64,000 nt of DNA. Origin: Bacillota bacterium. Lineage in GTDB: Bacteria; Bacillota; Limnochordia; DUMW01. Positions 1 through 64,000 of this stretch are shown in pieces. The position numbers and the translations under genes are program-made. Location: contig DUMW01000009.1 in assembly GCA_012839765.1 (NCBI GenBank), positions 29,434 through 93,433 on the forward strand. The letters run 5' to 3'. Within the stretch, counting starts at the first letter, position 1, and the number at the start of each line of letters is the position of its first letter. The notes beneath the pieces were generated by a model. The model was not told the origin of the DNA. It ran no database searches and saw only the letters and a program-made list of their open reading frames with translations.

Positions 1-494
1 TTACCTTTTTCCTTACCGGCACCTGGACCGAGAAGAACCCCACCTTGGCGCGGCAACTGGCGGAGGCGGGGCACGAAATTGGCAGCCACGGTTATTGGCA
101 CGCGCCCCAGACCACAAAACTGTCCGATCCTGACCTGTTGGAACTGATCGTGGAAGCGGAGCGGGTAATCATGGAACATGTGGGCTACAAGCCCCTTTTG
201 TTTGCTCCGCCCGCGGGGGACGTAGACCAGCGGGTCACCGCCACCGCGGCCTCGTTGGGGTATCGAACTATCATGTGGACGTTAGATACCATCGACTGGC
301 AGGACCCCACCCCTGACACCATCATTAACCGGGTGGTACCCAAGGCTACGCCGGGAGCGATCGTCCTCATGCATCCCCGGCCCAATACCTTGGCGGCATT
401 GCCCCGGATGATCGAGCAACTGCAAGGGAAGGGCTATCGGTTGGTGCCCATCGGGGCCCTGCTGGCCCTCCAACAGAATGCCCTGCAACACTAA
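1..494 (+). CDS. Polysaccharide deacetylase (NodB-homology domain), C-terminal part; 5' end lies outside the window. Occupies the ylxY position upstream of mlpA.
   Basis: The translation is typical of the C-terminal half of NodB-type deacetylases (HGYWHA..., LVPIGALL). The ORF is open to the window edge. Its position upstream of the M16 peptidase matches B. subtilis ylxY-mlpA. Confidence 0.7.
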   Translation, partial: TFFLTGTWTEKNPTLARQLAEAGHEIGSHGYWHAPQTTKLSDPDLLELIVEAERVIMEHVGYKPLLFAPPAGDVDQRVTATAASLGYRTIMWTLDTIDWQDPTPDTIINRVVPKATPGAIVLMHPRPNTLAALPRMIEQLQGKGYRLVPIGALLALQQNALQH

Positions 495-542
495 AGGTTA
501 GGTGATCCTCCCTTTCCCAGCGGAGACTGCTTCTACATTCCT

Positions 543-580
543 AGGCCCACCGGTGCTTTGCCTGTGGGCCCTTTATTCTT
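543..580 (+). terminator. Putative intrinsic terminator after the deacetylase gene
   Basis: Stem AGGCCCAC...GTGGGCC followed by a CTTTATTCTT U-rich tract. Confidence 0.4.
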
Positions 581-726
581 CTGAAGCCTCGCGATTCTTT
601 CTCGGGATTGACTATGCTTCATTAATCCCCTTGATTTGGCGAAGGCTAGCAGACAGCGGGCGCAAAAAGTAGTATATTGTTTCTTAGTAGTGTAGTGGAC
701 AACTGTCTAGAAAGGATGAATATCCG

Positions 727-1509
727 TTGAATGGACAAACCCCCATTAAAATCTGGCCTGAATCCACAGGCATTCCTACTACCCTTACCCCCTATTTTCC
801 AGCGGATCACAAAGAGCCCACGGGAGCGGTCATTGTGTGTCCCGGTGGTGGTTATGCTGTCAAGGCCCCCCATGAAGGAGAACCCATTGCCCAATGGCTG
901 ACCTCCTTGGGGATTGTGGCCTTTGTGCTCGATTACCGTGTTGCCCCACACCGTTATCCCGCAGGACTCCTTGATGTCCGCAGGGCGGTCCAATATGTGC
1001 GATCCAGGGCACAAGAATGGGCAATTCACAAAGACAAGATCGGTGTCTTGGGCTTTTCTGCCGGGGGACATCTTGTGTCTTCGTTGGGTACCGTCACAGC
1101 GCCCTTGGAGACGGGCTGCAGGGACGAGGTGGCTGAGGAGGACTACCTACCTAATGCCCTGATCCTTTGTTACCCAGTGATCGCCTTGTTTGGCAAGTAT
1201 GCCCATCGGGGATCGGCGACGAACCTGTTGGGGCCCGAGGCCACCGAAGACCAAAGACTGGGTCTTTCTACCCATCGGTTAGTGACACCACAGACGCCAC
1301 CCACCTTCCTTTGGCATACCGCGGATGATGCAGTGGTGCCGGTGGAAAACAGCTTGATGTTCGCTGAGGCTTTAAGCGAAAACAAGGTGCCCTTCGAGTT
1401 GCACATTTACCCCCATGGTCCCCATGGGATGGGCTTGGCCGAGGAGGATCCTCAGGTGGGCCAGTGGACAAAGGCCTGTGGTACCTGGTTAAAGCAGCTG
1501 GGTTTCTGA
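727..1509 (+). CDS. Alpha/beta-hydrolase-fold esterase (acetyl-esterase / carbohydrate-esterase-like)
   Basis: GFSAGG (GxSxG nucleophile elbow) and a VCPGGGY oxyanion-region motif. The ~260 aa length is typical of esterase/lipase family proteins. Confidence 0.65.
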   Translation: MNGQTPIKIWPESTGIPTTLTPYFPADHKEPTGAVIVCPGGGYAVKAPHEGEPIAQWLTSLGIVAFVLDYRVAPHRYPAGLLDVRRAVQYVRSRAQEWAIHKDKIGVLGFSAGGHLVSSLGTVTAPLETGCRDEVAEEDYLPNALILCYPVIALFGKYAHRGSATNLLGPEATEDQRLGLSTHRLVTPQTPPTFLWHTADDAVVPVENSLMFAEALSENKVPFELHIYPHGPHGMGLAEEDPQVGQWTKACGTWLKQLGF

Positions 1510-2044
1510 TGGACTGAGGGACGATGTATTAAGAATAGGCTGTTTGTTAGCTGTCTTAGTACATCGTCATTCCTACTTTGGATAGACCTCCCAGGGGATC
1601 CAGTTTGAAGAACAAGAAAAGAGAAGAACGGGTGAGTTAGGAGAGGGAAGACAGACACAGGTCCGTTGCTTTGATTTGCACAGTTGACGAGATAAGGTCA
1701 GTGAATTCCTTCTGTTGGTTTTACCTGGAGACTTGTGGGCACCAAGGAAGGGTAGAATAGGCTTTTGCCCTTCGCCTATCGAGCTGATCTGGCAGACATT
1801 TTTCTCGCAAACAAAAGATGTCTTCCTTGCGGACAAGGCAAAGAAAGAATGAGGGTCGTAAACGATCGAAACATGTTCGAGATAACCGATGGGATTTCGA
1901 CTACCCACCCCAGTTTTCATCCATTCGTTGGTGTGGCGCCAGCCACATGATGGTCTTAGGAAAAGCAAGACTAATTCCCTTTGACAGGCATGATCCCATC
2001 CAGTATATTAGTGATCAAGATCCGGACTGGGGGGAGAACTTGGC

Positions 2045-3310
2045 TTGTTTCAATATTCTGTTTTAGACAATGGCATTCGGGTGGTTACAGAGACAATACC
2101 CCATGTATATTCGGTTTCCATTGGTTTTTGGTTTCGGGTAGGTTCGGCCTATGAACCGGCGGAGTACAGCGGTGCTTTCCATTTCATCGAGCACATGTTG
2201 TTCAAGGGTACGGCTAATCGTTCCGCCCGGGAGATCGCGGAGCTTATTGATTCCACTGGAGGAGAAGTAAATGCCTTCACCGGTCGGGAGTATACCTGTT
2301 ATTATGCCCGGGTTTTCCGGAAACACTTGCCCATTGCTATTGACCTGTTGACCGACATGCTCCTCAATCCCTGCTTTGATGAAGGTGAGTTGCAGAAGGA
2401 GCGGGGAGTCATTATCCAGGAGATCAAGATGTATGAGGATACGCCCGAAGAACTGGTCCACGAATTATTGGTGAACTATCTGTTCGAAGGCCATGGCCTT
2501 GGCCAAAGCATCCTTGGCACGGAAGAATCGGTGCGGGCCTTCGATTCCGACCGGTTACAGAGATTTAAGGAAGACAACTATACTCCCGCAAACCTAGTGG
2601 TGGGGGTGGCGGGTAACGTGGAACACGGGGAAGTGGTGCAGCTTCTGGAAGAGTACTTCTCCCAGTGGACGACAAAGCACCAGAAGACAGAGCTGACAAA
2701 GCCGGGGTATCACCACTTCATGGCCTATAAAGAAAAGGACCTAGAACAGCTGCATCTTTGTCTGGCGGTGCCGGGTTTGACCCGGTATTCCTCCCTGCGC
2801 TATCCAATGTATGTTCTGGATACGGTACTGGGCGGTGGTAACAGTTCCCGCTTATTCCAAAAGCTCAGAGAAGAGCAGGGTTTAGCTTACTCCACCTATT
2901 CCTTCCACAGTAGCTACGCACACGCGGGTTTGTTCGGTGTGTACGCAGGCATTGATGCCGATTCCCTAGAACAGACTTTGGAATTAATCCAGGAAGAGAT
3001 CCACCAACTGATGAAGCACCCCATCTCTCAACTAGAACTGGATCGGGCCAAGGAACAGCTCAAGGGCAACCTGATGCTGGGGCTTGAGAGCACCGCGGCG
3101 CGGATGGGCCGCCTCAGCAAGTCCATTTTATTCGACAAGCCAGTGTCTACGCCGCTACAGATTTGTCAAAGGATCGATGACGTGACTATTGAGGATGTTT
3201 ACCAAGTGAGCAGCCTTCTGTTTAGTCGCCCCGTCAGTGTGGTGGCGGTGGGGAGGAACGCCGCAGGGATTAGGGAGTTTTTTGATCAAGCCGCGATTAT
3301 CGCCTGCTAG
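2045..3310 (+). CDS. mlpA: M16-family zinc peptidase (insulinase-like), MlpA/YmxG orthologue
   Basis: HFIEH (HxxEH inverted zinc-binding motif) and strong similarity in pattern to B. subtilis MlpA (…NAFTGREYTCYYARV…). TTG start at 2045 has a GGGGGAG RBS 9 nt upstream. Position between ylxY-like and ymxH-like genes. Confidence 0.8.
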   Translation: MFQYSVLDNGIRVVTETIPHVYSVSIGFWFRVGSAYEPAEYSGAFHFIEHMLFKGTANRSAREIAELIDSTGGEVNAFTGREYTCYYARVFRKHLPIAIDLLTDMLLNPCFDEGELQKERGVIIQEIKMYEDTPEELVHELLVNYLFEGHGLGQSILGTEESVRAFDSDRLQRFKEDNYTPANLVVGVAGNVEHGEVVQLLEEYFSQWTTKHQKTELTKPGYHHFMAYKEKDLEQLHLCLAVPGLTRYSSLRYPMYVLDTVLGGGNSSRLFQKLREEQGLAYSTYSFHSSYAHAGLFGVYAGIDADSLEQTLELIQEEIHQLMKHPISQLELDRAKEQLKGNLMLGLESTAARMGRLSKSILFDKPVSTPLQICQRIDDVTIEDVYQVSSLLFSRPVSVVAVGRNAAGIREFFDQAAIIAC

Positions 3311-3962
3311 ATTGTTTTTGCGCTAGTTTGAGGGATGTGGTCTGGCTCCACTGCCGTTTGCCAAAATGTGCAAGGCCCTTCGAACTCCTTCTCCCCAGCT
3401 AAGCCTTGCCAGATGATATGCCAGCCCAACCCGAAATATTGATTTGTGGTCTGAAAAGGGCCTGAGACTGTTTTGAACTCCATGGCCACCCATGTGCTTT
3501 GTGGGCTAGGATTCCAGTGTTGTCTGGGGGATCCCTCGGGATTGGGGGAATGCCCTTTTTGCAGGGTGCCAACGGAGTTTTTTCCCGGTATTCCCCAACG
3601 GGATGGCCCCCCTTTGGGTGAATCCTATCCCCTTCTCTTGCTGTCTTGCGCCCATTATTGTTGTCACCCTATCTGCGTGGAGCCGCAGAAGGGCAAGGCG
3701 CCCTTCCTTATTTCCCCTCTAAGCTCAGGGTTTCATAGGACTAGCCACGGTGTTCCTTATCCTGGGCCTGCATGGTACAATATGGATGAGGGGTCCCACG
3801 GATAATTGAAGCTATTCTTGGTCTTTTTGACACTATCTACGGTATGAAGTATATTAGTGATAACCTGGAGCCAGGTCAATGAAGAATGGTCGATTACTGG
3901 TGGTCTTGTCATCTTAGAAGTGGCGTTTTTCTGCCGAGTAGTCTACGGCCGTGAGGTGGTGC

Positions 3963-4994
3963 ATGATGCGAAGGGTGACGCAAAGTGATGTGGCGAAGCG
4001 GGCGGGGGTGTCGCGCAGTACCGTGTCCCTCGTGCTCAATCGCAATTCCGATGTTGTCATTTCGGAAGAAACCCGCAATCGGGTGTTCAATGCAGCCATG
4101 GAACTAGGGTACACACCGAACCTAGCGGCCCAGAAACTAGCCGGTGGACGGAACAATCTGATTGGGGTGTTTATTTATCGGGAGTCTTTTCCCTACGAAC
4201 AGGACAGCTTTTACTATGCTTTCCTTTTGGGGATCGAGCGCCAGGCTTCGGAAGAGGGCTATGATCTGCTCATGTTCACCCGCCACGATCGGCATGGAAA
4301 CCAGAGCATCTACCGCGATGGTGCTAACATTCTGACCATGGTGGACGGTGCTGTCCTCATGGGGGCCGAAACCAATAAGGAGGAAATCAGGGCTGCGGTC
4401 AAAGATGGACATAAGATCGTATATATTGGGCGGCGCAATGTGCCGGACTGTCAGTTGGACTGGGTTTCCAGTGACTATCGCACGGTGAGTGGCGAGGCCA
4501 TGAAGCATCTGTTGGATCTGGGACATCGGCAGATTGGTTACACCGCGCCAGTGGGGGACTATGAGCCGGATCTGGATCGGATCGTCGGTTGTGAGGAGGT
4601 TATTGCGAAAAACCCTGCTGCCCAGATGCACATGATCCCTGTGGAGGTCTGGAATGATCCCAGGGAATTGGCGGCCTTCATTCGGCAGAAGGGACTTACC
4701 GCTTTGATCCTCAGCATGGGCAAGTGTGCTGACCTGGTGGAGAATTTACAGCACGCGGATCTGCGGGTACCCGAGGATCTATCGGTGCTGTCCCTATCGG
4801 ACCAAGAGGTTCCCAATCCCAGTCGGAATTTCTATCCTACCTGTGTCGATCTGAAAAAGACCCTGGTGGGGCAAGAGGCAGTCCGCTTGTTGGTGAAACG
4901 TCTCTCGGGCGAGATAATGACTCCTCAACAGATCTGGATCAGATGTTCTTTGGTGGTGGGAAACACCACCCGTCAGCTAACCTCGGATGAATGA
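3963..4994 (+). CDS. LacI-family transcriptional regulator
   Basis: N-terminal HTH (VTQSDVAKRAGVSRSTVSLVLN) followed by a periplasmic-binding-fold sugar-binding domain. ATG at 3963/3966 is preferred over the GTG at 3951 because a GAGGTGG RBS lies just upstream. Confidence 0.8.
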   Translation: MMRRVTQSDVAKRAGVSRSTVSLVLNRNSDVVISEETRNRVFNAAMELGYTPNLAAQKLAGGRNNLIGVFIYRESFPYEQDSFYYAFLLGIERQASEEGYDLLMFTRHDRHGNQSIYRDGANILTMVDGAVLMGAETNKEEIRAAVKDGHKIVYIGRRNVPDCQLDWVSSDYRTVSGEAMKHLLDLGHRQIGYTAPVGDYEPDLDRIVGCEEVIAKNPAAQMHMIPVEVWNDPRELAAFIRQKGLTALILSMGKCADLVENLQHADLRVPEDLSVLSLSDQEVPNPSRNFYPTCVDLKKTLVGQEAVRLLVKRLSGEIMTPQQIWIRCSLVVGNTTRQLTSDE

Positions 4995-5115
4995 ACACTG
5001 TCCTGTTTGTGCCCTAGCGGAACTTCTCTGCTAGGGCATTCCTTCGGAAAACCGGCTTTTCTTACGGCTCAAAGGGTTTAGAGGCTTTGGCCAGTGGCGA
5101 AAGAAAGTCCTTTTA

Positions 5116-5145
5116 ACTTGCTATTGACACGCGTTAGTAACCAGT
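5116..5145 (+). promoter_or_regulatory. Candidate sigma-A promoter (TTGACA, 18 nt spacer, TATAAT) upstream of the FAD-oxidoreductase gene
   Basis: Perfect -35 TTGACA (5116-5121) and perfect -10 TATAAT (5140-5145) with an 18 nt spacer. Flanked by a direct repeat CGCGTTAGTA (possible operator). Confidence 0.45.
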
Positions 5146-5348
5146 AGTATAATGAAAACAACAGTTGGTAACTCGCGTTAGTAGTTGAAGTTCTTTACAT
5201 AGATAGTTCTGGTGTAGATGTGAGCTGTCCAGTGACTCTCAGGATCCATTAGTCACAGGTAGTGGCGAGAGCTTCCATCATCGGTATGTTGCACCAGGAT
5301 TTGTCGGTGTGATCGTAAATCATTGTCATTACGAAGGAAGGAAGATGT

Positions 5349-6680
5349 GTGGTGTCTGATCGGGTCCTCACCTATGAGCGAAGCATACCAGTACGGCACA
5401 GTGTGGACGTGCTGGTGGCGGGCGGTGGTCCGGCGGGGGTAGCTGCCGCAGTGGCGGCAGCGCGGCAAGGGCGGCGTGTGTTTTTGGTCGAAGAGCAGGC
5501 CTGTCTTGGTGGGATGGGTACCGCTGGATTAGTGCCCGCCTTTATGATGTTTTCCGATGGAGTGAACTTCCTCGCCGCCGGCATCGGGGAGGAGGTCTTA
5601 ACCCGGCTGCGGGAGAATGGCGGTACGGGCCCGGACAATGCCTTTTCCATCCGGGCGGAGGTATTGAAACGGGTATATGATGATATGCTCTTGGAAGCAG
5701 GGGTGGAGTTTCTCTTTCACACGAAGTTGATCGATGTACGGAAAGAGGGAAGGAAGGTTTGTTACGCTATCCTCGCGGCGAAAAGCGGCTTGTTTGCCAT
5801 TGAGGCTAAGGTCTTTGTGGACGGCACCGGTGATGGGGATCTCGCGGTTTTGGCTGGAGCGGAATACCTAAAGGGTGATGAAGAGGGGCATATGCAGCCG
5901 GGGACCTTGTGCAGCCTCTGGGCGGATATCGACTGGTCCCGGGTGAAGCCTCCCGATGATCGGATGCTGGAACAGGCCTTCAAGGATCGGGTGTTTACGT
6001 ATGAGGATCGGCACTTGCCCGGGATGTGGCGGGTGGGCCAAAGCCTCGGCGGCGGCAATATCGGTCACATCTTCGGTGTCGATGGTACCGACGAGCGTTC
6101 CCTCACGGCCGCGCTCATTCAAGGGCGGAAACTGCTCGATGAGTATGAAAGGTATTATAAAGAATACTTGGATGGATATGAGAGAATGGAACTTGCGGCC
6201 ACCGGTGCCCTCATGGGTATTCGGGAAAGCCGACGGATCGTGGGGGACTATGAGCTGTGTCTGGCGGACTTCCATAGGCGGGCCGTGTTTCCCGATGAGA
6301 TTGGCCGGTATTGCTATCCCGTCGATATCCATGCTTCAACGCCTACCGATGAACACTACGAAAGATATGCCACAGATTTCCATAAATTGCGCTACGCAAA
6401 GGGAGAAAGCTACGGTATACCTTACCGTTGCCTGACGCCCAAGGGACTGGACAATGTATTGGTGGCGGGCCGTTCCATTAGTTCGGATCGCTTTCTCCAA
6501 GGGTCTGTGCGAGTCATGCCCGGCTGCTACATCACCGGTCAGGCTGCAGGGATAGCGGCAGCCATTGCGGCGGAACGAGATTGTTCGGTGAGAGATTTTC
6601 CCATTGCTGAACTGCAGCGTCGACTCAAGGACTTGGGCGCGTATCTGCCTAACTTTGATGATAAAGAGGAAGCTGTGTAA
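5349..6680 (+). CDS. FAD-dependent oxidoreductase (FAD_oxidored / GlcNAc-associated type, Rossmann GxGxxG)
   Basis: The N-terminus has a VLVAGGGPAGVAAAVAAARQG dinucleotide-binding motif. Length ~440 aa. GTG start with an AGGAAGGAAG RBS. Confidence 0.7.
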   Translation: MVSDRVLTYERSIPVRHSVDVLVAGGGPAGVAAAVAAARQGRRVFLVEEQACLGGMGTAGLVPAFMMFSDGVNFLAAGIGEEVLTRLRENGGTGPDNAFSIRAEVLKRVYDDMLLEAGVEFLFHTKLIDVRKEGRKVCYAILAAKSGLFAIEAKVFVDGTGDGDLAVLAGAEYLKGDEEGHMQPGTLCSLWADIDWSRVKPPDDRMLEQAFKDRVFTYEDRHLPGMWRVGQSLGGGNIGHIFGVDGTDERSLTAALIQGRKLLDEYERYYKEYLDGYERMELAATGALMGIRESRRIVGDYELCLADFHRRAVFPDEIGRYCYPVDIHASTPTDEHYERYATDFHKLRYAKGESYGIPYRCLTPKGLDNVLVAGRSISSDRFLQGSVRVMPGCYITGQAAGIAAAIAAERDCSVRDFPIAELQRRLKDLGAYLPNFDDKEEAV

Positions 6681-6808
6681 ACTAATGTTTTCAAGGAAGG
6701 ACGGGTGCCAGGAGGTGGTAGGGGAAAGGAAATCCATCGGCTAGGTGTGTTTCCCTCGCCCAATTCGCAGGCGGGCAAAGACTAGGAGTAAAGGTGGCAG
6801 AATGCTTT

Positions 6809-8530
6809 ATGAAGACTGTCTATTTGTTGGTCATGATAATGGTATTGCTTGTAATCCTACTGCCTAGTTGTGTTTCGGTGGCCTATGTCCCTGAACTACC
6901 TTTCCAAACCGTAGAGGTGATAGTTCCTGATCCGGTTTATGTGGCCCGGCCCGGTGAAATGGTGACCGTGGAAGTGGTAGTGCGCTTTCGTGAGCGGCAA
7001 GAGGGCAGCGTGGTGCTCTTCGAGTATGAAGTGGTGGATCGAAAGGGAAACGTCATCAATACGCAGCAATATGAAACGAACGTGGTTTTGCGGACCGGCG
7101 CTGTGTTGCGGGCAGAAGTGGCTATCCCCGAGGACTATGACCAAAGATGGATCGGCGTGCAATTGGTCAAGTGTAAGGTCAACAACGAGGAAATGCCCTT
7201 CCGGGATCAGCCGCCCTTTGGCCTTGCGGTTAAACAGGATGGTCCTATGTACCCCGAAGGGGCCTTGGGAAACATCCTTGGTGTGAACCAGCACTATACC
7301 CAAGGTATGAGTCATGAATACTTGAGATTGCTTACGGAGTTGGGTGTGAAATGGGCCCGGGACAACGTCTCATGGGCGCTCATCGAACAGACCCCGGGGG
7401 TCTATGAGTTTCCCGAGGCCTTTGAAAAGCGGTTGCGTTTCTATGAGGAAAACGACATTGCCCTTTCCTTTACCTTGTTTGGACCGAACCGGACCGCTTA
7501 TCCGGACGATCCATACAATCCCGAAGCCTACGGGCGTTTCGCTGCGGAAGTGGCCCGCAAGCTCAGCGAGGACTATGACCTCGAATTCATCCTGATCCTC
7601 TGGAACGAGCCGAATAACTTCGGTTTCCGCCAGGATTTTGGTGGTCAGTGGTACGGTGCACCGCCTTCCCCCTGGGTGGAAGAGTACGTGAAGGTGGCCA
7701 ATGCGGGAGCCAAGGCGATCCACGCCTATGACCCCTCCATTCTTACCTTTACCAACAGTGACGTTATTACCAACCACTATTGGTTCATTGATAAGGGTTT
7801 GGCGCCTGAGATTAAGGGCTTTTCCATTCACCCTTACGGAAGTAAGGCGGGACATCCGGAGATTCAGGGGTATGGGAATAATCAACCGTGGATCTTTCCC
7901 TTCCGGGTGATGGATGATGATCAGTCCACCCGGTCCATGTTCCTGCGTTTGCGGGATGCCTACGCGGAAGAACTGGGCCATACCCCGGAGATGGTAGTTA
8001 CCGAATTCGGCCGTCTCATCGAAGGGGTCTGGGAACCGGGTCAAGCGCCCTTTGCGGAAAATGCGGAGCATCTAGTGGCGGAGGAATTACCCCGTTTCTT
8101 CATCCTCATGGCTAGCCTAGGGGTGAAGAGTGCCCAGTGGTTCACCCTGGCCGATTGGCGGTCGGAACGGGGACACGGGCTGGTGTTCGAGGACGGACAG
8201 CGACGCCTTACCTTTACCGCCTATAAGACCCTTAGTCTGGAACTGGGCCACTACCGTTTGGTGGAGCAGATTGCGGGAGCCGACAGTCCCTTTGGTGTGC
8301 AGGCCTACCTCTTTGAAGGTTCCGACGGATATAAATTGGCCATCTGGGATACCCGCGGTACTTCAAAGGTCTTAATTACCCGAGATAGCACTGACCCGGT
8401 CAGGATTGTAACCCACCTTGGGGAAGAACTACCCGTTTACCATGAAGGCGAGGTTCTAGAGGTGGACATTGGCCGTGGTCCCCTTTACATCTCTGGAGTG
8501 GGGTCGGGATGCCAAGTCCAGATTCCCTAG
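6809..8530 (+). CDS. Glycoside hydrolase, clan GH-A (GH5/GH39-like (beta/alpha)8 fold), with N-terminal signal/anchor
   Basis: The ILWNEPN motif is the clan GH-A acid/base NEP motif. The VVTEFG motif is the nucleophile motif. N-terminal hydrophobic segment MKTVYLLVMIMVLLVILL. An alternative GTG start lies at 6794. Paralogue of the 12334..13974 gene. Confidence 0.65.
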   Translation: MKTVYLLVMIMVLLVILLPSCVSVAYVPELPFQTVEVIVPDPVYVARPGEMVTVEVVVRFRERQEGSVVLFEYEVVDRKGNVINTQQYETNVVLRTGAVLRAEVAIPEDYDQRWIGVQLVKCKVNNEEMPFRDQPPFGLAVKQDGPMYPEGALGNILGVNQHYTQGMSHEYLRLLTELGVKWARDNVSWALIEQTPGVYEFPEAFEKRLRFYEENDIALSFTLFGPNRTAYPDDPYNPEAYGRFAAEVARKLSEDYDLEFILILWNEPNNFGFRQDFGGQWYGAPPSPWVEEYVKVANAGAKAIHAYDPSILTFTNSDVITNHYWFIDKGLAPEIKGFSIHPYGSKAGHPEIQGYGNNQPWIFPFRVMDDDQSTRSMFLRLRDAYAEELGHTPEMVVTEFGRLIEGVWEPGQAPFAENAEHLVAEELPRFFILMASLGVKSAQWFTLADWRSERGHGLVFEDGQRRLTFTAYKTLSLELGHYRLVEQIAGADSPFGVQAYLFEGSDGYKLAIWDTRGTSKVLITRDSTDPVRIVTHLGEELPVYHEGEVLEVDIGRGPLYISGVGSGCQVQIP

Positions 8531-8683
8531 TGATCACATGAAAGTTTAAGAACGTTGTATTGGACCTTCGTACGAAATTTGAAGCCTTCCCAACGACAGG
8601 AAGAACCACTTCGGAACAGAAGGACGGTGGTGTTTGAAACTTGATTCTTCTAAAAGATTACATTTTATAAGGAGGTCTAGACA

Positions 8684-9976
8684 ATGTTTAAGAAAACTCT
8701 GTTGATCGGACTAATGCTAAGTTTTATCGTCGGTGCCGGTGTGGTGCAAGCTACTGAGAAGATCCATTTGACCATCTGGAGTGACTGGAGTGGAAATATT
8801 CCGATTTTCCAGGAATTGATGAATATCTACATGGAACGGAACCCCCATGTGGAGATCACTTGGGAGTGGTCCTTCGGAGATCACGACAAACTAGTGATGT
8901 CCGTCATTTCCGGCACAGGCCCGGATATTGTTTGCTACGGTTTAGTGCCGGAGCTTATCGAGGATGGCATGTTTGAGCCCTTGGACAAATACTTGGCCAA
9001 CAGTGTGTTAATGGAAGACATTCCTCCCAACCTGTGGCCGAAGACCCAGTGGAAGGGCCAGACCTACGGTGTGCCCGCGATTGAGGGAGGTCCTGGTTGG
9101 GGTCTTTTCTACAACAAGGATCGCTTTGGGCGGGCTGCTTTGCCCACACCGGGTCCCGATGAGGTATTGAGCATCGATGACTTCTTGGCTCTCCACGCTA
9201 AACTGAGCAACGTGGGTCCCGATGGAGTCGTCACCGAGCTGGGGTTCTATCCGCCGGAGACCAATGGCCACCACTACACCCGTTGGGAAGCCTTCTACAA
9301 TGTCAAGGCGGTGGATCTGGTGAACGGCAAGGCTCAGCTGGATCATCCAAGGATGCTAGCTGCTGCGGAAACCCTGATGCGGATCTATGAGATCGGCGGT
9401 GGGCGGCAGGCCATGCTGGAGTTTGTAGGGTCTTCGTCCCTATGGCCCAGCATGCAGTCTCTGTTTGTGACCGGTAAGACGGCGATGATGCATGCCGGGT
9501 ATTGGGCCGTGTCCTCCCTGGAGAGCGGGGGTATGAGCGTGGATGATTACGGCGTGACCTGGTCCCCGAATATCGATGGGCTGAAGGTGCAGAACTACAG
9601 CGGTTGGCAGCTGCTCATCTTGTCCAATTGCGCCCACAAAGAAGAGGCCTTTAAGGTTGTGGAGTTTATCGCCTCCGGCGAAGGGCAGGCTTACATTTTT
9701 GAGAAGCTAAGCTGGCTTGGCGGCATGCCCCGTAGTCTCTTTGATTATGTGGATGTCTACGCCAATCCGCAGATTGCCTGGTTCTTGAACTCTATGTTCA
9801 CCGCAGACAATACCTCAGGTGTGGCGGATCTGCCCAATCCCTACTACAACCTTACGGCCCAGTTGTGGCAGGATGCCTTCTTAAAGATAACCAGCGGAGA
9901 GCAAAGTCCGGTGCAGGCTTTACAGGAGGCCAACCGGTTGTTGCAGTTGGAAATTGATGCTACTTGGGAAAAGTGA
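8684..9976 (+). CDS. ABC transporter extracellular solute-binding protein, family 1 (sugar-binding); no cognate permease genes adjacent
   Basis: ~430 aa with an N-terminal signal peptide (no lipobox Cys). Family-1 SBP-like sequence pattern. Strong RBS AAGGAGG before the ATG. Confidence 0.7.
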   Translation: MFKKTLLIGLMLSFIVGAGVVQATEKIHLTIWSDWSGNIPIFQELMNIYMERNPHVEITWEWSFGDHDKLVMSVISGTGPDIVCYGLVPELIEDGMFEPLDKYLANSVLMEDIPPNLWPKTQWKGQTYGVPAIEGGPGWGLFYNKDRFGRAALPTPGPDEVLSIDDFLALHAKLSNVGPDGVVTELGFYPPETNGHHYTRWEAFYNVKAVDLVNGKAQLDHPRMLAAAETLMRIYEIGGGRQAMLEFVGSSSLWPSMQSLFVTGKTAMMHAGYWAVSSLESGGMSVDDYGVTWSPNIDGLKVQNYSGWQLLILSNCAHKEEAFKVVEFIASGEGQAYIFEKLSWLGGMPRSLFDYVDVYANPQIAWFLNSMFTADNTSGVADLPNPYYNLTAQLWQDAFLKITSGEQSPVQALQEANRLLQLEIDATWEK

Positions 9977-10047
9977 GTTCCGATTGACCTAAGCAGGTTA
10001 ACAGACTCCGAGGAGTCTGTACTGGATAAACCAATAATCGAAGGGAG

Positions 10048-10605
10048 TTGTTGTTGTTGAAGAAGGGTTTAGCGGTGGTAATGGCGGTGTTGTTCCTCGC
10101 GATGGGCAGTGTGGCTTTCGCCTACGACTTTGAGGCGAAGAACAATGTCCTTGGGCCCCACAATGCCTATCACAAGCAGATTAAAATCGAAGCGGACTCC
10201 ACATTTGCCATGGGTTTGGGACCGGAAAACCTGATCGACGGAGACTATAACACCCGTTGGGTCAGTGCGCACTTCAATACGGGACCCAAACCTGGGGAAG
10301 AGTACGTCAGCTGGATCATTGTGGAGCTGCCCCATGCTGAGCGGGTTACCGCCCTGCGGTTCCACACTGGGCTTTCAGGCTACGGCGCTGGTGACCCCAA
10401 TATGATCATCCACTCCTTTGCCTTGGAGTATTGGGACGGCAATGCCTGGCAGGAAGTGGTGGTCATCGAAGGCAATACAGAGAAGGTGGCGGAGGCCGTC
10501 TTCGAGCCGGTGGAAGCCAGCCGGTGGCGTATCCGGGTAATCAATCCCAGCCGGTATGACTGGAGTGTCCGGGCTTACGAGCTGGAGTTGTTCCGGGCTA
10601 ATTGA
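10048..10605 (+). CDS. Small secreted F5/8 type C (discoidin) domain protein
   Basis: Signal peptide (…SVAFA) then NLIDGDYNTRWVS and a terminal …YELELFR, both characteristic of discoidin/F5-8-C domains. Paralogues lie at 10687, 62547 and 63266. Start is TTG (10048-10054) after an AAGGGAG RBS. Confidence 0.7.
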   Translation: MLLLKKGLAVVMAVLFLAMGSVAFAYDFEAKNNVLGPHNAYHKQIKIEADSTFAMGLGPENLIDGDYNTRWVSAHFNTGPKPGEEYVSWIIVELPHAERVTALRFHTGLSGYGAGDPNMIIHSFALEYWDGNAWQEVVVIEGNTEKVAEAVFEPVEASRWRIRVINPSRYDWSVRAYELELFRAN

Positions 10606-10686
10606 GGTTATCACGACTAGTAGTCGCCCACGGCGGCTACTAGTCGTCCCATCTAGAACATAAGCGAGTGGAGGGGGTTACGGTCC

Positions 10687-11256
10687 ATGAAAAGGAACTT
10701 GGTACTGGCTCTAACTTTGTTGTTGCTTGTTAGCGGCTGTATTCTGAGTTCAACTGATCCTGAACCTGACCCAAGTCCTTTGGAGCCTGCGGACAACATC
10801 CTTGGTCCCCACAATCCTTACCACGGGCAGATCATCATCGAAGCCGATTCGGTACTCAATGAGAGAACGGGACCCGAAAACCTTATCGATGGCGATCTGA
10901 ATACCCGTTGGGTGACGGCCCATTTAAACACCGGACCGCAGGAAGGGGAGCCCTACTTGACCTGGGTGACCATCAAGTTGCCCCATCCGGAGAAGGTGCA
11001 CGCCTTAGTGTTCTACACCGGAGTTGCAGAGAGTGGTGCCGGCGACCCCAATATGATCGTCAGGAGCTTCGCGTTAGACTATCGTGATGGAGACACTTGG
11101 CGTGAAGCTTGCTCTGTGGAACTGAACTCAGAACGAAGATGTGAAGTGCGTTTTAAGGCAGTGGAGGCCCAGGAATGGCGTCTGCGGATCACTGATCCTG
11201 GACGATATGATTGGAGTGTCCGGGCCTTTGAGCTAGAGCTGTATCGACAGAAATAG
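10687..11256 (+). CDS. Small F5/8 type C (discoidin) domain lipoprotein
   Basis: Lipobox LLVSGC. Same domain as the 10048 gene (NLIDGDLNTRWVT … FELELYR). Confidence 0.7.
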   Translation: MKRNLVLALTLLLLVSGCILSSTDPEPDPSPLEPADNILGPHNPYHGQIIIEADSVLNERTGPENLIDGDLNTRWVTAHLNTGPQEGEPYLTWVTIKLPHPEKVHALVFYTGVAESGAGDPNMIVRSFALDYRDGDTWREACSVELNSERRCEVRFKAVEAQEWRLRITDPGRYDWSVRAFELELYRQK

Positions 11257-11378
11257 GGGATGGAGGCAACCGGTTGACGGCCCTGTGCAGGCAACCGGTT
11301 GCGCGTTGGAGAACGGTTGAGAAAGGACCTGATAGGGAAAGGATAAGGCTTGTGAGTGTTGTCTATCTTTCGACTGTC

Positions 11379-12242
11379 ATGGTGTTAATCATATTGTTAT
11401 CGGGGGTAGGATGTGCCAGCATGGTGAGCGGAACGGGAGAGGTGGCGAAAATGCCGGAGCGGATTGTGGCGGTAGGCAAGGGTACGGTTAGTCTGCTCCA
11501 GGCCTTGGAAATCCCAGTGGTGGGCAGTTGGACCGGTTCTTTACCAACGGGGTTGCCGGTAATGGTGGCGGGGTACGGCGTCGATGACTTGGATTCAGCA
11601 CAGATTGCTGCTCTAAAGCCGGATCTTGTCCTCGCTCCCTCAGCCTACAAAGGGGTCTTGGCTGAAGTATCGGCCCAGTACGGTTTCACAGTACAGTACC
11701 TGGATCTGGAAAACTTTCAGGATACCCTTAACAGCTTGGAACGCCTGGGTGTACTGTTGGGGAAGGAAGGGAAAGCCCAAGAGTTGATCGAAGGCATTGA
11801 GCGGCGGGAAGCCCGGTTACAACGGGCAATTCAGGGTTTGGCCCGGCCGAAGACATTGATCATGGTCTTTGCCGGAGGGGAGTGGTTTGTGGCCACACCG
11901 GATTCCTACATTGGCCGCTTGGCCTTGGTACTTCATATCCAGCCGGTGGTGCTAGGCAGGGAGGGACAACCCTTTGTGCCCTTGGCGTTGGCGGAACTGA
12001 GTAGTACGCCGGAGGTGGTTTTGGCCGTGGGCCTAGATGAAGGTCTCAGGCATGGGCAGTTGCGGGAAAAAATGCTCGCTGATACGCAACTGGCTTCCTG
12101 GGAGGCGGTCAAGGAAGGTCAAGTCTTCGAATTGCCCGCCAATCTGTTTATTGTCCATCCCGGTATGGAGGCCATTGATGGCTTGGAGCTGTTGGGGCAA
12201 TATCTGTATCCCCAGGCCGATTGGCGCTTCCTTTACTACTGA
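11379..12242 (+). CDS. Periplasmic-binding-protein (FecB/BtuF/TroA-like) ABC substrate-binding lipoprotein; orphan, with no permease or ATPase nearby
   Basis: Lipobox LLSGVGCAS. The sequence follows the class-III (helical-backbone) metal/siderophore/cobalamin binding-protein pattern. Start is ATG 11379; an alternative GTG lies at 11355 after a GGATAAGG RBS. Confidence 0.55.
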   Translation: MVLIILLSGVGCASMVSGTGEVAKMPERIVAVGKGTVSLLQALEIPVVGSWTGSLPTGLPVMVAGYGVDDLDSAQIAALKPDLVLAPSAYKGVLAEVSAQYGFTVQYLDLENFQDTLNSLERLGVLLGKEGKAQELIEGIERREARLQRAIQGLARPKTLIMVFAGGEWFVATPDSYIGRLALVLHIQPVVLGREGQPFVPLALAELSSTPEVVLAVGLDEGLRHGQLREKMLADTQLASWEAVKEGQVFELPANLFIVHPGMEAIDGLELLGQYLYPQADWRFLYY

Positions 12243-12333
12243 AGATCAGCCCCGACAAGAGTACTTTTCTGTGGAAACATCCTGCTTGGGCTCCCCTTTT
12301 GGTGAACCCAAGAATCCGAAGGAGTGTTTGAGC

Positions 12334-13974
12334 GTGTCTGCAAGCTTGTTTGAGGAGATCAAGATGTGTGTCCCGGGGCCCACCGATACCGTAAAGCCAG
12401 GGGAAAGGGTGGCTGTGGGGCTGAGTTTCTCCCTGGGCGAAGGGGTGGAATCAACGGGGGACGTGACCTACGAGGTAGTAACCCGGGAAGGCCAGGTCCT
12501 TGATTCCGGCAGTGGCCCCTTGACCAAAGAAGGCGACAGCGCCACTATGGAGCTGACGATCCAGGTACCGGAGGGATTCCAGGGCCGGTGGTTAGGCATC
12601 CAGCTGCGGACCTATGCCGATGCGAACGGGTTAGTGGACTTGACGGGGTATCCGCCCTTGGGAATTACGGTGTGGCAAGGGGGTTCCGTGTATCCGGCAG
12701 GGGCTCTGGGTAATATCCTGGGTGTGAATCAGCACTATACCCAGGGGATGAGCCACGAATACCTGCGGTTACTCACCGAACTTGGAGTCAAGTGGGCCCG
12801 GGACAATGTCTCTTGGGCGATTATTGAACAGACCCCGGGGAACTATGTCTTTCCTGCTGCCTTTGAGGAACGGTTGCGTTTTTACGAAAAGAACAACCTG
12901 GCTTTGTCCTTTACCTTGTTTGGACCCAATGCTGAGGCATATCCCGACGATCCCTACGATGAAGAGGCCTATGGCCGGTTCTGCGCTGCCGTGGCCCGCA
13001 AGCTGCGGGAAGAGTATGATTTGGAATTCATCCTAATCCTTTGGAACGAGCCCAACAACTTTGGTTTTCGCCGGGATTTCGGCGGCCAGTGGTACGGAGC
13101 GCCCCCTTCCCCTTGGGTGGAGAAATATGTACGCATGGCCAACGCTGGGGCGAAAGCGATCCACCAGTACGACCCCTCGATCTTGACCTTCACCAACAGC
13201 GATGTGATTAGCAACCATTATTGGTTTATGGAACAGGGTTTAGCACCGGAGATCAAGGGGTTTGCCATCCATCCATACGGTGCCAAGGCCGGATATCCCG
13301 AGGTCCAGCACTACGACAATAACGTCCCCTGGGTGCGGCCTTTTACGGTGATGGATGCGGATCAATCTACCCGTTCCCTGTTCCTGCGCCTAAAGGAGGC
13401 TTACACCGCCGCCTTGGGCCATCCGCCGGTCATGGTAATCACCGAATACGGACGATTGATCGAAGGGGTTTGGAAGGAGGAGGAAGCTCCCTTCCCCCAG
13501 GTTCGGGAAGAGGTGGTGGCCGCGGAATTGCCTCGGTTTTACATTGCTATGCACAGCATCGGTGTAGAGTCTCTGCAATGGTTCACCCTAGCGGACTGGC
13601 GCCATGAAAGGGGACACGGGCTGGTATATGCCGATGGACGCCGGCGGCAAACCTTTACCGCCTTTAAGACTTTGAGTCTGGAGTTGGGAGAATACTCCTT
13701 CCTCCGACAGGTGGCCGGGAAAGAGACCCCCACCAAGGGGCTGCAGGCCTATCTCTTTAAAGGGTCCGCGGGCTATAAGTTAGCTTTGTGGAACATCGAA
13801 GGACCGATCCCGGTGACCATCATGCGGGATCATACCGGACCGGTGCGGGTGGTCAGTCACTTGGGCGAAGAGCTCTCCGTTGCGGTGGAAGACCAGGTGA
13901 TCGGGTTGGAGGTGGGACCGGCACCGGTCTATATCAGTGGTGTGGGAGCGGGAGTGGTCCTTTCCGTTGGGTAG
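12334..13974 (+). CDS. Glycoside hydrolase, clan GH-A, paralogue of 6809..8530 lacking an N-terminal signal peptide
   Basis: Shares long near-identical stretches with the 6809 gene (GNILGVNQHYTQGMSHEYLRLLTELGVKWARDNVSWA…ILWNEPNNFGF…ITEYG). The GTG at 12334 has an AAGGAG RBS. The upstream part of the six-frame ORF overlaps the previous gene and was rejected. Confidence 0.6.
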   Translation: MSASLFEEIKMCVPGPTDTVKPGERVAVGLSFSLGEGVESTGDVTYEVVTREGQVLDSGSGPLTKEGDSATMELTIQVPEGFQGRWLGIQLRTYADANGLVDLTGYPPLGITVWQGGSVYPAGALGNILGVNQHYTQGMSHEYLRLLTELGVKWARDNVSWAIIEQTPGNYVFPAAFEERLRFYEKNNLALSFTLFGPNAEAYPDDPYDEEAYGRFCAAVARKLREEYDLEFILILWNEPNNFGFRRDFGGQWYGAPPSPWVEKYVRMANAGAKAIHQYDPSILTFTNSDVISNHYWFMEQGLAPEIKGFAIHPYGAKAGYPEVQHYDNNVPWVRPFTVMDADQSTRSLFLRLKEAYTAALGHPPVMVITEYGRLIEGVWKEEEAPFPQVREEVVAAELPRFYIAMHSIGVESLQWFTLADWRHERGHGLVYADGRRRQTFTAFKTLSLELGEYSFLRQVAGKETPTKGLQAYLFKGSAGYKLALWNIEGPIPVTIMRDHTGPVRVVSHLGEELSVAVEDQVIGLEVGPAPVYISGVGAGVVLSVG

Positions 13975-14037
13975 AAGGGCCCTCGGTCAACTTCCGGCCT
14001 AAAGGGTAGTGGATAAATGTAGCAAAGGCAAATCGGT

Positions 14038-14080
14038 ATGGCGAGTAGCTGCCATGCCGATTTGCTTTATGGGATACAGA
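14038..14080 (+). terminator. Intrinsic terminator after the GH-A paralogue
   Basis: 15 bp stem GCAAATCGGTATGGC / GCCATGCCGATTTGC with a 9 nt loop, followed by TTTAT. Confidence 0.55.
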
Positions 14081-14202
14081 AGATGGTGCTTCTTGGTAGG
14101 ACTGACATGGGGTTGGTGTCGAATTAGTTAAATAGCGAAATAAACAAGACCGGTCAGAACTTGCTAGACGATAATACTGAGAGGATGGGAGGCTGAGTTA
14201 TC

Positions 14203-16809
14203 TTGCCTAGACAGCAACCACGGATCTTTACCGGTGAAGCTTTGGCACAGATTGCTTTTCCCTTGGGAGGTATCGGGACAGGAACCGTCAGCCTGGGAGG
14301 TCGCGGACAGCTGAAGGATTGGGAGATCCATGACCATCCGGATAAAGGCCGGGTTCAGCGCTTTACCTTTTTCGCCCTGTGGGCCCGACGGCAAGATGAG
14401 ACACCGGTGGCCAAGATCCTGGAACGGAGGATTCTCCCGCCTTATAACTACGGACACGGTGTTCCCCAGGATCAGCTTTCCGGTGTGGGCCGCTTCCAGG
14501 AAGTGGAGTTTACCGGTACATATCCCATTGCGGATCTGAAGTTCATCGACGATGATATGCCGGTGGAGGTGGGCCTGACCGCCTTTAACCCCTTGATTCC
14601 CCACAATGTGCCAGACAGTTCCCTGCCGGTGGGGATCTTCCTGTGGAAAGTGAAAAACCCGCATGTGGTGCCAGTGGAGATTTCATTAGCGGTCAGTGTG
14701 TCCAACTTTATCCCGGCTCCCCAGGAGGACGGCGGCTACGATAGACGGGGTGCCACCAATGAGTATCGCCGGAGCAAAGGAGTACAGGGGCTATTCCTAA
14801 GCAATCCCAGGGGAAAGGACGATGATCCCCAGAACGGAACCATCGCCCTGGCCACCAATTGGGAAAGGGTCAGTGTTACTACCCGCTGGTTCCGATCCGG
14901 CTGGTGGGATGCCAGCCATCTGTTTTGGGATGAATTTTCCGCCCGGGGAACAGTGACAGGACCAACGGATACCGATGGCTCCCCCAGTCCCCAAGGCGAT
15001 GTGTCCAGTATGGTCCTGCATGCTACGTTAAAGCCCGGGGAGGAAGTGGTTTTGCCCGTGGTGTTGGCCTGGCATTTTCCCATCATGAAAAATCCGCCGG
15101 GTTTTGCCGTGGTGGGGGACGAGGAACATCGCATACTGAGAAAATACCTGGCCAAGCAATTTGCCGACGCTTGGGATGCAGTACTATATACTTTCGAGCA
15201 TTTCGACCGCCTAAAGGAAGAAACCTTTAGGTGGCTGGATACCATGTGGAGCAGTACGCTGCCCAGTTGTGTCCTCGATGCCATCACAAGCCAGGTGAGC
15301 ACCCTACGAACCCAAACCTGTTTCCGGCTAGAAGATGGGACCTTCTATGGGTGGGAAGGCTGCTTTGATCAGGTGGGCTCTTGCCATGGAAACTGTGTGC
15401 ATGTTTGGAACTATGAACAGGCCTTAGCCTTCTTGTTCCCCGAATTGGAACGGGACATGCGACGCACAGAATTTCTATACAATACCTGCTCCAAAGGCCA
15501 TATGGGTTTTCGTACCAAGATCCCCCGGGGAATTCAGCACATGGAACATAAACCCTGCGCCGATGGTCAGATGGGTGCTATCATCCAGGCCTATCGGGAT
15601 TGGCAACTGTCCGGTGATGATTCTTTCATCAAAGAATTGTGGCCGAAAATAAAACTGGCCTTAGAGTACGCCTGGACCATCACACCGGACAAGGCGCGGT
15701 CTTTTGATTCGATCTGGGATCCCAACAGGGACGGTGTGATGGAAGGAGACCAGCATAACACCTATGACATTGAATTCTACGGACCAAACCCCATGACCAC
15801 CGTTATGTATCTGGGAGCTTTGCGGGCCTGTGAGGAGATTGCCCGTTATCTAGGGGAGGGGGAGAAGGCCGCGGAGTACCGTAGGATCTATGAACAGGGC
15901 CGCAAACGAGTAGAGGAAGAATTGTGGAACGGCGAGTACTATCGGCAAAAGGTGGAGGTCTTCGAAGGCATAACCATCCCCGAGCGGTTGCTTTCACCGA
16001 AACCCGATGCAGAAGGTAGAATTCTTCCTAAATACCAATTTGGCGATGGATGTCTTTCTGACCAACTATTGGGACAGTTCTGTGCCCATGTGGCGGGTCT
16101 GGGATATTTACTCGATCCGGAAAGGGTAAAAGCCGCTGTGTACGCGGTCTTTCGGTATAACTTCCGGGAAGACTTCCTAGACTTTGCTAATGTGCAACGG
16201 GTTTTCGCCCTTAATAATGAAGGCGGACTGCTTCTTTGCTCTTGGCCCCATGGCGGTCGGCCGGTGATCCCCTTTGTGTATTCCGATGAGGTGTGGACTG
16301 GGATTGAGTATCAGGTGGCGGCTCACTTAATCTACGAGGGACTGGTGGCGGAAGGGATCAGGATCGTGCAGACCCTCCGGAACCGCTACGCGGGATACAA
16401 CCGCAACCCTTGGGATGAGATCGAATGCGGACATCATTACGTGCGGGCCATGGCCAGTTGGTCCTTGCTGTTGGCCCTCTCGGGCTTTACTTACAGTGTC
16501 CCCAAGGGGATCATTGGTTTTGCTCCCCGGTACGCAGAGGATGATTTCCAATGTTTTTGGTCTACCGGTACCGCATGGGGACAGTTCGGTCAGGTTCTGG
16601 GTGAGACTAACAGGGAGTTTTCCCTAGAGGTCATCCATGGTACCTTAAAACTCAACGCCCTTGTTTTGGAGGCCCTTGGTGAAGGTATTTGTCGGGTTTA
16701 CCTGGACGGCGAGGAAATCCCTGCGGTTCTGGTTGGAAAGACTTTACGATTGGAGACGGTGATCACCTTAAATCGCGGCCAAGGGTTGAATGTGGTACAG
16801 ACACAGTAA
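14203..16809 (+). CDS. GH116-family glycosidase (GBA2-type beta-glucosidase/glucosylceramidase-like)
   Basis: N-terminal FPLGGIGTGTVSLGGRGQLKDWEIHD is typical of the GH116 N-domain, followed by a large (alpha/alpha)6-type catalytic region. 868 aa. TTG start with a GGGAGG RBS. Confidence 0.7.
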   Translation: MPRQQPRIFTGEALAQIAFPLGGIGTGTVSLGGRGQLKDWEIHDHPDKGRVQRFTFFALWARRQDETPVAKILERRILPPYNYGHGVPQDQLSGVGRFQEVEFTGTYPIADLKFIDDDMPVEVGLTAFNPLIPHNVPDSSLPVGIFLWKVKNPHVVPVEISLAVSVSNFIPAPQEDGGYDRRGATNEYRRSKGVQGLFLSNPRGKDDDPQNGTIALATNWERVSVTTRWFRSGWWDASHLFWDEFSARGTVTGPTDTDGSPSPQGDVSSMVLHATLKPGEEVVLPVVLAWHFPIMKNPPGFAVVGDEEHRILRKYLAKQFADAWDAVLYTFEHFDRLKEETFRWLDTMWSSTLPSCVLDAITSQVSTLRTQTCFRLEDGTFYGWEGCFDQVGSCHGNCVHVWNYEQALAFLFPELERDMRRTEFLYNTCSKGHMGFRTKIPRGIQHMEHKPCADGQMGAIIQAYRDWQLSGDDSFIKELWPKIKLALEYAWTITPDKARSFDSIWDPNRDGVMEGDQHNTYDIEFYGPNPMTTVMYLGALRACEEIARYLGEGEKAAEYRRIYEQGRKRVEEELWNGEYYRQKVEVFEGITIPERLLSPKPDAEGRILPKYQFGDGCLSDQLLGQFCAHVAGLGYLLDPERVKAAVYAVFRYNFREDFLDFANVQRVFALNNEGGLLLCSWPHGGRPVIPFVYSDEVWTGIEYQVAAHLIYEGLVAEGIRIVQTLRNRYAGYNRNPWDEIECGHHYVRAMASWSLLLALSGFTYSVPKGIIGFAPRYAEDDFQCFWSTGTAWGQFGQVLGETNREFSLEVIHGTLKLNALVLEALGEGICRVYLDGEEIPAVLVGKTLRLETVITLNRGQGLNVVQTQ

Positions 16810-16857
16810 CCGGGCTTTCATTGGTGGAACAAGGATTCCTCCTTGGGAGACCAAAGG

Positions 16858-16897
16858 CGGCTTAGGATATCGGGCCCAGGAGTGGGTCCGATATCTT
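16858..16897 (+). terminator. Strong hairpin (13 bp stem) downstream of the GH116 gene; possible terminator
   Basis: CTTAGGATATCGG…CCGATATCTTAAG inverted repeat followed by a weak U tract (TCTTTG). Confidence 0.35.
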
Positions 16898-17091
16898 AAG
16901 TCTTTGCAGACCCAATTGTATCGGGAAAGCCCTATGCTCTCGTTCAACGGATAGAAGACTTCCCTTCTTTGCTACAAAGGGATTACTTGTTTAAATACAT
17001 AGGGATTTGTAAAGGTATCCTCCTGTTTGGCATGGAATTATTATACATATACAATCAGCAAGTAACTCACAGGAGAAACTGAGAGGTTCAA

Positions 17092-18656
17092 ATGGATTCA
17101 GTCTTTGTCTTTGTAATGTTGGCCTTGGGTTCCTTGTTGCTGGGGCTACTCTTGGTGTTGCTAAAGCTTCTGGGGAACAATCCCCAAGAGGTCCCCTTTT
17201 GAATCGGAGCGAAGCTTCTGCAGGCTGCCGGATCCTTCACGCTCTACCTGCAAGGGGTTGGTTTTCGAGGCTTTGCGGCCTTGGCCCCCGTTGTTCTGCT
17301 TCTTGGCTGTGTTTATGAGGCTTGGACCACCTATATCCCCACGGGCCGTCAGGTAAGGCGCTGGATCCATTTGGCCACCGCTGCTGGGGTCTGCGGTGAC
17401 CTTGTTCTTGTCTTTGCCCTACCGGGACGGACTGGTATTGCTCCTGTAGAGTCTCCTCTGCTTCTTGCCCGGGGTATTCTTGTTGCGGGAAGCCCGGGCT
17501 CGGTCCTCCTTGGAATTACTCCTAGGTGGTTGTTACATTTTTTGCGGTTTGGTGTTCTTAACGGGGGCTATGGTGTGTTTTGCTTTCCCCACCTATGCCC
17601 TAGATCCGGACCCAGGCGGTTCAAGGTTGATACCCCTTAGCAGCTACTGCGTCTTTCTTCTGAACGGTTACATTATGCTCATGCTTGCCAAGGAAAGAAG
17701 TGATCGACAGATTGCCATGACCCGAAAACGGTTGGAGAAGAATGAAGAACGTTTCCGCCGGGTGGTGGCGACCGCCATCGAAGGGATTCTCATTTTTGAC
17801 GAAGAATTCCGTATTACCTTTGCCAATGGGCGGATGGCCTCTCTGTTGGGGTACACCACTACAAAGATGTTGGGTTGGCCCTATGGTTCTTTTTTTCCGG
17901 AGAACCAGATGCACGTGAATAGACAGCAGGAACACCTCCGAAAAGCGGGAGAGGATTCATTTACGAGTGCTGTCTGTGGCGAAAGGATGGAGAAAAACAT
18001 TGGTTTTTGGTTTCGGCCACGGCCATCGGTGATGATGCGGGTCGGTTCGAAGGCTCCTTTGCCCTGTTGACGGATATCAACGAAAGAAGGGAGATGGAAC
18101 TGGCCCTTGCTGAGCCCAACCGCCCCTTGACCGAGCTGAGTAACACCGACAGTTTGACCGGCATCACCAATCGACGTTGCTTTGACCAGACCCTCGAACG
18201 GGGGTACTTGCGGTTGAGGCGTTCCTAGTCCCATTTATCCGTTGTTCTGTTTGACATCGACTATTTCAAGGACTATAACGACCATTATGGCCATGTAATG
18301 GGGGATGAGAATGTCTGCGTAAGATCGGTGGCGTCTTGTCAGAATGTCTGCGCGGTTTTTGTGGATCTAGCGGCCCGGTATGGAGGAGAGGAGTTTGCCT
18401 GTATCTTGTCCGATATGGATCTCGCTGCGGCGGTGGAGACGGCGCAGAGGATCAAAGGTCGGATCCAGGATCTCAAGCTCCCCAACGAGAAATCTCCTGT
18501 CACCCCTATGTTACCGCTAGCTTCGGTGTCACCACGGTGACCTACTCTCCAGAACTGTCTCCCGCCAAGATTGTCCACCTGGCGGACCAGCTGCTCTACA
18601 AAGCTAAGGTCTTGGGACGCAACTGCATTGAATCTGCCCAGTGGAACCGAGTCTAG
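17092..18656 (+). pseudogene. Disrupted membrane-anchored PAS-GGDEF diguanylate cyclase with at least 3-4 frameshifts
   Basis: Membrane segments lie in ORF fragments 17092-17202 and 17281-17640. A PAS domain lies in 17465-18070. The …TDSLTGITNRR… and LSVVLFDIDYFKDYND… pieces lie in other frames. The RYGGEEF active site is in the 18298-18540 frame and the C-terminus in the 18336-18656 frame. Confidence 0.6.
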
Positions 18657-18854
18657 TCGACTACTTGGAAAGGGGAGAGTGTGCATTACCCGCCGGTTTT
18701 AGGGTGGCAACGTGGGCCCAGACCTGTTGGGGAAATTGACAGCATCTTACCATATGGTATACTGAAGCATACGTCATAGCCTACGGGAAAGTACGTAGCG
18801 TTCGGGTTCCATACCCCGGGTATGGTGATTCGGGCGCTTTTTTCTGGAGGAAGT

Positions 18855-20189
18855 ATGGGCAGAAGTATATCAAAGGATTTCTTTCGATATGTCAGCACCA
18901 ATGTCCTGGGCATGATCGGTCTGTCCTGTTATATCTTCGCGGACACCTTGTTCGTGGCTCGGGGATTGGGGACCAACGGCCTTGCGGCCCTGAACCTTTC
19001 TATCTCGATGTATGGTCTGATCTACGCCGGCGGATTGATGATCGGTATCGGCGGTGCCACCCGCTTTGCCATCTTGAAAGCCCGGGGCCAGATAGGGCAG
19101 GCAAGGACCGTGTTCACCCACGCCATGGTGGCCGGGATCGTCCTGGGACTTGTTTTTCTCTCGGTAGGTCTTCTCTTCTCGGAACAACTAAGTGTGTTCT
19201 TGGGGGCGGACGCAGTCATCTTTGAGATGACCAATACCTACCTAAGAACCATTTTGCTTTTTGGGCCCGCGTTTGTGGTAAACAGTGTCTTGCTTGCCTT
19301 TGTGCGCAATGACGGCAATCCAAACTTGGCCATGGCCGGGATGCTTACCAGCAGTTTCGGTAATATCCTACTGGATTACATTCTTATCTTTCCCCTACAG
19401 ATGGGGATGTTCGGAGCGGCCTTAGCTACGGGTATTGCCTCGGTCATCGGCATTTTCCTTTTACTGCTGCATTTCCGCGGCCCCTGTACCCTTCGACTGC
19501 AAGGATGCAGGTTTCAATTCCGGTATTTGCGGGATATGGCTGCCCTGGGATTGTCAACCTTTATCACTGAGATCTCCGGGGGACTGGTGCTGGTGGTGTT
19601 CAATCTGACCATTCTAGGCATTGCCGGCAATGTGGGGGTGGCGGCCTACGGTGTGGTGGCAAACCTGGCTTTTATCGCCATGTCTATCTTTACAGGTATT
19701 GGCCAGGGTTTGCAGCCCCTGGCCAGTTATAGTCACGGGCGGGGAGAGCCGACGGTTTTGCGGAGAATTCTCTTTTATGGACTGATTACGGTGATGGTGA
19801 CGGCAGGAGCCATCTACTTGTTGGTTTTAGGGTTTTCAGACGAAATTGTGGCAGCCTTCAATAGGGAGAACAATGTGGAACTGGCCCGCTATGCTAAAGA
19901 GGGGTTGTTAATCTATTTTACCGGCTTCATCTTTGCCGGGGCCAACGTCGTGGGAGCGGGATATTGTGCGGCCACGGAGCGGACGGCCCTTTCTTTTGTA
20001 ATCTCCATCACCCGGGGAGCGGTGGCCATCATTCCCCTAGTTCTCATCCTAGCTCGATGTTTCGGAATGGTGGGGGTCTGGCTTTCCTTCCCCGGGGCGG
20101 AAATGGTCACCTTCATGGTCGGGGTAGCCCTAGCGAGCAGAAACAGGTGGACCCAGAAGACCACCGCGGACGGCAGGCTAAGAGCCTAG
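18855..20189 (+). CDS. MATE-family multidrug/oligosaccharide efflux transporter
   Basis: 12 predicted TM helices and the MATE N-terminal pattern (FRYVSTNVLGMIGLSCYIFADTLFVAR). ATG 18855 follows a GGAGG RBS. Confidence 0.7.
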   Translation: MGRSISKDFFRYVSTNVLGMIGLSCYIFADTLFVARGLGTNGLAALNLSISMYGLIYAGGLMIGIGGATRFAILKARGQIGQARTVFTHAMVAGIVLGLVFLSVGLLFSEQLSVFLGADAVIFEMTNTYLRTILLFGPAFVVNSVLLAFVRNDGNPNLAMAGMLTSSFGNILLDYILIFPLQMGMFGAALATGIASVIGIFLLLLHFRGPCTLRLQGCRFQFRYLRDMAALGLSTFITEISGGLVLVVFNLTILGIAGNVGVAAYGVVANLAFIAMSIFTGIGQGLQPLASYSHGRGEPTVLRRILFYGLITVMVTAGAIYLLVLGFSDEIVAAFNRENNVELARYAKEGLLIYFTGFIFAGANVVGAGYCAATERTALSFVISITRGAVAIIPLVLILARCFGMVGVWLSFPGAEMVTFMVGVALASRNRWTQKTTADGRLRA

Positions 20190-20202
20190 GCTCCGTACAA
20201 CA

Positions 20203-20231
20203 AGGCCCAGGACCTGGAGTCCTGGGCCTTG
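20203..20231. terminator. Bidirectional hairpin terminator between convergent MATE (+) and small wHTH (-) genes
   Basis: Perfect 12 bp stem AAGGCCCAGGAC/GTCCTGGGCCTT. A TTGTTGT tract follows on the minus-strand side. Confidence 0.45.
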
Positions 20232-20237
20232 GCGCGT

Positions 20238-20438
20238 TCAGTCCCTTTTAATCTCCCAATAGCAACGTTTCGGGGAAACGATCTTACCTTCCTTTTTCAA
20301 TTTCGCCATGATCTTGTCCACCTCTTTACGTTCCAGACCGGTTCCCTCGGCCACGGCACCGGCGTTCAAAGGACCATCGGCCTTTTCGAAAAACTCCAGT
20401 ACCACTTGGTAGTTGTCCATGGCATCCATTCCTTTCAT
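20238..20438 (-). CDS. Small (66 aa) putative winged-helix DNA-binding protein
   Basis: The short ORF has basic/acidic helical character (…KEVDKIMAKLKKEGKIV…). It lies convergent to the MATE gene and upstream of a 490 nt structured intergenic region. Confidence 0.4.
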   Translation of the reverse strand: MKGMDAMDNYQVVLEFFEKADGPLNAGAVAEGTGLERKEVDKIMAKLKKEGKIVSPKRCYWEIKRD

Positions 20439-20929
20439 ATTGGGATGTCTTAATTATAGCTTGTACCGCGGAGAGAATCCAGGTAGGTGAGTTGCACATT
20501 AGCGTACTAGCCCCTCCGGAGCGATCGAGACAATCATTCTCCCGCGAACCTGCCCCTTGTTCTTTTGTCAACCAGGGACTGTGGAAGGGAGTATCCTGGA
20601 ACAAGATCTCCCTTGAACCTTCGTGTATATGAGAGGCGAAACCTCTCATGTTCTTTATCTGATCCGGAACGAAGGAGGTTCCGTAGACTGTACAGTCTCT
20701 TGTTTCCAGCACTCTTGTTCTTGTGGAGGAACAATATTTATTTCGCTGGTATTGCGGAACAAAGGCCACTAACGAAGGGGTCATTTGTTGGGAGAATATC
20801 GACACTGCAGGTGAATCAGATTTGGTTACAAAGGACTTCCTCCACCGGACCCTTTACTGGTCTAGTGGAGGATAATGGGTAGCAAAGCACGCCATCAATC
20901 TCAAGGTTGCACTTGGGAGCAGGGTCACG

Positions 20930-21922
20930 CTAAAGAACTAAGGAGACTGGTATCAGGGTGACTTTTTCTTTCAAAGGTCTTCCCGCCAACTGGGCTTCCA
21001 CGTTTGTGGCCGCTAGATATCCTATCCGGTAGCCATCCTGATGGATGGTGGGTAGTTTCGGTGTCAAGTGTTTGGCGATCTCCGAACCATCAAAGCCGAT
21101 AATGGCCTTAAGGTCGAACCCCTGTGAATGTAGAAGCTTTCTGGCGGAAATGGCAAGATAATCACTGGTGGCAAAGACCGCTGTGCAAAGACTGGCGGCC
21201 TTCTCAAATTCCTCAGGATCGATGACGGAACTTTCCACATCGGGCCCGAAACAACCCTTAACTACAAATTCTGGGTTAAACTGGATGCTGCTTTCCTTGA
21301 GGGCCTGTTTGTATCCCTCCAATCTGTAGTTGCTCTCGATATGTTGGGGGTCGATGATGATCATAATCTGCCTATGGCCCTTTTCGATCAGGTACTTCGT
21401 GGCCTTATATCCTCCGTTGACGTTGTCACTAAGCACCGCGGTGCATTGGGTGTTCTCCGCGTAGGATTGCACATGGCAATGGGGCACTCCCCGTCGGTGC
21501 AAAAACTCGCAGAAGTCGGCGCTGATGCGATTTGTCCAGATAATGAGCCCGTCTAGTTGTTTGCCTATCACCATGCGTTCCAAATGTTCTTCGATCTGAG
21601 GATGGATCGTGCTGGAGATCATTTCCAAGGAGTATCCCTTCTCCGTCAGACAGCGGCCGATGCCCTGGAGGATGTTGGCGTTGACACTAGCGGAGAAGAC
21701 AATATATTCTTCGATAACCACGCCAATAACATTGCTTCGCTGCATAGAAAGCCGTTGGGCGGATACATTGGGGTAATAGTTCAGTTCCCTGGCCGCCCGG
21801 AGGACTTTCTCCCGGGTGCGGTTGCTAATGGGAATCTGTCCCAGGGACTTGTTGTTCAGAACCCGGGAAACGGTAGCAACGGATACGTTCGCGGCTTTGG
21901 CAATATCTCGTAGCGTTACCAT
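20930..21922 (-). CDS. LacI-family transcriptional regulator
   Basis: N-terminal HTH MVTLRDIAKAANVSVATVSRVLNN followed by a sugar-binding domain. 330 aa. Confidence 0.8.
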   Translation of the reverse strand: MVTLRDIAKAANVSVATVSRVLNNKSLGQIPISNRTREKVLRAARELNYYPNVSAQRLSMQRSNVIGVVIEEYIVFSASVNANILQGIGRCLTEKGYSLEMISSTIHPQIEEHLERMVIGKQLDGLIIWTNRISADFCEFLHRRGVPHCHVQSYAENTQCTAVLSDNVNGGYKATKYLIEKGHRQIMIIIDPQHIESNYRLEGYKQALKESSIQFNPEFVVKGCFGPDVESSVIDPEEFEKAASLCTAVFATSDYLAISARKLLHSQGFDLKAIIGFDGSEIAKHLTPKLPTIHQDGYRIGYLAATNVEAQLAGRPLKEKVTLIPVSLVL

Positions 21923-22218
21923 TGATTAACAACCCCAATTCCATTGTTGTTGTTACCTAAAAACTTAGTCCATTTGGACGGTTATGTCAATGATATCTTT
22001 GACTTAGTCTTACCCCGGTACTCCCAAGAAGTGTAACCGGCTACAAGATTTCATGTGCTGTACTGGAAAGGCTGACGCTTCTGTGAGCGACCATTTCCTA
22101 AGGACCGGGACGGTTATCTTATCGCCAGGTAGTCAATTTTTCGCGCTCAACCTCTTTACGAGAGACTTCTCATGGTTTAGACTGGTATATACCAATGTTT
22201 TGCGAGGAGGCGCCCGCA

Positions 22219-23454
22219 GTGGGGAAGAAGATCCTAAACCGTAAAGTAATGGTCATTTTCACGCTCTGGCTTGCCTATGCGGCATTGTATTTGGGAAGAC
22301 ACAACATGGCCATGGTCCTACCTGTCCTGGAGCAGGAACTAGGGTGGAGCCCTGCCATGTCCGGTTTACTGACGGGGATCTTTTTCTGGTGTTATGCCGT
22401 TGGCCAGCTGATCAACGGCTATTTGGGGGATCGGTGGGATGCGAAAAGGATCGTTCTTTTCGGGCTGATGGGTAGCTGTGTGGCCAACGCCCTGTTTCCC
22501 TTTGTCTCCTATTTTTGGCTCCTGGTGCTGCTGTGGGCCTTTAACGGCTATGTACAATCTAGTGGCTGGGGTCCCATCCTGAAGATTGCTTCCCACTGGA
22601 CCGAGGAACAGGAACGGACCCGCGTGGCCGGATTCTTGGCTACGTCTGGAATCGCGGGCTTCTTCATTTCCTGGGCGGTCTCCGGCTATTTGTTGCTGGT
22701 TGTGAACTGGTACTGGGTCTTTGTTTTGCCCGCTCTCGGCATGGGGCTAGTGAGCGTCTGGTGGTTCATAGGGATGGATAATCACCCCATACAGGAGAGG
22801 GAACCGGTGGCTACCAGTTCTTCCGGTGTGTTTGGGGACGTGATGGAGTTTATCAAGTATCCAGGAGTGGTGGGGTTGGGGCTAGTGAGTTTGCTCCAAG
22901 GTATGATCCGCAACGGCATCATCCTTTGGACCCCCACTCTGTTGGCCAATACCCTCTTTGGCCGCAATGCGGTCCTGCCGTCCCTTTTGATTCCCTTCTG
23001 TGGACTTGTGGGAATTGGGATTGCCACAAGGCTTTTGCTGAGGCTAAAGGGCAATGATCGGGCCGCTATCAGCATCCTCTTAGGCCTTGCGGGAATCGTG
23101 GCCTTGTTTTCCATCCTGGCTTTGGTGTGCAAACAGCCCCTGTTGCTGGCCCTTGCCGTTGCCCTAACGTCTGCCCTTACGGAAGGTGCCAATACCATAT
23201 TGCTTACTTCCATCCCCCTCAAGTTTGCCCATGTGGGCAAACAGTCTACTTTAGCCGGTTACCTTGATTTCGCCTGTTATGTGGGTGGTGCCCTCATGAG
23301 CGTCTACACAGGTCTTGTTTTGGAGTTGGGGAATTGGAACGTTATTCTGCTCACCTGGGCGGGAGCCTCTCTTGCTGCAAGCCTGTTCACGTCTCTATCG
23401 AAGTTCCAGACCAGCACCGAGATGGTCCGTGATTCATCTAGCGAAGCTCTTTAG
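22219..23454 (+). CDS. MFS transporter (sugar / sugar-phosphate type)
   Basis: 12 TM segments. MFS signature region GYLGDRWDAKRIVLFGL. The GTG at 22219 has a GAGGAGG RBS; an alternative ATG lies at 22195. Confidence 0.7.
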   Translation: MGKKILNRKVMVIFTLWLAYAALYLGRHNMAMVLPVLEQELGWSPAMSGLLTGIFFWCYAVGQLINGYLGDRWDAKRIVLFGLMGSCVANALFPFVSYFWLLVLLWAFNGYVQSSGWGPILKIASHWTEEQERTRVAGFLATSGIAGFFISWAVSGYLLLVVNWYWVFVLPALGMGLVSVWWFIGMDNHPIQEREPVATSSSGVFGDVMEFIKYPGVVGLGLVSLLQGMIRNGIILWTPTLLANTLFGRNAVLPSLLIPFCGLVGIGIATRLLLRLKGNDRAAISILLGLAGIVALFSILALVCKQPLLLALAVALTSALTEGANTILLTSIPLKFAHVGKQSTLAGYLDFACYVGGALMSVYTGLVLELGNWNVILLTWAGASLAASLFTSLSKFQTSTEMVRDSSSEAL

Positions 23455-23586
23455 ACCACAAGAACTGAGGCATGAGGTGTTGAGAATCTCTGCGTCGGTC
23501 CTATCTGCAGTGTCAGGGCGCGTCTTCGTTACTCGTGGCGGAGGTCATGATTTAGAAAAAAATAGATAATTGGATACTTGACATCC

Positions 23587-23615
23587 TTTGGGAACCAAGT
23601 TATAGTAGAATTAAT
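23587..23615 (+). promoter_or_regulatory. Candidate sigma-A promoter (TTGACA, 17 nt spacer, TATAGT) in an AT-rich patch upstream of gene 23791
   Basis: TTGACA at 23587-23592, a 17 nt spacer, and TATAGT at 23610-23615. The surrounding sequence is unusually AT-rich for this window. Confidence 0.45.
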
Positions 23616-23790
23616 AATGTAACCGGTTAACGTATGTGCATTAACATCTGGTCGTGTGGTACAGCGAAGCAGACCTTGGTTCAACGGGTATGGTGTGTCC
23701 CACAGGTTTTTGGCGTCTTCGGGATGAAGCGCGGTCTGTCTGTGAGGGTCAATCCTGTGGTAGTAGAGAAAATGCAAGGAAGGGGAGGTC

Positions 23791-24669
23791 GTGTCCTTGA
23801 AAAAACTCTGCAGTCTGCTTGTAATCTTAGCCTTATTCACCGGTTGTATTTACATAGCCACCGACGATGGGCCATACAGGATTTCGGGACGGGTGACCGA
23901 TTCTTGGGGTAAGGGGATTGGTGGTGTCGTCATCAAACTAGGTGAGGAATTCGGCGAGGTTGTGACCGATGCCGACGGCCTGTGGTGTGTGGAGGGGCTA
24001 CATGGTGTGGTGAACGTTGTTCCCTTTAAGGAGGAATGGAGTTTCGAGCCGCCCAGTATCACCGTGGTTGCCGAGAATCACGAGGTGGACTTTGTCGGCT
24101 TCCAACATCTCTATTTCACCGACTTTACCACGGACGTATCGATCCACTGGTATTTAAATGGTCCGGAGATCCTCCCCACTGGGATGAGCTTCGACGGAGG
24201 TTGGGGAACTTACCGGTGGGCCCAACTGACCGGTGAGGCCGCTATCCAGGTTTCAGACGTGATCATCGAGGTGGAAGTGGCGGATATCCGTACCGGAAAC
24301 GAGAATGCCTTTGTGGAAATCGCCGGACGGACCGATGATCCTTTGGAAGCGGGTGAACGTACCAGCGGGGTGGCCCTGAGGGTTTACGGCAAGGGTTCCA
24401 CCAATGCGAGAATGGTGCTATACGAGGACGGGGTGGAGATTGGTTCGGTGCAGACGGAACTGTTTCACTGGTAACATGAGACCATTTTTGTGCTGCGGTT
24501 GATGCTATATGGAAATCTTGCCATCGGTACGGTGACCCGTGCCTCCGACGGAGCCAGTTGGGAAGTGCGGGGGACCCTTACCAGTACCCTCGGTCCCGGA
24601 AACGTGAGACTGCAAGGGCGGGCGTACAACGAAGGACCGTTGATCACGAAAGTGGAGGTGAAGCGGTAG
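23791..24669 (+). pseudogene. Lipoprotein with an unassigned ~190 aa beta-sandwich-like domain (family A), interrupted by an in-frame TAA at 24472-24474
   Basis: Lipobox ALFTGC. The sequence is collinear with paralogue 29911..30537 through …VQTELFHW, then TAA, then 65 further in-frame codons that remain homologous to the paralogue (…GPGNVRLQGRAYNEGPLITKVEVKR). Confidence 0.55.
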
Positions 24670-24912
24670 GTCGTTAAGGTACCGTGGTTTCATTCTCTTG
24701 CATTGCGGCATTTCCCTTCTGGAAAGGTACTTCGCAGAGGCCGATACAGGACGCAATGGTATATGTCTTTGTGGAGAATATATCGCCTTGGCCTTTACGG
24801 TTAAGTTGTTGGGGCAGTGGGATTTCGCTTGGAGGGGCTAATCGGGCAACACTATGGGTCCATTGGGGAAGTTGTGGAGTTGAAAAGTCTAGGAAGGCGG
24901 AGGGAATTCCTC

Positions 24913-26727
24913 ATGGGCAGATACTGGGTTCGGATGCTGGTGGTATTGCTGTGGGTCAACCTTTTGCTAATCTCTCCATCGCCGCTAGTTAGGGGTAACG
25001 AAAAGGATTACGGAAACGGGGTTGTCCCAAGTTACCACACTGATTTCTCCCTTGATGTGTCGTCAGATTGGGTGCTGGTGGGACCAACGATCCACGTCGG
25101 TACAGGAATGGATTTCAGCGGGGGCTGGGGGAAAGTGCGCTGGGCCCAGTTAGATCTGGGGATCCCGTTGGTTGATGTGGCCCTCTGGGCGGAGGTGACC
25201 GGGATTGGCACAGGAAATCCGAATGCCTTTGTGGAGATTGGTGCCCGGACCCAGGATGCACACCAGGAGGGCGAGCGCACTAGCGGTGTCTACCTGCGGG
25301 TTTATGGTGCCGGTGGACCCAACGCGAGAATCGCCTTGTATGATGCGGGGAAACTCATAGCCGAGAAGGATTCCACCCTCTTTTCCCGTGATGCGGTCTT
25401 TACCATGACCCTGATCCTACAAGGCAACACTGCTAGGGCTATCGTCGTGGGTCAAAACGCATCGGATTCCCGCTGGGAGTTGACGGGGATAGTAACCCGT
25501 GCCCTTGAACCAGGAAGTGTGAGGTTGCAGGGCTGTGCCTATACCGGGGGACCGGTTATTGCCCAGTTCAAACTGCTCCCGGACCCGACCGAATCTCCAA
25601 AGGTGGGAGGGGAGCTGGTGCCCGCCGTATACAAACCGTATGTAAGTGCCATCGACACTGAGCGCCCCATCATCGTGGCCCATACGGACAAACCGTGTAC
25701 GTTGGATTTTTTCTTGGTTGTCGATTCCCAAAAGGTCTATCAGGCAAGTTCTGTAGGCCAGCACCATTATTTTCCCATCCCTGATGCGGTGTGGATGGTG
25801 CCGGGTACATACCAGTACACTCTTCGAATTGGAGAGACTGAGGTGGGCACCTATCAATTCCTAGTGCCTGAAAAGCAGCAGGACACTTTCGCCTTCGCGG
25901 TGGTGGGTGATGCGCAAAACGCGTATTCCCCTGAACGAAGGGCGAAGGTGATGGGTGCTTTGGCTGATTTTGATCCGCAGTTTATCCTTCACACCGGGGA
26001 TCTGCACGCGGGGGTTGGTGACGGTTGGGACTTGTTCGGCCGGGATTGGTGGCTCAACTTCTTTGCCCCCATGTCGTCATACCAAGCTGCGGTGCCCTTC
26101 TACCCCGTCCTTGGCAATCATGATGATGAGCTTGTCGGTCAACGGGAGTCCTTTATCCAAGCTTTTCCCCAATTGCCCATGGCAGGATGTTACAGTTTCA
26201 AGTTTGGCCAGGCGGCTTTCTTCTTTTTGGATATCCAAAATCAGATCCGGGAGTTCTTCGACAAAGGCCACGACCAATGGTTGCGGGCGGAAGTGGGGAA
26301 ATATCCGGATGTTCTGTGGCGGATCGTGGTTTTCCACGTGCCACCTTGGAGCGGTGGCCATCGGGGAGAGAACCAGTGGACCGTAGGAAGGCGAGAAGAA
26401 CTGCTAGAGATTCTGCAGGAACTGGATGTCCATTTGGTGTTTTGTGGCCACGATCACAATTACCAAAGGTCAAGGCCCCTCAGCTTAGCTGACTCCCCGT
26501 ACCGTCCGGTGCAGTTCGTCATTACAGGTCTCAGCGGCGCGAATTACTACGATGCACAGCCAAGGGAATACCTCGCTCGAGTGGTGAACCGCCAGGATCA
26601 CTTTTGTCTGGTTGAAGTGGCCCGTGAGGAAATCCGCGTGAGGGTGGTGACACCCGCCGGTGAGGAGATTGACTTTTTTCAGGTGGAACAGGACACAGTA
26701 GACGATGTCTATTTCGTTGAGCCCTAG
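24913..26727 (+). CDS. Secreted calcineurin-like metallophosphoesterase fused to an N-terminal family-A domain
   Basis: Signal peptide; N-domain homologous to the 23791 and 29911 genes (DFSLDVSSDWVLVGP…GGWGKVRWAQL…NAFVEIGARTQD…GERTSGVYLRVYG). C-terminal phosphoesterase motifs GDAQN, GDLHAG, GNHD and GHDHNYQR. Confidence 0.65.
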   Translation: MGRYWVRMLVVLLWVNLLLISPSPLVRGNEKDYGNGVVPSYHTDFSLDVSSDWVLVGPTIHVGTGMDFSGGWGKVRWAQLDLGIPLVDVALWAEVTGIGTGNPNAFVEIGARTQDAHQEGERTSGVYLRVYGAGGPNARIALYDAGKLIAEKDSTLFSRDAVFTMTLILQGNTARAIVVGQNASDSRWELTGIVTRALEPGSVRLQGCAYTGGPVIAQFKLLPDPTESPKVGGELVPAVYKPYVSAIDTERPIIVAHTDKPCTLDFFLVVDSQKVYQASSVGQHHYFPIPDAVWMVPGTYQYTLRIGETEVGTYQFLVPEKQQDTFAFAVVGDAQNAYSPERRAKVMGALADFDPQFILHTGDLHAGVGDGWDLFGRDWWLNFFAPMSSYQAAVPFYPVLGNHDDELVGQRESFIQAFPQLPMAGCYSFKFGQAAFFFLDIQNQIREFFDKGHDQWLRAEVGKYPDVLWRIVVFHVPPWSGGHRGENQWTVGRREELLEILQELDVHLVFCGHDHNYQRSRPLSLADSPYRPVQFVITGLSGANYYDAQPREYLARVVNRQDHFCLVEVAREEIRVRVVTPAGEEIDFFQVEQDTVDDVYFVEP

Positions 26728-26889
26728 ATACTGCGAAGATATTGCGGGGAATTGAGGTCGCGAATTGGAGAGACACCAGGACCCGCTCTGTGCAAGGAAC
26801 GGCAAGGGCGAGGTGGTGTTGGGCGGAAACTATGTATAGATCATTTTATACTAAAACTGAATAGTTCCAATAGTGAAGGATACAAGAAA

Positions 26890-29361
26890 GTGTTGGTGAT
26901 AAAAGTGAACAAATGGCAATTAATAAAATATGGTTTGTTGGTGCTGTGGATGGGAGTTTCGTTCATGTTTGTGGAAGTGGAGGCGGCTATGGTGCAGCAG
27001 GATGTGATAAGACAGTCCAGTAGTACCGCCTGTTACTTTGCCCCGGGGGAAGGCTCTATTCCGGGGGTGAAGGTGATGATCGAATCGGATCGTTGTATCT
27101 CCATCAATATGGTTAATGTGCAGCTTAGTCCCGAGGAGGTGGAGCGAAATCATTGGTACACCTTGACTGCGCAGGAGGATGAGGCTTACCGGCAACAGGT
27201 GCACCCACAGTCCGTATCTTTCCGGCGCCGGGTTTCCGATGTGTCACTGCGGACCAATCGGGTGGAAATCGGCAGTCATATTTTCTTATTATTCGACGAG
27301 CCCCTGCGAGAGGGAGTTACATATGAGCTGACTGTCTCGGCAGATTTCCCAGTTGCTATTCAGCCGGTGAAGATCTTGTTTTTACCCGAGGCCAATGTGA
27401 CCGAAAACATCCGGGTGAACCAAGTGGGGTATTTCCCTCAGATGCCGAAATATGCCATTGTGGGGCAATATATTGGCAGCCTTGGTCCCTTACCCTTGGA
27501 GCTGGAGGAGTTCTTCCTGATCCGGGAGTCCGACGGCAAGGCGGTATACAAGGGCCAGGCGGAGCTTCTTCGGGATCATGACCCCCACACGGGACAGAAA
27601 CTATACAAATTGGACTTCAGTGGTTTTACTACCCCGGGAACCTACCGGGTACTCGTGCTTCAAGTGGGCGTATCCTTTCCCTTCCGCATTGCCGATGATG
27701 TCCTGAACCATGTGGGTGCCACTCTCCTGCGTGGACTGGTGACGCAACGTTGCGGCTATGACGGTTTGACCGAAGATTTCACCAGGTTTGCCCGACCCGC
27801 CTGCCACACCGATGATGCGTACTTGGATCCAGCGTCTTTGTTGGCGGTGACTCCGGCTAATCCGCCCCACTTGAGCGCTAACTACGACCAGATTCGGCAG
27901 ATTCCGACCACCAAGGGCCACCACGATGCGGGGGATTATGGCAAATATGTGGTGAATGGCTGCACCTTCGTCTACAGCCTGCTGCAGATGCTGTCCTTGA
28001 ACTCCAATCTGGCTGGTGATGACTATGGTTTGCCCTTCAGCCAAAACGGAATTCCCGATGTGCTGGAGGAAGTGAAGTGGGAACTAGACTGGCTGGAGAC
28101 CATGCAGGACCCCGATGATGGCGGTGTCTTTTCCATTGTGAAACCTAGGGGATTTGGGTACGAGTCGGATTTGCCGGCGGTGGTGGGCAATCGGTGGATT
28201 TATCCCAAGGATACGGTGACCACGGCCACTTTTGCTGCTGCCTTGGCCCATGCTGCCCGTCATCCATTAATCAAGCAGTATTATCCAGAGGATGCTGAGC
28301 GTTACCTGGAGAAGGCGCAGTTTGCCTGGTCCTACCTTGCAGCCACCGATCATTACCCGGAGTTTCATCACTATGGAGCCATCTGGGGTGATGCTGATGA
28401 TCGGGTATGGGCGGCGGTGGAGCTTTACCTGACTACGGGGAAGGAAGTCTACCACGAGTATTTCCTACTGAACCACCGACCTGAGGAACGACGCTGGGGT
28501 TGGGTACCTTTGTTTGCGAGCTACGGCAACGCCACCCGTTCCTATGTCCTGGATCAGGGTCAGCCCAAGGATGAACGGATGCTCCAACGTTGTCTCAACG
28601 AGCTGCGACGGACCGCGGAGACCTTCGTACGAAATACCGTCCAAAGGGGTTACGGATTTTCCATGGATAACGAGCCCCTTCGACACGGGAGCTACGGCTG
28701 GTATTTCCCTACCTCTGAACATGCTTATGATCTGCTTCTGGCCTACGAGGTTTTCGGAGACAGCCGGTATCTGGAGACGGCCCTAGCCAATATGAACTAC
28801 GAGTTGGGAGTTAACGCCCAATCCTATGTACAGATCACCGGATTGGGCTGGAAACGGGTAATGGATCTGGTGGACCAGCAGCATCGTTATGGTGATTTCT
28901 TTGAGCCCCGGGTGGGCCTACCCCTGGGTGCGGGCAGCAGTGGGATTTACCACATTGCCCATCTGGGTGACCTGGAACCCCATACCTACCCGGCCAACTA
29001 TCCCTTGCTGGCCCGGTTCTACGAAGGGTGGAATGTGCAGTCCGAGTTTACCCTCGACGCCTGGGCCCGGATCACTGCCAGTTATCTATACTTTTACAAG
29101 GACAAGGGTACGGTCAATCAGCCGCCGACCCTTGAGGTGGAGTACACTGTGGATCCCAAAGTGCCTGGTCTGATACATTTCCACGCCAAAGCTTCCGACC
29201 CCGATGGAGAGGTGGTGTCCCTGTTCTGGGACTTTGACGATGAAGCCTGGGCCCTTGGGTCAGAGGTAAGCCATCAGTTTAGCCGTCCGAGCCGGAACTA
29301 TCGTGTTTTGTCCGCGCTGTGGATAACGATGGTGGATACACCTATCAATACTTGGAGGTAA
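26890..29361 (+). CDS. GH9-family glycosidase with N-terminal Ig-like (CelD_N) domain and C-terminal PKD domain; frame broken near 29300
   Basis: IRVNQVGYFPQMPKYAIV (CelD_N-like) and GHHDAGDYGKY (GH9 DAGD signature). C-terminal PKD-like sequence DPDGEVVSLFWDFDDEAW…. Homology continues in another frame (RAVDNDGGYTYQY…) into the 29319 ORF. The start is uncertain (GTG at 26890 or 26905). Confidence 0.6.
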   Translation: MLVIKVNKWQLIKYGLLVLWMGVSFMFVEVEAAMVQQDVIRQSSSTACYFAPGEGSIPGVKVMIESDRCISINMVNVQLSPEEVERNHWYTLTAQEDEAYRQQVHPQSVSFRRRVSDVSLRTNRVEIGSHIFLLFDEPLREGVTYELTVSADFPVAIQPVKILFLPEANVTENIRVNQVGYFPQMPKYAIVGQYIGSLGPLPLELEEFFLIRESDGKAVYKGQAELLRDHDPHTGQKLYKLDFSGFTTPGTYRVLVLQVGVSFPFRIADDVLNHVGATLLRGLVTQRCGYDGLTEDFTRFARPACHTDDAYLDPASLLAVTPANPPHLSANYDQIRQIPTTKGHHDAGDYGKYVVNGCTFVYSLLQMLSLNSNLAGDDYGLPFSQNGIPDVLEEVKWELDWLETMQDPDDGGVFSIVKPRGFGYESDLPAVVGNRWIYPKDTVTTATFAAALAHAARHPLIKQYYPEDAERYLEKAQFAWSYLAATDHYPEFHHYGAIWGDADDRVWAAVELYLTTGKEVYHEYFLLNHRPEERRWGWVPLFASYGNATRSYVLDQGQPKDERMLQRCLNELRRTAETFVRNTVQRGYGFSMDNEPLRHGSYGWYFPTSEHAYDLLLAYEVFGDSRYLETALANMNYELGVNAQSYVQITGLGWKRVMDLVDQQHRYGDFFEPRVGLPLGAGSSGIYHIAHLGDLEPHTYPANYPLLARFYEGWNVQSEFTLDAWARITASYLYFYKDKGTVNQPPTLEVEYTVDPKVPGLIHFHAKASDPDGEVVSLFWDFDDEAWALGSEVSHQFSRPSRNYRVLSALWITMVDTPINTWR

Positions 29362-29816
29362 ATCCCTCGACGGAGGAAAACACCGGACCCTTTGTGGTCT
29401 ACGAGGACCAGTTTGATACCAGCGCGGGGTTGATGCCCCAGGGGGAAGCGGGCGTGGAGATTGTGGATGGTAAGGCCGTCCTTACAGGCAGGTCCTTAGA
29501 TCCTGACTATGTGGTGATCGGACCGGTGAAAGTGGACTTTGATCAGGGTTTAACCATTGAATTTGTGGTTTCCGAAGTGACCCCTGGTGCTCATTGGAAT
29601 TTTAACATTGGGTTCAAAGAAAACTGGTGGAACGGACCCCACATGAGGCCCTACGGTACTGATATGATCTTCTTCCCCCGGCACGTGATCAGTAGCATGA
29701 ACCAACTGGCCAGCAACCAGGTGGGCGGTCTGAGTGGTGAACAGACCCTGTGGTTCACCTTTGATGTACGGAACGGTTCCATCACTGTGGACTATCTGAG
29801 AATAACGGCCGAATAG
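29319..29816 (+). CDS. C-terminal continuation of the GH9 protein: end of the PKD domain plus one copy of an unassigned ~140 aa 'family B' domain
   Basis: Reading upstream in this frame gives …SVRAVDNDGGYTYQYLEV, a typical PKD strand. The family-B domain matches both repeats of gene 32128..33069 (GPVKVDFDQGLTIEFVVSEVTPGAHWNFNIGFKENWWNGPHMRPYGTDMIF…FDVRNGSITVD). Confidence 0.5.
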   Translation: MDNDGGYTYQYLEVNPSTEENTGPFVVYEDQFDTSAGLMPQGEAGVEIVDGKAVLTGRSLDPDYVVIGPVKVDFDQGLTIEFVVSEVTPGAHWNFNIGFKENWWNGPHMRPYGTDMIFFPRHVISSMNQLASNQVGGLSGEQTLWFTFDVRNGSITVDYLRITAE

Positions 29817-29910
29817 GCTGTAGGTTGATTCTCTATGGCGGTATTGTGGGTCCGAGTATACCGGGAAGGGCTTTATCCGTTTAGTGACTATTATGGAAAG
29901 GAGATTTCCC

Positions 29911-30537
29911 ATGCACCGAGTGGTCCCGTTGGTCATGCTGCTATTAGTGCTTCCTTGCTGGGTTGCGGCGGAAGAACTGATCTACTTCACTGACTTCTCT
30001 AGCGATGTCTCCGCAGATTGGTATTTGAACGGCCCAGAGATTTCCCGCGAGGGTATGAGCTTTGATGGCGGCTGGGGTGTTTACCGGTGGGCTCAACTGA
30101 GGGAAGGGCTTGTGAAACTCAGTGACGTGACGATTGAGGTGGAGGTTGTGGATATCCGCACAGGTAATGAAAACGCCTTCGTGGAGATTGCGGGGAGGAC
30201 CCATGATCCCTTGCTGGCTGGGGAACGGACCAGTGGAGTGGCGGTACGGGTCTTCGGGAAAGGCCCTAGCAATGCAAAGATGGTGCTATATGACAACGGT
30301 GTGGAGATTGCCACCGTGCAGACGGAACTGTTTCATTGGCAGTATGAGAATACCTTTGTCCTGTCTCTGGTGTTGAGTGGTAATAAGGCAATGGCCACGG
30401 TGACCCGACTTCGGGATGGGGCCAGTTGGCAAGTGAGTGGGACTATCACTAAAAGCCTTGGTCCAGGAAATGTGCGTATTCAAGGGCGAGCCTACAACGA
30501 AGGGCCGCTCGTAACCAAAGTGACGGTGAGACAGTAG
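29911..30537 (+). CDS. Secreted protein consisting of the unassigned family-A domain (full-length paralogue of 23791)
   Basis: Signal peptide MHRVVPLVMLLLVLPCWVAAEE, followed by FTDFSSDVSADWYLNGPEISREGMSFDGGWGVYRWAQL…NAFVEIAGRTHDPLLAGERTSGVAVRVFG…. AAGGAG RBS before ATG 29911. Confidence 0.6.
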   Translation: MHRVVPLVMLLLVLPCWVAAEELIYFTDFSSDVSADWYLNGPEISREGMSFDGGWGVYRWAQLREGLVKLSDVTIEVEVVDIRTGNENAFVEIAGRTHDPLLAGERTSGVAVRVFGKGPSNAKMVLYDNGVEIATVQTELFHWQYENTFVLSLVLSGNKAMATVTRLRDGASWQVSGTITKSLGPGNVRIQGRAYNEGPLVTKVTVRQ

Positions 30538-30830
30538 GCGACGTACTTGTTCCCGGTCAGGGGTAAGGCGGAACCCCTGACCATCCTCAGACTACTGCTC
30601 TGAGGATGGTTGGGGAAAGGGTTGGTGCAATGAAGGAAGACGGTGTTTCGGGTGGAGGCGCACACAGGTCGTGGCGGTGAGGAAAAATAGTGCTTCATCG
30701 AGTGTCAAAGGTCTTTTTCGTAGTTATCATACCAAAATACAAGGGGTAATCATCCCATGGGTAGGTTGGTTTGCAGGCTAGTTCTGGTGTTTAAAGGCGA
30801 AGAGTCAAAATGAAAAAGGAGGGCTAATCC

Positions 30831-32084
30831 ATGTTCAAGCGGTTATTCTACATCGGGTTGTTGGGTATGGTGGTGCTGGCTGTCGTGCCGGTGATGGCCG
30901 AACAGATGGAGATCACCGTTTTGGAAAATGTGCTGGAGGGGTTGGAACCGGAGGAGATCGTTGCGGAGTTTGAGGCCCTGTATCCGCAAATTAAGGTCAA
31001 TTTAGTCCAAAGCCCAGATATGAACCTCCAGGAAACCTTGACCACCTGGTTGCTGGGTGGAATTGCTCCGGACATCTTTGTGGGTTGGCGGGTCTTTCCC
31101 ATTGAGTGGGCTCTGAATGGCTTTCTGTTGGAACTGGATCCGTATATTGAGAAATATATGACTGATGAGGACATTGCCGAATACGCGCCGGCCCAGTACC
31201 AGTTCATCAATGTGCAGGGTAAGCAGTATGGGATTCCTAAGTACATGGGAACCGTAGCCACTTATTACAACCGCCGGTTGTTTGCCGAGGCAGGTATCCC
31301 CGAGCCTACCCGGGACACCTGGACCTGGGAGACTCTGCGGAATACGGCCATGAAACTGACTGTCCGAGACGGAATGGAGATCAAACGATATGGCTTTTTC
31401 ACCCTTTATAACTATGATCGGATAAACTACTGGATCCGGCAAGGCGGTGGGTACATTCAACGTCCTGATAGACCTAACGAGGTAGCCATCAACGAACCGG
31501 AGGCCTTGGCAGCATTGGAATTCCTCTACCGGTTGGCCCATGAGGACCAGGTGTACCTGATAGACTGGTGGCCTGCGGATGAAAAGTTTGCGGGAGAACA
31601 TTTGGCAATCTGGGAAGAGGGTGTTTGGAGTCTGAAGCGGATTTGTGACACCGGCATGGATCCCAGTCATATCGGTATTTGTGAGCTGGCGGTGGGACCG
31701 GGGGGAAGAGCCTCTTTGGTAAACAATGATGTCTTTGTGGTCAATTCCGGTGCTAAACATCCTGAAGCGGCCTTCCTGTTCTTGCGCTTCATCACTAGTC
31801 CCGAGATCAATGCGCGGCGGGCCCAAAGTGGATTGGTGCCAGCCACCCGTTCCACTGCTGGATCTTGGATCCAGTACGCGGCGGATACCTTTAAGCTGCC
31901 CGCACAGCACCTGATGTCCTTCATTTACGCGGCAGATTACGCGTATACGGCACCAATCTTCAACAATCAGGGTCTAGTGGACCAATATTTCAAGGAGATC
32001 TGCGATCGGATCTTTGTCTTTGGTGAGTCACCAACGGGGGTGATCAATTCCGTAATCTCTGCCCTCAATGCTATTGTCAAGTGA
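30831..32084 (+). CDS. ABC transporter extracellular solute-binding protein, family 1 (sugar-binding), orphan
   Basis: Signal peptide (no lipobox Cys). ~417 aa with a family-1 SBP sequence pattern. No permease or ATPase genes follow. Confidence 0.65.
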   Translation: MFKRLFYIGLLGMVVLAVVPVMAEQMEITVLENVLEGLEPEEIVAEFEALYPQIKVNLVQSPDMNLQETLTTWLLGGIAPDIFVGWRVFPIEWALNGFLLELDPYIEKYMTDEDIAEYAPAQYQFINVQGKQYGIPKYMGTVATYYNRRLFAEAGIPEPTRDTWTWETLRNTAMKLTVRDGMEIKRYGFFTLYNYDRINYWIRQGGGYIQRPDRPNEVAINEPEALAALEFLYRLAHEDQVYLIDWWPADEKFAGEHLAIWEEGVWSLKRICDTGMDPSHIGICELAVGPGGRASLVNNDVFVVNSGAKHPEAAFLFLRFITSPEINARRAQSGLVPATRSTAGSWIQYAADTFKLPAQHLMSFIYAADYAYTAPIFNNQGLVDQYFKEICDRIFVFGESPTGVINSVISALNAIVK

Positions 32085-32127
32085 TGGCGATAAGAGAATC
32101 GATGGCTTGGACGAAAGGAGACTTCCT

Positions 32128-33069
32128 ATGCGTAAACTTGTGGTTTTGGTCTTACTCGTAGTGGCACTCTCGGGGTGGTGCCGGGCTGCGGAACCGGTGG
32201 TAGTTTTTGAGGAAACCTTTTCCTCTACCAAGGGATGGGGAACTGATCACGGGGGCACTGTTGAGGTGGTGGACCACAAAGGTGTGTTTGGGGGAGGGGC
32301 GGATAAGGAAGGTACGATCTTCACCGTGGCACCGATCAGGGTCGACTTGGATGAGGGGTTGACCTTTGAGGTGGTGGTTTCCGAGGTGGAACCGGGTGCC
32401 CAATGGCGGATCATGATGGGAGCCGGGGAAGGCTGGTGGTCCGCCCCTAATTTCCACGTGGATACCTGGCGTCCCTCCACCGAACCGGAGGAAAGGTCTG
32501 TGGACATTACCGCTTTGGCTGCGGAGGTCGGCCTTTCCGGTCCCCAGGACCTTTGGATCGTGTTTTGGGTGAAAGACGGGCGGATTACTGTGGAACAGTT
32601 GCGACTGATCAGTCGCGAACCGAAGCCGGTGGCTTCCAAGGATCCGGAGCTGGTCTTTGAGCAAGACTTCGTCTCTTCCTTGGGTGTGTCCGCCTATGAT
32701 GGGGCCGAGTACCGAGTGGAACAGCAGAAGGGGATTATGAAGAATTCGAGTATGGATCCGGCCTATGTGGTCTTTGGTCCTGTCCTTGTTGATCTGGATG
32801 AGGAACTGACCCTGGATTATAGTATTGTCCACATTACTCCGGGGGCCATGTGGAACCTTAATATTGGCTATAAAGAACAGTGGTGGCAGGGACCTCACCT
32901 GCGACCCTATGGCACAGATATGATCTTCAGCCTACGGAGTGGCTCGGTGAACCTCTCGACATTGGCTAGAAAAGAGGGTCTTGCCGGTGAGCAACGTCTC
33001 TATTTTGTCTTCGATGTACGTAACGGCGAAATTACTATAGATAGTTTTCGGATCCTTAAAAACCAATGA
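32128..33069 (+). CDS. Secreted protein made of two tandem copies of the unassigned family-B domain
   Basis: Signal peptide MRKLVVLVLLVVALSGWCRAAEP. The two ~140 aa repeats share the pattern GPV/I-VDLDEGLT-E-VVSEV-PGA-W…W…FDVRNG-IT-D with each other and with the GH9 C-terminus. Confidence 0.6.
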   Translation: MRKLVVLVLLVVALSGWCRAAEPVVVFEETFSSTKGWGTDHGGTVEVVDHKGVFGGGADKEGTIFTVAPIRVDLDEGLTFEVVVSEVEPGAQWRIMMGAGEGWWSAPNFHVDTWRPSTEPEERSVDITALAAEVGLSGPQDLWIVFWVKDGRITVEQLRLISREPKPVASKDPELVFEQDFVSSLGVSAYDGAEYRVEQQKGIMKNSSMDPAYVVFGPVLVDLDEELTLDYSIVHITPGAMWNLNIGYKEQWWQGPHLRPYGTDMIFSLRSGSVNLSTLARKEGLAGEQRLYFVFDVRNGEITIDSFRILKNQ

Positions 33070-33122
33070 GAGAGAAGGGGAGGGTTTCTCCCCTTCTCTC
33101 TACAGCAGGGGAGGCCGCAGGG

Positions 33123-35294
33123 ATGAAGACTGAGTTGCGCAATCTGAAGGGAAGGGTTGTCATCTATGTGGATGGGCATCCCTACCATGGGATATTTTGC
33201 TCCAGTTCCGCCCAACACGTGGACAACTTCTTGGACGCGGGCTTTCAAGTGATTGATACCCATCCCGGCACACCTTTGGGCTGGCTCGATCTGGATACCT
33301 TTGATTATTCCACTACCGACCGGAAAATTCGTTCCTACTTGGAGAAGAAGCATGATGCTCTACTCATTGTTCGGTTTTGGTTAGGCTACGACGACCTTTC
33401 CCAACCGGGTCACTGGTGGTTGAAGAGATTTCCCCAGGACTTGACAGTCACCTACCATGGTTCAACACGCCCTAGCTTTCCTACCTTTGCTTCACAGCAA
33501 TGGCAAAGGGCTGCAGCTCGTGCGTTGCATAACGTGATTAGCTATCTTGAGGAGAAATACTCCGATAGAATATTTGCCTATGTACCGGGGGGAGGACCGT
33601 GCGGCGAGTGGTTCCACTGGTTTACCTATTGGCTGGAGTCTAACCAGGATCCAGATGACTACAGTGAACCTATGCGTAGAGGCTTTGCGGAGTACTTGGC
33701 GGATCTGTACCAGGGGAACATCGAGGCCTTGAACCATAGCTGGCATACCACTTTTGGGTCCTTCGACGAGATCACCCTTCCTACACCGAAACAACGCACC
33801 ACTCCCCTGTGGGGTAGTCTACGAGATCCGTACCGGGAACGTTTTGTCCTGGATTTTTACCAATATTACAATGGTCTGGTAGCCGATGTTTTGATTCAAT
33901 GGAGTAAGGCGGCCAAAGAAGCCACGAAGTTTCAAAAACTGGTTTTTGTCTTTTATGGTTATCAATGGGTGTCCAGCGCACGGCACAGTCTGGCTCGGTC
34001 CGGGCACCTGGATTTAGCCCGGATTCTCCAGTGTGACTTCATCGATGGCATTGTAGCCCCGTACATTTATGACTGCCGTAAGCTTGGCGGGGTGGTCTCC
34101 TCCCAGACCGTGCCGGGTTCAGTTAGGCAGGGAAAAAAGCTCTTGATTAACGAACTAGATTTGGTCACCCACCGGGGCCAGGGGTGGATGTATCCGGCCA
34201 AGCAGCCTTCCACTGCCCAGGAGACCGTGGAGATCATGAAACGGGATCTGGCCTATAGTCTAGCTCAGGGAGCTGCCTGTTGGTTCATGGATCTCCACGG
34301 AGGCATGTTCGACGATCCGGAGCTCATCGCTGGCTTGCGCCAGGTGCGGGAGGTGGGGGAAGAACTGTGGCTGAAGGTGGGAGAACCCCAGGGGGAAGTG
34401 GCGGTCATCCTTCACGAACAGGCCAGTTTGTACTTCGGGGAGGGAGAACCCTTCTTGGCGCCCCTATTTAACTTGTTCAAGGTTTGGGAACTGGAGCGGA
34501 TGGGACTGCCCTTTGTGGATTTGGTCCTCTCCAGTCTGGCGGACCATCCTAAAGACTACAAAGTATACATCATCCCCAATGCCGTCTTCTTGTCGGATGA
34601 AGAACGGCGGTTGATTAAGGAAAGGTGTTGTACCAAAGGAAACACTGTCATTTGGTGCTATGCTGCAGGGGTCCTGGATCGGGAACATTTCTCCATTGCC
34701 CTGATGGAGGAATTGACAGGCATGAGGCTGGGTTATACGATGGAGCCGGGGGAGCTTACCGTCAGCCTTACTAACGAAGTCCACCCCTATTTAGAAGGTC
34801 TGTCACCCGGATTGACCTATGGGACCAAAGGTTCCTATCTTTGTCCAGAGGAGATCAGGGAGCAGACACTCCTGAATATCTATCCGGAGCAGTTTTCCAT
34901 CGCCCCCCGGATCTGGGTGACCGACGATGCGGTCACGGTGTTGGGGACCATAGAGGATCTGCGAAAACCGGGTCTGGCCGTGAAAAGGATGCCCGGCTGG
35001 ATTTCGGTGTTCTCCGCTGCTCCCATGATCCCCAAGGAGATTCTGCGGAATATTGCCAAAGCCGCAGGCTGTCATGTGTATACGGAGTTTCCAGGACAAC
35101 TGATGGCCGCGGAGAACCTGGTGGGTTTCTATGCCCACAAGACCGGTCTCTGCCGGATTCATCTCCCTATTTTGGCCCGCGTTACCGATGCCTTTACCAG
35201 GAAGGTCATCCACGATGGCACCAAGGAAGTGGTCTTGCCGGTAAAGGAGAATACCACCACTTTGTTATATCTGGAAAAGCTGTTAGAATCCTAG
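33123..35294 (+). CDS. Putative glycoside hydrolase, GH42-like three-domain architecture (beta-galactosidase family-like); family uncertain
   Basis: ~720 aa. The central segment KDYKVYIIPNAVFLSDEERRLIKERCCTKGNTVIWCYAAGVLD resembles the GH42 trimerisation (class-I glutamine-amidotransferase-like) domain. ATG 33123 follows a GGGAGG RBS. Confidence 0.4.
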   Translation: MKTELRNLKGRVVIYVDGHPYHGIFCSSSAQHVDNFLDAGFQVIDTHPGTPLGWLDLDTFDYSTTDRKIRSYLEKKHDALLIVRFWLGYDDLSQPGHWWLKRFPQDLTVTYHGSTRPSFPTFASQQWQRAAARALHNVISYLEEKYSDRIFAYVPGGGPCGEWFHWFTYWLESNQDPDDYSEPMRRGFAEYLADLYQGNIEALNHSWHTTFGSFDEITLPTPKQRTTPLWGSLRDPYRERFVLDFYQYYNGLVADVLIQWSKAAKEATKFQKLVFVFYGYQWVSSARHSLARSGHLDLARILQCDFIDGIVAPYIYDCRKLGGVVSSQTVPGSVRQGKKLLINELDLVTHRGQGWMYPAKQPSTAQETVEIMKRDLAYSLAQGAACWFMDLHGGMFDDPELIAGLRQVREVGEELWLKVGEPQGEVAVILHEQASLYFGEGEPFLAPLFNLFKVWELERMGLPFVDLVLSSLADHPKDYKVYIIPNAVFLSDEERRLIKERCCTKGNTVIWCYAAGVLDREHFSIALMEELTGMRLGYTMEPGELTVSLTNEVHPYLEGLSPGLTYGTKGSYLCPEEIREQTLLNIYPEQFSIAPRIWVTDDAVTVLGTIEDLRKPGLAVKRMPGWISVFSAAPMIPKEILRNIAKAAGCHVYTEFPGQLMAAENLVGFYAHKTGLCRIHLPILARVTDAFTRKVIHDGTKEVVLPVKENTTTLLYLEKLLES

Positions 35295-35340
35295 GTTCCT
35301 GAGTTCTCGCGAGTCTGTTGTGAGAAGGGAGGGCGGAGGT

Positions 35341-37167
35341 ATGGAGCGCCTATGTCGGCTTATCCTACATATCAGGGATGAGGAAGGAGCGCCCCGTCTT
35401 GCCCGCTGCTATGTTTGGTCTTCGGGGGAACGTCCGAAAGTGGGGGAAGGGGATCCCGACAACAACCGGTGTCCCGGCGTGTTTTTTGGTAGTACAATCC
35501 AGGTTTTCATTCCCTTGGATGTACCGGTGCAGGTGGAGGTGTACCACGGCTTTAATTGGAGTGTTTGGCGGAAGACGTTTCAAACCGCCGAAGAGGAACT
35601 GGAAATGACAGTCACCCTCCAGAGGTTCTGGGAACACCCCCGTTGGGTCTGTGGTGAAAGCCATTCCCACATTGCCCGGGGGGAAGGGAATCTTGGTCGC
35701 TCTGGGTCCTTTTCCTGGGTAAGGACCCTGTGTCTGGCTGACGGATTGGACTACTACCAGCCAGGATATCCCTGGCCCGGGTATAGTCCCCAGGATAACG
35801 AAGCCGTTGATCTGTCCCGCGTTAAGGAGAAACTAGAAAGGCTCAGTGATGAGGCTCTCCTTTTGGCACCGGGTTGTGAGTTTCCCAAAACACGTTTTGG
35901 TCACTTGTGCTGGGTAAACTTGGAAGGTATCCGTCTCACCGTTGCTGAATGTTTCGATGCCTCCTGGGAAGACTGGCTCTTCAACAGTCGACCCGGTCAA
36001 ACCCCTAGGGATTTCCCCTATGGACTACTATCCCTAGCGGAGATAATTGCAAAGCACCGCCAGGGGAGAGAGTTCTGTTTCTTTGCCCATCCCACCAGTT
36101 GGTGGTGGTATGGAGATAAATTTGTTCCCAACATCGCAGCGGAGCTGCCCTACCTGACCATGGCGGGACCCCTCTACGACGGGCTCGTGGTCATGGGTTA
36201 CCAGGCCGATCACCTCTATTACCAGAACTTGTGGTTCCACCTTTTGAACCTGGGTTATCGCATTACGGGAGTGGCAGAGGTGGATGCGGTCTGGGGGCGG
36301 AAGGATTTCGATCTGCCGGGCAAATACCGCAACTACACCTTTTCCTCCAAGCGAACCATGGAAGAGATTGCCCTGGGACTGAGGCAGGGGCGTAACCTGG
36401 TCACCTCTGGTCCCTTTGTGGGCTTATCAGCCAATGGCCGACACTTGCCCGGGGACCTTATACCCGAGGGCGATTATGAGTTTTCCATTACCTGTTGGTC
36501 CAGTGGAGATCCGCAGGAACGACTCAGTTATGTGGTTTTGTATCGAAACGGTAGGCCCTTCAGGGTATGGGATCTTAGGAGCAAGATTGTTCGTTACTTT
36601 GAAGAGAAGGTCACTGTCCGCGAGGACTCTCCTGCCTGGTACTTGGTGAAATGCTATGGTTCCGAGGCTCCGGAGGAGGCTACATTGGATCTGATGAGAT
36701 TTCTGCCGGAGCATCCGGGTTACATCCCAAAACGGGTAAGCCAGGTAGCCCTGACCAATCCCATCTATATTCGGCCGGTAGGACACCCTAGTCCCCAAGC
36801 CTACAGTGCCAAGGTGCGGGGATTCGTCACCGACCGGCACGAAAGACCTCTTTCCGGATGGGTATGGATCCTAGATCCCGTGGATCAGGAGAGTCGGAGG
36901 GAGCAATTCACTAGCGGTGAATTCTGCATCCAGGTTCCTCTAACGGCTTACGTAGAAGTGCAGGTGGATGGTTACGTCTCCCAGCGACGTTCCGTTCGTT
37001 TTGATTGTCCAGCCTTGGTGGAGACCATCGAGTCTGTGTATATGGGGAAGTTTAACCAAGAGAGGCGCTGGGCGCCGGGGCAGCTTTTGTTTGAACACCT
37101 GGGATGGGATGTGATTGAAAAGGCCCTGGGGGAGATTACGTGGCTTTTCAGATTGGAGGAAGGTTGA
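35341..37167 (+). CDS. Hypothetical protein, possible PHP/CehA-like metal-dependent hydrolase
   Basis: CGESHSHIARG (HxH metal-binding-like motif). 608 aa with no other recognisable signature. The stop overlaps the start of the next gene (ATGA). Confidence 0.35.
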   Translation: MERLCRLILHIRDEEGAPRLARCYVWSSGERPKVGEGDPDNNRCPGVFFGSTIQVFIPLDVPVQVEVYHGFNWSVWRKTFQTAEEELEMTVTLQRFWEHPRWVCGESHSHIARGEGNLGRSGSFSWVRTLCLADGLDYYQPGYPWPGYSPQDNEAVDLSRVKEKLERLSDEALLLAPGCEFPKTRFGHLCWVNLEGIRLTVAECFDASWEDWLFNSRPGQTPRDFPYGLLSLAEIIAKHRQGREFCFFAHPTSWWWYGDKFVPNIAAELPYLTMAGPLYDGLVVMGYQADHLYYQNLWFHLLNLGYRITGVAEVDAVWGRKDFDLPGKYRNYTFSSKRTMEEIALGLRQGRNLVTSGPFVGLSANGRHLPGDLIPEGDYEFSITCWSSGDPQERLSYVVLYRNGRPFRVWDLRSKIVRYFEEKVTVREDSPAWYLVKCYGSEAPEEATLDLMRFLPEHPGYIPKRVSQVALTNPIYIRPVGHPSPQAYSAKVRGFVTDRHERPLSGWVWILDPVDQESRREQFTSGEFCIQVPLTAYVEVQVDGYVSQRRSVRFDCPALVETIESVYMGKFNQERRWAPGQLLFEHLGWDVIEKALGEITWLFRLEEG

Positions 37168-37925
37168 TGAAGATCCTGAGGGATTATCACATTCATACAG
37201 AAAAATCCGCGTGCGGCCATGCCAGCAACCAGACCCGGGCTATTCTAGACAAAGTGGCCAACCTCGGGTATGACAGTATCGGCCTAAGCGATCATTTGCA
37301 CCCCGGAACCGATCGGAAAATCTTCCAACAGGTGAAAGGGGAAATCCAGCAGTGGCGGGAACAGAATGCCCAGGTCCCCATGGAAGTCCTCATCGGTTGC
37401 GAAGCCGACGTATTAGCTCCAGGGGTGGTGACTATCGACCTTAGCTTTGCTACTATCTTCGATTATGTCATTGTGTCCCCCAACCATTATCACTTGGCTT
37501 GGGTGGAAAAACCGCCCTGTAAGACAGCTACCCTGGAACAATGCATTGAACACCTGTTGGCTACCCATCTTACCGCGGCCAACCCTCCAGCGCAAATCAT
37601 TGCCCATCCCTTCACCTACGGGTGTTCAAGGTTTGCTGAGTTGGTGGACCATCTTGATGCCGACAGATTGTGGCCTCTCATCCACAGGGCAAAGGTCAAC
37701 CAGGTGGCTATGGAGATTAGTTCGGGTGCCGTGAACAGTCCCCATCAAGAGTTTGTTCAGAAGTTCTATACCCTGTGCCTGGAAAACGGAGTGAAACTTT
37801 GTCCGGGCAGTGACGCTCATCGACTTGAGGATGTCGGGGAGTTGGCCTTCATCGAGTCCTATCTGGAACGACTTGGCGCTGGACCGGAGAACTTGCTGCG
37901 CCTGCATCCGAAGAATAAAAGGTGA
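37167..37925 (+). CDS. PHP-domain protein (histidinol-phosphatase-like metal-dependent phosphoesterase)
   Basis: The MKILRDYHIHTEKSACGHAS N-terminus matches the PHP signature. GGAGGAAGG RBS. Translationally coupled to the upstream gene. Confidence 0.55.
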   Translation: MKILRDYHIHTEKSACGHASNQTRAILDKVANLGYDSIGLSDHLHPGTDRKIFQQVKGEIQQWREQNAQVPMEVLIGCEADVLAPGVVTIDLSFATIFDYVIVSPNHYHLAWVEKPPCKTATLEQCIEHLLATHLTAANPPAQIIAHPFTYGCSRFAELVDHLDADRLWPLIHRAKVNQVAMEISSGAVNSPHQEFVQKFYTLCLENGVKLCPGSDAHRLEDVGELAFIESYLERLGAGPENLLRLHPKNKR

Positions 37926-38156
37926 GCCCCGTCGCGCGTAAGGAGCGATGCACGAGAAAGGTGGCACTGCAAAAAGTCTCGTGCCACACGCGATCTCATG
38001 CTGCAGAAGGTTCCAGTAGAGAACTACTGTGGTTTGCTATACGGACTGCCACTCGGGCACAAAGGTGCTGAATCGAAGGACTTGGCAAATCTAGGATTAG
38101 GTGGTAATATACTGATTGTGCCGGAAAGCCTCCTGGATTTTGCAGGAGGTGTCTTC

Positions 38157-39401
38157 ATGACGAAACTATTCATCTTTTTGCTCATCATTTCTCTCTTTGC
38201 ACCTGTTGATGCTTCCAGTCTGACTTTGGACTGGGACTATGTCCTTCGAACATCGGTGAAGGAAACCGTTACCATGTCTCAGTTGAGACTGGCCGGGTCC
38301 GGTGCCCTAAACTGGGAAACTATGTTTTATTACCTTCCTGGTGAGCTGGGCGTGGATCGGGCCTCCCTTGATTTCTCCCTGCACGGTATTGAACATCGCA
38401 TCGCATGGGGACATCCCTTGCCCCACTTCCAAGGTCGCATGTCCATTGTAGGGGGCAATGTGCAACCGGGAAAAGGTCTTAGTTATACGGTGAAAGGCAA
38501 AGAGGGTCCCTGGAGTGCCACGGGAGTGGTCCTGTGGGGATCGGTCTTCGATGTGTGGGCTGCTCAGTTGAAATACACCCAAAAACCCTGGCAGCTTTTG
38601 CTTACGGGTTGTCTGAATTCCGTAGATTATCCGGGGGAGAAACAGCATATGTATGTCGTAGAGGGCCAGACGTCCCTGGGTAATTTCACTTTGCAAGGGG
38701 CGCTGGGCATGAGCCCGGGTTCCTCACCGTCCTATGCCCGGTATGCCCAGGTGGACTACCGCGGGAGTCAGGCGCGGCTGCTCCTAAGCTACCGGAATAT
38801 CGATGGCGACTTTGTTACTCCGGCCAAGTCTTCCTTTTCCTTGGGGCGGGGCCGGAAGGGTTGGGAATTGGGTAGCACTGTCTCCATCGGGCCGTGGGCC
38901 TTTGTGGAAGTGACCGGCAGTGACCTGACCAATCTTTCAGGTCAAAGGCAGTATCAGTGGGAGTTGGTCAGCGGTCTGTCCTTGGGGGAGCAAACCTTGC
39001 GGGTGGGCAAAGGTTGGAACCACAAGTATGAGGAATGGGTGGTCTATGGACTGGTCGGACCGCAATATGAAGTGCGTCTTACCCAAGGAGAAGAGAGATG
39101 GCAAGGCCGGTTGCAACTGGAACTTACTCCGCAACTGACGGTACGTAGCAGCTACGATACCGGGCTTTCGGCGGTGCGGGTCCAGGGTGATCTGGCCTTA
39201 GATGGGGAAACCCGGTTGCGGGGACTGGTAAGGTACCGGCATGATCAGCAAAAACTGCAATATTACGCTAGTCTGAGCAAGACTGTAGGTCCTTTGCAGG
39301 TGGAACTGGATTGGGGCACTTGGGATCAAGGACGCTTGGATGCCTACTGGCAGCACCCTAGTGCCTTGGGGGTTAAGGTGGTATATCATCGGGCTTGGTA
39401 G
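38157..39401 (+). CDS. Secreted hypothetical protein with amphipathic beta-strand pattern and C-terminal aromatic residue (OMP/beta-barrel-like)
   Basis: Signal peptide MTKLFIFLLIISLFAPVDASS. Alternating hydrophobic/polar stretches (LQLELTPQLTVRSSYD, RLRGLVRYRHD). Ends …VVYHRAW. GCAGGAGG RBS. Confidence 0.45.
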   Translation: MTKLFIFLLIISLFAPVDASSLTLDWDYVLRTSVKETVTMSQLRLAGSGALNWETMFYYLPGELGVDRASLDFSLHGIEHRIAWGHPLPHFQGRMSIVGGNVQPGKGLSYTVKGKEGPWSATGVVLWGSVFDVWAAQLKYTQKPWQLLLTGCLNSVDYPGEKQHMYVVEGQTSLGNFTLQGALGMSPGSSPSYARYAQVDYRGSQARLLLSYRNIDGDFVTPAKSSFSLGRGRKGWELGSTVSIGPWAFVEVTGSDLTNLSGQRQYQWELVSGLSLGEQTLRVGKGWNHKYEEWVVYGLVGPQYEVRLTQGEERWQGRLQLELTPQLTVRSSYDTGLSAVRVQGDLALDGETRLRGLVRYRHDQQKLQYYASLSKTVGPLQVELDWGTWDQGRLDAYWQHPSALGVKVVYHRAW

Positions 39402-39413
39402 GGAGGCAGACCC

Positions 39414-39689
39414 TTGTTATACAGTGAGATCGCCGGGAAAGAACTGATCGATATCGCAGAAGGGCGCCGGCTGGGTGTAGTTTATGCCACGGATCTGGTG
39501 ATCGATACGGAGACGCTGCAGGTGGTGGCGATCATCCTTCCCACCCGGCGCCGCCGGTTCCTCCTTTTTGGCAGCGATGAATACGTCCTGATTCCCTGGG
39601 AAGGGATCCTGAAAATTGGGGTGGACGTGATCGTGGTGGATATGCGCTGTAGTTCCCAGTATGTGGAACCGGAGACCCCCGGCCTGTAA
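39414..39689 (+). CDS. ymxH: YlmC/YmxH-family sporulation protein (PRC-barrel)
   Basis: 91 aa; the sequence is typical of the YmxH/YlmC family (…LIDIAEGRRLGVV…DLVID…). TTG start with a GGGAGG RBS. In B. subtilis ymxH lies between mlpA and spoVFA. Confidence 0.7.
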   Translation: MLYSEIAGKELIDIAEGRRLGVVYATDLVIDTETLQVVAIILPTRRRRFLLFGSDEYVLIPWEGILKIGVDVIVVDMRCSSQYVEPETPGL

Positions 39690-39762
39690 CAGACTGAATA
39701 CAGTACTCCTTGTTATGACAAACTATTACCGAAGTATAGCTCATAACAAGGAGGAATAGCTT

Positions 39763-40257
39763 GTGGCGACGGTTATCGGTACCTTTGATACGGAACGACA
39801 AGCCGAAAAGGCCGTAAAGCACATGCGTGACAACGGTTTCGAGGATAACGAGATCTCCATCATTGCCCGAGACAAAAGTGACATCGCCGGACGTGGCGAT
39901 ACGGACACCGAAGCCGGCGATGAAGACATGGGTATGGGCAGTCTGGCCACCGGGACCGCCTGGGGTGGCGCCCTTGGCGGGATCGCCGGACTGTTGGCCG
40001 GTGCCGGTGCTTTGGCCATTCCGGGGATCGGTCCCATCATCGCCCTTGGTCCCTTGGCCGCTACCCTGTCGGGGGTTGTGGCCGGTGGGATCGTGGGTGG
40101 ACTTGTGGATCTGGGGATTCCCCAGGACCGAAGTGACTTCTATGAGGAGGAAGTCAAACGCGGCAAGATCTTGGCCGTGATCGACACCGATGACAAAGTG
40201 GAGGAAGCGGAGTCCATCCTCAACGAATTCGGTGCAAATGATGTGGAAAGCTACTAA
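39763..40257 (+). CDS. YflT-like general stress protein (Gly/Ala-rich central region)
   Basis: N-terminus MATVIGTFDTERQAEKAVKHMRDNGF… and a Gly-rich membrane-associating middle, as in general stress protein 17M (YflT) family members. GTG start with an AAGGAGG RBS. Confidence 0.5.
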   Translation: MATVIGTFDTERQAEKAVKHMRDNGFEDNEISIIARDKSDIAGRGDTDTEAGDEDMGMGSLATGTAWGGALGGIAGLLAGAGALAIPGIGPIIALGPLAATLSGVVAGGIVGGLVDLGIPQDRSDFYEEEVKRGKILAVIDTDDKVEEAESILNEFGANDVESY

Positions 40258-40374
40258 AACCCAAGGCCCTGCAGAGATTGCAGGGCCTTCCTCTTGTCTG
40301 CAGGGAGGATTTTGCCTTAAGGTGTCAAAATAATGGCAGTGATAGATAGTTTTGGGAAAGTGGGAGGGGAGACC

Positions 40375-42114
40375 ATGGTCCACCAACGGATACCCCGGCC
40401 GGAACACCCGCGTCCGCAGTTGTTTCGGGAACGCTGGCAAAACTTGAACGGCTGGTGGGAGTTTGAGATTGATCATGGGCGAAGCGGCAAAGACAGGAAG
40501 TTCTATGAACGGAAGGAGCTTTCCGGGAAGATCTTGGTACCCTTCTGCCCCGAAAGCAAGTTGTCTGGGGTGGAGTATCGGGATTTTGTGGCGGCGGTGT
40601 GGTATCGCAGGGAGTTCGAGCTTCCCCCAGGATGGGGTGAAGGTAACCGGGTACTATTACACTTTGAAGCCGTTGATTACTACACCGAGGTGTGGATCAA
40701 CGGCGTATCTGTCGGTAGCCATCGGGGTGGCTTTACTCCTTTTACCTTCGATATTACCGATCATTTGGTCGCGGGCACGAATGTGCTTACGGTCTGTGCT
40801 GAGGATGACGTCCGCAGTGGTTTACAACCGGTGGGCAAGCAGAGTACCCTTTATCATTCCCATGCAACGAAGTATACCAGAACTACAGGTGTTTGGCAGA
40901 CCGTGTGGTTAGAGTGTGTAGCCGAGGGTTATGTGGATTCCCTCCGGTACTTCCCCGATCCGGCCAACGGTCAGCTGCACATTGCGGCAAAACTGGCCGG
41001 GAATGTGGTGGGCTGCGACCTGCAATTGACGGCTTCCTACGAAGGAAAGCCCATGGGAAGTGTTACCGCCCGGGTGGTGGGGCCCGATGTACGGGTCACC
41101 TTGCCCCTGGATGAAGTGCACCTGTGGGAACCAGGAAAACCTCGCCTCTATGACCTGGCCATTGTGTTGAGTAAGGATTCCTATCCCTTGGATGAGGTCC
41201 AAAGCTATTTCGGTCTGCGGACCATTACACTAGATGATCGGGCGATCCTGATCAATGGACAGCCGGTCTTTCAACGGTTGGTCCTGGACCAAGGTTATTA
41301 TCCCGACGGAGTCTATACTGCACCTACCGACGAGGCTTTGAGAAAGGATATCGAGCTTTCCATGGAGCTTGGCTTCAATGGAGCGCGGCTACACCAGAAG
41401 GTCTTCGAACGGCGGTTCCTCTATTGGGCCGATAAACTGGGATACTTGGTATGGGGTGAGTACCCTAATTGGGGATTGGATATTACCACCGCTAAAGGTT
41501 TGGAAGTCTTCTTGCCCCAATGGTTGGAGGCGGTGGAACGGGACTTCAATTGCCCGGCGTTGGTCGTGTGGTGTCCCTTCAACGAGACCTGGGACTGGTA
41601 TGGGAACCGACAAAACAATGAGGTGCTGCGGAACATCTACCTGGTGACAAAGCAGCTAGATCCCACCCGGCCTGTAATTGATACCTCTGGTAATTACCAT
41701 GTGGTCACCGATATTTTCGACATCCATGACTACGAACAGGATGTGGAGGTGTTTGCGAAGCGTTACCAGAAGGTGGCGGAGACTGGCGAGGTCTATGTGA
41801 CCTTCCCCGATCGCCAGAAATATGGCGGTCAACCGTATTTCGTCAGTGAATATGGCGGGATTTGGTGGAGTGATACAGGTGATGAGGGTTGGGGCTATGG
41901 TCGGCGGCCGAAGGACAAGGAGGAATTCCTGGCCCGATATAAGGGATTGACCGAGGCCTTGCTCAATAACCCTCTAGTGGCTGGTTTTTGTTATACACAA
42001 TTGTATGATGTGGAGCAGGAGATGAATGGGCTGTATACCTATGGGCGGGAGCCGAAGTTTGACAAGGAGGTCATTCGGCAGATCAATCAGCAACGGGCGG
42101 CCATTGAGGAATAG
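40375..42114 (+). CDS. GH2-family glycoside hydrolase (beta-galactosidase/beta-mannosidase/beta-glucuronidase-like)
   Basis: Sugar-binding jelly-roll region (VLLHFEAVDYYTEVWINGVSVGSHRGGFTPFTFDIT) and TIM-barrel region (LGFNGARLHQK…NETW) typical of GH2. ATG 40375 follows a GGGAGGGGAG RBS. Confidence 0.7.
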   Translation: MVHQRIPRPEHPRPQLFRERWQNLNGWWEFEIDHGRSGKDRKFYERKELSGKILVPFCPESKLSGVEYRDFVAAVWYRREFELPPGWGEGNRVLLHFEAVDYYTEVWINGVSVGSHRGGFTPFTFDITDHLVAGTNVLTVCAEDDVRSGLQPVGKQSTLYHSHATKYTRTTGVWQTVWLECVAEGYVDSLRYFPDPANGQLHIAAKLAGNVVGCDLQLTASYEGKPMGSVTARVVGPDVRVTLPLDEVHLWEPGKPRLYDLAIVLSKDSYPLDEVQSYFGLRTITLDDRAILINGQPVFQRLVLDQGYYPDGVYTAPTDEALRKDIELSMELGFNGARLHQKVFERRFLYWADKLGYLVWGEYPNWGLDITTAKGLEVFLPQWLEAVERDFNCPALVVWCPFNETWDWYGNRQNNEVLRNIYLVTKQLDPTRPVIDTSGNYHVVTDIFDIHDYEQDVEVFAKRYQKVAETGEVYVTFPDRQKYGGQPYFVSEYGGIWWSDTGDEGWGYGRRPKDKEEFLARYKGLTEALLNNPLVAGFCYTQLYDVEQEMNGLYTYGREPKFDKEVIRQINQQRAAIEE

Positions 42115-42637
42115 GAAAAGGGCTTAATAGAGGATTTCTCGGCATTGGCCGTAAGTTTGAACGAGGGGATCCCTCGGAGTTCCTTTGGCGATCACTAGAC
42201 AATAAAAGGGCGCGAGGGATCCCCGCTGCAGATGAGAGAGGACTTTCTACGGTTTCTTACGCTAAGGCCATGAAGGTGTCTTCTCGATCGTTCAACAACG
42301 GTGGTAACTAATAAGGCATACCCTAGCACCCTGTTATGTTCATGAACCGGTAGCAGTGTTTTGCAAAGGTTTCCCATATCTGCAAGAGCTACTTCTAGAC
42401 GCCCTTGGAGAAACGGTAATGCACAGACGATCACAACCATGCCCAAGCGGGGAGGGGATCAGGCCTAGGTCAAAGGGGTGACTAGAGGAGACGGGAAGGA
42501 AGACAAAAAGGAAGACGGAAACTGATTTTTTTGGGAGGTGGGCAGCTTTTCGGAGAAAAATGTCTCTCCGGTAAGAGGGCATTGGCTTAGTTTTTCGGTT
42601 TGTTCTGATACAGACATCCAGGAAAGAAGGGACCTTA

Positions 42638-43451
42638 GTGGAGACGCGTTTGTCCATGTGGACCGATATGTACGCAGACTTGGACCCCGAAGAGGCGCTG
42701 GAACGGCTATTGGACAGCAGTTTTCCTGTGTTTGAGTTTGGTTGTACGCACTTGGGAAAATGGGTTAATAGTGGAAGGAATCCGGCCCGATTAGAAAGGA
42801 TCGCACACAAGGTAACTAGTGCCGGAAGAAGATTTCAAACTTCATGCGCCAATCATGAATGGGTTACCACCCGAGGAGCTTTTGCCGCACATGTTGACGG
42901 CCGTCGACGCAGCTGCGATTCTGGGTGCCAGATGGGTGGTCGTGCATCCAGTGACCCTACCCCAATGGGCAGGGCGGGATGCTCTGGATGAGGAGTGTGT
43001 TCGGACCAACCAGCAGTACTTCACAGAATTGGTGGACGCAGCCACTGCCCGTGGGGTGGGGATTGCTGTGGAGAATATGTTTAAAGGCCGATTTGGAATG
43101 AGGTGAAGCGAGCTTTTGGTCTTGCTGCAGCAGTTTCCTGAAGAGGCCTTTGGGGTCTGCTGGGATACCAGCCACGGTGAGCTCAGTAGTCCGAACCAGG
43201 CGGAAGAAATGGCGCTCGTGAAATCCCGCATTGTGGCCACCCATATCTCCGACAATCTTGGGCAGGCTGACGACCATCTTTATCCATATCGCGGGCAAGT
43301 AGACTGGGCGGCTGTTGTCGGTGTTCTCCGGGAGCAGCCTTGGGTGTTGAATTTTGAAGTGCCCGGAAAAATGTCCCGTTGTCCTTTGGAATTGCGGGGG
43401 GCCTTGGTGGAATATGGTTTTGCCGTTGGAAAGCATCTGCTGAATTTGTGA
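42638..43451 (+). pseudogene. Sugar-phosphate isomerase/epimerase (xylose-isomerase-like TIM barrel), disrupted by one frameshift (~42820-42840) and an in-frame TGA (43104-43106)
   Basis: The family motifs are spread over three ORF pieces: …HLGKWV… (42638 frame); …GARWVVVHP…GIAVEN… (42819 frame, ends …GRFGMR TGA); and …GVCWDTSHGE…VATHISDN… (43116 frame). Confidence 0.55.
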
Positions 43452-43753
43452 TATGTCATAGGGAAGCATTCCACAACCATCCGGGAAGATGGTTAGAGAA
43501 ACGCCTTCCTGCTGCTGGTGGGATGGTATGGAGACCGTCCATTGCGGATGGTCCTCCTAGGATCCCATGACCATGCCTGGCTAGAATGAACCTCTGGGGT
43601 ATAGCTGATCAATCCAGTAGATAGCAGATACTCGTTCAATGCACCCTTGACTGAACGGTGTAGTCTAGTATAGCAATGCCGGATAACGTTTTCGGTGTTT
43701 CCTGGTGTACCTTGAATGGTGCCGATCTTTACTGCTATCGAAGGAGTGACGCT

Positions 43754-44065
43754 ATGGACCCCAGAAAAACACTACTTCCCGGATTGGTTGTCTTACTAGT
43801 TATCCTAGGTATTGCCTTCATATCGTTGCGGATAGACACAAGGAGGCAAGAACCCGAACAGAGCGAAGATGCGAGCGACGTATTAACCTATACGATGGTT
43901 GGAGCTCTGAGTGGCTATTGTGAAATGTTGATTAATCGTTTCTCAAAAGAGTTTGGTGTGAAGACGGAGTATGTACGGCTTTTATATCGGTATTGCATGA
44001 TCCTTAGAGGGCGCATTACATTGGGTTTTTCGTTGCCTTTGACTTTATCCGTAATGCATGTATAA
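43754..44065 (+). CDS. Hypothetical small membrane-anchored protein
   Basis: ATG 43754 follows an AAGGAG RBS. N-terminal TM helix LLPGLVVLLVILGIAFISL. No recognisable domain. Confidence 0.3.
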   Translation: MDPRKTLLPGLVVLLVILGIAFISLRIDTRRQEPEQSEDASDVLTYTMVGALSGYCEMLINRFSKEFGVKTEYVRLLYRYCMILRGRITLGFSLPLTLSVMHV

Positions 44066-44114
44066 TATAGCTATAAATCGAGGTATAGAGGGTAAAGATA
44101 AAAGCCCTTGATGA

Positions 44115-44340
44115 GTTCAGAGATAGAGGCGCGGGACTCAAGAGTACCCTCGGGTAGGATGGGATTTCATCGAAGCACCGGGGGGAAAGGGGGAACCGCC
44201 GAAGTGTCTAACTTAAATCCAAGTTAGATGCTGGGCTTAAGGTGAATAACCTTAGGACTGCCATTGTTTCAATGGAGAGCTATCTCGCCAGGACTGTGTA
44301 TGCGGTTGGTGAGATGTGCCAACCGCTTTTTGTTGTACCT
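44115..44340 (+). promoter_or_regulatory. Lysine riboswitch (L-box) with terminator-type expression platform, upstream of the dapB-dpaAB-asd-aspartokinase-dapA gene string
   Basis: AGAGGCGCGGGACUCAAGAGUA…AUGGGAUU…GGAAAGGGGGAACCGCCGAAG…UGGAGAGCUAUCUC matches the conserved L-box core of the B. subtilis lysC leader (AGAGGUGCGAACUUCAAGAGUA…GAAAGGGGAGCGUCGCCGAAG…GGAGGGCUAUCU). A GCGGTTGG/CCAACCGC hairpin plus TTTTTGTTGT terminator lies at 44302-44340. Confidence 0.75.
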
Positions 44341-44359
44341 CGATATGGGAGGAGATACT

Positions 44360-45157
44360 TTGTCGAAGATCAGGGTGGCAGTGAGTGGAGCTGCCGGAAA
44401 GATGGGACAGGAAGTGGTCCGGGCCCTCACCCGGGAGCCGGACATGGAGTTGGTGGCCGCCTTTGATCCCAAGGCCGCAGGAAAGGACGCGGGGGAAGTG
44501 GCCGGGATAGGTGCCTTGGGCGTAACCATTGCGGTGGATCCCGCGGCGGGCCTGGGACAAGCCCAAGTACTGGTGGACTTTACGGAACCTGCGGTGGTGA
44601 AGAAGAATATCCACACCGCCTTGGACCAAGGGGTGCGACCGGTGGTGGGCACCACGGGTATGAGTATGGAGGATTTGGCGGATGTCCGCCGGTGGGTGAA
44701 AAACGCCGGTCTTGGTGCCATCATTGCCCCCAACTTTGCCATTGGAGCCATCCTCCTGATGCAGTTTGCCAAGGTCGCCAGCCGTTATTTTCCCCATGCG
44801 GAGATTATCGAGTTGCACCATAACCAGAAGAAGGACGCCCCTTCCGGTACCGCGATCAAGACAGCGCAGATGATGGCCGCGGCCCGGGGCCAAGTGGCTA
44901 ATGAAGATCCCAGTGAAGAGAAGCTGTGTGGTGTCCGGGGCGGTCAGCTGGAGGGGATCAATATTCACAGTGTGCGGCTGCCGGGCTTGATTGCCCATCA
45001 GGAAGTGATCTTCGGTGGCAGCGGACAGATCCTGACCCTGCGCCATGATTCCACCAGCCGGGAATCCTTTATGCCGGGGGTGATGCTGGCAGTGCGAAAG
45101 GTCTTGGAGTTGGATGAACTGGTCTATGGGCTTGAGAACTTGCTCTTTGCCGATTAA
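44360..45157 (+). CDS. dapB: 4-hydroxy-tetrahydrodipicolinate reductase
   Basis: IRVAVSGAAGKMG Rossmann N-terminus and DapB C-terminal domain (…ELHHNQKKDAPSGTA…). TTG 44360 follows a GGGAGGAG RBS immediately after the riboswitch terminator (alternative ATG 44345). Confidence 0.8.
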   Translation: MSKIRVAVSGAAGKMGQEVVRALTREPDMELVAAFDPKAAGKDAGEVAGIGALGVTIAVDPAAGLGQAQVLVDFTEPAVVKKNIHTALDQGVRPVVGTTGMSMEDLADVRRWVKNAGLGAIIAPNFAIGAILLMQFAKVASRYFPHAEIIELHHNQKKDAPSGTAIKTAQMMAAARGQVANEDPSEEKLCGVRGGQLEGINIHSVRLPGLIAHQEVIFGGSGQILTLRHDSTSRESFMPGVMLAVRKVLELDELVYGLENLLFAD

Positions 45158-45226
45158 CATGGGTAATCGGGCCCGCATATATTACTAGTAAGCACGGAGG
45201 ACCAGGCTTTGAAAGGGGATGTGTGC

Positions 45227-46108
45227 ATGGGTATTGCTTTAGATGGCATTCCAGTAGCCGTCCTAGGTGGAGATGCCCGAGAGTACATCGTGGTCCAGTG
45301 GCTGTTGAAAGCCGGTGCCAACGTCTTACTAGTAGGCTATGAGCACGCCCAGTTTCCCCAGTGTCCACATGTTTCGCTTAAAGAGGCGATCGCTTCCAGC
45401 CGGGTTTTTGTGGCACCCATGAGTAATACCGATCAACGGGGACGGATCAAGGCAGTACCCGATGGATCTGTGATCATGCTAGACGCTGAAGGATTGTCCG
45501 GAGTGTTATCCGGTTCTTTACTCATTATTGGCTATGCTCAGCCCGTGGTCAGAAGCGCCGCCCAACAGCTTTGCATCCATCTGGTGGAACTGGCCGAGGA
45601 TGATGCGGTGGCCATCCTCAATTCCATACCCACCGCGGAGGGGGCCGTGGCTCTGGCCATGGAGAAATTGCCCATTACCATTCATGGTTGTAAAGCTGTT
45701 GTGTTAGGCTTTGGCCGTTGTGCCCAGACTTTGGCCCGCGTGTTACATTCCCTAGGGGCACGGACCACTGTGGTGGCCAGGAACACCGGGCAGCAGGCGC
45801 GGGCCCAGGAAATGGGCGTTGTGGCCTGCGGTTTCGAAGGACTGTACGATGCTGTCATCGATGCTGATGTGGTTTTCAATACAGTGCCGGCCTTGGTGTT
45901 GACCGAAAGTGTGCTAACCCGAATGAATCCAGACACCTTGGTGATCGATATCGCCTCCAGTCCCGGTGGCACGGATTTCAAGGCTGCAGAACGGCTGGGC
46001 ATTGAAGCGATCTTGGCCCTGGGGTTGCCGGGTAAAGTGGCGCCCAAGACCGCCGGGGAGATTATGGCCCAGGGCGTGATGCGGGCAATTAGGGACTACC
46101 TCAGCTAA
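45227..46108 (+). CDS. dpaA: Dipicolinate synthase subunit A (SpoVFA)
   Basis: …IPVAVLGGDAREYIVVQWL… matches the SpoVFA N-terminus (B. subtilis …IAVIGGDARQLEII…). Adjacent to dpaB. An alternative TTG start lies at 45209. Confidence 0.8.
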   Translation: MGIALDGIPVAVLGGDAREYIVVQWLLKAGANVLLVGYEHAQFPQCPHVSLKEAIASSRVFVAPMSNTDQRGRIKAVPDGSVIMLDAEGLSGVLSGSLLIIGYAQPVVRSAAQQLCIHLVELAEDDAVAILNSIPTAEGAVALAMEKLPITIHGCKAVVLGFGRCAQTLARVLHSLGARTTVVARNTGQQARAQEMGVVACGFEGLYDAVIDADVVFNTVPALVLTESVLTRMNPDTLVIDIASSPGGTDFKAAERLGIEAILALGLPGKVAPKTAGEIMAQGVMRAIRDYLS

Positions 46109-46148
46109 CCTGGATGCTCCGTGCACTTATATCCGGGGGTGCACGTAG

Positions 46149-46730
46149 ATGGATTTTACCGGTGTACGAATTGGTTTTGCTTTGACCGGTTCATTCTGTA
46201 CCATAGACGCCGTTCTCAAGGAGCTTCGTCGGTTGATTGAGTTGAATGCAGATGTTGTTCCCATTGTGTCGCCGTCGGTGAAGACTTTGGATACCCGGTT
46301 CGGCACAGCCAACTCCCTGCTGGAAACCCTAACCTCATTGACCGGAAAGCCACCCATTGATAGTATTATACAGGCCGAACCCATCGGGCCGAAGGGGTTA
46401 CTGGACATTGTGATCGTGGCGCCCTGCACCGGCAACACCTTGGCGAAGTTTGCCAACGGGATCACCGATACCCCGGTGCTGATGGCCATGAAATCCCAGT
46501 TGCGGAATCGTCGGCCGGTGGTGATCTCCATCTCCACCAATGATGGGTTGGGCAACAACGCCGTGAACCTGGGGCGGGCGCTGAATATGCCGAATGTGTA
46601 TTTTGTCCCCTTCCGGCAGGATGACCCCGAGGGGAAGCCCCGTTCCCTCGTGGCGGAGGTCAGTCTTATCCCGGCCACCTTGGAAGCGGCATTACAAGGA
46701 AAACAGTTGCAACCGGTGATCATCAGTTGA
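46149..46730 (+). CDS. dpaB: Dipicolinate synthase subunit B (SpoVFB, flavoprotein-like)
   Basis: …RIGFALTGSFCT… matches the SpoVFB N-terminus (B. subtilis …RIGFGLTGSHCT…). ~193 aa. Immediately downstream of dpaA. Confidence 0.8.
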   Translation: MDFTGVRIGFALTGSFCTIDAVLKELRRLIELNADVVPIVSPSVKTLDTRFGTANSLLETLTSLTGKPPIDSIIQAEPIGPKGLLDIVIVAPCTGNTLAKFANGITDTPVLMAMKSQLRNRRPVVISISTNDGLGNNAVNLGRALNMPNVYFVPFRQDDPEGKPRSLVAEVSLIPATLEAALQGKQLQPVIIS

Positions 46731-46782
46731 ATACAGGAATATCCGCAGCGAGTGTGTAATTAACGATTTAAGGAGGGCTATC

Positions 46783-47817
46783 ATGCGAAAAGTACGGGCA
46801 GCGATTCTCGGAGCGACAGGGGCCGTAGGGCAGGAACTTCTTGGTATCCTGAAAGAACGGGATTTCCCCTTGGATAGCTTAAAGCTTCTCGCCTCTCCTC
46901 GGTCCGCCGGGTTGAAGATTCCCTTTGGCGATGAAGAACTTACGGTGGAAGCGGTGAGTCCCGAGGCCTTTGAAAATGTAGATTTGGCCTTTTTCTGCGC
47001 CGGAGGTAGCGTTAGCAAGCAATATGCTCCGGAGGCGCTTAGTCGGGGGGCGGTTGTTATCGACAACACCAGTGCCTTCCGTTTAGACGAAGGTGTGCCT
47101 TTGGTGGTACCTGAGGTGAACGCCACTGATATTACTCCGGAGACGAAGCTGATTGCCAATCCCAACTGCTCTACGATCCTGATGGTGATGGCATTGGCAC
47201 CACTGCACCGGTACTATGGTATCGAGCGGGTGGTGGTGTCGACCTACCAGGCGGTTTCCGGGGTAGGGGCCAAGGCTATGGATGATCTATGCAAACAGGT
47301 GCGGGCTTGGGCCGCGGGTGAAGAAGTGGTCTCTAGTTGCTTCCCCTTTGTGGCGGCGGAGCGCCATTACCAGATGCATTTTAACCTGATCCCGCAGATC
47401 GACGTCTTTGATGAATTGGGCTACACCAAGGAAGAGTGGAAAATGGTGCGGGAGACCCAGAAGATCCTCCATGCGCCCGACATGCGGATTACCGCCACCA
47501 CTGTCCGGGTGCCTGTGCTCAGGAGCCACTCCGAGTCTGTGAACGTCGAGTTTAAGCAAGAGGTTGATCTGGGGAAGGTGCGGGAACTATTGGCGGGCTT
47601 CCCCGGTGTGGTGGTGTGGGACGATCCGGAGAACTTCAAGTATCCCATGCCTTTGGATGTGACGGGTAAGGATGAGGTTTACGTAGGTCGGATCCGGGTG
47701 GATAACTCCCATCCACGGGCCATCAACCTGTGGTTGGTGGGGGACCAGATCCGGAAAGGTGCGGCGTTAAACGCGGTGCAGGTTGGGGAGTATATGGTGA
47801 GTAACGGCTTGATCTGA
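46783..47817 (+). CDS. asd: Aspartate-semialdehyde dehydrogenase
   Basis: MRKVRAAILGATGAVGQELL N-terminus. 344 aa with the Asd pattern (…NPNCSTI…). Confidence 0.85.
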   Translation: MRKVRAAILGATGAVGQELLGILKERDFPLDSLKLLASPRSAGLKIPFGDEELTVEAVSPEAFENVDLAFFCAGGSVSKQYAPEALSRGAVVIDNTSAFRLDEGVPLVVPEVNATDITPETKLIANPNCSTILMVMALAPLHRYYGIERVVVSTYQAVSGVGAKAMDDLCKQVRAWAAGEEVVSSCFPFVAAERHYQMHFNLIPQIDVFDELGYTKEEWKMVRETQKILHAPDMRITATTVRVPVLRSHSESVNVEFKQEVDLGKVRELLAGFPGVVVWDDPENFKYPMPLDVTGKDEVYVGRIRVDNSHPRAINLWLVGDQIRKGAALNAVQVGEYMVSNGLI

Positions 47818-47839
47818 TTTTTCTGGGGAGAGAGGCAAC

Positions 47840-49081
47840 ATGGCCATTGTCGTCCTGAAATTTGGTGGCACTTCCCTGGCTTCGGAAGCGATGCGGGAGC
47901 AGGCCGTGGAGCGGGTCAAGGAAGCCAAAGCCGCTGGCGATCAAGTGGTGGTTGTGGTTTCTGCCATGGGTCGGCGGGGATCGGCCTATGCCACGGACAC
48001 CCTCCTGGACTTGATGTCAGGGATTACCCAGCGACCTGATAGGCGGGTCCTGGATTTACTGCTCTCCTGTGGGGAACTTATTTCGGCCAGCCTCATGGCC
48101 CAGCTGCTCACCGAGCGGGGGCTGGAAGCAGTCCCCTTGACCGGTGGTCAAGCGGGGATTATCACGGACAATGAGTTTGGCAATGCCCGCATCGTCGAGG
48201 TGCGGCCTAAAGGTATCTTGGAGGAACTGAAGAAGGGCCGAGTTGTGGTGGTGGCTGGTTTTCAGGGGGTGACCCCCAACCAGGAGATCACCACCCTCGG
48301 GCGGGGTGGCAGTGATACCACCGCCGCAGCCCTGGGCGTGGCCTTGGGGGCTAAGGCGATCTACATCTTCACCGATGTGGACGGGATCTTGACCGCGGAT
48401 CCGCGGATCGTCCCCGATGCCCAGTTGGTTCCTAGCACCACTTACCGTGAGGTGGCGGAACTGGCACAGCTGGGGGCCCGGGTAATCCATCCCCGGGCGG
48501 TGGAGATTGCTGCGGCGGGGCGGATCCCCTTGATCATCCGAGCCACCGACAAAGCCGGTGCCGGTACAGTAATCTGGGATGGTCCGGGGGATGGCCCCGT
48601 GGAGATCCGGGCCGATCGTCCTGTGGGCGCGGTGACCCAGATTACAGGGCTAGCCCTAGTCAGCGTGATTCCCGCGCATGATCAAGAGATCAGCATGGAG
48701 CAGGCTCGACAACTATTCCAGAATGTGGCGGAATTAGGTGTTAGTGTGGACCTGATCTTCCTGTCGCCGACTCTGGTGGGATTCTGTGTCCGACAGGAAG
48801 AAGCTGAAGCGGTGGAGAACAGATTAAGGGAATTGAGTTTTAACGTTAAAGTGAAGGCAGGATATGCCAAGGTGTCCTGTGTGGGTGCAGGGATGCGGGG
48901 TGTGCCTGGTGTAATGGCCAGAATTGTCGAGGCCTTGCATGAGACCGATGTGCGGGTGTATCACACCAGCGATTCCCATGCCAGCATCTCCTGCTTGGTG
49001 GAAGAGAAGGATTACATGAAAGCGGTTCGGGCTCTACATGACAAGTTTCACCTAGGTAGCACGAATGTGCGAGGGAGTTGA
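47840..49081 (+). CDS. dapG: Aspartokinase (monofunctional, with ACT domains; DapG/LysC type)
   Basis: MAIVVLKFGGTSL kinase N-terminus. 413 aa. Sits in the asd-aspartokinase-dapA arrangement, as dapG does in B. subtilis. Confidence 0.8.
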   Translation: MAIVVLKFGGTSLASEAMREQAVERVKEAKAAGDQVVVVVSAMGRRGSAYATDTLLDLMSGITQRPDRRVLDLLLSCGELISASLMAQLLTERGLEAVPLTGGQAGIITDNEFGNARIVEVRPKGILEELKKGRVVVVAGFQGVTPNQEITTLGRGGSDTTAAALGVALGAKAIYIFTDVDGILTADPRIVPDAQLVPSTTYREVAELAQLGARVIHPRAVEIAAAGRIPLIIRATDKAGAGTVIWDGPGDGPVEIRADRPVGAVTQITGLALVSVIPAHDQEISMEQARQLFQNVAELGVSVDLIFLSPTLVGFCVRQEEAEAVENRLRELSFNVKVKAGYAKVSCVGAGMRGVPGVMARIVEALHETDVRVYHTSDSHASISCLVEEKDYMKAVRALHDKFHLGSTNVRGS

Positions 49082-49974
49082 GTAGTTTGCAAGGCTTTGG
49101 TCATTTACTGACTGCGATGGTCACTCCATTTAAGGAAGGAGGCGCAGTAGACTACGATAAAGCCGCGGAGCTGGCTTCGCGGCTTCTGGATTGCGGTTCA
49201 GATGGGATCGTTGTCTCCGGGACCACGGGTGAATCCCCAACCCTCACCTTTGATGAAAAGGTGAGCCTGTTCAAAGCAGTGGTGGAAGCCGTGGGCGGTC
49301 GCGGTGTGGTCCTGGCCGGTACTGGTTCCTACTGCACGCAGGAGACCATTGAGCTTACAAAGACGGCGGAAAAAGTGGGCATCGATGGGATCATGTTGGT
49401 GACCCCCTATTACAACAAACCGCCGCAGTCAGCCCTGTATAGTCATTTCAAAATGATTGCTGCGGAAACGGAATTGCCGATTATGCTATATAATGTCCCC
49501 AGCCGCACTTCGGTGAACCTGTTGCCGGAGACAGTGGCGAGGTTGGCGGAGATCGAAAACATTGTAGCGATCAAGGAGGCCTCGGGCAATTTAGGGCAGG
49601 TGGCAAGGATTTACCAAATGACCCCCGACGACTTCTACATATACAGCGGCGATGACAATCTGACGTTGCCGGTGTTGAGTGTAGGAGGCGTCGGGGTAGT
49701 CAGTGTGGCGGCCCATGTGGTGGGTCATAGTATTCGCGAGATGATCGATCTTTTCCTGGCGGGCAAAGTCAAGGAAGCCGCTGAAGTGAACAGAAAGCTG
49801 GTGCCCCTTTTCGAGGCGATGTTCGTTACCACCAATCCTATACCGGTGAAGACCGCGGTAAATCTTCTTGGCGGTGACGTGGGCTCGTTGCGCCCACCTT
49901 TACAGGAGCCCTCCGCTGAGCAGGTGACTGTGATCAAGGAAGCGTTGAAGAAGGTTGGTTTGATCGACTTCTAG
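49078..49974 (+). CDS. dapA: 4-hydroxy-tetrahydrodipicolinate synthase
   Basis: …LTAMVTPF… and GTTGES motifs. Start codon uncertain (TTG 49078 or 49087). The stop of the aspartokinase gene overlaps this start. Confidence 0.8.
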   Translation: MSSLQGFGHLLTAMVTPFKEGGAVDYDKAAELASRLLDCGSDGIVVSGTTGESPTLTFDEKVSLFKAVVEAVGGRGVVLAGTGSYCTQETIELTKTAEKVGIDGIMLVTPYYNKPPQSALYSHFKMIAAETELPIMLYNVPSRTSVNLLPETVARLAEIENIVAIKEASGNLGQVARIYQMTPDDFYIYSGDDNLTLPVLSVGGVGVVSVAAHVVGHSIREMIDLFLAGKVKEAAEVNRKLVPLFEAMFVTTNPIPVKTAVNLLGGDVGSLRPPLQEPSAEQVTVIKEALKKVGLIDF

Positions 49975-49975
49975 A

Positions 49976-50003
49976 GGCGGGCATTTCCCGCCTCTTGGGC
50001 TTC
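49976..50003 (+). terminator. Hairpin terminator after dapA
   Basis: GAGGCGGG-cattt-CCCGCCTC stem followed by a TTGGGCTTCC tract (weak U-tract). Confidence 0.4.
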
Positions 50004-50542
50004 CCAAGACTAGCAAAGCCTTTAGCGAATTGTCCAGGTTTTTCAGGCCTCTTCTATTCTACTGCTGGTGGTCCTCTACAATCTCCTCGGTTTAGCCCGG
50101 AAGTGTTTCGGGCCCCTTGGAAGGCATAAACTGCCATGGGGTAAATCACGATATTGTAACGGCAAAGTGTCCAAGCCCTAGATGTGGGGGAAACATTTTC
50201 TTAGGGTGTTGGTGGAATAGCGCGGTTTTGTTGATGAGGATTGATCCGCCTGGGTCTATCCAGTGGTAATATATTGTCTTCTGGCCGGAAATGGGAAGGA
50301 CAGGTCCCAGGCTGCCAATTTCCTTGGAAATAATTAACCTGCCAGTTTCCCTTGTCAGTCTGATGTTGATCGAGTATAATTGCAGTAAGATCCTCGGACG
50401 GCTAGCTTTCTTTTGTTTTATTTGGACAACAGCCAGGTCAAGTAACGCCCGCCTGTTCTTGACCTACAAGTTGCAGCCCAGTAAAAATCAGGTGCGGTGC
50501 GTCCAAAAACGGATTAGCAGAAATATGTGGAGGTGTGCTTAT

Positions 50543-52216
50543 ATGGCGAGGGGAGATCGTGCGCTCTCAATTATACCCCTCGGCGGAGTCGGCGAGATTG
50601 GTAAAAATATGTTCGTTTACGAATACGATGAGGATCTGATCTTGGTAGACGCCGGGGTAATGTTTCCCGATGACGATATGCTAGGTATTGATCTGGTTAT
50701 TCCGGATATTTCTTACCTAAAGGAGAATCGAGACAGGTTACGGGGTGTCTTCTTGACCCACGGTCACGAGGACCATATTGGGGCGGTGCCCTATGTACTT
50801 AGGGAGATCCCTGAGGTGCCCATCTATGGGACTAGGTTGACCTTGGGTCTTCTGGAAAGCAAATTGATGGAATTTGGCATGGCGGAGGACGCCACCCTGA
50901 TCTGCGTCCAGGCAGGGGATCAGGTACAGGTGGGTTCGTGGTTTACGGTGGAGTTTATCCATGTGAACCACAGCATTCCCGATGTGGTGGCTATTGCTGT
51001 TACCACACCGGAAGGTGTGGTAATTCATTGTAGTGACTTCAAGTTTGACCAGACGCCTATTGATGGCAAGGTGGCTGATTATCACCGGTTAGCGGAACTG
51101 GGTAAAGAAGGTGTTTTGGCGGTACTTTCCGATAGTACCAACGCGGAGCGGCCGGGGTATACCCTCTCGGAGCGGGCCCTGACGGAGACCTTCAATGACA
51201 TCTTTCGCAAGGCCGAAGGCCGGGTGCTGGTGGCGACCTTTGCCTCCAACGTGCACCGGATTCAGCAGGTGATCGATGCCTCGATCAAGTTCGACCGCAA
51301 GATTGGCCTGGTGGGTCGTTCCATGGTCAATGTGGTTACCATTGCAAAGAACTTGGGTTATCTGAATCTACCCGAGGAGATCCTGATTGACATCGGTGAA
51401 GTGGATGATTATCCACCCCAGCAGCTGACCATCATCACCACCGGAAGCCAAGGGGAGCCGATGTCCGCCCTGACCAGGATGGCGATGAGTAACCATCGAC
51501 AGTTGGAGATCTACCCGGGGGATACGGTGGTGGTTTCCGCTAACCCCATCCCTGGGAATGAGAAGATGATCGGCCGGACCATTGACTATCTCTTCCGGCA
51601 AGGCGCTGAAGTGATCTACCATTCGGTGTCCGGTGTGCACGTCTCCGGGCACGCTAGCCAGGAAGAATTGAAGCTGTTGCTCAATTTGTGCCGTCCGAAG
51701 TATTTCTTCCCCATCCACGGTGAACACCGGATGCTCTTCACCCATGCTCGGTTAGGGATGAGTGTGGGGATTCCCCCGGATAACATCGTGATCATGGATA
51801 AGGGCGAGGTCTGGCAGATCAAGGATGGTGTGCTGCAGAAGGCCGGACAGGTCAAATGCGATCCCGTTTATGTGGACGGGTTGGGCGTAGGCGATGTGGG
51901 GAACATCGTGCTGCGGGACCGCCAGCAGTTGTCCCAGGATGGTATCCTGGTGGTGGTGGTCACCATCGACCGGCAGACGGGTACCGTGGTGGCGGGCCCG
52001 GATATTATTACCCGTGGCTTTGTCTACGTCCGGGAGTCGGAGAAGTTCTTGGAAGAGATCCAGCAGCGGGCTACCGACATTATGCAACGGTGCACCCTCA
52101 ACGGCATTTTGGAGTGGGGCCCCATCAAGGAAGAGATTCGTTCGGATCTGTCCCAGTACCTGTACGGACGCATCAAGCGGCGCCCCATGATTCTGCCCAT
52201 TATCATGGAAGTGTAG
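50543..52216 (+). CDS. rnj: Ribonuclease J (metallo-beta-lactamase/beta-CASP RNase)
   Basis: …LSIIPLGGVGEIGKNMFVYEYDEDLILVDAG… and HGHEDH motifs. ATG 50543 follows a GGAGG RBS. The longer six-frame ORF from 50291 lacks homology and an RBS. Confidence 0.85.
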   Translation: MARGDRALSIIPLGGVGEIGKNMFVYEYDEDLILVDAGVMFPDDDMLGIDLVIPDISYLKENRDRLRGVFLTHGHEDHIGAVPYVLREIPEVPIYGTRLTLGLLESKLMEFGMAEDATLICVQAGDQVQVGSWFTVEFIHVNHSIPDVVAIAVTTPEGVVIHCSDFKFDQTPIDGKVADYHRLAELGKEGVLAVLSDSTNAERPGYTLSERALTETFNDIFRKAEGRVLVATFASNVHRIQQVIDASIKFDRKIGLVGRSMVNVVTIAKNLGYLNLPEEILIDIGEVDDYPPQQLTIITTGSQGEPMSALTRMAMSNHRQLEIYPGDTVVVSANPIPGNEKMIGRTIDYLFRQGAEVIYHSVSGVHVSGHASQEELKLLLNLCRPKYFFPIHGEHRMLFTHARLGMSVGIPPDNIVIMDKGEVWQIKDGVLQKAGQVKCDPVYVDGLGVGDVGNIVLRDRQQLSQDGILVVVVTIDRQTGTVVAGPDIITRGFVYVRESEKFLEEIQQRATDIMQRCTLNGILEWGPIKEEIRSDLSQYLYGRIKRRPMILPIIMEV

Positions 52217-52340
52217 CTGGACCTCCTAGGCGTAAGGATGGATTCTCATCCTTACAGCCTAGGAGCGGTTTTTTCTCCCACTAATAACCCCTTTTGTGCC
52301 GTGTCATACTAAAAGGTGAAGACACCACAGAAGGGAAGTC

Positions 52341-53123
52341 GTGCCAGTGACTGATTCCTCGTTTTTCTTGCAGCAGCAACCAGCGGAGCAACCCACCCCG
52401 CCGGAAGCGAAGCCGGTCCCTGCGCCGGGACGGGGGCCCAATGCGCAGATAGACAGCATCGTGCAGTTCGGACAACCCGCACCCCCACCGAAGATGCCGA
52501 GCGAAATCCAGTGTCTTAGTATCGTTGGGCAAATTGAAGGGCACCTCATTCTACCCCCTAACAACAAGACGACGAAGTACGAACACGTGATTCCCCAACT
52601 GGTGGCCATTGAGCAGAACAAAAACATCAAGGGCCTTTTGGTGATCCTAAATACCGTCGGGGGAGATATCGAGGCGGGTCTAGCCATCGCCGAGATGATC
52701 GAAAGCATTTCCAAACCAACCGTATCCTTGGTGCTGGGGGGTGGCCATTCCATCGGGGCCCCTATCGCGGTAGCCGCTGATTATTCCTTCATCGCGGACA
52801 CTGCCACTATCACCATCCATCCCATCCGGCTGACGGGGTTTGTCATTGGCGTGCCCCAAACCTACGAGTATCTGGACAAGATGCAGGATCGGGTGATCCG
52901 CTTCCTTATTGAACATTCCAGAATCGAAGAGGCGAAACTGCGGGAACTCATGTTCCGGACCGGGGATTTGGTCCAGGATGTGGGTACGGTGCTCATCGGT
53001 AAGGACGCGGTGGAAGTGGGGCTCATTGACCAGGTGGGGGGACTGAAGGATGCCCTGAACCATCTGGAGCTGTTGATTGCCCAAAGGGAAAAGGAGAAGT
53101 CCAGTGACCCGGTGTTGGTCTAG
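52341..53123 (+). CDS. tepA: Translocation-enhancing protein TepA (ClpP-family, YmfB-like)
   Basis: ClpP-fold region ([21 protein letters not shown]…). Follows RNase J, as in B. subtilis rnjB-tepA. Start is GTG at 52341 or 52347. Confidence 0.7.
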
Positions 53124-53135
53124 GGGGGTGATCCC

Positions 53136-53351
53136 GTGTTGTATACCATCGTTCCCGCACACGTGATCTTTCCAGAGCAGTACCAAGGGGTGGAGAAGCA
53201 ACAGTTGTGGTCGATGCAGTATCGGGGGGTGGAGGTGGTGGTCCAAAGGGGGGCCGGCGGCCAGGCGGAGATTGTGCGCCTGTTGAGTACAGATCCCAAC
53301 GACTACCTCGATCCCATGCTGCAGCCGGGTATGACCCTGCCTGCCTTCTAG
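53136..53351 (+). CDS. ylzJ: YlzJ-like family protein
   Basis: ~71 aa beginning MLYTIVPAHVIFPEQ…. Located immediately after tepA, as ylzJ is in Bacillus. GTG start with a GGGGGG RBS. Confidence 0.55.
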   Translation: MLYTIVPAHVIFPEQYQGVEKQQLWSMQYRGVEVVVQRGAGGQAEIVRLLSTDPNDYLDPMLQPGMTLPAF

Positions 53352-53483
53352 GACAAATACCCCTTTGCTTCTATTCATGTTTGGTCCAATTGGTCATAGA
53401 ATTCTATGGGCGGAGAAAATGACCGATGGCTCCTTTGGTGATGATGTCTCATATACTGACGGTGTAAGTTGGTGGTGAGACAG

Positions 53484-53777
53484 ATGAAGCTGGTCCAGGC
53501 CACGCCGGGGTTGTTCTATCGGATTCGGCGGATCGGGGATCCCTGGTTGCGGGATCAGGCCTTGCGCTTTGGGATCGGTGAGGGAGCTGTGATCCATTGC
53601 GACTATGTCCTCACCAAAGGTCCGGTGATCATCTCCCGGTATAGGCAGCAATTGGCCATCGGTCATGAACTGGCCCGAAAAATCGAGGTGGCTTATCACC
53701 TTGACGGGGTGGCCAATTGTGCGCAAGTTTTCCCAGTCGAGATGGATCGCGTTGGTGGGAAATCCCAATGCCGGTAA
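53484..53777 (+). CDS. feoA: Ferrous iron transport protein A (FeoA domain)
   Basis: MKLVQATPGLFYRIRRIGDPWLRDQALRFGIGEGAVIHCDY…GPVIISRYRQQLAIGHELARKIEV fits the FeoA SH3-like domain pattern. Confidence 0.7.
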   Translation: MKLVQATPGLFYRIRRIGDPWLRDQALRFGIGEGAVIHCDYVLTKGPVIISRYRQQLAIGHELARKIEVAYHLDGVANCAQVFPVEMDRVGGKSQCR

Positions 53778-55542
53778 ATCAGCGGTCTTTCACGCCCTCA
53801 CCGGGATGTATGTGGAGGTCTCCAATTATCCTGGCACCACAGTAGACGTGCATCGAGCTGCCTATGGTGGGGACCTTCTGATAGATACCCCAGGTATCTA
53901 TGGACTGTCCATGCTCAACGATGAAGAACGGGTGGCTAGGGAAATCATCCTGCAGGCTGACTGTGTGGTCAACGTGGTGGACGCGGTCAGGTTGCAGCGG
54001 GACCTTTTCCTTACCTTACAGCTTGTCGATCTAGGTGTACCTATGGTCCTTGCCCTTAACATGATGGATGAGCTAGAGCAAGCCGGCATGAAAATTGATA
54101 TGGCAAAGCTTTCTAACCTGTTAGGGATCCCGGTGGTGCCCTTGGTGGCGATCCGGGGGGAAGGTATCGACCAGTTGCGGACCGAATTGGCCCGTCCCCG
54201 CCGGGGGCGGAGGGACCCCTGGCTGCAGACCCAGCTCGACCAGTTGCATAGACAATGCCCTGCCATAAGAAGTCCCCGGGAAGCGTTGCTAGTCTTGGAG
54301 GGGGATCCTGTCCTTACGGAAAGATACGGGGTGAAGCCAGACTGTAAGGAACGCATTTACATGGCCCGTCGCCGGCGGGTGGACCGGTTGGTTGGGCAGT
54401 GTGTGCAGTGGACCCACGGCCAGGTACCCAAGCGACCTTTGTTGGACCGCCTGTTGACCCAACCGGCCACTGGTTTTCCATTCCTTTTGGTGGCCCTGGG
54501 GCTCCTTTACTATCTTGTGGGTGTAGTTGTAGCCCAGGGGGCGGTGGACTTCCTCCAAGAGAAAGTCTTTCAAGGGATCTACGAACCCTGGATAGCCAGC
54601 CACGTACATCAGTTGGTTTCCCCCCAATCGCTGCTGGGAAAGCTTCTGGTCGGTCCCTATGGGGTCCTGACGACCGCCGTGACCTATCTTTTCGGGTTAC
54701 TGTTGCCGTTAGTGATTGGCTTTCAGTTGGTGCTGGGCCTTTTGGAAGACTCGGGGTACTTGCCCCGGGTGGCGGTGCTGGCGGACCGGGCCTTGACCAA
54801 GCTGGGATTGAATGGTAAGGCAGTGATCCCTCTGCTCCTGGGTTTTGGTTGTGTGACCATGGCTCTGATCAGCACCCGGATTCTAAACTCCCGACGGGAG
54901 CAGACCATCGCTACGATCTTGCTGTGCCTGGCTATTCCCTGTTCGTCCACCCTAGGGATTATCATAATTATGCTTGTACCCTTGGGACTGCGGGCGGTGT
55001 TATTTTATCTAGGACTGAGCACCGCGATTTTCCTTCTGGCTGGAGCTGTGCTGGCCTGGCGGCTGCCGGGGCGGTCTACCCACCTGCTCATTGATCTGCC
55101 GCCTTTGCGCTGGCCAAGGATCTGGAATGTGCTCCAGAAGGCCACCCATCGTTCTTTGGCCTTCTTACGGGATGCGGGCCCTTTGTTCCTTTTGGCCATG
55201 TTACTTATCAGTCTTTTGGATTGGCTGGGTCTGATGTCCCTACTGGAGTGGCTCCTTTCTCCCATTACCACCCGGTGGTTGATGTTGCCCAAAGAGAGTA
55301 CCGTACCCCTGATCCTGGGGTTGTTGCGCAGGGATTTTGGGGCGGTGGGTCTGTATTCCCTCCAGCTGTCCCCAGGGCAACAGTTGGTGGCGGTGATCAC
55401 CATCACCTTTTTTGTGCCTTGCCTTGCCTCCATGTTGGTGCTCTTCAAGGAGCGGGGCACAAGGCAGGGAAGCCTCATTTTCCTTGGCACCCTTGGGACT
55501 GCCATCCTCTTGGGGGGTCTGGTAGCCCATCTAGTTCTTTAA
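53719..55542 (+). CDS. feoB: Ferrous iron transport protein B (GTPase plus permease)
   Basis: G-domain IALVGNPNAGKSAVFHALTG, DTPG, and a C-terminal polytopic permease region. The start is uncertain: GTG 53719 gives MRKFSQSRWIALVGNPN with a GGGGTGG RBS, or ATG 53665. It overlaps the end of feoA. Confidence 0.75.
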   Translation: MRKFSQSRWIALVGNPNAGKSAVFHALTGMYVEVSNYPGTTVDVHRAAYGGDLLIDTPGIYGLSMLNDEERVAREIILQADCVVNVVDAVRLQRDLFLTLQLVDLGVPMVLALNMMDELEQAGMKIDMAKLSNLLGIPVVPLVAIRGEGIDQLRTELARPRRGRRDPWLQTQLDQLHRQCPAIRSPREALLVLEGDPVLTERYGVKPDCKERIYMARRRRVDRLVGQCVQWTHGQVPKRPLLDRLLTQPATGFPFLLVALGLLYYLVGVVVAQGAVDFLQEKVFQGIYEPWIASHVHQLVSPQSLLGKLLVGPYGVLTTAVTYLFGLLLPLVIGFQLVLGLLEDSGYLPRVAVLADRALTKLGLNGKAVIPLLLGFGCVTMALISTRILNSRREQTIATILLCLAIPCSSTLGIIIIMLVPLGLRAVLFYLGLSTAIFLLAGAVLAWRLPGRSTHLLIDLPPLRWPRIWNVLQKATHRSLAFLRDAGPLFLLAMLLISLLDWLGLMSLLEWLLSPITTRWLMLPKESTVPLILGLLRRDFGAVGLYSLQLSPGQQLVAVITITFFVPCLASMLVLFKERGTRQGSLIFLGTLGTAILLGGLVAHLVL

Positions 55543-55983
55543 CATGAACCAACCACCCAGGGCCAAAAGGGCGGTCCCCACCACCCGGTACCAGGTAAAG
55601 GGTACCCGTTCCAGACCAAACAGGCCCAGATGGTCGATGAGGGAGGCGGTCAACACCTGGCCGATGATAATGGCCGTGGTGGCTAGGGCCACACCGATCT
55701 GGGAGATGCTCCGTACCACCGTATAGGTGATGCCCACTCCCAGGATCCCACCTAGATACAAATACCAAGGGGCTTTTCCCAGGTCGAAGATACTACCCTC
55801 CTGCAGGCGAAAGCCAAAAAGCAGTATACTGATAAAGGCTAACCCCACCACATGCACATAGAAGGTGGCCTGCCAGAGCCCGTGGGCTTTACCCAGTCCC
55901 GAGTTCAATGAGCCCTGCAAAGCCATGAGAATGCCCGATGCGGCGGCGATTAGCAGTGCCAATGTGCCGGTCTTTAGATCCAT
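55531..55983 (-). CDS. DMT-superfamily small transporter (DUF606/YdcZ-like)
   Basis: 150 aa with 4-5 TM helices in the typical DUF606 pattern. Convergent with feoB, 12 nt overlap. Confidence 0.55.
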   Translation of the reverse strand: MDLKTGTLALLIAAASGILMALQGSLNSGLGKAHGLWQATFYVHVVGLAFISILLFGFRLQEGSIFDLGKAPWYLYLGGILGVGITYTVVRSISQIGVALATTAIIIGQVLTASLIDHLGLFGLERVPFTWYRVVGTALLALGGWFMLKN

Positions 55984-56101
55984 GTTTCTCTTTCCCCTTC
56001 CTCGCCTTTAGCTTGTCTTTTTCCCTGGAATCTATGCTTGCACTTCTAGGTCGCGGAGGTGTTGCATAAGCTTCCTTGAGGAGAGGCAAGGAGGGACACC
56101 A

Positions 56102-57031
56102 ATGGTCGGTCGGGCGATGGCACTGTTTGCGGTGGGTGTGGCCTTGTTGTTTGTTGGTGTACGGATCATGTCTACCGGACTGAAGCTGCAAGCCGAAGGA
56201 AGGGTCCACCGATTGCTAAGCTATGCCGGAGTGCATCCTTGCTTGGGGGTGCTCCTGGGTATGGTGGTCACCGCCTTGATCCAAAGCTCCTCGGCGGTGA
56301 CGGTGATGCTGGTAAGCATGACCGAGGCCGGGGTGATCACCTTTCATAACGCCTTTGCCATCACCCTGGGGGCAAACATTGGAACCACCCTCACCGGATT
56401 CATTATGGCGCTTTCCGTGGGGGAACTGGGTTTTTGGAGCCTCTTGGCAGGGTTGTTGCTTATCATCTGGCACCGCCAAGGCCGCAGCTATACCGCCGGC
56501 CTGATCCTGGTGGGGTGCGGTTTAATCCTGTTAGGAATGCAGATTATGGGTTATGGCAGTGCACCCTTGGGGGAATGGGAATATATTGCCCGGGTGCTTG
56601 AAATGTCTGCTCAGAATCAGCTTTTCGGTCTTCTGACCGGGACCGTGGCCACCGCCCTGTTGCAGAGTAGCAGTGTATTCACTGGGATTGTGATGGCCCT
56701 GGCCAAAGAGGGACTGGTGGGCCTGACTTCTGCCGCCTTGTTCATTATGGGCAGTAATGTGGGAACCTGTGTTACCGCGCTGTTGGCTTCCATCGGAACC
56801 GACACCGCTGCCCGGCAGACGGCTGTGGGCCACCTGGTATTCAATCTCTTCAGTATACTTATTGCCTGGCCCTTCCTAGGCCCCTTAGTCAGTGGGGTGG
56901 AGGCGATCAGCTCCCACATCGCCGTACAAGTGGCTAGCTTCCAAATGTTGTTCAATTTGTTGACGGTGTTGGCCGCGTTACCGTTGTTCCCCTTCTTGGT
57001 GGCCCTAGTCCAGCGGTTAGTACCTAGATAA
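56102..57031 (+). CDS. Na/Pi-cotransporter family protein (NptA-like, transporter domain only)
   Basis: Duplicated motif ALIQSSSAVTVMLVSM / ALLQSSSVFTGIVMAL is characteristic of the Na+/phosphate symporter family. 309 aa. Confidence 0.6.
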   Translation: MVGRAMALFAVGVALLFVGVRIMSTGLKLQAEGRVHRLLSYAGVHPCLGVLLGMVVTALIQSSSAVTVMLVSMTEAGVITFHNAFAITLGANIGTTLTGFIMALSVGELGFWSLLAGLLLIIWHRQGRSYTAGLILVGCGLILLGMQIMGYGSAPLGEWEYIARVLEMSAQNQLFGLLTGTVATALLQSSSVFTGIVMALAKEGLVGLTSAALFIMGSNVGTCVTALLASIGTDTAARQTAVGHLVFNLFSILIAWPFLGPLVSGVEAISSHIAVQVASFQMLFNLLTVLAALPLFPFLVALVQRLVPR

Positions 57032-57138
57032 AGTAGGTTCCAGAAGGGATTTCTCTGGAAAGGAAGGAAATTGTCGCATGATGTCGTAATGTATTATGTA
57101 AGGGCTTTCCACATTTCAAAAGGGTGTTTAGGAGTTCA

Positions 57139-57810
57139 ATGAGTCATTCGCGCAACAACGGGTTGTATTCGGAACATATATATGAAGATCTTAAAAGGCG
57201 GATCATTACCGGCGAGATCGCACCCGGTACCCTCCTCAGCCAAGGTCAGCTAGCCAAGGATTATGGGGTCAGTCGTACCCCGGTGCGGGATGCGCTTCAA
57301 CGTTTAGAACAGGATCAACTGGTGAGCAACCTGCCGAAGAAGGGGGCTTTGGTGCGGGCGGCCAATTTTACCGAAGCGGTGGAAGTTACGAGAATCCGCC
57401 AAGTATTGGAGGCCTACGCAGTCCGGGCCGCCACGGTGCACTTGACCGCGGAACGCCGAAAGGAACTGGCGGAGCATCTGGCCCGTATGGCGGAGGCCAT
57501 GGAGACGGAGGAAATCGGTCTGTTTTACGATTTGGAGCGACAGTGGCATGAGGAATTGATCAAGACCGCGGGTAACCGCCGATTGGAACAAGTACTCATC
57601 ACCCTGGTAGATCCCTTGTGTGAGAAGTCCTATCGTAGCTACATCAGATCGGTTCCGGACAGCATTGTGGTTATGTACGAGGATCACAACCGGATCTTCA
57701 AGACCATGGTGGAGAAGGACGCGGAAGCCGCTGGAAGCTTAATGGCCCAACATGTGGAGAGGATGGTGGACGCCATGCTGTTCATGGCGAAAATGGTAGG
57801 GAATGTCTAG
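57139..57810 (+). CDS. GntR-family transcriptional regulator (FadR/FCD subfamily)
   Basis: N-terminal wHTH (LSQGQLAKDYGVSRTPVRDALQRL) plus a C-terminal all-helical FCD domain. ATG 57139 follows an AGGAG RBS. Confidence 0.75.
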   Translation: MSHSRNNGLYSEHIYEDLKRRIITGEIAPGTLLSQGQLAKDYGVSRTPVRDALQRLEQDQLVSNLPKKGALVRAANFTEAVEVTRIRQVLEAYAVRAATVHLTAERRKELAEHLARMAEAMETEEIGLFYDLERQWHEELIKTAGNRRLEQVLITLVDPLCEKSYRSYIRSVPDSIVVMYEDHNRIFKTMVEKDAEAAGSLMAQHVERMVDAMLFMAKMVGNV

Positions 57811-57866
57811 ATGTATATTTTTTGCCGCAACTTGTATACAAGATGAACACAAGGAGGATACCTAGA

Positions 57867-58895
57867 ATGATGCGGGCTTTGGTGAAGACCCGATCCGGAC
57901 CGGGTCTGGAGTTAATAGACAAACCGATTCCTGAACCAGGAGTTGGTGAAGTCTTAGTGAAAGTTAAATATGCATCCATCTGCGGGACGGATCTCCACAT
58001 TTACACCTGGGACCAATGGGCCCAGAACAGAATCAAACCACCGGTGACCATTGGCCACGAATTAAGTGGCCAAGTGGTAAAACTGGGGCAGGGAGTGGAA
58101 AACGTTAAAGAAGGCGACTGGGTATCGGCCGAGGGACATCTTTGGTGCGGACAGTGTTACCAGTGTCGGACCGGGAAGAAGCATATCTGCCGGCATGCCC
58201 AGATCATTGGCGTGGACCGCGACGGCTGTTTTGCCGATTACGTGGTATTGCCCGCACAGAATCTATGGAAACTGCACCCGGACTTAGATCCCAGCTTGGC
58301 CAGCGTCTTCGATCCCTTTGGCAACGCGGTGCACTCCACCATGTGCTGGAACTTAGGGGCAAGGAGTGTCCTGGTGGCGGGCTGCGGCCCCATCGGGGTG
58401 CTTTGTGTGATGTTGGCCAAATGGTTTGGGGCTAGTCCGGTCATTGCTACGGAGACCAATGCCTACCGTCGACAATTGGCAGAAAAACTTGGCGCCGACG
58501 TTGTCCTTAATCCCCTGGAAGTGGACGTGGTGGAGAAAGTGATGGAGCTTACTTCGGGAACAGGGGTGGATCTTTTCCTCGAGATGTCTGGAAACGAGTC
58601 CGCGATCCGCTCAGGGATCGCCGCGGTGACCCCCGGTGGCGGAGTCTCTTTACTGGGGATCCCGGGAAAAGAGATCCAGCTGAACCTTTCTGAGATCATT
58701 TTCAAGCAGCTGACGCTTTTGGGGATCAACGGTCGTCGGGTCTTTGAAAACTGGTACGCCATGGAGCGTTTGGTACTGGCTGGCTTTGACTTGGCCTCGG
58801 TGGTTACCCATCGGTTGTCCTTCTCCCAATGGGAGCAAGGGATGGAACTGATGGCCCAAGGGGTCTGTGGGAAAGTAACCTTAGAATTAGACTAG
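57867..58895 (+). CDS. tdh: L-threonine 3-dehydrogenase (zinc-dependent MDR family)
   Basis: MMRALVKT…ICGTDLHIY…GHE…CGQCYQCR motifs. Followed directly by kbl. AAGGAGGA RBS. Confidence 0.8.
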
Positions 58896-58906
58896 GGGGG
58901 AGAAAT

Positions 58907-60079
58907 ATGCCACTGGGATTCTTGCAGGAAGAACTGGCGAAACTGGAGGAAAGCAAGTTATACAACCACATCCGGGTGATTGAGGGAGCCCAGGGACCAT
59001 GGGTGCAGATCAAGGGACGGAGGATGTTGAACCTTTGTTCCAACAACTATCTGGGTTTGGCCAATCATCCCGCCTTGAAGGAAGCGGCCATCAAGGCCAT
59101 CGAAGAATACGGGGTGGGCCCCGGGGCAGTGCGATCCATTGCAGGGACAAATTCCCTCCATACAGAGCTGGAAGAGGCCCTGGCCCGCTTCAAAAGGGCG
59201 GAGGCTGTCCTTTCCTTCCAATCGGGGTTCAACGCCAACTTGGCGGTGATTCCGGCCCTGGTGGGCAAGGAGGATGTGATCCTGAGTGATGAATTGAATC
59301 ACGCCAGCATCATTGACGGATGTCGGTTAAGCCGGGCTACCATCAAGGTATATCCCCACCGGGATATGGAAGCCTTGGAGAAACTACTCCAGGAGTATCA
59401 AGGACGGCGGGTACTGGTGGTTACCGATGGAGTTTTCAGTATGGATGGTGACCTGGCTCCCTTGCCGGAGATTGTTCGTTTAGCGAAGAAATACGGGGCG
59501 ATCACCATGGTGGACGATGCCCACGGCGAAGGGGTGCTGGGGAGCCACGGCCGGGGAATCGTAGACCACTTTGACCTCCACGGAGAAGTGGATGTGGAGG
59601 TAGGGACCTTATCCAAGGCCTTTGGCGTTGTTGGAGGTTTCGTGGCCGGAAGCAGGCTTCTGGTGGACTATCTCAAGCAACGGGCGCGGCCCTTCCTCTT
59701 CTCTTCGGCCGTAACCAGCGCTGATGTGGCGGCGTGCCTTGCTGCGGTGAAACTACTGGAAAGCAGCGATGAACTGGTGAAAAAGCTTTGGGATAATGCC
59801 CGGTACTTCCAGACAAAGATCCAAGAGGCGGGCTTTGTCCTTGGGGACACCGAAACGCCCATTTCGCCGGTGATGCTGGGAGAGTCCGGCGTCGCCCAGG
59901 CCCTTAGTAAGGGGCTCGTTGACGAGGAAGGGGTCTTTGCCCAGGCCATTGTCTATCCTACGGTACCCCAGGGCAAGGCGCGGATCCGGGTCATGGTCTC
60001 CGCAGCCCACAGTAAGGAAGACTTGGACTACGGGATCGCGGCCTTTGTCCGGCAAGGAGAAAAATTGGGGATTATCTAG
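58907..60079 (+). CDS. kbl: Glycine C-acetyltransferase (2-amino-3-ketobutyrate CoA ligase)
   Basis: PLP-dependent class-II aminotransferase pattern (…[10 protein letters not shown]…, …SFQSGFNAN…, LSKAFG lysine region). tdh-kbl pairing. Confidence 0.8.
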
Positions 60080-60098
60080 GGGGAAACTTCAAGAAACC

Positions 60099-60148
60099 AG
60101 GGGCACGGGCCCGGGTCCGGCGGACCGGCTGCTTGTGCCCCTTCTTCT
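60099..60148. terminator. Hairpin terminator between convergent kbl (+) and methyltransferase (-)
   Basis: AGGGGCAC…GTGCCCCT outer stem with a nested CCGGTCCG/CGGACCGG stem, followed by TTCTTCT. Confidence 0.45.
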
Positions 60149-60238
60149 AGGGCACCAGACCGAGGGTTAGACTTTTCTCTTGTGTGAGGCCACGGTCTTC
60201 GGCTTTGTTCTTGCAGGATCGGCTGCAGATTGGGATTC

Positions 60239-60937
60239 CTACTTCATGGCCCTGATCATGGCTGTATGCTGATCTTTTGGCAAAAACCCCACCAGTTCCA
60301 CCACCGTGAAGCCAGCCTTGCGGATACAGGCAAGTTCATGTTCAAGGGTTAGGGGCGTGTCGAAGTGGACGAAGACTTCGTCTTTAATGCCATCCCGTCG
60401 GCGTCGCCTTTGGGCTTCAAAGAAGGCTAGTTCTTCTATGGCCTGGGAGGTGGCGATGTAATCACATTCTAGGTACACGCCGCCCGGTTTCAAACAATGG
60501 TGGACCTTGCGGAACAGCTCTTCCTTCTTGGCGGCAGTATAATGATGCAGGCTTTGAAAGGAGACCACCGCATCGAAACGTTCCTGGCCTAGATCATAGG
60601 TGAAATAGTCGGCACAGACCAAGGACAGCTTTTTATCCCCATGTTTTTTTCGAAGCTGCGCTAGCATCCTTTCTGACAGGTCGATGCCCACCACCACCAA
60701 GTGGGGGAAGCGGGCGAGAATATAATCCAACTCGAGTCCTGTTCCACAGCCGAGATCCAAAAGGGTTTTTAAAGAAGTGGGCAACAGGTCAGCCATCCAT
60801 TGGTAGTGCGCCTTCCACCGGGCCATGTGTTCTTCGTAGGAGTCGATCCGGGCGTCGAAGAATCCAGCCATTGTCTCCAAAGGTTCATCTTTTGTTTCCT
60901 CAAGCCATTGTTTCAGTTCTAGATAATCTTTGTCCAT
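60239..60937 (-). CDS. Class I SAM-dependent methyltransferase
   Basis: LDLGCGTG (motif I) and a Rossmann-fold MTase pattern. The internal ATG at 60937 (MDKDYLELKQW…) is preferred over the longer ORF, which lacks homology upstream. Confidence 0.65.
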   Translation of the reverse strand: MDKDYLELKQWLEETKDEPLETMAGFFDARIDSYEEHMARWKAHYQWMADLLPTSLKTLLDLGCGTGLELDYILARFPHLVVVGIDLSERMLAQLRKKHGDKKLSLVCADYFTYDLGQERFDAVVSFQSLHHYTAAKKEELFRKVHHCLKPGGVYLECDYIATSQAIEELAFFEAQRRRRRDGIKDEVFVHFDTPLTLEHELACIRKAGFTVVELVGFLPKDQHTAMIRAMK

Positions 60938-61215
60938 AGACTCTCTTCTCCATGCCCCTACGCGGTCGAAAACCCAGCAAAGGTCAGACTTTCTACAGTA
61001 AATACCCGTATCAGGAATGGCCGAACGGGGATATTCTACAAAACGGTCCCCAGGGTACAGAATCACGGAGACCATAGGCTGCGCGGATGAGGTGTTGAGT
61101 CTATGGTAGCACAGGTCTTGATGTAACGGAAGGAGCAGGGACACATCGTCTTGGAAGCCTCGTTTTCCTGTGCTATGATTTAAATATCAGTCTAATTTTG
61201 AAAGGGAGAGGGACT

Positions 61216-62226
61216 ATGCAGGAGAAAACCCTGAAGGCAAGACGCGGTATGCCCTGGTTGTTGCTTTTCATTCTTCTTTATCTAGTTGCCATTGCTTTAG
61301 TTGTCGTCGGTGGTGTCCTCATCGAACGGGGAGCCAGCGGGATTGGAGGTACCCTTCTGGCCCTGGGTATCCTATGGCTGGTGGTCGGTTTTGTTCCCTT
61401 TTTCGGGTTGAAAGTGATTAAGCCCCAAGAAGCGTTGGTTCTGACCCTGTTTGGGGAATATATTGGCACGATCCGAGAACCCGGTTTCTATTATGTTCAT
61501 CCCTTCTCCGTGGCTGTAAACCCGGCTGCCTATACTCGATTGGGACAAAGCGGCGATGTGGAGCAGGCGGGGGCAACCATCACCGCTGCGGGAAATGTTC
61601 CCAGCAATTACCCGGCGGGTAAGAAGATCTCCCTCAAGATCCAGACTCTGAGCAATTCCAAGCAGAAAATAAACGATGCCTTGGGGAATCCCGTGGAGAT
61701 CGGGGTTGCCGTTATGTGGCGGGTTATCGACACGGCGAAAGCTGTTTTCAATGTGGATAACTATAAAGAATACCTCTCCCTGCAATGCGATAGTGCCGTC
61801 AGGGACATCGTCCGTATTTACCCCTATGATGTGGCCCCGGGTATTGATACCACTGGCGATGGTGTTCCCGATGAGGGTAGTCTGCGCGGTTCAAGCTCCG
61901 TGGTGGCGGAACGAATCCGCAAACAGCTTCAGGAAAAGGTGGAAAACGCGGGTCTGGAAATCCTGGAGGTCCGGATTACCTATCTGGCCTATGCCCCGGA
62001 AATTGCCGCTGTGATGCTTCAAAGACAGCAGGCCAGTGCCATCGTTGATGCGCGAAAGATGATTGTAGAAGGTGCTGTGAGCATCGTGGAAATGGCTTTA
62101 GACAAACTCAAAGAAAACGAAGTGGTCAAACTCGATGAGGACCGTAAAGCCGCGATGGTCTCCAATCTGCTGGTGGTCCTTTGTGGGAATAGGGACGTTC
62201 AACCGGTGATAAGCAGCGACGACTAG
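61216..62226 (+). CDS. SPFH/band-7 domain membrane protein (stomatin/prohibitin-like)
   Basis: N-terminal TM helices followed by …[15 protein letters not shown]…. The coiled C-terminus is typical of the SPFH family. AAGGGAGAGG RBS. Confidence 0.65.
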
Positions 62227-62546
62227 CACTAAGCAGGGAACCATCTTTTTTGATGGGTTCAATGTGCCAGTTATGGGTTTTACCCTCAGGAAAAAAGCAG
62301 CAAGCACATTGATGCAGTCCCGATACCAATGGCACATCGAGGACAGTTGTAATGTCCCCTGCTGTGAAGACCCAAGCTTGTAACTAGCCGGATGACTGTG
62401 GTAGAGTCGAGGCCTTGTCCCGATGGTGGTCTAGGGACAAGGCCTTGCGATTCTTCTGGGGATAGACTGTATTGGTAATCAGAAGGATTAGGCCGGGCGG
62501 ATTCGACTACAGACGGTCCCCAAAAGAAGTTCCTTACCTTAAGGCT

Positions 62547-63119
62547 CTATTTAACCAATTCCTCTTCGGTGGGTGTCCACAATTCCATTTCCATCAAGCG
62601 AATTGTCTTATCATCAGTTTGACCAGGTTTGATGACCCGTAGGCGCCATTGGTCTGTCTCGATGGGTTCGAAACTGGCCTTCACAATCTTTTCTGTGTTT
62701 CCGGTTACATGCACGATCTCTATCCAGTCAGTACCATCCCAGTAATCCAGGGCAAATTCTGCTACGATCCGTTCGGGACTGGCGCCTTGGTACCCATCGT
62801 CGCTGATGAGGACCAGGCGGCTAACCTGCATGGGCTCCCGTAGGGTGATTTTCACCCAGTGGTAATCCAAGCCCTCAGGGAATTTGCCCACACTCACCCA
62901 ACGACTCCCATGATCCCCGTCGATCAAGTTAGAAAGGGGGGCGGTGGCACCTAGATCTGGAGTGCTTGACTCGATTACAATGCTCCCGTGCCACTCATTG
63001 TGGGGAGCCAAGATATTGATCGGTACAGGCTTCTTGCTAAACAGACATCCTGCAAGGCCCATGGCGAACAACACGGAGGACAATACTGCTACGACAATAA
63101 GACATCTTCTTTGTTTCAC
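62547..63119 (-). CDS. Small F5/8 type C (discoidin) domain lipoprotein (third paralogue)
   Basis: Lipobox MGLAGC. NLIDGDHGSRWVS … MEMELWTP. The GTG at 63119 is preferred (GGGGG RBS); the extended ORF reaches 63125. Confidence 0.65.
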   Translation of the reverse strand: MKQRRCLIVVAVLSSVLFAMGLAGCLFSKKPVPINILAPHNEWHGSIVIESSTPDLGATAPLSNLIDGDHGSRWVSVGKFPEGLDYHWVKITLREPMQVSRLVLISDDGYQGASPERIVAEFALDYWDGTDWIEIVHVTGNTEKIVKASFEPIETDQWRLRVIKPGQTDDKTIRLMEMELWTPTEEELVK

Positions 63120-63265
63120 GACCAAACCCCCTTGTGGATTTAATGACCGTCACCTAATCCTTCTTTCTTATGGCCATACGTGGGCAAGAGGACGCCGCTA
63201 TAGAGTATCTCGAATCGCCAGAGGATGTCATCTCTTACCGTGATTCACTTAATCCGGCTCTTCTG

Positions 63266-63835
63266 CTAAATCCCCAATACTTCCGGTGTCCAAAGCTCCA
63301 GTTCATACAACCGAATCGTCCGGTCACTGCTTTGGGTGGCTTGGATGATCCGCAGGCGCCATTCTTTCGCCTCTACCGGGTCGAAGGTTTCTTCCACCAC
63401 CCTGTCGGTGTTTTCGGTAACGTGTACCACTTGAACCCATTCGGCGCCGTTCCAGTAATCCAAAGCAAACTCCCTGGTGATACGAGTGGGATGGTTACCG
63501 GCTCCATCATCGCTTACTAGGACTATTTTGTTAAGGGCCATGGCTTCGGGCAAGGTAATCTTCACCCAGTGATAATCCAGCCCGGTGGGGAACCGCCCCT
63601 CGCTTACCCAGCGGGTATTGTGATTCCCGTCGGTCAAGAAAGAAAGAGGATTGTTTTCGCTATAGTCGGGTGTACTGGATTCGACGACAATGCTTCCATA
63701 CCAGTCATTAGCGGGGTCAAAGATGTTGACCGGTTCAACGGTTATCTCGGGGATGATAAAGACGCATCCGGAAAACCAAAAGGACAGCGCAACCAGTGTA
63801 ATAACCGCCAGCATGGTAGTCTTGCCTTTTCGCAT
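63266..63835 (-). CDS. Small F5/8 type C (discoidin) domain lipoprotein (fourth paralogue)
   Basis: Lipobox FWFSGC. FLTDGNHNTRWVS … YELELWTP. The ATG at 63835 follows a GAGGAGG RBS. Confidence 0.65.
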   Translation of the reverse strand: MRKGKTTMLAVITLVALSFWFSGCVFIIPEITVEPVNIFDPANDWYGSIVVESSTPDYSENNPLSFLTDGNHNTRWVSEGRFPTGLDYHWVKITLPEAMALNKIVLVSDDGAGNHPTRITREFALDYWNGAEWVQVVHVTENTDRVVEETFDPVEAKEWRLRIIQATQSSDRTIRLYELELWTPEVLGI

Positions 63836-64000
63836 TTGTATAACCTCCTCAAGAAAGTGTTTTGGTTGGTATTGCCCGTGCTGGAATGGAAGCAATCAAC
63901 ACTTTACTGTCGGCAACCAAGCCAACCGGAAGTTGCCAGTAGTGAAATAAAACGGGTATCCATGAGGATAGACAGACTATCTTCCCAAGTAACAAGTCGC

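Follow-up and report, generated by a model that had tools for sequence, protein, structure and literature searches.

Does a lysine riboswitch that heads a string of lysine and dipicolinate genes place dipicolinate synthase under lysine control? The question is raised by a locus on contig DUMW01000009.1 (assembly GCA_012839765.1) of a Bacillota bacterium, of which a stretch of 64,000 nt was analyzed in full (the window). The original prediction, made from the letters alone, described a single L-box with a terminator platform directly before dapB, followed by dpaA, dpaB, asd, an aspartokinase gene, and dapA. On this basis it proposed that the dipicolinate synthase genes might answer to lysine through the upstream promoter.

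The first part of this proposal concerns the leader of dapB, in which the following elements were located.

44039-44066, + strand: sigma-A-type promoter of the riboswitch leader, TTGACT-16-TATAAT (11/12 match)
44116-44290, + strand: lysine riboswitch aptamer (L-box, RF00168; 126.1 bits, E 2.3e-33)
44279-44319, + strand: antiterminator (the isolated element folds at -19.1 kcal/mol)
44302-44336, + strand: intrinsic terminator, GCGGUUGGUG-agaug-UGCCAACCGC and then the T-run UUUUUGUUGU (-14.4 kcal/mol)

An RF00168 scan bore out the predicted riboswitch with a full-length match, which is also the only Rfam match at the gathering threshold across the 64 kb. It spans model positions 1 to 182 of 182, with no truncation, and its score lies far above the gathering score of 30. 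The P1 strands of the aptamer fall at 44120-44126 and 44280-44286. In the Rfam alignment, the core blocks AGAGGnGC, GAGUA, GAAAGGG, GCCGAAG, CUGG, ACUG, and GGAGnGCUA are all present with high posterior probability, and the conserved core blocks are invariant across four compared copies. The aptamer ends 69 nt before the dapB start, which puts it in the 5' leader of a lysine biosynthesis gene.

Comparative data agree with this assignment. A covariance model derived from four aptamers linked to dapB recovered six copies from the window and 80 related loci; when the window aptamer alone served as an nhmmer query against the 80 loci, it recovered only 3 of the 5 L-boxes that the covariance model found there. 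In the six-copy alignment, which was itself fitted to the model, 50 pairs in seven helix segments were paired in 98% of cells, and 33/50 pairs showed compensatory changes on both sides, a number reached by 0/500 shuffles. Slid registers of the same alignment were only 36 to 46% paired. Loops L2 and L3 were complementary over 5 to 7 bp in 6/6 copies, with different bases each time, although shuffled loops matched that length in 7 to 83% of trials. The L2-L3 complementarity in the window is GGAUUU with AAAUCC, in loops too short for the shuffle control to discriminate.

The terminator platform was found as originally described, with a 10-bp hairpin (44302-44326; 6 GC pairs), the U-run TTTTTGTTGT, and a competing antiterminator. 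The latter joins the P1 3' strand and its flank, GCUAUCUCGCCA (44279-44290), to UGGUGAGAUGUGC (44307-44319), which comprises the 5' arm and loop of the terminator. When P1 was enforced in constrained folding of 44116-44340, the terminator formed; when the P1 5' strand was blocked, the antiterminator formed and the terminator was lost. As modeled, the expression platform is decided by two mutually exclusive folds, P1 with the terminator or the antiterminator. The leader element, judged by its sequence, is a canonical OFF riboswitch that is predicted to bind lysine and to act by transcription termination.

The promoter of the leader is one of three + strand sites in 9.1 kb that match the sigma-A consensus at 10/12 or better, against 0.47 expected. 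These sites lie before the L-box, in the dapB-dpaA spacer, and before the RNase J gene. The -10 box of the leader promoter contains the stop codon of an upstream 103-aa open reading frame (ORF; 43754-44065), which has no Pfam or NCBIfam match.

A view of the L-box as a degenerating remnant without regulatory function is hardly credible. Such a reading could point to its absence from 66/71 related dapB-dpaA clusters, including all Limnochordia relatives, and to an insertion of about 4 kb, foreign in appearance, immediately 5' of it. It conflicts with the full-length match, in which every core position is aligned, and with the strong compensatory covariation across dapB-linked copies. We rejected it because none of the four elements (promoter, aptamer, antiterminator, and terminator) is disrupted.

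The second part of the question is how far transcription that escapes this terminator may run. The downstream string comprises six genes and a hairpin at its end.

44360-45157, + strand: dapB, 4-hydroxy-tetrahydrodipicolinate reductase (TIGR00036, 287 bits; cut-off 122)
45209-46108, + strand: dpaA, dipicolinate synthase subunit A (NF006162, 328 bits; cut-off 261)
46149-46730, + strand: dpaB, dipicolinate synthase subunit B (NF006161, 293 bits; cut-off 156)
46783-47817, + strand: asd, aspartate-semialdehyde dehydrogenase (NF011456, 462 bits)
47840-49081, + strand: ask, monofunctional aspartate kinase (best model NF006068/PRK08210, 501 bits; cut-off 474)
49078-49974, + strand: dapA, 4-hydroxy-tetrahydrodipicolinate synthase (TIGR00674, 370 bits)
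49973-49995, + strand: 9-bp GC-rich hairpin, AGAGGCGGG-cattt-CCCGCCTCT, overlapping the dapA stop codon and lacking a U-run

The six identities are those of the best NCBIfam models, each at or above its curated cut-off. The dapB start codon is the TTG at 44360, not 44362, and is preceded by the ribosome-binding site GGGAGGAG at 44347-44354; dpaA likewise starts with TTG, with a GGAGGA ribosome-binding site at 45197-45202. Aspartokinase is encoded by the fifth gene of the string, and the RNase J gene follows dapA. From dapB to dapA, the intergenic gaps measure 51, 40, 52, 22, and -4 nt, the last being a 4-nt overlap of the kinase gene and dapA, in agreement with the gaps of 22 to 52 nt and the single overlap first reported. 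The claim that no terminators intervene also held: no terminator-like site occurs within any spacer of the six-gene string, and matches to the terminator consensus inside coding sequence are weak and at chance level (9 versus 8.0 expected). The hairpin at 49973-49995 is the probable 3' end of the string, and a terminator-like hairpin is present in 49/61 related dapA-rnj spacers. Because the six co-directional genes are uninterrupted and their spacers hold no terminators, read-through from the riboswitch-gated promoter is physically possible.

If read-through were the whole story, the six genes would form a single operon on one lysine-gated promoter, and dipicolinate synthase would need low lysine even during sporulation. 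The short spacers, the overlap, and the lack of spacer terminators are in keeping with such an operon, as is the absence of a strong sigma-A promoter before asd. However, the 51-nt spacer between dapB and dpaA (TAACATGGGTAATCGGGCCCGCATATATTACTAGTAAGCACGGAGGACCAGGCTTTG) contains promoter motifs of its own.

45157-45184, + strand: sigma-K-type (mother-cell) promoter motif AC-N17-CATATATTA, found by motif search
45154-45183, + strand: sigma-A-like site TTAACA-18-TATATT (10/12), overlapping the sigma-K-type motif

The sigma-K-type motif consists of AC at 45157-45158, 17 nt, and CATATATTA at 45176-45184, with the GGAGGA ribosome-binding site and TTG start of dpaA downstream. Searched as AC-N16-18-CATAnnnTA, it has a single match in 43400-50400, namely, this spacer. 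A relaxed form, AC-N15-18-CATAnnnT, occurs in 71/71 related dapB-dpaA spacers. Elsewhere in these strings it was found in none of the dpaA-dpaB, asd-ask, or ask-dapA spacers, in one dpaB-asd spacer, and in four dapA-rnj spacers, with a background in the same loci of 5.7e-5 per nt, or 0.011 expected per spacer. The motif was also present upstream of dpaA in 7/9 evaluable loci with no adjacent dapB, including those of Alicyclobacillus and Tumebacillus. Since it stays with dpaA where dapB is not adjacent, the motif belongs to dpaA and not to dapB.

Sigma-K promoters have AC at -35 and CATATAAT at -10, and the -10 element is common to sigma-E and sigma-K (Saujet et al. 2013, PMC3789822). The sigma assignment therefore rests on the two-base -35 core. 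The motif in the window fits the sigma-K consensus, taken as AC at -35, a spacer of 16 to 17 nt, and CATAnnnT(A) at -10. In C. difficile, dpaA-dpaB is sigma-K dependent (Saujet et al. 2013, PMC3789822). Across relatives, the aligned motif has the consensus GCACC-N15-tCATATAnTG. The -35 flank in the window, TTAACA, diverges from the family GCACC toward TTGACA, and only the core AC is kept. A sigma-A score of 10/12 in this spacer is reached by only 4/71 relatives. On these matches, the spacer may hold a dual-specificity promoter, and the sigma-A-like site means that the downstream genes might have vegetative expression independent of the riboswitch.

The conserved motif before dpaA implies that dpaAB is a separate sporulation-type unit, with a promoter that lies 3' of the riboswitch and bypasses it. 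This promoter, with its predicted sigma-K dependence, should be blind to lysine. The contrast drawn earlier with the separate sigma-K unit formed by spoVF in B. subtilis is not supported, as a sigma-K-type motif is found here and in 71/71 relatives. Of the proposed lysine control of dpaAB, the possibility of read-through stands, while exclusive control is not supported, given the promoter motif 3' of the riboswitch.

A single lysine-gated operon is therefore very unlikely. Sole dependence of all six genes on the gated promoter is at odds with the internal sigma-K-type motif, kept in every related spacer, and with the 10/12 sigma-A-like site. In addition, dpaAB is sigma-K dependent in both model spore formers (C. 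difficile, PMC3789822; B. subtilis, PMC9024752), and a shutoff of DPA synthesis under plentiful lysine would compromise spore formation.

The opposite arrangement, in which the gated transcript serves dapB alone, is also unlikely, though less so. Here the transcript would be ended or processed (by Rho or an RNase) before dpaA. Expression of the five downstream genes would then come entirely from the spacer, where sigma-K would use the promoter in the mother cell and sigma-A possibly during growth. Metabolic logic favors this reading: the lysine/DAP branch has DapB as its first dedicated enzyme, in competition with DpaAB for HTPA (PMC9024752). The spacer site is one of the three high-scoring sigma-A matches noted above. 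Moreover, a terminator-like hairpin separates dapB from dpaA in 13/71 relatives, mostly Syntrophomonadaceae-type loci with long spacers, which indicates that the two units are separable in evolution. Against this, neither the 51-nt spacer of the window nor that of any of the five other L-box loci contains a hairpin or U-run.

The promoter content before asd bears on the same alternative. B. subtilis has a sigma-A promoter at this position. No convincing sigma-A promoter precedes asd in the window, which again speaks against a transcript confined to dapB, and none was found there in four of the five L-box relatives. Sigma-A-like matches of at least 9/12 before asd occur in 21/69 other relatives; TTGACA-17-TATGCT, for example, is found in L013, L014, L020, L030, and L032. 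Subdivision of the cluster varies by lineage, and ask or asd is missing from the string in several loci.

We regard a nested arrangement as the probable one, that is, an L-box-gated transcript that reads through the string together with an internal sigma-K promoter, both read-through and sigma-K dependence being predicted from sequence. In this model, the sigma-A-type promoter at 44039-44066 would start the leader, which folds into the five-helix lysine aptamer. With lysine bound, P1 would be closed, the terminator hairpin and U-run would form, and RNA polymerase would halt before dapB. Without lysine, the P1 3' strand would instead pair with the terminator 5' arm (44279-44319), and transcription would enter dapB. 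The vegetative transcript would then probably run on through dpaA-dpaB-asd-ask-dapA to the hairpin after dapA. The basis for read-through past dapB is that the spacer holds no hairpin. An argument against unrestrained read-through is that vegetative cells short of lysine would, by making DpaAB, draw HTPA off the lysine pathway. This vegetative route, which is plausible, is the only one by which lysine could reach dpaAB.

In the mother cell, the conserved sigma-K-type promoter would drive dpaAB-asd-ask-dapA, without dapB, whatever the lysine level. HTPA would thus be made and routed to dipicolinate and would not be drained by DapB, the logic of the B. subtilis spoVF-asd-dapG-dapA unit. In that organism, sigma-K drives dpaAB and dapA and not dapB (Schwardmann et al. 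2022, PMC9024752), so HTPA is kept from DapB in the mother cell (PMC9024752). Repression of dapB is also reported to raise DPA yield (Schwardmann et al. 2022, PMC9024752).

Comparison with related loci places this arrangement in context. The order dapB-dpaA-dpaB-asd-ask-dapA-rnj is kept in about 70/80 related loci, from Limnochordia, Desulfotomaculia, Syntrophomonadia, Moorellia, Desulfitobacteriia, and other lineages. The string is thus ancestral (Clostridia type) and no peculiarity of this genome. Upstream there is usually a PRC-barrel (YmxH-like) gene, in some loci separated from dapB by a YflT-like gene. The species-level genome set contains no close relative of the DpaA encoded in the window; its best match is 58% identical, and the nearest sources are Limnochordia and other deep Bacillota metagenome-assembled genomes (MAGs). 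The identical contig was found again in several metagenomes, and these copies (L081 to L084) show no strain variation in the leader or the dapB-dpaA spacer.

An L-box directly 5' of dapB was found in 5/80 related loci, namely, L031, L046 (Moorellaceae AZ2), L058 (Peptococcaceae BICA1-8), L066, and L077 (Moorella thermoacetica DSM 21394). The layout is therefore not peculiar to this genome. All five loci (5/5) have a sigma-A-like promoter, an aptamer, a terminator with U-run, a ribosome-binding site, and dapB, and in four of them the L-box lies in the ymxH-dapB spacer. M. thermoacetica and the four MAG loci show the same succession as the window: ymxH, sigma-A-like promoter, L-box, terminator, dapB, sigma-K-type motif, and dpaA-dpaB-asd-ask-dapA. 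An Rfam scan of 14 related loci showed no L-box in the closest relatives (Limnochordia and Desulfofundulus); the element is thus not a clade-wide trait.

The window differs from the five L-box loci in several respects. Their -35 flank before dpaA is GCACC, in contrast to the TTAACA of the window. Between ymxH/yflT and the L-box, the window contains a GH2 gene, a broken AP_endonuc_2 ORF, and the 103-aa ORF. A CCUCAUC(U/C)C motif is common to the five loci and lies close to the 5' side of P1, 30 to 10 nt upstream of the aptamer; at least in L046 and L077, it is complementary to GAGAUGAG between aptamer and terminator. The pairing may extend P1 or act as an anti-antiterminator. 5' of P1, where the other loci carry CCUCAUCUC as a leader motif, the window has no CCUCAUC(U/C)C motif.

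Among characterized systems, the closest parallel for the leader is the lysC L-box of B. subtilis, which belongs to the same RF00168 family and shares the OFF logic, the terminator and antiterminator competing for the P1 3' strand, and an upstream sigma-A-type promoter. Unlike that element, the L-box of the window precedes dapB and not the aspartokinase gene. For the gene string, the parallel is B. subtilis spoVFA-spoVFB-asd-dapG-dapA-rnjB, which has the same order (dpaA-dpaB-asd-aspartokinase-dapA-RNase J, then a ClpP-like gene and ylzJ); the aspartate kinase of the window occupies the dapG position. As at spoVF, where a sigma-K promoter reportedly precedes spoVFA (Chen et al. 1993; Daniel & Errington 1993; cited via PMC6878958 and PMC9024752), a sigma-K-type motif lies directly before dpaA and a ymxH-like PRC-barrel gene lies upstream. 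In contrast to spoVF, the window has dapB between ymxH and dpaA, as do most Clostridia-type relatives, and an L-box before dapB. B. subtilis dapB is located elsewhere in the genome and is not known to have an L-box.

Other Firmicutes L-box operons include lysA-asd-dapA-dapB in C. difficile, asd-dapA-dapB in Caldicellulosiruptor, and lysC-asd-dapA-dapB-dapD in Staphylococcus (Mukherjee et al. 2017, PMC5584792). The window resembles these operons in that asd, dapA, dapB, and aspartokinase genes follow a single lysine riboswitch in one multigene string, although here the string is split by an internal sporulation-type promoter. None of the L-box operons tabulated in that work begins with dapB or contains dpaAB, and dipicolinate, spoVF, and dpaA are not mentioned (PMC5584792). 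In the searchable literature, we found no description of the L-box-dapB-dpaAB layout and no paper that ties L-box, dapB, and dipicolinate together; the literature searched also contained no relevant Moorella transcript map. The L-box-dapB-dpaA layout is probably already cataloged in riboswitch databases.

About 36 kb of sugar-utilization genes (3473-39401) separate an M16 peptidase gene (2045-3310) from the YmxH-like PRC-barrel gene (39414-39689); the two are neighbors in the usual mlpA-ymxH-dpaA synteny of B. subtilis. Encoded there are a LacI regulator, two solute-binding proteins, GH116, and GH9, together with several large ORFs that lack a Pfam match. The segment has the appearance of a large block inserted among sporulation genes whose neighborhood is conserved. 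A second segment, 40333-44065, lies between the YflT-like gene and the L-box and holds the GH2 glycosidase gene, the AP_endonuc_2 ORF, and the 103-aa ORF; relatives have dapB immediately after ymxH or yflT. The AP_endonuc_2 ORF (42891-43451) has an internal stop and is intact in metagenome copy L081 and split in L082 and L083.

Downstream, the RNase J ORF (50291-52216, 641 aa) matches its family only from residue 93, and the versions selected by gene callers are 557 or 617 aa long. Inside the long ORF, at 50352-50380, there is a strong match to a sigma-A-like promoter, TTGTCA-17-TATAAT (11/12). From the late family match and this internal promoter, the RNase J start is probably near 50544, which gives a dapA-rnj spacer of about 570 nt. 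Further downstream, a class I/II aminotransferase-fold gene (58829-60079) was considered as DapL and rejected; it encodes a BioF/Kbl-family acyltransferase (TIGR01825, 578 bits) unrelated to the lysine pathway.

A further reading concerns purpose. The L-box on dapB might serve, beyond lysine feedback, as a branch-point valve for spore chemistry, which we consider doubtful. If it does, a rise in lysine (e.g., from protein turnover) would shut the sole promoter feeding dapB, HTPA would go to dipicolinate instead of lysine/DAP, and DPA synthesis would be boosted at high lysine, the opposite of what was originally suggested for lysine and dipicolinate. Moorella, some Peptococcaceae-like MAGs, and this organism would then have recruited a metabolite sensor into the control of sporulation flux.

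Taken together, the locus is an ordinary lysine riboswitch at a less common position, before dapB, in an ancestral cluster that retains a separate, conserved mother-cell promoter for the dipicolinate genes. The class, mechanism, and association with dap genes of this riboswitch are long established; the element itself is routine, and the L-box-dapB-dpaA layout opens no long-standing question. The sigma-K-type promoter found between dapB and dpaA in every genome examined does provide a testable statement, namely, that DapB is kept out of the mother-cell DPA program. A minority of lineages, including the cultivable M. thermoacetica, add an L-box before dapB. The result would be a nested unit, with overlapping transcripts at a branch point of metabolism that answer to a metabolite sensor and to a developmental sigma factor.
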